Below are positions 1 to 64,000 of a DNA stretch of 64,000 nucleotides, in pieces. The notes beneath the pieces are model-generated. The model had not been told where the DNA came from, did not search any database, and saw only the letters and a program-made list of their open reading frames with translations. Location of the stretch: assembly GCA_021613535.1 (NCBI GenBank), contig CP075493.1, positions 6,324,001 to 6,388,000 of the forward strand, in the 5' to 3' direction. The number at the start of each line of letters is the position of its first letter. Positions within the stretch are counted from its first letter, which is position 1. Source of the stretch: Adineta vaga. Its lineage: Eukaryota > Animalia > Rotifera. The position numbers were made by a program, and so were the translations under genes.

Positions 1-3000
1 CAACGTGCTTGGTTAACACATGCATCTCGTGTATGGGATATGATAACGAAATCGAGTCAGGTAGAAAAGAATGATTTCAATTTGATTTCTATATATGAAA
101 TTCTTCGGATTTGTTTAGTTGGCTGATTTTAGTCGTTTATTAACATGAAATCATTGAAAATCAATGTCCATTCATAAGGACAACTATGGTAAATGAGCAA
201 TATTAATAAAACAATCTGCATGGCAAATGATTGCTGACCGAGCAAAATAAAATCAAAAACAAAAATCGGCATGCACGTGCATGATGAGAAAGAAAATATT
301 ATCAAAATCTATCATTGAAATGACCTTCAAGAAGATAATTCGACAAAAAATACTCCAAAATATAAAATAGTCTTCTAATACAAGACTATTATTCTTTGTC
401 ATGGTCATTAATTCTTTTTTTCTCTTTTCTTTGATATTTTGCTTCTCTTCTCTCTGTTCTTTCGTTTTTGATCTTAACATATTTTTCCTTCTCTCTGGAT
501 TGACGAGTTTGTTTCCACATACGTTTATTTTTTGGGTTTCTTCATCAAATCATATTGAAAGAAAAAACAACATATACAAAGATTAAAATAACTATATTAC
601 TTTATATTTGTTCTCTCTCTCTCCTTTTCTTTTCTTTTCTTTTCTCCATGTATTCAAGTGTGCACGTATTATTTACTTATTTGTTATTATTCATCATATT
701 TGTTTTCTTTACAGTTTCTTTTTCTCCTTTTGATTCGATATATCTATGCTTATGCTCGGTTTGTTTGTTTGATCTAATAAAGAAACAGAAAAAAAAAGTT
801 GCGCTAAATTCGACTTCGTGATAATAAGAGCAATGATATATTGGTATTAAATGTCATCAACGTAATATTGACTCATTCAATATATGATCATAACATTTCG
901 AATGTTTTTTATCCTCTTCCCAGGTTTCCAATTAGCTCTTACATATGGTCTCAAACAAATATGTTGATAGAAAGATTAGTGTTTAATCAAAAAACTTGAA
1001 TCGGTTTCGTATGAAAATCTGATTCGACGAATGAGAATATGTTTTGATAACTTCATCAATGAATATAACATCTGTAGTTTTAAGAGAATTTATCGATGAT
1101 GAGAAAATCCTTTTTCCTAATCGTAGAAAATGTTTTACCCATAGATTCGTCTATATCAAAACAAAAGAACAGGAAGTTTGAGAGATAGTAACATGTTTAG
1201 CTAAGAGATATCGTATTATTCTATTATCCGTCGACACCCAGTCAATAGAAGATCCCACTAACGAGTTATCGTTTCCTGATATATTTTTTTGTTCTTTATC
1301 AAAAATATAATAATATATAACTACTACTACCACCACCACCCACACATTGTAGTCTTCAGTGGCAACAAATCTTCTTGATTGATTGTTTCTTTTGCTAATA
1401 CATCAGTTACAATACAATGAATTCAATTAATAGAAACAAATTATCTCTAACTAAATTTTCAATGAATAGAAATTAATAATTGATAGAAGACCTTTTCTTA
1501 ATCTTGCTAATATAAACTAATTAATGAAAAAAATGAATCAATATATTCATGAAAAATCAATGTCATAGACTCGAAGTAGAAATTGATCGATTAGATTGAT
1601 GATACTCTAGTGTGTGTAAAACAAGCTTGCTGTTGATGTCAATCAGAAACCAAATACCAGTATGGATAATTGAAAAGAATAAGAGAAAAACTGAAGACAT
1701 ATAAGCTTTATAATCGAATGAGACAAAACCGATTTTCTTCGTTTTTCTCTCTTTCTCATAAATACACACATGTCCTATACTGTTTTTATGTCCTTGTATT
1801 GACAATCATATTATCTATTTAGATAAAAATTTATTTGAATTTTTGATAGTTTTTTTTCTCTTTCTTTCTCACTATCACTCTCTCTCTCTCTCTTTCTCTC
1901 TCTTTCGCTTCCGTAAATGAACCGAGAAGGTAGAAAAAAACACGATTGCTGACATTGATTGAATTTCCGTTTGTGATAGAAGAGAGAAGGAACAGAATAA
2001 AATGACGCGACAGATAATTAGTTTTGCTTTTGAGAAAGAGAAAATCAAATGATATAAATAAAATTACATTTATCTTACACCTTTTCTTCTGTTTATGAAT
2101 GTTGTTTAACTGAATAACTACCTGTTACAGATTTTCTTTTTATCTCATTAACCAATCGTTGCCATTTTTATTCTAGTGAACAGTGCATTTTTTTGCTTTA
2201 TCTTATCCTGTTCTTTTTTTCTATCTCATTTTCTCTCTCGCTCTCTCTCTCTCTCTTTCTTCTCAACAAATGCACGCATATACACATACTATGGCACGGT
2301 TGATTATTCTCTCGTAGACGTCAGAAGTTCTTCTCTCTCTCTGCCGACGCGTCGCCTCAAGTCTCACAGTACCCCCTATTGTCGTTATTACACTAGGAAA
2401 GTCATATTTAAACAGATCGTTTCCTTGCTACTCGGAAGTAATATATTTTGTCATAAACGCTAGTAAATTCTAGCATAGAAATCATTTGAACTATCTCGAT
2501 ATTTATTTATTAGAACGATTAGTCTTGAAGAAAAGACAGCAAAAAGAAAATCTTCCCATTTATCATCAACTTCAGAAATATCTGACGAAACGAGTAGATA
2601 TATCATCTTTATACAAACATCTTAGTTTGACATCAAGCGGAAATCAACAAAAGAGAGATTCCAGACCAGTCTTGGACTTCTTTTTCTTCTCTATTATATT
2701 CAATATTTATTCCATACAATTGCAGATTAATCATTACATATTTCTTATCTGAATCAATTAATAAACAAGTAAGTTCTATTGAATGAATAGAATGATTTCA
2801 TTCTTATCTTTTTAATCATTTGTTGTTTTCAAATAATGGGCATCAGATGGTAAAACTAAAAGTACTCCTAGATTTTTTTCTCTCTCTCTTTGTTTCTTGT
2901 CTATTGTTGCTTTTTTTTCTATTTGGTGTTGAAAATTGAGAAAATAGTGACATATTGCGTTCGTGATAATCACGATGTGTGGGTTGTTCAATCATACGTT

Positions 3001-4209
3001 CGTGCAATTGCAATTTGATCAATATTTGTTCTATCAATGCTAGTTACGACAGTTTCCTATTGTGAAATTACACCTCGATTGCAGTCAGAGGTATCTATCG
3101 AAATATTCATCTCGAGATGATTATCAAGAAATATTGCAATAAAATAAACCCTCTTCACAAACATTGACAAGAACTTGAAGATGTGTAATATTAATCCGAT
3201 TAAGTTTTTCTCTTATTTACTTTTGTCATGACTCGTACTTTCTGACAAATATATGCACACATGTTCGCTTGATTATCATCTTATTATCAGAAATTTTTCT
3301 TCTCATGCTAGTGGCCATCAAACGAATTTGTAAATATCAATAATATATCAGATTTTGCTTTTCTTTTGCTTGTTATTCTACTATGGATAGTATTGATTGT
3401 ACGGATATACGTATTTTCATAATCTTTTATTCCTTTTTTTTTCTTCTTGCGCCTAAAGATTCTAAACATATCGATATTTCATCTCGTGCATCAGCTCGAC
3501 ATTCTCTTTTACCAAAAGTGTTATGTTTGATCGTTTCGATGAAGAAACCTTCTCATAAAAAACATTATTCGTTTGTATATGGAAAGAAGAATTGTCTTTG
3601 ATAATGCATAGAATAGCATATATATGCACTATCGTCACAAGCACGTCAAAACGACCACTAGACAGACATCTGAAAGATTCTCAAGCGACAAATAGAATAT
3701 GTCGCATGAAAATACTGTATTAATTACGACAGTAGTTTGAAGATCAAAAAGAAAACGGAAGACCACGACAGAGAATTATTAATCGTTGTAGAGTGGATTG
3801 TATGGTTTTGTGTTTTTTTTCTAGTATGTTTGTTCCTAAGCGATTGAAGACAACAAAGAAATAATCTAGGATTATATCAATATATTTTTGTTTTTGAATG
3901 GTCTTCTATAGTTTAATTCGACAAGACAAGTAAGTATTGTTGAATAAATCATATAGAAAATCAATCTATTTGGTTCTTTTTCTTTTTCTATGATTGCATA
4001 AGTTAAGACGATAAATTCTCGGGTGAATTAGTATAGTTTTGCGAAGAAAAAGAAAGAAGATTTATGAATATCTTATCTTGGTTTGATTTCTAAGAAATTA
4101 TTCTGTTGTTTAGTGATCAAGACTATCTCGTCATCAAATTGTCGTTTTTATTGTTTTGTTACATCCGTTGTTGTCGTTGTTGTCATTGTCTCATTATCTT
4201 GCGTTCATC

Positions 4210-6746
4210 ATGTTTAAACTCAAAAGAAAATCTCAACCACCGACAACAGCACCATCATCAAGCAGTGTTAGTCGTACAACTTTACTTGTTTCTTCGTCTT
4301 CTGCTTGTCCTACACGTCATTATTATTATCATCATCATCATAAGAATGTTTCATCGTCATCATCTACCTCAGTCTCACCACAATATAGCACCTATCAAAA
4401 AACCTCTCGTCAACGACGAAATGAAGAAAATCTTTCGAATACACGATCATCACGTCCCAAACAATTTCTTGGTTATTTCCGTTGTTGCTGCTATCATTTA
4501 TGTTCATGCACATGTGAATGTTCTATTCCATCGAATACATTTTCAAATGGTAATGCTTCATCAATATTTACTCGACAGAATTGTGCAAGTACATCATCAA
4601 TTAGTTCATCCTACTATCGTCGTTAAAAAATTAGACATTTTCATTGATTTTCTTCTTTCAACTGATCATTTACGTGGCTATTTTTCCGAAAGATATCTTC
4701 TCGAAAGAAAACCAAAGAAAATTTTCCTACCGAAATTAACATTAGCTGTTCTTCTACTTTCATCTCTATTTCCCTTGACATTTGCAACTACATTACCACC
4801 ATCATCAGCACAACAGATCACAACTGTTAATCGTGATTTATATATTTTCGGTAGTTTTCCATTGAATTCTTCATCAATTACATTTTCATTTGCTCGAAAA
4901 CCACAATGGCATGCAGGATGCTGTATACGTTCAAATAAAACTCTTCTACCTGCTTGCCTTCCATCATTAAATTCAACATTCAATGATCTTGTAGCAGAGA
5001 ATTTCAATGATAAATTCTATTCAAGTGATTTTCTTAATGATCAAACATTATTTTGTCAACGATACAATACATTTCGAAGATTAACATCGAAACAATTAGC
5101 GATATTCACTTATATGATTGTTGTTATTGGAATTATATTCAATACCTTTGTTTTTATTGTCCTAATGTGCGGTTCATTAAGACGATCAACATCCTTTGCA
5201 TTATTTTTAGCCTTGACATGTTTCGATTTATTAAGTTTAGCATCAAGTGTCTTTGCTCTTCTCTTTCGAACTGTTATGACATATTTAAAAACATCCGCAT
5301 CCTTTTGTAAACTATTTGGTATTTTTTTCTTATATTTTCGGCAATGTTCATCAACAACATTATTATTAATAGCTATTGAACGTTGTATTGTTATTAAATA
5401 TCCATTTTGTCGACATACATTCGATCGATTTCGTTTACCATTATTATGTTTTATTATGTTTATATTTGTTGCACCAATTCCATTTGATTTCATATTCTAT
5501 ACAAGTGGTTCATTACATTGTGAAGCATTTGATACAACTCATGCACATTATTATCAAATATTTCGAGGCTTTTTTACTGTATTTTCTTATGCAATGGTAC
5601 CATTTGTTGGAATATCGATCAGTAATTTTTTGATTATTATGGAATTGAAAAAGTCGAAAAAACGTTTTATGACCAAAGATGAAGATGGTACTATGAGACG
5701 TTTTTCAACCAAGTAAGTCCAATTTTGTGCTTGAGTGCAAATACTTCAACAAAACTTGTGTAAATCATTAGATTCAAAGATGATTTTTAATTAGAGTTTT
5801 GACGTGCCTGATGAGAATGTAAGCTGATATCATATCATTATCATCAGTAACGGCATAGAATATAACTTTATTAGAGCTCAAAGTGAGATAGTTATCATGA
5901 ATCGATTATCGTCAATAATGTCATACTTCATATAAGGAATAACGATTGTATTATTCATTCATATTAAATCATTTATTAAAAAATAGATAAAGATCTTATT
6001 TGACATTATTGATTTCTTCTTTTGTAAATTTTAGTGTTGTGGATAAACGAGGTACAACAGTAATGTTATTAGTTGCATCGTTTGCTTTTGTTCTTCTTCT
6101 TGGTCCATTCTATGTCCATTGGTGTATAGCATATCTATTTTATTATTATCCTCAATGTCAATTTACTCGAAATCTTTATGAAAATGTTCAAGTATGTATG
6201 GGTGTTTTTCATCCATATTTAACCGTTATTGAAAAAGGTATGAGAGAATCAAATCATGCCATTAATTTTCTTCTCTATTGGTCAACATCGACACGTTTTC
6301 GTTTGGATTTTAAACGTATAAGTCGTCGATTATTTTTACAAATCTTTGGTACATCAATTCTATTTTTATATCGACATATTTGTTTTTGTTGTACAGAACC
6401 ATCATGTCTTGTTACACTTGAACGACATGTGTCAGATACAACAGATTTAGATTCATCTTATGAATCGAATCGAAAAAATCATACAGCTTATAAAACTTCA
6501 CATTACTATTCAAATTATGAACGACGACGTCAACATCAACTAGTTCAAGCAACTTTATTAAATAATACAATTCAAACAGATGCAAATTTAACTCCAGCAG
6601 CATCATTACATACCTTAACAGCTAATACAGCGAAAACAGTACGAATGTTAACATGGAATCCTCATGATCCAATGATGCGTCATCTTGAAAGTCGACGACA
6701 AGCAACACGTTTATCTAAACAGCTTTCGACATCCGGTGCTGTTTAA
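4210..6746 (+). CDS. Class A (rhodopsin-like) peptide-type GPCR with long Ser/His/Cys-rich N-terminal extension; apparent +1 frameshift at ~4623; intron 5713-6034
   Basis: Seven hydrophobic segments with GIIFNT (TM1), LALTCFDLL (TM2), FCK plus IAIERC (TM3, DRY-like), LLGPF (TM6), NHAINFLLY (TM7) and FR helix 8. Phase-2 GT..AG intron 5713-6034 joins the two ORFs in frame. ATG 4210 is the first ATG after a probable 5'UTR intron (~3930-4113) but is out of frame with the 7TM region, so the start is uncertain. Confidence 0.8.
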
Positions 6747-7590
6747 AACTTTAGAATTTATTTTTCTCTTTTATTTTCTTCAATATGTATTTTCTTTCTT
6801 TCTTTCTTTCTTTTTTGTTTGGTCTTCGTGAATAATCTGCAGTATCGATGCAAACTAATCTTTAATTTCATTCTGACAGATCTGTCATTTCCTCAAGACG
6901 AAGATCAACGCCTCCAAATGAATCTAATTAAAACTAAATGATATTGTTTCAAAAGTTTCTTTTTTTTCCGGTTATCCAATGTCGTCAATAATCTTTGTTG
7001 ACTGTGATTGACAAAGAGATAATTATCTTGTTGTATGTCATAAAATACATTAGTTAAAAGCAATATCTTGCCTTCAAAAATAAATGATGCAAATAAATAA
7101 CAATTTCTTCTATTTATGTCAAATGACGGAAACAAATAATCGAAAAGATGATTCTTTTCTTAGAATGCACTCATCATCACCTACGACCGACAAATATCTT
7201 CTATTCAATATATAATAGATTCTTTTCACAATTATTGAAGATTTACCAAAGAAAATCAGCGCTTAAATTAAGGTACTTTTTTTTATTAGTCTTGGATTAC
7301 TCGAAGAAATGAAAACATATCTTGCTGTATAAAAAGTAGCTTAGATTTATCTTCATCCTTTTGAATATATGAAAGAATAATATGTTCATTCAAAACATCG
7401 AAATAACATGCTCATTGAATTCTGATGTTATACATGCTCAAATAGAAATCTAAACATATGAATGAACAAACGAATATGAAGAGGAAAAATAGTTGATGAT
7501 CATATTACAAATACGATGAATTCTATCTGATCTGTTAATAGTTGACTTTCTGTTTTTCATACGATTCAATCATGTAAATATCATTCATGG

Positions 7591-8624
7591 GTGTCAATTC
7601 GCACGAATACTTTATCAGACACAATCACATATCTTCGAATCGGATACAAATCAAATATCATTGTCTACTCAACCTTTGTATCCATTGACAGATCAGATAA
7701 TTTCAACACATTCAATTGGTATTATATATCGTCTAGGAGATGTTTATCTCCTGCCAGTGCTTCTTCTTCTTCTTCTTTTTCTTTTTCTTCATTGTCCACA
7801 TTGTTATGACCATGAATTGTGAATCTACTATTGTTGATAGACATAGAAATTTTGATAAAGATTACATCAATGTCATTTGGAACGTCTATATATATTGCAA
7901 AATAATTCATTGTTTATAGTCAGTAAATTTGTTAAAAATAATAAGATATGAAGAAGTATCATTGAAAAATATTCATCATTTCTGTGTATTGGTTGATATG
8001 TACTCAAGAAATCGCTTGAGGGTTAAATAAATAAGTTGTTATAATTCTCAATTTCTATTTCAATCAAGTTAGTTATTGGTAAATCTATTACAAGTATGAA
8101 TATAAATTGTTTTTACATATCTTAGAAAATCATATTCGATTAATGACTTCTCCAGTCTACAATGAAAGTAATTTTCCTTTTACAATCACATACATCGAAT
8201 CGAGCAATCGTACCACTGAAATCTCATTTATTAATTCATCGTGTCAAAATAGATGTAACTATCCTGAATTGTATGAATGTCATTCAATAACTCTTTGACG
8301 TTACCATCAAATTTCTTTCGATCAACTGCAATCAAATAAAACTAATCTCAACTGTCTATATCCATTAGATACTCACTATATTTCATGTATCATTATCATG
8401 AAGTGATATCTGATTGTAACAATGACAAACCATTATTATCTTGTTCAAATGGTTATATTTGTCGATATATACAAGATTCACTACTTAATCATATCAATAA
8501 ATCTATTTTAACATCGACATTTATATTCTTAATTTTACTTATTAGTACTTTTTTAATTATAATCATATCGATGGAAATCCAATCACCCAATAGAACGCAT
8601 GTTGACATTTTGATAATACACTAG
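7591..8624 (+). pseudogene. Possible degraded gene for a Cys-containing extracellular single-pass membrane protein
   Basis: Collinear ORF fragments with extracellular-like Cys motifs (CQNRCNYPELYEC, DCNNDKPLLSCSNGYICR) and a TM segment (ILTSTFIFLILLISTFLIIII), broken by stops and frame changes. I could not build a clean spliced model. Confidence 0.3.
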
Positions 8625-11323
8625 ATAGTCATATTATTTAAGGTAAAATTATCTTTGCTCTTTTTCATGATAATAGAAAAGAAAACATGCATCAAACTGA
8701 ATTCGTGAATATCCTTTTTATCTCTAATCACATTAACACTAACATACAAGAACAAATGGTAATCTAATAATAGGAAAAAAAGCGGTTTGCTTGTGCCAAA
8801 AGGAAAATCATATCAAACTCGAAAAATTTATCGAATAAAGACAAATAATATTTTAAGCAAATCAGTTCTTCTGATCAGAAAGAAAAAACAATATTCTCGA
8901 TCATAATCATTTTTTTTTCTTTCTTCCTTTCTCTCTTTATTAAACTATCAATTGAATACTTTTAAAAATCGATTACTTCAACATATTCGAATTGAGTACA
9001 CAAAAAAATAATAATAATTTACATATACACATGTGACCATGACCTTAAAACGTAGATCAACAAAGCAAGGCAAGACAATTATGTCTTATCACCATATGCT
9101 TTTATTCGATGATTTTGCTTCTGAATTGTACTACACATTCTGTACTAAATCATATAAATGTTCTAAATTGGCACTTGTCATCAACGAATATTTCTTCGTA
9201 TTTATGTTGACAGAATCTTCCAAGACAAAGAAGGACAATAGCTTACAACATTATTGTACTAGGTTGTTACACCGAAGTGTTATGTCGATTGATAGTCTCT
9301 AAATTGTTCTTGAACATTCAAGATAGATATTGGAACAAGAAAAAGAACTTTTTCTTTTTTTTCTTCTTATTTTCAATGATTTTATACTAATCGAATAATA
9401 TTCTGTTATGTATAAGGGAAAAATTTGAATATTATTTCCACTTGAAAAATGATTTGATAGAATACGATTAGAAATTTCTGTTCATAATACAATGTTAAAT
9501 CATTGCGGTGAATAAAATAAATATTACTTAGTGATGAAATGATCATATTTATTTCATAAGTATAACATTATGAATCATCGATTGCGTTGATTACAGAATA
9601 GTAAAAGAAGAAGAAAAAAACGAAAGAGAAATTACGAGTGAACTTGATTGTTCAACGTTAAATATTAAATGATCTTATCAATCATCACGTCAACCCAACT
9701 TCCTCCTTTTTTTTCCTAAAGGAATGATTAGAATCGATCGTATTCTATCAAATCAATGTTTCTAATCTAAAAACTTTCTTTAGCTATCACTATTTTTCTT
9801 CTCTTATCTTCTTTGGACATCACTCTATTGAAAGAAAGAACGAAGACGAAGATAATATTGTTACGGAGAATGATCCTGACAGACTGCTTCATGTCAACAA
9901 CAATTGTGTTAGCAGACAACTAATGCTTATTCTGACGTTTTCTTTCTCTCTCTTTTCTAATCGACCAAATGCAAATCAATTTTCTTTTCTCGAATATTAC
10001 AGATCTATTGTAAATGATGATAATGATGATATATAGGAGAGAATTCTACTTAGAAACAAATGATGATAGTGATGATGATTTAACCTTAACTGATAGGGTG
10101 CCACTTCTTTCTATTATCTGATGATGAAGAACGTGTGTATTGATGCATAGATGTACGGCTAATCAAGAACACATTTACGTATACTGCCAATGATATGACC
10201 GAGCCGGCCGATACTATGACAAGTATGTAACAATTGCTTTCTCAGCCGTTCTTTCTGTTTCAAATCAACAGATGCCATTTAGATGAGTGGATATGCCTAC
10301 ATTCGTATGCGTATGTGTGTGTGTGATTACCGCCGCGCCATTCGTTCTTCCCGTTATAACAGCAGCAGTAACCACAGCGGCATGCGAATAAAAATTTAAC
10401 GAACCTTTATACCTCGTAACCACATCTTTTTCATATATGTTTATACCGTTCTTTACATTCGTTCTCTTCTTCGTCTTCTCGACATACAAGATCATAGGAG
10501 TAATGATTGTAGTAAAGCATTTTAAGTATATGTATGTATGTATGTATGTGTGTGTGTGTATGTTGAACGAATAAAAGAAAGGAGATCCTTCTTTTCTTGT
10601 CTCATTTTTTTGGAGAAAGAGAGACCTAGAGAAAGAGAGAGCGAGAGCGAGAGCGAGAGAGAAAGAACAAAAGAGAAACAAGCAAGTACAAGATAATGTT
10701 TCGTTTCTTATCACTCTTATTCATCCCATCCATTCTTACTGTTCTCTCTTTCTCTTTTTTTTTGCAAAGAACATAATCGCGCGCATACGCTTCGTATCCT
10801 ATATCATCTTTAGGAGAATTTGGATTGTCGACGACGTGGTAGCAGAATTAGTAATATTGTCAATTTCATTGTAATATTGTTCCATGAACAAACATCGATA
10901 TCAATCATGACAATAACTTGCTCTTTATCAACAACTCTCATTTGATTTGACTTGATTCGGTAAGCAATCTATCATGATCAATATAATTTTAATTTAAACA
11001 AATGCTGATCATGTGCTTTGTTTAAATACATCTATACATATACTTATATTCATATCCATTTACATATCTCCACCCCTTTCAAGTTAATCTTCCCTATGAA
11101 TATAATGTCGTGTTTGCATCTCTTTTACTACTCTCTTTTTTTCTCTTTTATACAGATTTATAACCTGTACCAATATCGGATCACCATTTAAGTATCGTCG
11201 ATGAATTGTCACATCGATGTAATGCTGTCTTACATACATCGAATTTATCGTAACAAAAAGTGCGATTAACAATAGGTATTAAGAATAGTTATATCTTCAT
11301 CTTCTTTAATACCACCAATCAAA

Positions 11324-13970
11324 ATGAACGATTATGAACGACGTTTCAAACGTTCACTACAAAAATTGACTGTACCTTTATGGTATACTGATGCCATTCC
11401 ATCGTCAACTATTCCCAATAGTAGTAGTAAACAATCGATTATCTCGACACCATCTATACCATGGAAAACTTATTATCGACAAACGCAACGTACACCGGAA
11501 ATAATTCATTTACAACATCCATATAATTATCGTTCGTGTCGTTCGTCATTGGCAACATCACCGTCACCGTCTATTCATTCTTGGCATCCAAATCATATGA
11601 TTGAAGGAATGACCTTTTCTTTATTAAAACCTTCAACATCACGGCGCCATCAAAAATATGAAAAGGGCATTGATCGTGTATCAAAATCAAGTCGTTGGTA
11701 TCAACCGACCCAGTTTATAGATAATCAAACAACAAATAGTCAAACAGGTAGATTTAAAAATATTTTATTTTAAACTAGAAATCGATCGTCATCATCATCA
11801 TCATCAAAGAAGAAAAGAAATCGTTTAATAAAGGAGGACTTGATGTTTATTTGATGCTTTTTTGTATAATTGTACAAGGGCATTATGACTAACCATATGG
11901 TTTCTTCGTGAAATTGTCGATTAGCAGATTTTTATCGCCACTTGTACGCTTCCTAGACGTACAGGATTGTGTCGCATATTGGCAAGAAAAAAATTATCGT
12001 TTTTTGTCTTTTTCTTCTCGTCTCCTCTTGCTATCTTCCACTGGTGTCTCGCCTTGTATTATATGTACATTGATGCGTTGTCACACGAAACATACTGATC
12101 AAAAGTAAATTGAATCAAAGGGAAAATTGAATTGTATATACACGGTTTAATGAACCGAGCAGAATAAATATTTCTTATTAGATGACAAATTTCGATTTTA
12201 CTGATTTAAATCTAAGATCAGTTTGTTTCGGAAATATGACATTCTCAATGACAAACGACTGTGACATGTGTGCAGTCTGTTATTTAATGAATGTCTATCG
12301 TAATTCTTTCGTAGATTGAGTGATTACGAAAAGAAATTGAATTAGAACTAGAACACAGTCTTCTCCATAGAATATAAGGGATCTCATAAGAGTAAAAGTA
12401 AAGAATAATATTTGAGCTATATAATCTTGAGGTATCGATCAAATCAAATGGCTTCATTTTCATATAATGAGGCAATAGACAAGCATGCGCCAACTAATAT
12501 TCTTCTGTGAATAAAAAAAAGAAAGGAAAACGTGCAATATGTGCACCAATTGTGCATGTGTGTGTTCTTTTTTTTCAAGGTCTAGTGAATAATGAGATGA
12601 ATATGTTCTTTTACAGGTACAATCAAAACATCAACATCAATCAGACATAATCAACAATCGACAACGAATAATCACTATGATGCACCGAAATTTTACTATA
12701 ATAATGATGATGACGAAAGTTTAATCTTTAAATCGAATTGTTTGGTTACTAATGGTAGCCCTGAAAATATTCTCGTCAACAGGCCAACTAACAATGTGAT
12801 TGCAAACGATAAGGTTGGTATACGTTCTTTGCATGTCGCGTTTCTTTTTTTCTTCTCTTCTTTTCCCTCTTCTTTTTTTTCGCATATAAAAAGAACAAGA
12901 TAAAAAGCAAGTTTGTCGTTAATTGTTTTTGTCTTCTAGCAACAAGACAATCATCTTAATTCAAATGAATCTCAAATAATGCCTATGGCGGAGTAAGAAA
13001 AACAAATCAGTTTTAATTTTTACTATCAAATCATTTTATTTTTCTTTGATTTCTTTTAGGATACAAGAAGCTTTCAGTCATCTTGAATCAAAAGATCTAA
13101 ATGATAAAGCAGAAGATAAACGATCATTATTTATAGACAAGACAAGACCTAAAACAGATTTATCATTATCAAACGATCAGATTAATTATAATGTATTGTT
13201 AGAGCGTACGGCCAATAATTTGGTTCAAGCAGTACTTTCTGATATATATTTATTAGAAAATCATGATGATGACGATGATGATGATGAAAAAAATCGTGGT
13301 GTAAGAGAATTATCTGACGATGAAAATGGTCTTCGAGAATTAGATGAAAATGATATGAATGATACAGATGAATTTATTGTTTTTGCTACAAATGCAGACA
13401 TATCAGACGAGGATCAACTATCGCATACACCACGATGTAGCCTAAATAGACTATATACATTTTCAAGACCACATAATTATAATCATGGTAGCAGCAATAA
13501 TATGGATAGTTCAAAACAAACAACTTCCGAACAGGTATGTCGAAAAGAAAAACACGAAATTAATTTCATGGAAATTTTCGTCGAAATCTATTCAGTTGTA
13601 GTAAACAGATATGTGTACATTGAAAAATAAAAAGAACTAACGTTTAGTAAGTAATCAGTAGACAAACAACGAACTATCAATTATCTATTTGCTTTTTGTC
13701 TTGTCTGACGCGTGTGTATTACCATATGCGTCGATTTCCAAGGAGAATTCTGTCGTATTTGTCTTTCATGTCGATTTGACATAATCAGAAGAGAAAACGA
13801 AAATTTTTCTTCTTTCTTTTTCGTTTAAATAAATCTCAAGGTTTATTAATTGTCGCTTTTCGTTTTGTTACCTGTATAATTGTAATCTATGTGTCGTGCT
13901 TTCGTGTATGATATGTGATTAGGACCATCAAATTCAAGGAAAGATTCTCCGTTCGCTTATGTATACCTTT

Positions 13971-14019
<49 letters not shown>

Positions 14020-15770
14020 TCGATAATGATTGTCGGCTGTCCATAAGATAAATATTAAATGAAGGACATAAAAACTACATATCTCTGTCAGATTGATTAT
14101 TGAATAACTTATTAATGACTTTGTTTTCTGTTTATTTATAGAACTCACCAGGATCAAGAGAAGATCAAGATGAAGAACAAACAATTAGTTTACAATCAAA
14201 TACAACCAATGATCAATCTTATGAGAAATTTTTTCATTCAACTCCAATGTATCATCACCTTATTGAAAAACAAGATATTACTTTACCGACATTTATTGAC
14301 AGAATCATATGTCCTTCAAACAGATACTCATCAACACATCAATCAGATGAAGGCGTTAACGAAGAAACTGCAAGAATAGGACGATTTCTACTTAATAGTA
14401 TACCAATACCATTAATTGAAGATATTCGTGAACTGTAATTTCATTTTCTTTATGTTCAATATTGAATACATCTTTGTTTCTGTTTAGTTCACCAACTCTA
14501 ACATCTAATGAATTGATATTAAGTGATACTGAATATATTATAACCGATCAAGATAATAATTATGATTCAACATACGAAGATTCACAGCGACATGAACAAC
14601 GAATTATTCAAGAACAACACGAAGGTAATTTTTGTTATTTGCTGAAAAAGAAAGCAATCGTTTAATCTTTTTTGTTTTCTCGAATAGAATTACAAAATAA
14701 TGTTCGTCGTGATTCAGCTTATTCAAGTAATCAAGAACGAATTGATGTACAACAATCATATTATGAACCTTTATTTGAATGCCATTCTGGTTATTCATTT
14801 CTACAAAGTGATTTTCTTACTCCGAATATTTCATCTGTGCAATCTACGACTGATGAAGCTTATGAATCTGAACCAACTACCATGAGTTCATCAATTGCCA
14901 CAACAACACATGTTCATCCGGATCTTGAACATGAATTTGAATATCCAGCACCTCCTCCACCTGTACCTGATCGACGTCTTAAACCTGCTCATTTAAAATC
15001 GACAACTATACCAACGAAAGCTCGAATGATTAAAAAGGATAATATCGATTCAGCTGGATATAGTGTCATTCAAAAGCCTAAACCTTCACCATTAATAGCT
15101 ATTCAACAATTAATTACTTCTACTGCGAATAATTCGACTGTTTCATCGGCTAAGACAATGAGTAGTCGACATTATTGTGGTTCAATACCAATAGCAAATG
15201 AAGTTACGCAATCCTCTCTAAATTCTTTTACTCCCGTGAAAACAAATGAACAGTCAAAAGAGAAGAAAAAAGAAAAACGAACTAGTAAAACATTGAATTG
15301 TCTACATCCTTCGACAGCTGATGAGCATAATAATAAACGCAATTTATTAGCCAAATTACCGTTACCATCATCATCGAATAAAACAAAAATTAAAAAACAA
15401 AAATTAATTACTAATATTGATGAAGCTACTAATGGTTTAGCGATTCGTTTACCAGCACCAGTGTCGAATGGGCATGATTCAATTGACAAGCAAAATCTCA
15501 ACAGGTTAATTTGACAACTTTCATTGAATTGGAGTCATAGATAGAATCGATCGATTGATTATTTTAACTTGTTGTTTGTTTTTGTATCTTCCTAGATCTT
15601 CGACACTATCTTCAAGCAAACGAACCAATGGAATGACAAAAAATCGACCACTTCCAAATAATGTATGTTATTTTTTTCGAACTTCAATTTCAATGAAAGA
15701 TCTTTTGTTCTTGTCACTTTTTTTTCAGATAAAATCAGATCGATTATCGTTCTATGAAACATCAGTTTAA
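11324..15770 (+). CDS. Uncharacterised largely disordered adaptor/scaffold-like protein, about 9 coding exons
   Basis: Exons ~11324-11747, 12617-12813, 12940-12992, 13060-13534, 14142-14434, 14488-14624, 14688-15503, 15596-15662 and 15729-15770 join with GT-AG boundaries. Contains PPPPVPDRRLKP and C-terminal ETSV. Confidence 0.7.
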
Positions 15771-16668
15771 ACATACGAATATTTCCTCGCTTTTTCTTTC
15801 TGTTGTACAGTATGTGTAATTCTAGGAACGGTATTTGATTTTTCGTTACAGTACCATGTGGTATACGAAGAATATTAAATATATACTTTGTTCTCTAGTA
15901 ATCAATCCTGTGTCGATTTTTGTTTGTAGATAATTTTCTTATTAATGATATTTTTATTTCTTGTGAAGTGTATGTTTTTCTTTTCGTTTCTTTTTTTTTA
16001 TAATATAAAGTAGATTGTGCACTGATGATGATCAAAACGAATATATCGAAAAAAAAGAAGTTTCTCTTCTTGTAAGAATTTAAGACTTTGAACTGGGAAA
16101 GAAGCACACATACAATTTTGATCAGTTAATGCTATGGAGATGAAATCAGAGATGAAGATGGTAATTTGATAGAAAGCTCTTTTGATGACATAAAACTATA
16201 TCGAACGTGTTCGTTTACATGCTGAAAAGTGCGTAATCAATGAACATGTTTTATGAGTGTTTAAACTGAAATGTGGTTATCTATGATTCTTTCAATTTCT
16301 TCAATTACAATTACGTGTATTTATCGTTTAACACTGACATCTATGTTTGTTCAAATCTACGAACAATTAATTTTACGTAAACAAAAATTTTGCGATAAAA
16401 CTTAATTTTTACACTTCATAAATAATACAGATGATTTTCATGTCGAGTTTGTCTAAGTTACCTTGACGATTTCATTTACATTACGATAATAATGACTAAA
16501 AGAAATCTGAAAAGATTCAACAAAAATATTATTTCAATTTTCAAATATGTTTTTGTTGTCGAAAATAAGTTAAAGAAAAATATCGAAAGTCCTTTTCTAT
16601 TATTAACATTTCATAGAATATTTACAGATAATTTTATTGAAAATTGAAGTTTTTCTTATTGTAACAAA

Positions 16669-17556
16669 ATGTCCGTCTATGATAGCAAAGCAAATTATCA
16701 TCCGGTGTCTGCATTACCCGGAAGTTTACCTACTGGTTAGTAAATATCGATAAAATTGTTCTTCATTTTCTTTTTAATTTGTTATTTAGGATCATATCTT
16801 CTTCCTGGCAATGGTTACTACAGGTAGTATTAAATTAGAAGATTATTTCATTAACTAACTTAACATATTTTCAACAGTGTTCAAGGACAATTACCTCGTC
16901 TTCGTTATGATTCTCAAAAGTTTTTAAACGATCCAAAATATGCCTATTCTCAAAGTTATCGAATTGATGCAATGCAAGCATTACAAAATGCAAAAAAAGG
17001 TTATTTTATCTGTAAACAATCGAATTTTTCTTTCTAATATCTTTCGAAAAAATTAGGCACAAGTTTACCACGATACTATTCATACTATCCTCATTTTGAA
17101 GCTGCACGTGAACGACATATATTTGTTCCGAAACATTATCCAAATGAAAATCCATCCTGTTATGAACATAAAGGTTTCCAACATTTCAAAGATGTATGTT
17201 TAGAATACTTCAATGATTTGTTTTTTTGTCAACTTGTTTCATATGAATTTAGCTTGCTTCGAGTACAGATAATTATGCACTTCGAAGTGTTAATACATTA
17301 CCACCACTTGATTATGTAACAATACCAAAACCGGATGCAAATGATGATACTTATCGTAGTTATCAACCACGAATGCCCTAGTAAGTTGAATTATTTATAA
17401 TGATGAATAAAACTTTTTTTCTTTTTTCTCTTGTCTAATAGCGATATGATGATGTTACGCGATGAAAATATGTATAAAACACCATATTCAAAAGATTGTA
17501 TGACTCGAAATAATTCCTATGTTTCAAGTACAACATTAGTACCACGTGGAAGTTAA
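16669..17556 (+). CDS. Uncharacterised ~200 aa Tyr/Pro-rich protein, 6 exons, absent from the ORF track
   Basis: CAAA-ATG at 16669. Exons ~16669-16735, 16790-16823, 16878-16999, 17057-17193, 17253-17381 and 17442-17556 splice into one open frame (MSVYDSKANYHPVSALPGSLPTGSYLLPGNGYYSVQGQLPRLRYDSQKF...STTLVPRGS*). AATAAA follows at ~17649. Confidence 0.75.
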
Positions 17557-18236
17557 AAAGGATAAAACAATCCTGTAATATTAAACTCTTTATATTTTCG
17601 CCTGATGAAATACATATTTTATTATTCTTGTCTTTTTTGATCGATCGAAATAAAATATACCTTAATATATATTCATATACTGTTGTACTATGGATTGAAT
17701 TTGAAAGAAAGTCGTCGAGTTGCTGTGTAGTAATAATAAAAGCCTATCTTCGAATTTCATGCATCGATTGAGTTCATTGATCTTTATAGAACATTTTTTC
17801 ATATAGATGAAACATAATTATTGCAATGACATATGAACAGATATTTAAATTGACATCGAACAAATTAATTTTTATGTTAATAACAAACATGCTATGTTTT
17901 ACATTTATACACTAGTGACCTCTATAAATCTTTGAAAATAATCATTTAATTTCGAAATTTCAACTATGAATTTTTCACTTGATTTTCTTATAAGAATAAT
18001 CTTTATATTATATTTTTAATTCCATTTTTAAATACATCAATTTATGTAGAAAACCAACATAAAATATGGACTTCGTAGAAGTAAATAAAGTACTACTGAA
18101 TAAAAAACGTAAGAGATTGGATGTCTTGTCAGTTCTAGTTTATTTATCTTTTTTTTTCTCATCGATTTATGACTAGTGTTTTACATTGCTTTGTTCTAGA
18201 CCTGTTTTAGTCTTTATATATATCTCGAATTCCAAC

Positions 18237-19038
18237 ATGACGGACAAAAAGACAGCTACATCAGCTACTAAGAAAGCTTCAGTTGCTACTAAAAAACCGG
18301 TCACAGCAACTCCAGCTGCACCAAAAGCTGAAGTATGATGAACGTTTTTTACATTCTATTCATGTTTAATTTATTTCTATCCGAATGATTTCATTAGAAA
18401 GTAGAATCAACTAAAAAACCAGCCGCTGCAACACCAACTGCAACAGCAACAACACCAGCTCCAGCAAAACCAAAGGCTACTGTACCAAGTACGAAAAAAG
18501 CAACATCATCTTTGGCTAAGACGTCGACAAAAGTTACGAAAAAATCGACAACAACAACAAAAGGTGGTGCTAAAAAGAAACATAAGGCTATTAAATATTA
18601 CATCGATTGTACACATCCAGTTGAAGATGGTATTTTTGATCTTAATGCTTTCGTACGTATTTTCGACTTTGTCTTTTCGTCGTTCATCAAAAAAGATCTT
18701 GTCCGTTTCTAGGAACGATTTTTACTTGAAAAAATGAAGATCAATGGTAAAACATCAAATTTAACTGGTAGTGTTGGTGTTGAAAAAGCCAAGTCGAAAA
18801 TATCTGTTACATCTGAAGTTCCACTTTCAAAACGGTACGAATACTTTACTAGTTTGCCATTTGCTATCAATCACAAATCTTTTTGTTATATTTTAGTTAC
18901 ATGAAATATTTAACAAAGAAATTCTTGAAGAAACATGAACTTCGTGATTGGTTACGTGTTATTGCTAATTCAAAAGATGCTTATGAATTACGCTACTTTA
19001 ATATCAATCAAGAAGAAAATGAAGGCGAAGAAGCTTAA
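18237..19038 (+). CDS. RPL22: 60S ribosomal protein L22 (eL22) with Ala/Lys/Thr/Pro-rich N-terminal extension, 4 exons
   Basis: Signature [58 protein letters not shown]. Exons 18237-18332, 18398-18652, 18713-18834, 18897-19038. Confidence 0.95.
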
Positions 19039-19583
19039 ATGAATCGATATCGAACAGCATAGAAGTTTTCTTTCTTGAACATCAAAAGAAGAAACAAGAA
19101 TAACAAGAAGAAAGATCATTTTGTAATTGTTTTTTTGTTTTGAAAAGAAAAGAAACAAAACAAAAGTTTATATAGACTTTTCTTCTTCGGTCCTTTCATA
19201 CTTAATCATATCTAACGACTTGAAATCTAACTATTAATTCACATGACAAAGTAATAATTGAAATTATCCATAGAATCTATTTTTAACTCTTTTTTACCAG
19301 ACATTGCATGTTCATTAAGTCTTCATTGTCGATTATCTTGACAGAAGTTTCCTGAAAACATTTCTTTCAACTATTCATAAGCATCAACCATTGAATCAAC
19401 TTTTAGAAATTCTTCATATTTGATTCAGTTTTAATTTATTAACATAAATAATCATCGGTATAGATAAAGAGACAAGAAAATATTCACTGTAAAATGAAAA
19501 CAATATAGATTAGAATTCACAAACTAAAGTCTTCTCGCATGAATGACTAGAAAAACAAAGAATTTTTTTCGTTGAATAGAAGA

Positions 19584-22046
19584 TCATTTCGATGAGGTTT
19601 CTCCAGTTGTAATCGTACTTATTGTTGGTGTTGTAATCGTGGGCAATTTTTTCTCATCTTTTCTATCGGATGTTTTACTATAAGCATACCACGATATTCC
19701 ACAAAATAATGCTGATAAACTTCGAAAACCAAAGCCAAGTAATGCTAATGATACAGCCATACGTTTATTATTATAATGTTTACATTGATATTTATATCCA
19801 CATGTTTCACGTATCCATGTTTTACATGTACGATCAATAATTGCACCGAAAAGTATTGTTCCTGGAAGATAACCAAGTGATTTTGTTATTGTTGATTTAA
19901 ATCCAAGTGAAAATGCTCGATGTGTTAATTCTACACTGTATAAAGTACATTTCAGTGCTGGAACAATGACACAACAAGACATAAATACAACAATAAATGC
20001 ACCACATAATGTAATTACTAAATTAATTGTACATTTACGCTCTTTACATCGTCCTAAATTCGAAATTGAGAAGATAGATATTTACAAAGAAGGAAATTAA
20101 TTGTTTAACATTAAGATGATCTTTAACAATTGTAACCTTTTCCTGTTATCAAAAGTTTAGAATGAAATTTCGTCAATCATAAGATCGAACTAGTAAAACT
20201 AACGGTTCATTAATCGTTCATGTCGAATTGTTTTTCTACTTACCAACACTGACAGTACTATTTTTTGGTAAACATAAACAATCTGCATATTTTCCTTTGA
20301 GTATTTTCCGGCAACCGAGTAAACATGGATTTTGATATGTTTCTTGATTTGCTAAATCACACACTGGTTGATAAATATTCATATCGCATTCTTAAACCAA
20401 ATAGAACTAAAAGTTTCATAATAATTGATATGAATCAACTTACTGCATTTGCGTTTGCAGGGACTTTCAATTCGATCAGTTTCAAACAAAGGTTCATCAA
20501 AGAAATCTTCATCGAATGCAGTAGAAATAACAGGCATGGAATGTGTTGTACCTAGAATAATCATTCGAATCTATTTCTGTTTATTTCAAATGAAAAACGG
20601 AAGAGTTCAAATTTTACCAATCGTTGGTTCACGACAATGAAGCATTAATCCAAGAAAAATCACAGATGATGTTGCCAAAATGATACAACAAAATTTTGCA
20701 CATTGCCGTCCATTCATATCGAATCGTTTAACAAAATATGCACCTAATGGTGTACCAAAAATAACAGAAAATAATGAAATCACTCCCATGAAAACACTTG
20801 AATGAGATGTTGTCGTTCGAAATTGATATTCAATATGTTTACTTAGAAACGCTAAGTAACCTTTGATTAACAAAGCTTCAATAACAGCACAACCAGTAAC
20901 ACCCATATAACGTAAATTGAAAAATAAATGTTTGATTAATGATATAATATCAATACAGAAATCTTTCGTTTGAACAGATTCATCTTCAGGTATACTTGAA
21001 ACTGGTTGTTCAACGGTTAATAAGGATTCATTTTGAATACCATAGGTACTTAAACTAACATTTGTTACAGATGAACTTGTACGTGATATACGTCTTTCAG
21101 TAACTGTTGAAGGTGAAAACACTTGATAGGTTGGATTAATTGATGATTGTCGAGATTTTTTCGATGAAAAATAACGACGATGACGAGTTAGATCGAAGAT
21201 ACATAAGAGAAAACAAAGAATCAAACTAAGACATGTACAAAGTGCATAGACAAGCCACCAAGCTCCAACCCATTCCGAATAATTCGGTGTTAACCAAACA
21301 GGTTTTTTGATATAAGTATAAACTTTCAAAAATTGTGATGTAGCAAGAAAACCAAGACCAATACCTATGCCACCAACGGCATAATAAATTCCTGAATAAT
21401 AAAAATGAAAATCTTTCAATAAATTCTTTCATGGATCGAATAAAAAAAACCTTGTGCAATTGGTGCTTTTTCTTGTGGAAATAAATCTTCAATTAATGTA
21501 ACAGCTAAAGTTGGAAGTGCTGCTGATCCGCATGCATTGATAATATTCGAGAGATAGAAGACATATTTTAAATGACTTAAAAATCGTAAATTATTTGAAA
21601 ATGAGCACACACTGATTGTTCGATTTGGATTACATAATGTTAAATGATCAACAACACGTGAATCTAAGGGTGGCTTGACGTTTTGATTCTAATAGATGTG
21701 GAAAAGACATAACAAGAAAACCAATTGCTAATACACCCATGGATATAGCTATCCAACGTACTTTTCGACCACTTCGATCACCAAAATAACCTATGATTGG
21801 ATACGAAAATATTGCTACAAGTTCATAGACTGATTGGAATAGTCCAGTTTCTGTTGATGTCATATAAAAACCGGATTCTAATGTTGTCATTATAGCATTA
21901 TTTGCTCCGCCAACAATAGAATTTTGAATAAGATTACAAAGACATATGAGAATAAAAATGATTTTGTTCGATAATGATATCAAATGTTTCGATTTGGTTG
22001 TTGATGAATCAACTATCATACCATCATCATCATCGTTCTTATTCAT
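19584..22046 (-). CDS. Organic anion transporting polypeptide (OATP/SLCO family) with Kazal-like loop; one apparent frameshift at ~21681-21684
   Basis: WVGAWWL signature, TTLESGF, GYLPGTILFGAIIDRTCKTW...CG...C, and Kazal-like CDMNIYQPVCD...YQNPCLLGC. The four introns found are canonical and frame-compatible. Confidence 0.88.
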
Positions 22047-22944
22047 TGTCTGATAAGTATGGAAGAATTATTTCATCTAAAGTAAAAACAAACATTGTAT
22101 CGCATTGGACGTTAGTATATAATCGACTTTCTTGCAAAGAAAAATGATGTGAGCATTAGATCATCAACAAGACAGTCAGAAGAGACGGCGATGAAAGAAA
22201 AATCTCTTACTATGTCTACTTCATAACAAGTATATTATGACTCATGTGATTGGGCGAACTCGAAGGTCTTTTCCTATGTCAGCTGTTTCTCTCGCTATTC
22301 TTTTCTAGCATACTTATTCTTTACTGTTATCTTTCTGAAAAGGATAGCATGAAATATAAGTCTACGTGATCTTGATGAGTATGTAATCGTTAGCAATTTA
22401 ATCGTAATCGTTCGACTTCATTTTTCATTGAATCTAACTTGAAAAAATGGCAAGACATTTTCGTCTATCACAATGCTCTTCTCTGCTTCACCTATTCACA
22501 AATCTTCTGACGTCAATAAGACAAATCTTACTCTTTCTTCGTCTTTGAAAATAACAATTTATGTCACTAGCTTTCCTATTCTGTTTTCTTTTTCTAAATA
22601 TTCTCACCGATGCATTTGATCAAACGATTACTTGAAGACTGTTTTTGTCATGCAATCAGGAGATGTGTTATGCATAGTAGCACCTCGGATGTAGAAAAAA
22701 ACGAACGATAATGTCAAACAGAAGTTGATTACAATGCGAAAGATACATAAATATTCATTTTTCTCTCAGAATAAAGTCCAAATTATGATTTTAAGTGTAG
22801 ACAAATAGAACAAATGCGGAAATTGCTCTTGAAAATTCTAGTATGCCATTGAGAAGAGTGCATTGAAAGTCGTTCTTTTATGGTATGATTTACTTGATAG
22901 GAAATGTTATCATATTAGTTCTGAATAGATTGATCTTGTCATTT

Positions 22945-22976
<32 letters not shown>

Positions 22977-23308
22977 TTTGAAAGCGAAAGAAAAAGATGA
23001 TAGGTACTAATAGATAATTTAAGATTCAGTCACAATGTAGTATACGTGAATGAAATAAAGGAAACTATGCGTTTTTCTTTTACAATATATATTATTAAAA
23101 CTTCATCATAGTAGATAACAACATGCGTCATAGACAAGCATAGATCGTATTTCTTCGCAATGGGTATGGAATAGAAAAAGGAGACCGAAGAAGAAAACGA
23201 CGAAGAGATTATGGATTGTATATTCTCTCTCGTTATTATCGACAATATAAACATCCAAAGTACGTCATTAATTTTGTTTTATTATTCTATATAACATCGA
23301 TGAATGTC

Positions 23309-24690
23309 TCAGGATGCTAACACAAAGAACAAACATGAAAAAATGATAAGTATTGTTGAATAATGTTGATGAGACCATGAAATACCATGATTATTTCGAA
23401 GTCCACCTATATAGGAAAATCGATGGATAGGAGAAAAAGAAAAAAAAGAAATCTTACAAGGTGCAAGTATATTTCTTGGATCATCACATCGAAGTTTACC
23501 GGCATTCCATTTTGCTCCTGATAAACATTCACCCATTTTGGTTTTACGATGTTCTGTACATAAATAATAGGATCGACATTGATTTTCATGATCAGCATAC
23601 CATCCATTTGCTTGTCCAATACCTAAGTGAAAAGAATATTATTTCTTCTTGAAGAGAAAAATCGATCGAAATTTGTACATGGATCATTCCCACGTTCATT
23701 TACTGGTCGATTTCCACAAAAAACTTTACGAAAATCATGACAAATTCGTGAATCTTCATCAAATAATTGTTTTCCTGGACAACGAATACGTGCAACTAGA
23801 TCTTCTCGACAGGCGTAATAATCTTTGAAAAGAAAAATAAATAAAGAAACAAATCACATTAGGAAATCTCTTCAAATAGCTACATTGACAATTATCTGGA
23901 TCGGGCATATTGCCTTGAAATGTACAATCGCTACTTTCAACAAGTTGAGAAATAGATGCTGTTACATATTCACTTGCAATTTTAGGAGCAATAGTAATGG
24001 ATTTCACGGTGGTTTTACGTTTTTTTGTTGGGCGTAGTTTCTTTTTTACTTCATGATTATCATAATCATCTCCATCATTATTCTCATTATGAGAATGAGA
24101 AGTTGTTTTTGTAATAACATAACTTGTTACACTTTCACTTTGTCCCCCTAGATATTATCAAAGAAGAAACAACGACATTGACAATGAAAAAGTTTCATCT
24201 TACATCCTTCAGGTGGTGTCCAACTAGGTCTTTCACCATTTTTACATTCTATATTTTTTGTTAAATCACATCGTTGATGATCAGGATCATAGGACATATC
24301 ACTACCACACCTAACAAATGTAAACTAAGAGTTATTCGATGTGTTACAACAATTAATTCTTGCAGTTAATCAAACAAGCTTTTTGTTTTAGGATATATTC
24401 ATTGAGAAAGACAAAGTCATCTTACCATCCTTCAACACTGATTCCTGTATTACAAGTATAATATCTAAAGTAAAACAGTTAAGAAAAGATTTCTTAATAA
24501 ATATTAAACATTTTACTTTTCACAATCGCTTGGATGAGGCCATCGACCATCTTTTGGACAAATAAATTCATCCGTTTTTGAAACAACATCTAATAAATCG
24601 AAAACAGTCATAACTAAATAGAATGTAAACCATGGGAAACAACTTACTGTGAATATTGATAATTAAACAAAGAAGACAAAGTTGAAGCAT
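23309..24690 (-). CDS. Secreted, probably GPI-anchored chitin-binding protein with three peritrophin-A (CBM14/ChtBD2) domains, 8 exons
   Basis: Signal MLQLCLLCLIINIH. Three Cys-patterned units: CPKDGRWPHPSDCEKYYTC...WC...YD...RCD; CTFQGNMPDPDNCQYYYAC...C...FD...IC; CIGQANGWYADHENQCRSYYLC...C...WN...CD. Hydrophobic C-terminal tail. All introns GT-AG and in frame. Confidence 0.85.
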
Positions 24691-25406
24691 GCCTATTCTC
24701 TTCATTCGAAGATAGAGAAGAATTACTTGGGATTGAACAATTGTGTTATAAGCTCAGATTGAGTAAATATTTTTACTCCCAACATTCATTGTTGATCAAA
24801 GGAGAAGATAAAGTATGTATTCAAAAACAATCCACATTTACTATCGCCCTACTTTTTTCTCCTCTTCCCGTCCGATTCGTTCACGAAAGCAGTATAAAAT
24901 GAAGTAATCTATTCGTATGCATATGTATGACCTATCGCCGAAAGCACATCCGATTGTGTAGTCTAATTATTCAAAACTAACCCCCCCCCCCTCATTGAAG
25001 CTATTTCAAACTATTTTGATCTATTTTGAAAACATGTTGATATAATAAACTTCAATGGTCATTTCTTATTCATGAAAAACAATGAAAATGACATTCTCTT
25101 ATCAACAGAATAATTACTTAAACTTGAAAATATTTCATTTAGTAGAAGAGAACAGGAATTGCTATATCCTATAAAACAAGATCGTAAATCTTTTCAGTGA
25201 TAAAAATATGTTTTCTGAGGTAATATGTTGCAATTGCTATTCGAAAAGAAACATAAATTGCACGTTGTTTTTATTGCTAAAACTATTACATCAAATATCT
25301 CGTGCAATGTTGCTTGTGTAATTTCACAATACTCGTGAAACATCATACATGTACATAAAAGTGGGACATTTGTCATATTTACGATAGACACTTTTCATAG
25401 CAAACG

Positions 25407-28400
25407 ATGGCTACATGCACGGTTGTTTCTTCTGAGGGTGATGCACCTTCTTTAGTTAAATTACGTATACCATTTCAAAATGATAAACAAAATGAGAAGT
25501 ATCTTTCACGTATTATTCTTGTTATTGATCGATCGGGATCGATGAGTGGAGGTAAAACAAATGATGGAATTTTGTTCTTATTTTTTTCATTTCAAATTAA
25601 ATAGGTCCATGGAGACAAGTTCAATCAGCGGTCAAAGCAATTCAAGAAATGAATCAAATGCTTCAACGAGATCCTAATCAAGAACCGATTGTAATTACTT
25701 ATAACGATAAGATATCAATTACGAATTTAGCTTCGATTGCTACTACAAAAGCTGAAGGTTCGACAGATTTTGTAAAAGGTATTTTTTTGTTTTGTTTATA
25801 TTAGAAATGAAAATTTTTGATTTGTTTTAATTAGCATTTGAACAAGTACGACAAACTGTGAAACAATTAGGTGTTCAAAAACGAGTTGTAATTATTTTTA
25901 TGACTGATGGTTGTGATTCATGTAATCGTCCAAATGCAATTCAAGATGCACAAACTAAATTACGAGTATTTCTAAAAAATTCTCCTACAGATTCTGTTGT
26001 ACATGTCATTGGTTATTCAGCTGAGCATGATTTAAATATGATGACAACATTGAAAAGTTTAGGTTCAACCGATGGTATCTATCGTTATGCAGAGGGTTCG
26101 GTTGGTCTTGATGAAAAATTTCGTGAACTATTTGAACTTGCCGATCTAACAGTAGAATTTTCACTCAAACTACCTGATATTAAAGAACCGATTAAAGTCA
26201 GTGGTGAAATGGTAGATTCCGATTATATCGAAGCCGAATGTTGGTTATCATTAGATCAAAATATCAAACAACCAATTGAAATTATGATTGGAACTAATAA
26301 ACATCATGCCATACCAACATATACTGAACCAGATACAATCTTTCATTTAAAAGCGTTATCAAAACGTACTGGAGAAGTAACAACACAACAGCAATTAGAT
26401 CAAATTCAAAGTGAATTACAAAATATTAAAATGTTTGGAAGTAGTGTCGGAGGAACGAAAGCAGATCGACAAATTGCAATGGAATTTCGTGCTGAACTTC
26501 AAGCACGTTTAGATGCTTTACATACTATTATGGCTGATATTGCACGAGGAACGTTAAATCAAACAGCAGCATTAGCAAAAATGAATGATTTGAGATATGC
26601 AGATAAGTAAGTTGTTCTTGTAAAAAAAATTTTTTGTGTCTTGTAAATGTGTTTCATTATCAAATAGATTTTCGAAATCATCACGTCAACGACGAATGGA
26701 TCAACGTGCTGTTCGTAATCAAGCAAGTTTGAAATTAATCGATTCTAAACTTAATGAACTTAAATTTGATGAAGAAACAGCATTTAATAATGTAGATTTA
26801 ACAACATTTACTTGTTGTTTAACATTGAATAATTGTCAAGATATGATGACCGATAGTCAAGATGATATTATGGGTGTTGGTTTAGTTGTCGAACGACAAG
26901 AACATGTAGTCGATGCACCTACATTAATCTCAGTCAAAGATGTTTCTGTAACTATTCTTTCACGTTCAGCATGTGATGATGCTATCAAAATGAAAATCAA
27001 TATTGGAGATGCTGCAAGACTTCACGGAGGTTTCATTCCATCTAAATCAAATGCACCAACAACAAGTACAAATCTCAATTTGAAAAATGCGACTCATCAA
27101 CCATCGGAATTTACTCGTGGTGTTGCTGCAGAACCTATCAATACATTTTTGCCTCTCTATATTTGTGATGCACATTTTGAACGTGTCAAAGTAATGTTAG
27201 AACCAACGCTCGGTTATCTCTTTACACTTGATATTTGTGGCTATAAAGATGATCAATTACTTGGTCTCTATTCTATTCTTGGTCAGATGATGAATGCAAG
27301 TCGACAAAATGGATCTGAACGTGAAGAAATCATTCTTCGTGAATTTACACGTCTATGTCATGGTCTTCTTCCACGAACACTTCAATATCTTGGTACAGAT
27401 AATGATTTATTGAAAAAATTTCTTGCTACTCCTAATGGTCGTAGTAAAGCTCATATTCAAAATATGATGACACTCTTTGGTTATATTCATGCATTAGGAA
27501 TTGAAACAATCGATGAAACACTTCGTTATGCTATTGTTGAAGAATTATACCGAAGACATTTTTCATATATATATCATGGTACATCAGAAAATGTTATTGC
27601 CGATCATTTGCAAGATTTACTCTATGGTACAAATGAAGATGGTGAAAATACTTCACAAGATATGGATATTAACAATCTATCCTATGTTAAAACAAAAAAT
27701 GATCGAACAAATGATGGTCATTTTGCTCAATATGCTCGATCAGTATTGAAAACAAATACAAAAAGTGTCAAAGTTCCCACTGAAGATCTTGTTATTGAAT
27801 TCGAAATACCAGAACGACCAATTAGTCCAATGAATACTAAAATTTATTCAAAAATGAATGAATTATTATCATCTTTTTCACGAAAACCAATTCAAAATGT
27901 TCTCGATCGATTAGGTATTCAGATGATGGATATTTCCAATGAACACGAATGTCTCATACTTCGATCAATGTTGGTTCAATGTCTTCGTTTTCATTCGAAT
28001 GAATCAATCAATTCTGCGATTTTAAATAAAACATTTTTCAATGCACAAACAGATTATCAAAAGATTCTTGTCGTTGCACATGAAGAATTCGATGCCAATC
28101 GTCAAAAACTAACAATAAATAAAACTGAACAAATTCGTGCTCTAGAAATAGCACGACGAGCGGTTTTAACAAATGATACTGGTGTTTTTCTTGGCAGAAT
28201 GATGGTTTATGCACCTACACGCGGTGGCAAAATTTTTGATACAATAATAAGTTTATTATTGGATCGTAGCCAAAAACAAATACCATTATTAGCAACAAAA
28301 ATAACGGTGATTTTTACCGGTCGTTATAAAGAACATAAAGATGCTGAAAAAGAATTTGATGTATTATGTAATGGTCTTGCCTGGTTTCCTGATCGTTCGA

Positions 28401-28570
28401 TCATCAACCGAGTGAAAGAAGTCTTAGGTGAAGAACAATGGGATGATTTAGAGCGTGTAATGAGAGGTCGTACATGCGGTCATGTTTATCGTTTGTCGGA
28501 TATTCCAAATCGTCATGGTTTTCATAATTCACATCCGAATCCAAAATTAGTTGTGCAATGGCATACATAA
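25407..28570 (+). CDS. ~1000 aa von Willebrand factor A (VWA, MIDAS) domain protein with long uncharacterised C-terminal region, 4 exons
   Basis: IILVIDRSGSM (DxSxS), GSTDF, IIFMTDG, VHVIGY. Introns ~25552-25604, 25779-25833 and 26607-26668 join the three long ORFs. Confidence 0.85.
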
Positions 28571-29191
28571 AGATGCAATTGTGATAATCGACACTTCGAT
28601 TTTTGATAGATGTATAATTTAAATTGAGAATTATGCGTTTTTGTTTTTTTTGGACAGAAGAAATATGCAATTCACAATCGTATCATGTCACCCTAAGTTG
28701 TGAGTTTGTTGATCTATCGAATCAATTATCAGCTTATTTTTATTAATAAACGCTTTTGAACAAAAACTTGATTGTTATCAATATTTCTAAACATTCTACA
28801 GTAAAAATATTACTATTTATTTCAAATGACTTCACTTTTGTTCATATATCAGTAAATTATAAAGAAAAGCAAATGGATTGTAAGAAGATGTCTCTGTTTT
28901 TATTGATTATTTTGAAAAATATTTTGCTAAAAATAGTTCGAGAGTAATGTCGAAACCTCTTCGATAACTCTAAGAATCACATTAAATATATAAATATTCT
29001 TTTAAGTATAGCTATTTTTCTTCCTGTGAAAGTCATTATTTGTTAAAGTGTAAAAGATATGATAAATTCTTACTTTCATTAACGCTTTTTTTATTGTTCT
29101 TGATGAACTAAACACTATGCAAAAGTTCTTATCTAGAAATAAGTAAAACGAAAATCTAAATTACCATAGTTACATAAAATGAAAATGTTCA

Positions 29192-30862
29192 ATGTACAAT
29201 AGTCTGTATGCTATTCTCATCATACTAATCATTCTCAATTGTAATCAAGTTCGATCTTCTGATCTTTCACATTGTTTCACACATCGTCGACATGATAAAA
29301 CATTCATTGGATATTATTTATTAGGTATCGAACATTCAATTGATAATGAACAAGTATGTGAACATCGTTGTTCTACTAATAATCGATGTTCAATGGCAAG
29401 ATTTAATCGACAATTTCATCGTTGTGATCTCTTTCAAAGTAATCACAAGAATTCTTTATATCGATCTTATCGATCGAATTATATACATTCTAAATCTACT
29501 AATTGTCCTGAAAGAATTCCATTAATATCAAATATTAGACAATTATACAGATCAATTATTCACTGTATTTATGATGCGTATGTTCTCGGATACATTTAAA
29601 TAATTCTTTCATCTTATTTCTCGAATAGTCTACCGTGGCAACATGCTCAACGATCAAATATTTTTCAATCTTATACGCTAATCGGTAATTCCTATTTAGC
29701 TTGTCAAGAACTTTGTTCATCTGTTCGCCATTGTGCCGGTGTTCAATATCACGTAGGAATAATTCATCAAATATTAATCTTCTATTTTTGAAATATGCAC
29801 GTAGACACGTGGTGTACAACGTCATCAATGTCAATTATTACGCTCAACAAAACCATGGGAACTTGTATCAAGTAAAACATGGACTGTATTTGCTAAACGA
29901 TCATGTTACGGAATAATTGATCAAAATGATCCCTTGTCTCATGATCAAATATCCCTATGTAATTTTGAATATTTTGGTCAAGGTCAACAGTAAGCAATGA
30001 TGATGATTGAGCACATGATCTTTATGACTGACTCTGTTCTAGTAAATATGATCGCGAAATCATTCATGCATTATCGCATTTATCTGAAACGCAATGTCAA
30101 TATATATGTTCAACAATGGTGAATTGTATAGTTCGTAGATTAATTTATGTCGTTGTTATCTTTGTCAAGAGAATCTATTTTATTGTAGGGTATTGAATTT
30201 ATTGAAAAAAAATCTCGTAAGTTTAACGAAATATCATCGTTTATTTCATTTCATGTTCGATTAGATTAGATAAATCGAGAATGTCGATGAGTTTACTGAG
30301 ACATTTTCTTCGTCTTGATAATAATCTGATTAAGCAATTAAATGACACATTCATTTGCAATACAATAAAATGTATGTGACGAAAGAATGGAAGGAAGAGT
30401 TCAAAGATCTATTATATTCACATACTGTGATATAAACCAATTAACACCGTTAAACACATCGCGTAGATGTGAAAAGCGTGGTGATTTTCTTGTATAAAAA
30501 AAAGAGAATAGAGCATCAAGCCTTAACTAAGTTTTTTTTGTCCTTGAACATTTTTGAATATTATATAATCTTAATTTTTCTTTTTGTTCTTCGAAGGATG
30601 TATCCTTCTCTCGCCTAATTTCATTCAAAATGATGGTACAATCGATGTTAAATATCATCGTCGTCATCATCTCTTTATGAAAATTTCATGCGGTACATCT
30701 CTATCGGAATGTTCCCTAACTGATCAACATTGTAATTGTCACGAATATCGATGTCAACATGGAACATGTGTATCGCGACAAAAGGAAGGATATTACCATA
30801 TGTTCTGTGATTGTGATCATGGTTTTTCCGGTCAATTATGTGAACAACAAATTCGTGTTTGA
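29192..30862 (+). CDS. Secreted protein with about three PAN/apple-like modules and a C-terminal EGF domain; 3' exon structure uncertain
   Basis: Signal peptide. CEHRCSTNNRCSMARF...CDL, CQELCSSVRHCAGVQY...CQL and CQYICSTMVNCIGIEF (PAN CxxxC pattern). EGF CQHGTCV...CDCDHGFSGQLCE. No clean splice path found across ~30370-30600. Confidence 0.6.
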
Positions 30863-30953
30863 ATACAAATATATATGATAATAAGAGTTGAAAAGAAACG
30901 AACATGGGAGAAAGAGAAAGATATGATTTATTAAATTAGTACATGATACTTGT

Positions 30954-31343
30954 TCAATGACCTGTAGCAAATATCATTCTTACGGCATATTTTAAACAAA
31001 AATTAGGTCCTAGACCATTTCGACGACAATACCGATAGAGAATATTTGCATTACGTTGTGAACGTTTAACAATGGTTGATCTGCGAAGACGATTTTCTTG
31101 CATTAAAGATAATGGTGTCAATGGAGAGTTTTCTATACTTTGATAATCTGTTAAAGCATCGTTGTATTCATTCAAATAAAAAGCTGACTAGAATAGATCG
31201 AAGAAAAAAACATAAAAATATTTTAAGAAATGATTTCTTACTGTAGTAGTTGTGAAAATGAGGACAATGAGAAACATGCACCATACCTATTGAATAAAAT
31301 TATCATTTAAAAAGAAACTAAAGAAAAGTCAATTTACTGTCAT
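30954..31343 (-). CDS. Small secreted prepropeptide (~94 aa) with RLRR/KR cleavage sites and a 2-Cys cationic C-terminal peptide, 3 exons
   Basis: ATG ACA|GTAAAT..CAATAG|GTA TGG TGC ATG TTT (intron 31287-31337), then ACA|GTAAG..CTAG|TCA GCT. Gives MTVWCMFLIVLIFTTTTSAFYLNEY...RLRRSTIVKR-SQRNANILYRYCRRNGLGPNFCLKYAVRMIFATGH*. Confidence 0.7.
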
Positions 31344-32710
31344 GATTGTTTATATAAAAAAAAAGGAATTTATAATAATAGAAATTGAAGTCGAATTCTT
31401 GTTGATAATTCTTGTCGAGAGACCATCATATTATAAAGAATCCATTTCTTTTTCTCTTCTTCTTTTTCTTCTTCTTTTTTTCTGATTTGTTTTGTTCTTC
31501 TCTATTACTCTGTAGATGTTGAGAAATGTTTTCTTTACTGTTATTGATGCAAAATAAATCAAATGTAAATCAGTCAGGTTAACCAACGATTCAAATGTCA
31601 ACGAAGTGATTCTAAAAGAGAACAATAGAGAAAATCTAAATTATTCTGCTCATCGATGTGATGTGATTTTTCTTTAATCAATGTCGTCAGGGTTCAAACT
31701 AGATTTCTACTCCGATTGCCTTTTCTTTTCCACTTAAAACACGACTAAAGTCTCTTGATCTCTCAACGTACCAATAAAAACAATATAAATTGAGCAATCT
31801 ATAAGCAAATTCCCACTGGATCTTCTTTTTCTCCTCCTACGTCTTGTTTTTTTCTCTCTTCATCTTCCTCCTCCTCATCCTTCTCCTTCGCATCATCTGT
31901 TTCTTCTTGTGTGATACGTCTTTTACAGATGCTCGAACATATCTTACAATTCGTTTCTCGCTTTATTGCTTGACAATTGTGAATCAACAGATCGATGATA
32001 ATAAGATAGAAACGATGATGAGCAACTCATAGACTATCATTGTTTTCTAAAGATGAATGAATAACGAACAAAAAGGAAATGAACAGAGAATCGAATATAG
32101 TCCTTGTTTCCGTATTTAACGAGTTCAACACCCACTCCTACTATATATAATCAATTTGAATAAGTTCCTGTTTGTGATTTCATATTATACAGATTTTAAA
32201 CAATACTATTGAATGTACTACTGTTAGTTGAAAGATAAATATTTATTTTGAATATTTCAATACACAACCTAGTGACGAAAGAAGGTTTTCTCTTTTGTTT
32301 CAAATGTTTATTATATTGAAGTTTGTTTTATTATATACAAGAAACAAATATAAAATTCCATTTAGAAAATCTTTTAAATCAATATTGAATTTCTTTTTAA
32401 TTTTAACTTTTCTTTTTTTCCTTTTTAAAAGAAAACATATGTCTACACAGATCTACCCATCATAGACACTTATCTCTCTTTATTCAACACTTTCTCATTC
32501 ATTTTGTTATTCTTTATCTAAATGATACTCATCATTATTTCCTTATATAAATAAAACAACAAAATATTAAATACAATCACTTTCGAAACTCACAATAAGA
32601 AAAAGAAAACATCATTTTCATATTTTTGTCAACATTTCTTTTTTATTCTAATGGATGGTTATGTCACTGATTGATAGATTTGTGAATATATATATTTCTT
32701 CATATTGAGA

Positions 32711-33320
32711 TTACAAATCATCTTTGAAACTAAATGGTTTTTCTTTTTCCTCTGCAACTTTTTCAACAGTTTGAGCTAATTCGAAACTTTTTCTCATTAA
32801 TTCTCCAAGAATTTTTCGTTTATTTTCATAATTATTTTCATTTGAAATTAATTTTCTTTGTTTTCTTTTATAATAAATGAATAAATAAATGAGAATTAAA
32901 CAAAGAATAAGAAGACATGAACCAATAATTAATCCTTGAATTATTTCTCGATGTTTTATTAACATTTTCAAATCATTTCAGTTCTTGCGCCAATTCTTTT
33001 TTTCACAATTGAAATTTCTTTCTCTAATGTTCTTCATTGGCATATCTAATAACCAGTCAATTGATGAGGATAAAGAACAGATCGTTACATTGAGATTTTC
33101 GATTTTGTCCTAGACATTTAGTACAACATAAGGTTACTGAGTAAAGCAGAAAACGATGAATAGTTTACTTCTATTAAAAACTGGTCATTTAGCATATTTA
33201 ACACTTCGTTTAAGTTCATCATCGTCATCATCATCAATAAAACCATCGATAATATCTGGTATTCGATATGTTCTTAATCATTATTGGCTTGGATATTTCT
33301 AATAGAGATGAAAATGATTT
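32711..33320 (-). pseudogene. Fragment of a small single-pass membrane protein gene, disrupted upstream
   Basis: ORF 32711-32971 has a clear TM helix followed by a basic stop-transfer (IIQGLIIGSCLLILCLILIYLFIYYKRKQRK). Upstream coding-like pieces contain stops and abut the putative element end at ~33320. Confidence 0.35.
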
Positions 33321-34061
33321 ATAATGGTAAATAAAGCTTTTGTCTGTCTGTCTGTCTGCAACATTATTTTAAAACCAGCGCGCGAAATTCCCTTTTCTTT
33401 GTATTTTCGTGCTTAACGAAGCCGACTTTATTTCGTCTAAGTAGATTTGACGAACATGACAGCACGATGATTTGATCACCAAACGAACATTTCGATATTC
33501 ACATTCAGATCAGTGAATAAAAAACACACAACTTTGACGTCATTTTGTTTCGGTAGAAATAAGAAGAAAATCTGTGTCTCCGTCCATTGCCTAACTTCGC
33601 GCTCATTGGTTTCTTGCTTTCAAGTTCGAATTATTGTATGTTTATGTTTTCAGTTACAAAATTTTTGTGCGGTGAGAACGTTTCAAATAGACAGTTTTTT
33701 TTATTGATCTAGCCCTAGATAAATCTGTCGGTGCTCATCAGATAAGCACATAGCATACCACGACTATTTTCGGCTACTGAGGCATAGCTAGGAAATGCAA
33801 AGTATTTGCCGACTCAGTCTTGGGTCGAGTGAATCGGAAGCCGATGAATGTTATCTTGTGTAATAAAAGAAGGTGATTAGAATGTAGCATGCATGAAATT
33901 TCTAATACAATACATGTTAGTTAGTAGAAGAAAAAAAATAGAACGTGTATTGAAAAAAAAACGCGAAATGATTAGTGCAATAGAAAAAAGAGTAATGAAG
34001 TGAAAAAATTGTTTTTTTGCCAAAGTTGGAAAATTGTCGCACAGCAGTCTTTTCGGCTGTA

Positions 34062-34562
34062 TTAATATTCACATTTAATGCAGTAATAATTCTTATTAGA
34101 ACTGTCACCAATACGAACACAGCAACCACCGTGGCCAGCACAACCATAATTCCAGGCATTGGCACAATCAAAATGCCCGGTGCTATAACGATTACGAACT
34201 ATCGTGTAAGTACCATTACGACAGAAAGTAGACTGACTATCACACATGCCGGAACTACCAACACTACCAGTCGCACTGCCAAATGCGCCGATCGGACCAC
34301 TGTTACAGGTCAAACCACAAGTGGCACTACCATCATATGTTGCACCGTTGGTACAAACGTCGGAACAACCAACATTACCCTGACAGACAGAGCTGCCCGT
34401 AGTGCGTTTTTCCAGTAATTCTTCCAGCAATTTTCGTGCCATGTATTGTCTTCGACGAGTGGGGCTTTCGAGCGAATCTTCTTCCATTTCACGTGCGCCA
34501 CAGCATATCGTAGAGAATGCCAAGATTACCAGGAAAAAAGCAGCAGCTTGAATATTGCTCAT
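34062..34562 (-). CDS. Intronless secreted Cys-rich protein (prepro form, LEKR cleavage site, 13 Cys in mature region)
   Basis: ATG 34562. Signal MSNIQAAAFFLVILAFSTICCG, pro-region ending LLEELLEKR, mature TTGSSVC...GCAGHGGCC...CIKCEY*. TATA box about 90 nt upstream. Confidence 0.8.
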   Translation of the reverse strand: MSNIQAAAFFLVILAFSTICCGAREMEEDSLESPTRRRQYMARKLLEELLEKRTTGSSVCQGNVGCSDVCTNGATYDGSATCGLTCNSGPIGAFGSATGSVGSSGMCDSQSTFCRNGTYTIVRNRYSTGHFDCANAWNYGCAGHGGCCVRIGDSSNKNYYCIKCEY

Positions 34563-34652
34563 CTTGTGTGTGATAATTCGGGATGAATATCGATAGACGT
34601 CGGAATACAATATCTATTTTTAAGATTGTGCTTTTAAACTAATAACGCGCTT

Positions 34653-34660
34653 CTTATATA
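34653..34660 (-). promoter_or_regulatory. TATA box (TATATAAG) of the Cys-rich protein gene
   Basis: GCTATATAAGAAG on the minus strand about 90-100 nt upstream of ATG 34562. Confidence 0.5.
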
Positions 34661-34699
34661 GCAAATATAGACGATAGTGAGAGAGACAAACTCGACGGG

Positions 34700-35130
34700 G
34701 CAGAGATGAAAAAAATACAAATACAGGTATAGATACAAATACTGGGGCCGTAAGACTCGAAAATACAAATGCACATACATGTACAGGAGGAGAGAGATGA
34801 GAAAAATACAAATACAGGTATAAATGCAGATACTTCGGAGAGGGATGAGAAAAATACAAATCCCGATCCCGATCTCGATACTTCGGAGAGGGATGAGAAA
34901 AATACAAATCCCGATCCCGATCTCGATACTTCGGAGAGGGATGAGAAAAATACAAATACAGGTATAAATGCAGATACTTTGGAGAGGGATGAGAAAAATA
35001 AAAATGCACATACAGGGACAGAGAGACCAGAAAACACAAATTCAGATACGGACGCTGGGGGAGAGGGAAAGAAAAATACGAATGCCTGTACAGTGGGAGA
35101 GAGATTCGAAAAAATACAAATCCAGTTAAA
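34700..35130. repeat. Minisatellite-like array: about 9-10 copies of a ~24-nt core (GAGAGGGATGAGAAAAATACAAAT) separated by variable segments; central units 48 nt
   Basis: Directly visible. Central inter-core segments are ACAGGTATAAATGCAGATACTTCG / CCCGATCCCGATCTCGATACTTCG / CCCGATCCCGATCTCGATACTTCG / ACAGGTATAAATGCAGATACTTTG. Cores degenerate toward both ends. Confidence 0.9.
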
Positions 35131-37168
35131 CGGGTGAGACAAGCACACCAAAGTCGCGATTTCGACTTTGCTTGAGGGTCTCATCAGTTGGCTTAAGTAC
35201 TGAATGAATGATCCAAACGATAATCAAATCAATAGGATACAAGATCTGTCGTTTCACGCAGTGTTAGAATCTGGAATAATGAATAGAATATGATACAAAA
35301 GGCAGCGAAAGGATTGTATGTCCGAGGTGAGGGAAGTGTTAGACTGATTTTAATCATGGAAATGGTGACAGTATATATAGCATATTCATTGGAAAAACAG
35401 AAGTGATTGGTACAAAGTTCAAATCTTCAGGCTTTGCTGATATGTATATGAGAAAGATAGTCGGATTAAGATTAGTTTTTATAGCGATATTTTCGTGGCA
35501 GTGAGAAGGCCGTGCTTGTTGTTGATTGATGCTGAATCGAATTGAAAGGGAAGACGAATTCATGTCAAATAGGATCTCTTCCAGTTCTCTTTCTCGTAGA
35601 GAAGGGTGGGTGTGCGTGTTACATCTATCGAACATTCACACCCGCACACACACCCTCAACATCAACCGACTTACTGTTTTGACTTTTCTTCTTCTTCTTT
35701 TGTACTTGTAGAACTTCAGAAGGTGTTAGTGCAAAACCATCCACCATGTTGATTAAGACTTGTAAAGACAGATCCATGATGAAGTGATGTAATATGGATG
35801 AATTTTACGAGTGAATAATTCTAAAGCAATAAAAATAAGCTGGTAGAAACATTAATGTTGCTGACACGTGTTTGTTTATATAAATATGTAAAGAATTGTT
35901 TGAGTATAAACTTACGACTTTTCTCCATCTATACATCGAAAAGAAATCAAGGAAAATAACGACTATGTTGTTTCTAATGTTCTTAGAGAATACATATACG
36001 AAGAGATATCCAGGGCATATAGTCGAACACATATATTCGTCATCCTTCTTTCATGTTGACATCCTGCAGAATAATAAAAAGAATAATACGAACTAGTTTC
36101 ATGTATGAAATGCGATTTAACGTATAGGATTTAATGGTAGATTCTCTCGCTATTGTTTGAGACACAGATCTACATAAAAAAAAGACGTGTAAAAAGTTCG
36201 AATTCATTTATGTAAAGAATATTCAGAGTGAAACGAAGAGTTAGTCGATTTCGAATAAAATTCTTTATTAAATATTTGAAATAATCGATTGTTTATCTAT
36301 AGTAATCAAAACTTCTATTCATTGTATCCTGTATTATTAGAATTATAGCCATTTATTCTTTGAATAGTATATTGTTCTCAACCTTTTATAGCAATAAATT
36401 TTTACGAAAGTGTCGAAATGAAAGGATGATACTTCGAAATGCTTGTGTACAGGAAAAATCGGACTAAGACTAAAGACTGTATTCTTTAACGGCATAACCA
36501 TCTATCGAACTGTTAGGTCTTTTGTTTCTTGAAATAATTGATCTTGTTAACTATTAATAATATAACTAAACATAGATGAAACGAAACAGAGACAGCATTT
36601 GTTAAAATAGAAAGAGTTATAGGAAATAATAAGATCGGAAATATTAGTATAAAACTTTGATTAGTATCTTGTCTTCGATGCGTTCTCAATTAATAATGAC
36701 TTAGTTCGAAGTTACTTTATTAAAGATGTAAATTAGTACAATAAGCACATTCAATGGAAGTTATTCGTTTCCTTATTTCTTTCCACAAACAGAAACTACA
36801 ATTGTGTGACATGCATTGAAAATTTATCATCAAAATGATTTCTTTGAGACAAACGTCATGTTTAAATTTCATTTGTTGTTCTATTTGCAATTGCAGTCAT
36901 TGATGGTGAATAGTCTCAGCTCTTTTTTGGTTTGGAATATCTTTGTTGATAGCTATTTTTCATTATTTCATCGCTATCATCCATTAAGCTTACGTATATT
37001 CCTAAAACATCTCTATACGAATTAGTCTCATCGTTTCGTCAAACTGATAGCCTGCGCTTTATCTTCATGTAAATGAAATGGGAAAAGTTTTAGAAGATGA
37101 ACAAAATAATAAATTAAATCAAACAAAACATCATTTGAAAATTAATGAAGAAACAATTATTAAAACAA

Positions 37169-37945
37169 CTAGCGAAGATACCTGCTGCAAAGAGGACATA
37201 ATTTACGTTTTCCATCTACAACAGTGCTTTTCTCATCACCCAGCGGACCTCTCCGTTAGTATTTACCTGTCGTATATAAAAACATCCTCACACCCTCCTT
37301 TCCCACCGTGCCTTAGCTAGTGTAATCCTTCAGGTTGTCACTCACCGCGCGTTACATGTCTTCCACACGTCTTTATCCTCCGTACTTAGGTCCCTCCTAA
37401 ATCCCTCTTCGCGCCATGCACCAGGTCTTTTTTTACAAAACTCTTTGCATCTCTTCATTAGTTTTTTCCTACTGGTCTTGTCTCGCTATGTATACGACAT
37501 ACAGCTCTGTTCCTTTTAAATCCATTTCTACTGTCCCGCTACAACTCCAGTCCCATTCTACACCCACTGTCCCGCTGCAGGTCATTCACTAGTTTATAAA
37601 CTTCACTTCGACTTCATACAGGTAGAGTAGTCATTCCACTCCAGATTCAGTTTTTTTAAGAACCCAACCCAGGCATTGCAGTTATCCGTCTTGGATGCAG
37701 ACACTCACGTCCACACCCTCTTCAAAGTTCCAGGGAAAAACGTGGAACTGACAGTTTATCAACGCGGGAGGCATTCTCACTAAATCTCCTTCCTCCACCT
37801 CCCCCTCACCCCTTGGAGGTTGCAACCCCATCTAGACCTAGAGAAGCATTGTGGAAAGTTTGGTGACGTTAGCTCTTACAGGGACTGAATGCATAGCGAA
37901 CAGACAGACAAACTTTCTTCTTTGTATATATAGAAGATAGATAGA
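37169..37945 (-). mobile_element. Non-autonomous Helitron (~780 bp)
   Basis: On the minus strand it begins TCTATCTATCTTCTATATATACAAAGAAGAAAGTTTGTCTGTCTG and ends ...GGTATCTTCGCTAG. It sits between A37168 and T37946 with no TSD and is clearly GC-richer than its flanks. The subterminal hairpin is degenerate. Confidence 0.75.
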
Positions 37946-38196
37946 TAAAATCAGTAATGTTTGAATCCCATTTCCTGATTTTTTTTTGTTGTCCTTATGT
38001 ATTGATATATATTATTCTTCAACAGATTCTGAATCATTGTTATTTCTACAGCTCTTCTTCAACAAATATACATAGTTTTAAACTTAGTTTTGAGCAAGAA
38101 TGTTGAGATAAAACTCATTTCTTCTAGAAATCAATACAGACGTTGCGATATAACCTGTAAATAGTTCTCTTTGATACTAAAAATTAAACATGCAAA

Positions 38197-40110
38197 TTAC
38201 AATTTTGTTTTTACACGTTCGAGATGTTTTTTACATTTTAGAAGTTCGGGATGATTAGATGGCAATGACTGTTGTCCAATTTGTATAGCGTGTTCGAAAA
38301 ATGAACAGGCTTTTGAGTAGTTATTCATGTTTTCATACATCAAACCAATATTATTGTAGGATGCTGCCAAACTAGGGTGATTGGATGGAAGTGATTGTTG
38401 CTTGATTGCAAGGGCTTTTTCATGAGATAAAAGTGCATTCGAATAATCATCCATCTTTCTATACATTTCACCGATGTTGTTGAATGTGATACCTAAAACG
38501 GGATGATCAGGAGGAAGCGATTGTTGTTGAATTGTGAGAGCTTTCTCATAGAATATAAGTGCTTTTGGATAATCATTCAGAATATCATGTACATTACCGA
38601 TGTTGTTGTAGGATGAAGCGAGAACAGGATGATTAGGAGGAAGGATCTTTTGTTTGATGAAAATTGAATTTTCGTAAAGTATCAGTGCTTTATGATATTG
38701 TTTTTGGTTATATTTGATCCAACCTAATTGACCATATATTGATGCTTTGTCACTCTCATTTATTGTTTGTTCAAGCAGTTTATCATATACTTCTTCAGCT
38801 TTGTTATTATGACCCATCTGAATGAGTACTAAACCTAACCTATACCATCCTTCATTGTCTGGAAAACTCTCTTCTCGTATGCGATCCGTAAGTGCAACTA
38901 ATTCTTTGTCATTGTCACTAGTAAGTGTCAAATTTACTTCGTAGAGTCTATTATTTTCATTCATCAGTTTAATACCATCGATGCGAAACATACTATGCAT
39001 TGAAAATAAGACTTCATCTTCATTTGGAAAATAACTAATACCATGAACACACGCAAATGGTGTTGTTGATTGATTTGGATCTATCCTCATTACGAAAAGA
39101 ATTCCCACTGAGTTAGAATTTTCTGCAGCTTGTTGAGCAAATGTAAGGGAAACTTCTGGAATTTTAGTGGTAGATAGAAAGCTGTTAAATGATATCAAAC
39201 CATCTTTCGTTTGCATCAATTGTTCGAAATCTATCATTGATAAACCTTGACCACGATAAACTGTGAAGATTTGAGTAATACATTGTTCCTTATGTAAACG
39301 TTCAATGTGTCGATGAAGATCATTAATAAAGAAACCCATTCGCGTCATCATATCACTATCCATTATTCGTAATGCACGATTGAGCATTGAATATAAAAAA
39401 CAGTTATAAGTATACCACCATATTGGTGTTTTTTTATGGTAATTCTGTTCCAACTGATTAATATTGATCAATTCTTCTTTATTGTCAGAAAAGATCTCAC
39501 GACAATAGTCAATGTAGTCTTTTATGTGGTCATTGTTGAAGTCGATAGTTAAGAAAATCTCTTTGAGAATTTGTGTGTACATGAATGATGGATCTAATTG
39601 ATTCAAAATCGTTCCAGGTTGTACGAAACTTATGGACACCGCATTTTGTTCACATTGTTGAACTGCTTGTTTGATCGCTTCGCACATAGATGTGATTTCT
39701 GTGAACACGCCCTTTATTTTAGGCCATTCCTGAATCCAGTCTTCATGATGTTTGTTATTATCATATAAAATGAAAATCGAATCTACTTGAGACATGCTAT
39801 GTATACGAGGTACAATTTGCTGTTCAAAACAGCCTGAAATAATCATGCAGACCTTGTGATCTTCAATATTTTTCATGAATTCAATACATTGGTTACTATC
39901 TACATATATATTGATACCATTGATGATACATCGTAATTTAGTAGCGATGTTCTGATGATCTTCGTTCTTTCCATTGAAGTTCTTGTCTAACCATACTAAA
40001 AGTACATTTTGAACCTTCTGAATATTGAAACGTTGATGGTCATGTCGTTCTTCCAAACCTGTACATGTTTGTTGAGTTATTTCCATACTGTCTAAATTGC
40101 TATTTGTCAT
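38197..40110 (-). CDS. Intronless ADP-ribosyltransferase (R-S-E clade) domain plus TPR-repeat protein, 637 aa
   Basis: VYRGQ (R), SFLSTT (STS), NEDEVLF (ExE), preceded by IWWYT...LYSMLNRALR. C-terminal kinesin-light-chain-like TPRs (LPPNHPVLASSYNNIG). Confidence 0.9.
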   Translation of the reverse strand: MTNSNLDSMEITQQTCTGLEERHDHQRFNIQKVQNVLLVWLDKNFNGKNEDHQNIATKLRCIINGINIYVDSNQCIEFMKNIEDHKVCMIISGCFEQQIVPRIHSMSQVDSIFILYDNNKHHEDWIQEWPKIKGVFTEITSMCEAIKQAVQQCEQNAVSISFVQPGTILNQLDPSFMYTQILKEIFLTIDFNNDHIKDYIDYCREIFSDNKEELININQLEQNYHKKTPIWWYTYNCFLYSMLNRALRIMDSDMMTRMGFFINDLHRHIERLHKEQCITQIFTVYRGQGLSMIDFEQLMQTKDGLISFNSFLSTTKIPEVSLTFAQQAAENSNSVGILFVMRIDPNQSTTPFACVHGISYFPNEDEVLFSMHSMFRIDGIKLMNENNRLYEVNLTLTSDNDKELVALTDRIREESFPDNEGWYRLGLVLIQMGHNNKAEEVYDKLLEQTINESDKASIYGQLGWIKYNQKQYHKALILYENSIFIKQKILPPNHPVLASSYNNIGNVHDILNDYPKALIFYEKALTIQQQSLPPDHPVLGITFNNIGEMYRKMDDYSNALLSHEKALAIKQQSLPSNHPSLAASYNNIGLMYENMNNYSKACSFFEHAIQIGQQSLPSNHPELLKCKKHLERVKTKL

Positions 40111-40692
40111 CGACTTGCTTTATTTGTATGTGCAACGTGGATAGAAATTATTTAAAAAACAAACTCTGGCAGAACGATAGAAAATGGTTTACTTCGTTAG
40201 TTATTCCTTTCTTTCGAGATGCGTTTATTTTAATTTTATTGTAAGAAAAATTTTCTTTTCCTGTACTATTTTTTACATATTTCTAAAGAATACAAGAACA
40301 ATCGATGAAAATGAATGATTTTATTTGTTTAAATGAAGAAACAAATTTTTGAACTATATTTTGTTTTCTTCTCTTTTTCGACAACCGTTACTAATGATCG
40401 CGATTTTTCAATGAAACACATATTTACATAGCTCGTTTCATAAAATCAACTATCGATTACCATTAGATATTACTTATAATTGAAAATTTCATAAGAAATG
40501 CATCACAACTTAACCGTGTTAAAGTCGAGCCGACCCTCTGAATTATATATGACAATATTCGATATCCTGATATTATTAATGATTTCAATAAACATCGTGT
40601 AATCTTCTTCTATTTAAATTATAAATTACTGCGTCAATAGTTTGATCATTAAAAAGATCTATCAACAGATCTTACACAGGAGATATTTCACA

Positions 40693-41145
40693 CTATTGGT
40701 TGCCATCCTTTTTTAATCTACTTTTGGCAATCCAATTAAATAGAACTACTTGACAATTACGCATTGTTTTAGTCATTGAGAAATTCGCTTGTGCATTCAA
40801 ATTAGATTGTATATGTTGAATTTTTGTGGAGAATTTCTTTTTCGACTGTTTCCATTGACGATCAACAATCGATAATTGATCGTCAAGTAATTGTCGACTA
40901 ATATCATCAGTAATTGTTATTCCATCAACACTGAGCATATAAGATGGTATTACAGTCTTTGTAGATGAGTTTTCATTTCTATCCATTCGTGCAAATCCAC
41001 GTGCATTTGGAGATGATTGTTGAAATGTACATATTTCTCGATTTCGTTCATTTTCTCGTCGAAGAAACATGAGAAACGATCGAGAATCAAGATCATGTGT
41101 GAGTAAATCAATTGGTAATTCATCTGACAAAATATTTCTATACAT
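40693..41145 (-). CDS. Hypothetical 150 aa protein or gene remnant
   Basis: ATG-initiated ORF with host-like codon usage between the ART-TPR and TIR genes; no motif recognised. Confidence 0.35.
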   Translation of the reverse strand: MYRNILSDELPIDLLTHDLDSRSFLMFLRRENERNREICTFQQSSPNARGFARMDRNENSSTKTVIPSYMLSVDGITITDDISRQLLDDQLSIVDRQWKQSKKKFSTKIQHIQSNLNAQANFSMTKTMRNCQVVLFNWIAKSRLKKDGNQ

Positions 41146-41345
41146 GATAATTTTTTATACTCTTCGCGCTCATTTTACAATATCTTTTGTAGAAAAAATG
41201 CCATAAGACGAATAACGACAACTATGAACGTCAGGAAAAAAAACCCGTTGACATTGCATAACACCAATGAAATTCTCTTCGAGTTTCTTTTCTCTTTTCT
41301 TTTCTCATTTAAAAAACTTGCACTATATAAAAAGAAAACTCTTCA

Positions 41346-43741
41346 ATGGGTTGCGGTACGTCGAATAACGTCGTTAATAACGATACACAGCCTGTTTCTA
41401 ACGCTTCTTTTCCACCGGCATCAATACCGTCTCAACGACAACAACAACAAAATCAACGTGTAACAGAACACGTTGTAACTGCATCACAAACATCCAAAAC
41501 AGGTAATCTATCGTTAAACGTATTGAATTCATATTTAGAAAGAAAACAAATTTCTTATTTTACAGGTGAAATGTCGAACACAATGAATGTCCTGATAACA
41601 TGTCATACTGATCAACAAAATCTCGCTGAAATCCTACGTAAAACATTTACCAATCAAAATCTCGGTTGTTATATTCTTAATGAAACAAATCCACAATCAA
41701 TCGCAGCTCGAGCAAATCTTATTCAATGGTGTAATGCATTTATTGTTATTATTAGTCGTAAATATCAACAAACACCATACTGTATGGAAACAATAAATTA
41801 TGCGAAAGATTTACGCAAAGCAATTGTTGCTATTTATATAGAATCAAATTTTCAACCGTACGGTGCTTTAGGTGCTATATCAGCAAGTGCTGTTCTATCA
41901 TTAACATTGAAAAATAATCAAATTCCAGAAAATATGACTTCACAAATCATCAATGCTGTTTCATCACAAAAAACAAGAAAAAGTGGTAATAAAAATGTTG
42001 TTGATCCAGCACAGGTAGAATATTGTCATTCTTTTAACTATGTAATTACATTATATTTCTAGATGCCTAATGAAAGCGATAGTATGAAACTGATCGATGG
42101 TAATAATCCATGTACAATATTAATTTGTACAACCAATGATGGATCAAATGTAGCACAAATAATATACGAAGAGTTTCGTACAAAAAATGTAGATGTTGCA
42201 TTAGAAAATCTATCGAAAGCAAATTCATCTTCGAGTGTTCGACAATGTACTGTTTTCTTACCGATTCTTTCTTCTGAATTTGAACAAATACCAATATGTC
42301 AAACAGCATTTGAAAAAGCTCGTCGATTGCAAAAGCCTATTGTACCAGTAATAGCTATTAAAGATTGGAGGCCGGATGGATGGATTGGTTTAATTATTGC
42401 TGGAACTACATTTTTTCGAATATTTGATAAAAATAATGCATATAAGAAATTCTTCGATAGCAATCGAATGACAGATTTGACAGTAGAAGTTCAAGTAAGT
42501 AATGCATATGTATATCTGTTTGAAGTATTTTGTGTTTTAATTTCTAATAAAATAGCTTGCTTGTCAACCCCGTCCAAATCAAGCTGAACGTGAACAAAAA
42601 GAGATGATGGCATTAAAACAGAAGATTGAAGAATGTAAAAAGGAACTACAAACATGGCCACCAACGCGTAAAGAACGTTCAAACAATCCAACTGTTGATC
42701 GACAACCTGTTCGTGTTGAATTGTCTGAACCCAGTGCTAAACTTGCCTTTCATCATATTCATCATGAAATTACACGTATGGATATTAAAGCACCACCTGC
42801 TCTAATTGATGAATATGGTTTACCTAAAAGAAAAGAAATTGATTGTATGATTAGGTATTTGAAACGAATAAAACGAACAATTATATGTTAAATATATTCG
42901 ATTCTTTTAGTTATCAATGGGATCATCAACCATTTGTTCGCAAAGTTTTCGAAGACATGTCAATGCGTGAAATTAAAACTTGGTTTGATATATGGGGTTC
43001 TATGCAAGGCAATACCAACGACGCTATGGCAACTGGTTAGTGATAGAAAACAAAATTTTACTAATTGAACACTGCCTTTCTCTAACAGGTGTAGAATGTG
43101 CTAAAGTACTCCTTGTCTTCCTCTCAAAAGCCTATGTTCAATCTCCTAATTGCCTATTAGAATTTCGTTATGCTGTTAAACGTGGTAAAGCTTTTGTGAT
43201 TATTCGAGTTGAACCAAATATTCCAACGGAACAATGGATGCTTGAAGCAATTACAGGATTTCCTCAGTACGATGTCTATTCCTATGAAGATTTAGAGACA
43301 TTAATCAATGGTGTTCCAACAGTAAGAGGTTATTTTTTAAATGAATCATTGTATGTTATTCTTATTAGATTGATGTCATTATGCGCGGTACGTACACTTG
43401 CTCAAGCACAACCACGTGATATAATTAATGATTGTTCAGCTGAACTATTTGAACTACGTTCTCTTCTTGATGATGCACGTGATGCAATCTATGCTAATGC
43501 AGGAAAAAGTCGTTATAACACATGCACACGATGTAATCAACAATTCGATGAATTTACTAAAGGTGGTTGCAAAAAACATCGAGCGTATTACATGGGTGGA
43601 ACGATTCTAGAAGGTCGATGGATGTGTTGTCGACAACAAGCAAAAGATTCACCAGGATGTGAAGAATGTGATCATACAGATGCAGTTCGTGTTTTTACAC
43701 AAGATCCCAGTTATGGGACATGGACATGGCAACCAGCTTAA
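41346..43741 (+). CDS. N-myristoylated/palmitoylated protein with three TIR_2-like domains and a C-terminal BTK-type zinc finger, 7 exons
   Basis: MGCGTS start. TIR1 VLITCH...FIVIISRKYQQTPYCMETINYA; TIR2 ILICTT...FLPILSSEFEQIPICQTAFEKA...WRPDGWIGLIIAG; TIR3 DCMISYQWDHQ...WFDIWGSM...VFLSKAYVQSPNCLLEFRYA. Zinc finger CKKHRAYY...WMCCRQQAKDSPGC. Exons 41346-41502, 41566-42014, 42063-42494, 42556-42854, 42911-43035, 43089-43321, 43369-43741; the last junction is off by 2 nt. Confidence 0.85.
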
Positions 43742-44118
43742 AATGATAATGTTATTTATATAAAAAAAAGAATAATTCTACTATTTCTTGAATAAAGACA
43801 CAGATAATAGATTGATGTTTAAGTACTATTGTATGACAATCTTCTATTCAATATGTACGATTATCAAAAGACAAATGATTGATACTTAACATTTATATTA
43901 TCATTTATTTCCGAGAACTAGAATACTAATACAAGAAAAACCAAAATTAAAATTAAAAAAAATAAAACAATATCAATAATATGAAAATACAAAGATTATG
44001 TCAAGGAGAGTATTGTTTACTCTTCTCCAGAAATATCCATCGGTTCGAAAAGACTTGTATGAGGAGAAGAAATATCTTTCTAGAAACGGCAATATCTTAA
44101 CTATATAAACAAAACCAT

Positions 44119-45326
44119 CTAATCATAACTCACATTGACATCAGAAAATCTTTGTGATATTTTCGATGAAGTGTTTGTTCGAATTGGTTGAACATAATTG
44201 GCTGGTATTAATCCCATATGAATATGATCAATAGTACCCAAAAACCAACTGGATTTAGCGAATTGAAATGCTAAAAGGAAAAATCATACTGCCTATTTAT
44301 ATTTATTCTGCACGGCAATCGAAATAATGAAAAGATATAGGACTTAGTTTGTTTTCTGCACTACTATAAACATCTTACCCGGAGGTGCCAGATAAATCGT
44401 AGTACCGCGTGTAAATGATAGTTCATCCGAATTTTGAGCTACATAATCGTGAAGTGCAACGACACGTGCTTGTTTTGTGTCTTGTTGTAACCTATTGTTA
44501 TTTACTAAAAATTATGTTTTTTAAACATTTATTTAACTGAATAAAAATTTACAAACTTTGCTGTTTTTTTATGATCGAATTGAGAACTTTTAACATTAAC
44601 ATTGGTGTACCAAATGAGACAAGGAAAAATAGAGCAACAAGTAGACTAGATGATTGTCCATTTGTTGTTTTTGTTGATTCGGTTGTTTGTTGTAAACTAT
44701 GATAAATTGTCATCCATGAATCTTCAAATTGATCACTTTTTCGTAAATGAAAAACTTTTAATAAACGATGATAAAGAAATTTCATAAATCGATATAATAA
44801 AATTACTGGATACAATGTAGTTAGCTCAGATCGAAGTCTAGTAAAGTGATCAAATAAATCAATCATTGCACGAAATGATGTATAGATATTTGTAAATGTA
44901 GATTCAAACATATGTGATATAGAATGAAATGTTTGAATAATCGATTCAATAGAATTGAATGCTGAACGTGATTCATCTATTGCTAGTTGAGTGAAATTAC
45001 TCATAGGAGGATTCGATGACGATAAATAATGGTTATTGTAATAAGTTGGTTGTTGACTGTATGACGTGTTTGGATAATTCATTGGAGGATAAGGACCTAC
45101 ATGTCGAGATGATTGAGGAATGGTTCGTTGTGGTAGTGAAGGTGCTGCTGTACTTTGGGTTCGTCTAAAATGAATAGCAAGAAAATAATGAAGAACGTCA
45201 AGATACGAAAACTGTATACATAGATTCTACAGTGGGTACAAATCCATGGTTAGTTGTCTCAAAAAATGAAGTTAGTGGTTGATTAGTCATTGGTACTGTT
45301 GGTTGCCACGAATTGTCAGTATGCAT
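44119..45326 (-). CDS. PEX13: Peroxisomal membrane protein PEX13 (Peroxin-13 N-terminal domain plus SH3)
   Basis: ESRSAFNSIESIIQTFHSISHMFESTF...SFRAMI, FFLVSFGTPMLMLK, and SH3 VVALHDYVAQNSDELSFTRG...IYLAP...WFLG...GLIPANYV across canonical introns. Confidence 0.9.
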
Positions 45327-46010
45327 CTGAAAAACAAGGCGATACTAACAGTAAATGAATATCACAGCTGTTTGTGAAAACCATCTATGAATCATCGTTT
45401 ATGTTATATACTTCGAAAAAGATTGATTCAGTCAGTCCTTTGTTTTGTGCAAGTATACATATTGTTATCATTATTAGAAGAATAAAAGAATTTTCTGATG
45501 ATGCGACATCTTTGATCATTTGATTTTGAATTTCTTCATTATCAAAGTCACCTTGATCATTACTTTCACTTTACTTCTCTTTTCATCTTATTTTCAGTAA
45601 AAAATAACTTCTTTTTTAAAATTTTTTTGGTTCATTTCACAAAGCTCTTTATACAAATACAAATTGATAACTCTCAAGTGTATCCAACCGAAACTTTTAC
45701 AGATGTTGTAAGAGAGTAAAGTACCACTAACGTGTCAATTACATCACACCACATATATACATATGTGCACATATATGTTTCTTCATCTACGTATTTTGTT
45801 GGATGATTTAACCTTCACACTCTCGAAGAGAACTTATGATGTATGAATGACTATCGATCTTTTCGTTCGTTTCTCTTTTTCTTCTCCTTCAACTACTGAT
45901 TGTTGTAACTACACCTTTTTACAATGAAAAGAGCATAACTAGAACAAGCAAAAAGAAGAAGAAGAAAAAAACTCATCTTTTATTTATACACCTACACATA
46001 AATATCAGCA

Positions 46011-46619
46011 ATGGATGAAAATGTACAACCGATTTTCAACGATATACGAATTAATCTTCGACCGTATAATAATCGATCTCCCACAGAAAATGATCGACGA
46101 TCACAAAGTTCAGTTCCTAGTCGAATTTCCAGATATTCTGGTAAGATCATGTCTTATATATATAAATAAAGGTATCGCAATACTTTCTTATTTAAAAGAA
46201 TATCCACAAGTTCGACCGACAAATCCACTATATTCCAGTCAATCAACAGTGAGAACTCCGACGATAAAATCTAAAAGTTCAGCAGTACTAGTCGATCGTC
46301 GTCAAAAATTTGATCCTCAAGCACCACGTCGTCCATCTGATTGGCGATGGTTAGCTATTCTATGTATCTTTCTCTTCTTTCCACTTGGTATGTTAATTGA
46401 ACAAAGGAATACTTTCTCTTGAACAATCTCTTTCTAGGTTTATTTGCGTTTGCATTTGCTCGTAAAGCACAAGAAAGATTTCAATGTGGATTTGTCACTG
46501 ATGCACATAAATTTAATAAACGTGCTTTAATTCTTTGTGTTTTATCAATCTTATCTGGCATTGCATTGATTATTGGTCTTCTATTTGGTTTCGATGCATG
46601 GCCACGAACAAATGGATAA
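46011..46619 (+). CDS. CD225/dispanin family membrane protein (IFITM/PRRT/TMEM233-like), 3 exons
   Basis: PSDWRWLAILCIFLFFPLGLFAFAFARKAQERFQCG...A...RALILCVLSILSGI. Introns ~46141-46198 and 46388-46437. Confidence 0.8.
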
Positions 46620-48011
46620 ATTGCTTAACAGAAAAAAAGAGTACTTTACTTATTTTAGACTAGTGTTTTTGATGACAACAGATCATCATTTTCATTAATG
46701 TGTTAGTAATAAATCTAATGTGATAATATTTCCTGATTGATATTATCTTGGTAAATATTGATTTAGATATACTTAAAACAGAACTAGTTCTTTCATTATA
46801 ATCGGTCGGAAGTAGAGCGTTTCTTAGAATTTTAAGCCCATGAAGTACATTATATGTTATTCGAGATTAAGAATAGATCATAACCTTCTATTGAATTCCA
46901 ATGAAGGACAAATTCTTGTATAAGATAAAGTTAAGTTAACGAATTGTGAACCAATATGAATGATGATCCGTCAGTTGAAAAAACTGGTCTCTATCAATCT
47001 ACAACTATTATTTAAATATTATCAAATTCAAGACTAGAGAGATATGTAAGTTGATTCGACGAAATCATGTGAAAAAAATCGATCAGCTATTAGTACAATT
47101 GAACTAATCGTACATGTTGTAAAGATTAGTAGACAAAAAATCAGTGTTATTTGCATTTAAATTTCGAATCTCATTAGAATTTACTGGTCATATTATATTT
47201 GTATCGATGATGATAAAATACTTCTGGCTAGATTAACATTTCAATTATTGACATTCAGTATATTTCAAACTAATAATTAATATTATTCTTCATAGTAACA
47301 AATAGGATATCATTTGATTTGAATAATCAGAAGGTAGGCTTTGGTCCATGCACCTTCATGACCTATTACTACAGCAGCCTTGACAACAGATCTTTTGAAT
47401 ATTGATTCAAATAAAACCATTCAAATTCATTGATACTTATTCCGTAGTTGTATATTTCTACTCTTGTTTTCGATGATCGAACTACTTCTGAGTTCAACTC
47501 CAAAATTCAGTTAATTCATTTCATACCACCTAGATTTACATTAAGTACTCTTATCAATTCATTCTAGGATTTCAATGAATCAGTTCATTGTGCTGAATTT
47601 GTCATGTCTCTAAAATGGCGTACGTTTATTTCGTAACCTTGAATCACTTGATTAAAGAACTCTTTTGTCATCCAACATGTAATATATGTGATAATCTTGT
47701 AATAGAAGATAAAAATTTCTTTACTATATAAATATCATTTCTGAATGTGTTTTTATTTTATTCAATTTGAGAAAAATCTACCATCTAGAGAGAAGAGAAA
47801 GAAAAGAAACCAGTTCACAAAAGCATGAAGATACATATCTCTTCTTCTAGTAACATCGCTCACGCATCTCAGATAATGACTGAAAAAAAAGAAAAAAAAG
47901 AAAAGAATGAACGAACAAAAGAATGAAGAACACGAAAATGAAAGACACAGATACATGCTATATATATATACATATAAAAGAGAAAGAAAGTGTATTCGTA
48001 CATCCTATACA

Positions 48012-49758
48012 CTAGTAAAATCTCATTTCATTAAAATCACAATCATGTGGCAATGAAATTGTTGTTTGAGGTATAGTCGATGATTCGGTTTCTAACGTAT
48101 AATTTTTTCCTTCATTATTATCCCAATGTTCTTGTCCATTAACTTGATAACGAATTACAAAATCAATTCGATCTACATCTTGAGGAATATCAATACTAAA
48201 GTCAAATTGATCAAGATTACGAAAATCATTCGAATGATAACGATGATGAGCATCATATTCATATGTATTTAACCAACGATTGAATGTATATTTCACCGTG
48301 ACATTTTTCCAATAACCAGCATTTGTTACCCACACTGTCCCATAGAGATATTGTTCATTGGTTATTGATGATTTCAAACGTGTATCAGCATGTTCTAATT
48401 TGACTTGAGATTTCCATACTTCATGTAAATAAATATCTGGATGTTCGGAAATAGGTTGTCGATATAAACAAAAGAATCGTTTTGTTGACGAGCTTCTGTA
48501 AGTTGTTTCGGTGTCCATGCTACATCGAAAGACCAAGGTTTCGGTTCGAAATTTAATTCTGTAGGAATATAAAGATTATTTTTTGTATGAAGAAAATCTT
48601 TTGAATCATTATCAGTGATCGAACGAATGTATTGCACTTGAGTTAATTCACGACCAATAGAATCAGCGAAACGAACCATCTTTTTTGTTGTTCCAATCGA
48701 TGCATTACGTTTTAGACCACCGGGTAGAGTATTTGAACTTGGAATAGATGAGCAGGAGATGTAGGTGATGGAGGTGGTGTAGATGGCGTTGGTATAGGTG
48801 TAGGTACCACAGGAATTTCAGTAGGTACGAAAAATTGTACATTATTTTCCGGAATCGGTTCGGGAGATGGTATTGTTTGACGAGATAAACGAAATCTTAA
48901 TCCTAAGTTTAAAAAAAAGTACGTATATAGAACTATGATATTCAAAATGTATTTCAATCTTACTTCTTGGTCGTAATCGACTTAGAACAATCTCTGTGCC
49001 AAGTGGCGTTTCATGGTCTTCCGAAGTATCTTCTTTCTTTGTATTGTTGTCTTCTAATGAAAGCTTTTCGAATGAAATTGGTTGTACATAATCGTTAACA
49101 ATTGGAGATTCCTCTTCTTGGTTATTGTCAACTTTTTCTATCGCATCAGTTTTTAAGGATGCGTCTTCATCAATAGATGAACAAAACGTTGGTGTCCATG
49201 ATGAACGACGTTTTCGCCTGCGAAAATGTCGGTCTGAATTTGATGATAAAATTGTATCTAATGTAGTAACTTTATTTAATTTTTTAGTTGTTGTTGTTAA
49301 TGAAACCGTATCGAATGTATCACTAGAAGAAGAAATGTACAATGCAATGAAAATATTCTATTTGATTAGATAAATTAAAATACATACCTTTTTATATCAT
49401 CAGTACTTGCGAATTGAATTGTATCACAGTTTAATGGATTTACTTCATTTTGTTCTTGTTCGTCTTCGACTTGATTTAAAGATAAAAATGTATTTGGTAA
49501 TGAAGGTGAAAGAAGTGAGTTTTTATTTGCAAAAGCATTCGATGCTGAATGGTACATAGATATGTGTGGTTCTGAAGCAAATTTTTGCAATAATCGAAAG
49601 AAAGTATTTGAATCTTGTTCAAGATAAAATAATCGATCATCAACTGAATGAGATGTCGGAAGAAGATTCCGATTAGTTGTTGATGTTGTTGGTAGAATAG
49701 TCATATTTGGTGTTCGCAGTGTTTGTTGTTGTTGTTGTTGAACAAGCATATGTGCCAT
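48012..49758 (-). CDS. Protein phosphatase 1 glycogen-targeting regulatory subunit (PPP1R3 family, CBM21); two apparent 1-nt frameshifts
   Basis: RVxF motif KKMVRFADSIGRELTQV. CBM21 VKLE...YGTVWVTNAGYWKNVTVKYTFNRW...IDFVIRYQVNGQEHWDNNEGKNY. The frame stays open upstream to an acceptor at ~49837, so the true start may be further 5'. Confidence 0.85.
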
Positions 49759-50993
49759 CGTGGAATTATCTAACGATGACAAATCAATTTGTGGATCAAA
49801 ATCGAGAAATGATGTCGAAGGATGATTTCTTTCTTCCTAGAAAGAAAGAGAAAACAATGAAATTCTATTTACTTTTATAACGATCACGTTTTCTTACAAA
49901 ACTATCACGTTCGCAAACTATATAATGCATTTACACTAACTTTTAAAAAAGACAAGTGTAATGCCGTCTTCTTTTTCTTATGGATCACGTATAAATAAGG
50001 TGTGATCGTTAATACACACATGCGAAGAAGATTTCTATCTATACATTTGTTGTTTTCTTTTTGTGTGAAAAAAAATGAAGAAATTGATTACATATATGAC
50101 TGAAAGCATCGGTCAATAGTTCATTCTGTTAGAGTGTTTATCTAATCGCTTTCCCTTATTCTTTTCATATACATTTACCACGTTGCGAACGCATGGGTAG
50201 TGCATGATAGATTATCTCAAATAAGTATATGTCCTTAGCCGATTTCGTTTATCATTAATAAACAGAAAATTTTGACAGACACTACCTTGAATGGATTTCG
50301 ATAAAGAGAGCGAGAGAGATCTGTTTGATCGAGTTGTTTCTTCTACACTTCTATCTCTCAACGCAGAAAGAACTTAAAGTTTGATTTACCTTTATAAGAT
50401 ATGTATCAAATTAAACCAATAGTTTTATTATGCGATGATTAAGATGAGAAAAGGCAAAAAAGTAAAATATAAAAAGGTGTATATCTATGAGGAAAACAAA
50501 GTTTATTATTAACATACATATATATATATATGGAGTAGTCGGTGCAAAAAAACAAGGAAGAGAGAGAGAAAGAGCAAAAGGGAAAAAAATCCAACAAAGT
50601 TTCTCTTTTGTTTGCAATTTGACTATTTCGAAATTATACTCGTCATTGAATATAAAAATAGCATTACAAAAGAAGAACATAAATGTTTTTTCGCCTTTCT
50701 TTTTTTCTTTCTGACTGTTTTAGATTAAACTAATAGAACGGAGAAGAAAGAAGCAAACATATATCTCACTCTGTACTGATCGACCTCTTCCCGATTCATT
50801 TCAGTAATAGGAAGAAACTTTGTGCAAATCTTGTTGAGGAAAGAATTTCTTTCGAAGAAAAAGTATTACCACATCGTACGATGAATATGACACAAGAAAA
50901 ATCAGATTTTTTCGTCTTTCTTTTTTTATCTAAGTCTAAAGGTGAGAATCAGTTATCTGTTTTATTATTATTACGAAAAAAGAAGCCAATGTA

Positions 50994-51029
<36 letters not shown>

Positions 51030-63776: not shown

Positions 63777-64000
63777 AATAAATCGAATATCAAGTATTTC
63801 TTATGGATATGTATATAGTAATAAAACCAGTGAATATAATTATTTTCTTTTTGTAACATAGTTCATACGAATTTTTAGCTAAATCCAATAATATATGATT
63901 TCAATTGTTTTATCTAAATATCCTTGTGTGAAATTTTTCTTTTTTCGAAGAATGAAATAGTTAAACTAAAACTGACAAATCAAACTTTAGGAAAACGTAT

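Follow-up and report, generated by a model that had tools for sequence, protein, structure and literature searches.

A triple-TIR protein of the NG2 type in the rotifer Adineta vaga, probably membrane-tethered and carrying a C-terminal zinc module with a BTK motif

The window considered here is a stretch of 64,000 nucleotides of Adineta vaga (contig CP075493.1, positions 6,324,001 to 6,388,000 of the forward strand), and all positions are counted from its first letter. On its forward strand, at 41346-43741, lies the gene annotated as I4U23_002034, which has seven exons and six introns and runs from the ATG at 41346 to a stop codon at 43739-43741. It is a real, expressed gene. All six introns (41503-41565, 42015-42062, 42495-42555, 42855-42910, 43036-43088 and 43322-43368) have GT..AG borders and are skipped in the spliced contigs that come from X1, X3 and X5, three runs from two studies. 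Additionally, every exon translation is present in the deposited protein, P0126, and the TIR_2 and BTK regions are found on one transcript (X3 record 6, spanning 42285-43747). The features of the locus are as follows.

41346..41502, + strand: exon 1, with the start codon, the MGCGTS acylation motif (Gly2, Cys3, Ser6) and a spacer of low complexity that is rich in Gln; the joint 41502/41566 is seen in X1 and X3 contigs
41566..42014, + strand: exon 2, TIR1, with Thr (41790-41792) at the catalytic position and a conserved Glu one residue earlier (41787-41789)
42063..42494, + strand: exon 3, TIR2, with Ala (42306-42308) at the catalytic position and an invariant W..G motif (WIGLIIAG)
42556..42854, + strand: exon 4, a helical linker bearing two conserved motifs of the family consensus (IEECK..L..WPP and HH..TR), then the first strand of TIR3 (DCMI)
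42911..43035, + strand: exon 5, TIR3 from its strand A up to the region of the BB loop (SYQW ... W.D.WG.MQGN)
43089..43321, + strand: exon 6, the TIR3 core, with S-x-N-C-x-x-E and the Glu codon at 43160-43162
43322..43368, + strand: intron 6, 47 nt, GTAAGA..TATTAG, spliced out in X1, X3 and X5 contigs
43369..43741, + strand: exon 7, in which the last helix of TIR3 is followed by an acidic helix, the two-zinc module, a tail that is conserved and the stop codon
43384..43385, + strand: point at which two bases (AA after 43384), present in runs X1, X3 and X5 and in DNA run X8, are missing from the assembly

The gene is flanked by an ART-TPR gene and a Pex13 gene. We do not take these neighbours as functional partners, since adjacency of genes in eukaryotes is no evidence of a common function.

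The earlier note had followed an open frame through 43322-43384. This frame is an accident: what lies there is intron 6 and a shifted exon, the intron being spliced in X1, X3 and X5. A single exon from 42992 to 43741 is consequently ruled out, also because the intact A. vaga ohnolog, I4U23_026922, is interrupted by an intron at this site and orthologous proteins read ...NGVPT/IDVI... across the junction. In the window as assembled, the splice pairs 43322-43368 (47 nt), 43329-43368 (40) and 43322-43406 (85) are out of frame, and 43329-43406 (78), the sole in-frame pair around 43311-43406, was discarded for its poor acceptor and its lack of read support.

When intron 6 is spliced from the window as assembled, the frame shifts and meets a stop at 43417-43419, upstream of the zinc finger. 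However, AA follows position 43384 in all four runs (three RNA-type contig sets, X1, X3 and X5, and one DNA set, X8), among which there are two different flanking alleles, and with these two extra bases the frame stays open. As the assembly lacks them, the deposited P0126 is truncated before the finger (581 residues, ending ...IDVIMRGTYTCSSTTT). A two-base error in the reference assembly is thus the probable origin of the truncated protein. It could be argued that the deficit is real, the window copy being a truncated allele or a pseudogene whose product is a triple-TIR protein without zinc module, as deposited; the assembly itself and P0126 read this way, and a minor allele could escape notice because contigs lose rare variants. 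We consider this very improbable, as every run covering 43384/43385 has the AA, which also makes a pseudogene unlikely, and as the downstream frame is fully open and encodes a zinc module 91% identical to that of the Adineta steineri ortholog. Whole-protein work was done on P0126, whose residues 1-570 are the true sequence, and exon 7 was searched separately as window:43385-43738 and window:43511-43738.

The three tandem TIR_2-like units announced in the earlier note are borne out by several kinds of comparison. When exons are searched one by one, Pfam TIR_2 matches TIR1 with 27.7 bits (E 4.3e-6), TIR2 with 14.8 and the split TIR3 with 17.4 (exon 5) and 26.4 (exon 6), and the score rises to 99.7 bits with the deposited P0126; in the same scan, exon 4 has no significant Pfam family. 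The units also resemble each other in hhalign (TIR1-TIR2, 98.5% probability, E 3.6e-15; TIR2-TIR3, 98.4%, E 1.1e-14; TIR1-TIR3, 93%, E 3.5e-7). Units 1 and 2, for which failure to model as TIRs would have counted against the proposal, are TIR folds, of the flavodoxin-like, five-stranded alpha/beta type, according to their AlphaFold models (pLDDT 91.5 and 91.9, respectively), with solved TIRs as best matches. For TIR2, the best 50 entries in VIA-align are all TIRs (Z 14.5-11.3), and its family profile finds in the PDB the SARM1 TIR (E 0.0017), followed by MyD88 and TIR-1. The TIR3 profile finds the Cat1 TIR (E 1.6e-6), then MyD88 and RPP1. For TIR1, the best matches of the model are the RPS4 and RUN1 TIRs (Z 13.4, rmsd 2.8 over 127-130 residues), with DNPH1 and MilB following within 1 Z unit, and the profile has no significant TIR match in the PDB by sequence, the best being a designed Rossmann protein (E 0.0024). 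The assignment of TIR1 consequently relies on the model together with hhalign, Pfam and a PADLOC match to a ThsB TIR-like domain (E 4.4e-5). No unit has a match in NCBIfam.

No transmembrane segment and no ectodomain were seen in the product, nor any Pfam family other than TIR and BTK, in agreement with the receptor-less architecture that had been proposed.

Members of the TIR_2 + BTK family, in the set assembled here, come from rotifers, cnidarians, annelids, nemerteans, flatworms, a chytrid, oomycetes and a cryptophyte, and no match from vertebrates or ecdysozoans was seen. By this distribution the family is pan-eukaryotic, neither a rotifer nor an animal invention, and it has been retained from cryptophytes and oomycetes to cnidarians and spiralians. 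[quoted passage not shown] 2016, BMC Genomics 17:850, PMC5094078). Proteins of these two species fall in our family set, as does P0132 of the sea anemone Actinia tenebrosa, which matches the Rotaria ortholog with E 8e-125 over 96% coverage and aligns with the window protein over all domains at 30% identity. By domain content and full-length homology, I4U23_002034 belongs to this NG2-type family. The architecture was published in 2016, but the statement that no characterised animal protein has it still holds, as no member has been functionally characterised. We found no description of this architecture in the accessible literature on the "ecTIR-DC" classification, and the literature on triple or tandem TIRs yielded only mollusc Tolls and Dictyostelium TirE. 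The sea-anemone report has the same architecture family, but a third TIR, a motif for a lipid anchor, a pattern of catalytic residues, an extended zinc module and a function all go unmentioned in it, and rotifers are outside its coverage. To this, the present analysis adds a cryptic third TIR, the conservation of the acylation motif, the pattern of catalytic-position residues in 40 members and the extent of an eight-ligand, CHORD-like zinc module.

The MGCGTS N-terminus is confirmed by both the window translation and P0126. It has the features of N-myristoylated proteins, namely a Met-Gly start, a small uncharged residue at position 3 and Ser or Thr at position 6, and, as a putative site for palmitate, a Cys near Gly2. 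An MGC start is found in all 12 bdelloid sequences of the alignment and an MG start in 22 of the 40 family members; the N-myristoylation pattern G-{EDRKHPFYW}-x(2)-[STAGCN]-{P} fits 21/40, from three supergroups and including oomycetes. These motifs suggest that the protein is probably membrane-tethered, although the other 18 sequences lack an MG start, which may reflect truncated gene calls. A lipid-anchored TIR is already known, as TRAM (TICAM2) is N-myristoylated. The MG....S start of I4U23_002034 resembles, by what we take to be an analogy, the N-terminus of TRAM, and both TRAM and Mal/TIRAP, whose TIR is among the Foldseek matches of TIR2, are likewise, by analogy only, TIR proteins brought to the membrane through an N-terminal lipid signal; by contrast, they are vertebrate-specific partners of TLRs, with one TIR each and without a zinc module.

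The ungapped alignment of the three units places Thr (TPYCMET) in TIR1 and Ala (IPICQTA) in TIR2 where TIR3 has Glu (SPNCLLE), so that both the motifs and the claim of a Glu in TIR3 only stand as previously written. This residue, Glu512 of P0126, is Glu in 39/40 family members and Asp in the remaining one, and the surrounding S-x-N-C-x-x-E-x-x-Y-A is almost unchanged across Metazoa, the chytrid, oomycetes and the cryptophyte. W470, D472, G475 and M477 of TIR3 are nearly invariant as well. In TIR1 the catalytic position is never acidic among the 40 members, and 34 of them have a Glu one residue before it. In TIR2 it is mostly Ala or Gly in bdelloids, with one Thr, and it is Glu or Asp in 7/40 members, including those of Actinia, Owenia, Lineus, Macrostomum and Obelidium. 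The description of TIR1 and TIR2 as degenerate is, thus, correct as to the missing Glu in A. vaga, but both units keep strongly conserved motifs (P150, invariant in the family alignment, and the preceding Glu in TIR1; W309 and G316 in TIR2, which are among only seven residues invariant throughout the protein), and in other phyla TIR2 still has the Glu.

TIR domains act in immune signalling and are enzymes in bacteria, plants and many animals, and as enzymes they generally require TIR-TIR contacts for activity. The reading that we favour, tentatively and at slightly less than an even chance, is that of a membrane-tethered triple-TIR protein in which TIR3, the sole unit with Glu at the catalytic position, would cleave NAD+ or produce a nucleotide signal. 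N-myristate at Gly2, probably joined by palmitate at Cys3, would keep the chain attached to a membrane on its cytosolic side. TIR1 and TIR2, non-catalytic but constrained, would supply TIR-TIR contacts in cis or between chains and so gate the activity, and the zinc module would dock a partner protein. Within this explanation, the product is a cytosolic protein of ~700 residues from an old pan-eukaryotic family. A parallel lies in the NAD+ hydrolases SARM1 and TIR-1, which share the TIR fold and to which the TIR2 model is structurally closest (Z 14.5-13.4); SARM1 E642 aligns with the catalytic position in the TIR2 profile alignment and has its counterpart in the TIR3 Glu. By contrast, I4U23_002034 has three TIRs per chain where SARM1 has an octameric SAM ring, a putative lipid anchor, a zinc module and an Asn for the Trp before the Glu. 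Moreover, Pfam scans of P0126, P0125 and P0120 gave no match to the ARM and tandem SAM domains that accompany the TIR in SARM1 orthologs, among which the protein does not belong.

Some observations weigh against an enzymatic TIR3. The Asn lies four residues before the Glu, where many active TIRs carry Trp or another aromatic residue. According to a preprint with a screen of TIRs, catalysis depends on Glu at this position in diverse animal and protist TIRs, but many animal TIRs with the Glu were inactive as NADases (bioRxiv 10.64898/2026.04.20.719644). In Table S4 of that source, one active Lingula TIR has Leu four residues before the Glu, and a chytrid TIR with the S-x-N-C-x-x-E signature, alike by eye, bears no activity mark. 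We found no family member among the tested constructs of the table; only the second TIR of the Guillardia member is listed there, with His at the site and "no" in one column. The active TIRs of Rotaria sordida (A0A819KH97) and Guillardia (L1IYH1) in the same source are other proteins, outside the TIR_2 + BTK family.

With these observations in mind, it is possible, if rather unlikely, that the protein is, like the myristoylated TRAM and the lipid-binding Mal of vertebrates, a non-enzymatic membrane adaptor or scaffold, whose three TIRs only nucleate homotypic TIR assemblies at a membrane and whose TIR3 Glu is structural. The Asn before the Glu, the inactive Glu-bearing TIRs of the screen and the TRAM-like start fit this proposal, as does the fact that the TIR2 and TIR3 profiles match the MyD88 TIR about as well as SARM1. 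However, MyD88 lacks a Glu at the catalytic position in the TIR3 profile-PDB alignment, and the near-invariance of six TIR3 helix residues (S, N, C, E, Y and A) across eukaryotic supergroups would suit an active site more than the surface of an adaptor.

Alternatively, a TIR3 NADase could be held off by degenerate TIR1 and TIR2, acting as decoy, sensor or autoinhibitory modules, until a trigger arrives. We regard this as improbable. The restriction of the Glu to TIR3 would look the same, SARM1 offers the precedent of autoinhibition (although by non-TIR domains), and TIR1 and TIR2 are conserved and, hence, functional; but inhibition and activation are equally compatible with the present data, and, as TIR enzymes generally depend on TIR-TIR contacts for activation, additional TIRs in cis are no less consistent with co-activation. 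Additionally, the Glu of TIR2 is still present in members from cnidarians, annelids, nemerteans and flatworms, which argues that a decoy role is not ancestral.

Returning to the favoured explanation, in which TIR3 is the candidate enzyme, the TIR_2 + BTK family would be a compact test case for how different architectures provide for TIR-TIR assembly: one chain holds one Glu-bearing TIR, two conserved Glu-less TIRs, a putative lipid anchor and a two-zinc module, in an NG2-type family listed once, in sea anemones, and functionally unstudied. The presumed docking device, the zinc module, extends from the first Cys codon at 43523-43525 to the last His codon at 43673-43675, in exon 7. The C-terminus contains the CTRC and H..CC..C expected of a BTK-type finger, and Pfam BTK (PF00779) scores 27.1-30.4 bits against a gathering cut-off of 24 (28.4 on window:43385-43738). 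The assignment to BTK is, thus, sound as far as it goes, but the module is larger than the BTK motif, with eight Cys/His ligands (including the BTK His, Cys-Cys and Cys) that are invariant in 40/40 members. Its profile finds in the PDB ITK (8e-4), BMX and BTK, with the H..WxCC..GC core matching ITK, BMX, BTK and Tec, although, unlike the Tec kinases, I4U23_002034 has no PH domain beside the motif.

The same profile aligns seven of the eight ligands with CHORD-containing protein 1 (2yrt, E 0.045), a likeness to the CHORD domain of CHP-1, melusin and RAR1. By its ligand pattern, the module, with the BTK motif inside, resembles CHORD, a two-zinc domain with Cys3His + Cys3His ligands. By contrast, Pfam CHORD (PF04968) matches 0/41 members even at E 10, and CC and C are separated by 9 residues, as in BTK, instead of the 15 of the aligned CHORD chain. 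A bolder proposal, which we consider unlikely as a whole, would see a single-chain TIR array in which the silent TIR1 and TIR2 complete the active site of TIR3, forming a membrane-bound generator of an NAD+-derived signal that dates from early eukaryotes and is docked or controlled through this CHORD-like (HSP90/SGT1-type) zinc module. In the ESM Atlas, the named clusters nearest to the module are CHORD, with a score of 0.93.

The TIR protein comes from a rotifer and belongs to a family that has been listed but not studied; it is not a new kind of system. Its combination of TIR_2 and BTK, an architecture for which the earlier note knew no characterised animal protein, was published in 2016 as the sea-anemone "Novel Gene 2", with a dN/dS of 0.11 and with no further examples named than the proteins of P. 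ramorum and G. theta (PMC5094078), although this listing came without a functional description. A query made of exons 6 and 7, compared with 1.84 billion representatives, retrieved only 85 proteins at E ≤ 0.001, many of them of 600-800 residues and matching at their C-terminus. Named members are found in bdelloid rotifers (Adineta, Rotaria, Didymodactylos), in other animals (the sea anemone Actinia tenebrosa, the annelid Owenia, the nemertean Lineus and the flatworm Macrostomum), and in the chytrid Obelidium, the oomycetes Phytophthora and Saprolegnia and the cryptophyte Guillardia. One member from Rotaria sordida (P0115, 904 residues) is about 200 residues longer than the others, with a query coverage of only 82%, and may have an extra domain or represent a fusion in the gene model. 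The A. vaga genome holds two copies. A weak additional match (C5:15467275-15467400, minus strand; E 1.1e-5, 48% identity over query residues 113-154), covering the helix, the linker and the CTRC that opens the zinc module, lies about 3 kb past the ohnolog on C5 and looks like a fragmentary duplicate.

The window (G000:C1:6324001-6388000, in an assembly of 100.8 Mb and six contigs) has 30% G+C and short introns. Its TIR gene encodes P0126, deposited as "hypothetical protein I4U23_002034 [Adineta vaga]", which contains the translation of each exon when compared exon by exon. Splice sites were called from the sequence and then checked with contigs of four public runs over 41300-43800. The X1 and X3 contigs, from one study, skip all six introns, and the gene therefore has seven exons:

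41503-41565, plus strand: intron 1, skipped in X1 and X3
42015-42062, plus strand: intron 2, skipped in X1 and X3
42495-42555, plus strand: intron 3, skipped in X1 and X3
42855-42910, plus strand: intron 4, skipped in X1 and X3
43036-43088, plus strand: intron 5, skipped in X1 and X3
43322-43368, plus strand: intron 6 (47 nt), skipped in X1, X3 and X5

X5, from a separate study, reaches only 43084-43693. GT..AG ends were reported at five of the six joints, while the sixth was aligned differently, at the site of an assembly deficit. Given these spliced contigs, the TIR gene is transcribed and processed, though the RNA nature of the runs is a guess.

Downstream of intron 6, the sequence of the window is ATTGATGTCATTATGC followed by GCGG. 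An AA after 43384, missing from the assembly, is present in all aligned runs that reach the site, namely three spliced contig sets and an unspliced, DNA-like X8 contig that includes part of intron 6; two flanking alleles occur there, both with the AA. Without it the spliced frame shifts and stops at 43417-43419, exactly where the deposited P0126 (581 residues) ends. We take the deficit to be an assembly or polishing error. A truly truncated locus, as the deposited protein would have it, is very improbable, and the contigs leave room for a rare truncated allele. In favour of the intact, AA-containing reading, the ohnolog I4U23_026922 (P0125, 675 residues, on C5) has an intron at the matching place and an intact frame, and Rotaria and A. 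steineri orthologs agree across the site (...NGVPT-IDVIMQAVR...). The unbroken frame of 42992-43741 read previously was a chance effect of the 47-nt intron and the 2-nt deficit, which leave the unspliced reading open, and the 21 residues that it gives for 43322-43384 are not part of the protein. Whole-protein comparisons were based on the deposited P0126 and its relatives. In the DNA run X8, a 3-base insertion (ACG) also follows 41434, within the Gln-rich spacer, and about 28 single-base allelic differences separate the assembly from the public runs.

Overall, the feature is real and was correctly described, and the TIR fold proposed for units 1 and 2 was borne out by models, hhalign, Pfam and structural matches. 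TIR3 is an ordinary TIR_2 domain, with Cat1, MyD88 and RPP1 as PDB matches of its profile; P0126 as a whole scores 99.7 bits for TIR_2. TIR2 scores weakly in Pfam (14.8 bits), and the first PDB matches of its family profile are SARM1, MyD88 and TIR-1, from E 0.0017; it aligns with TIR3 at 98.4% (hhalign), and its predicted fold (pLDDT 91.9) has TIRs as all its top 50 structural entries (Z 14.5-11.3). TIR1 scores 27.7 bits, slightly below the Pfam cut-off of 28, matches ThsB (PADLOC) and aligns at 98.5% with TIR2 and 93% with TIR3. By sequence alone, its profile found no TIR match in the PDB. Its model (pLDDT 91.5) best matches the TIRs of RPS4, RUN1, TRR-2, L6 and SARM1 (Z about 13), with the related nucleoside-hydrolase folds DNPH1 and MilB at most one Z unit behind.

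All three units have the same spacing between the Cys and the following strand, hhalign aligns them without gaps, and the TIR2 profile alignment places SARM1 E642 on the catalytic position. Among 40 full-length members, this position is occupied as follows:

TIR3: Glu in 39 and Asp in one; no other conserved acidic residue noted
TIR1: acidic in none, Thr in the window protein; the preceding residue is Glu in 34
TIR2: mostly Ala or Gly in bdelloids, with Thr in one; acidic (Glu or Asp) two positions further on in 36

The S, N, C, Y and A around the TIR3 Glu are also near-invariant, while TIR2 carries Glu or Asp at the canonical position in 7/40 (Actinia, Owenia, Lineus, Macrostomum, Obelidium and two unnamed members). 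A Glu restricted to TIR3 is right for the window protein, but TIR1 and TIR2 are not merely degenerate, decayed copies: each holds invariant residues of its own (P150 in TIR1; W309 and G316 in TIR2, within WLGL.IAG). An autoinhibitory role for them, the variant of the earlier note, seems improbable.

TIR enzymes turn active on TIR assembly. TIR3 would be the working enzyme, and TIR1 and TIR2 non-catalytic partner TIRs gating it. The available portion of a 2026 preprint on animal TIR catalysis shows use of this Glu by TIR enzymes for diverse eukaryotic TIRs. It lists the second TIR of the Guillardia member with His at the catalytic site, in agreement with our alignment, and marks it "no" in a column whose heading lies outside that portion, where we found no family member among the assayed constructs. 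Because a TIR can carry the Glu and still be inactive, and because the Asn of TIR3 stands at a site that is aromatic in many enzymes, a protein acting only as an adaptor is a rather unlikely but substantial alternative.

Myristoylation and palmitoylation follow from an N-terminal MG....S/T that has a Cys close by. All 12 bdelloid sequences begin with MGC, Actinia and Owenia with MGSGSSK, oomycete members with MGSAAST or similar and the Guillardia member with MGFVGCFGC; the N-myristoylation pattern occurs in 21 of 40 members. Another 18, mostly metagenome or unnamed records, begin directly at the first TIR strand; since exon 1 of the TIR gene stands apart, a first exon may be missing from them. 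At the C-terminus, eight residues are invariant in 40/40 (C-x2-C-x11-C-x2-H-x15-CC-x9-C-x4-H). Their H...CC...C core is the BTK motif (Pfam BTK above cut-off in 41/41; PDB matches ITK, BMX, BTK and Tec). Four ligands are additional to it, three aligning with the CHORD domain 2yrt (E 0.045), which suggests a second zinc site. The nearest named ESM Atlas clusters are CHORD (score 0.93, a weak lead), and the Pfam CHORD model matches none of the family members. We describe it as a CHORD-like two-zinc module that includes a BTK motif. The eight-ligand module and its conserved tail also end (residues ~950-1030) a 1030-residue TPR-like protein of Cyanophora paradoxa (P0063), which has a ZZ-type finger, lacks a TIR and is otherwise unrelated, so that the module is not confined to the TIR architecture.

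Taken together, a membrane-seated protein in which TIR3 would be the enzyme, TIR1 and TIR2 its gating partners and the zinc module a partner-binding part is the reading we tentatively hold, at somewhat below an even chance. The family is worth an assay.

The neighbouring ORFs are:

38197-40110, minus strand: intronless ART-TPR ORF of 637 residues, divergent from the TIR gene
40693-41145, minus strand: 150-residue ORF flanked by the ART-TPR and TIR genes
44549-45082, minus strand: ORF convergent with the TIR gene, containing a Peroxin-13 N-terminal region (108.5 bits)

Pfam assigned no family to the 150-residue ORF, which may not be a gene. An NAD+-using enzyme (ADP-ribosyltransferase domain) adjoins the TIR gene, an adjacency that is no evidence of a link; its ORF matches ADPrib_exo_Tox (32.6 bits), ART (20.6 bits) and TPR_12 repeats (164.9 bits).
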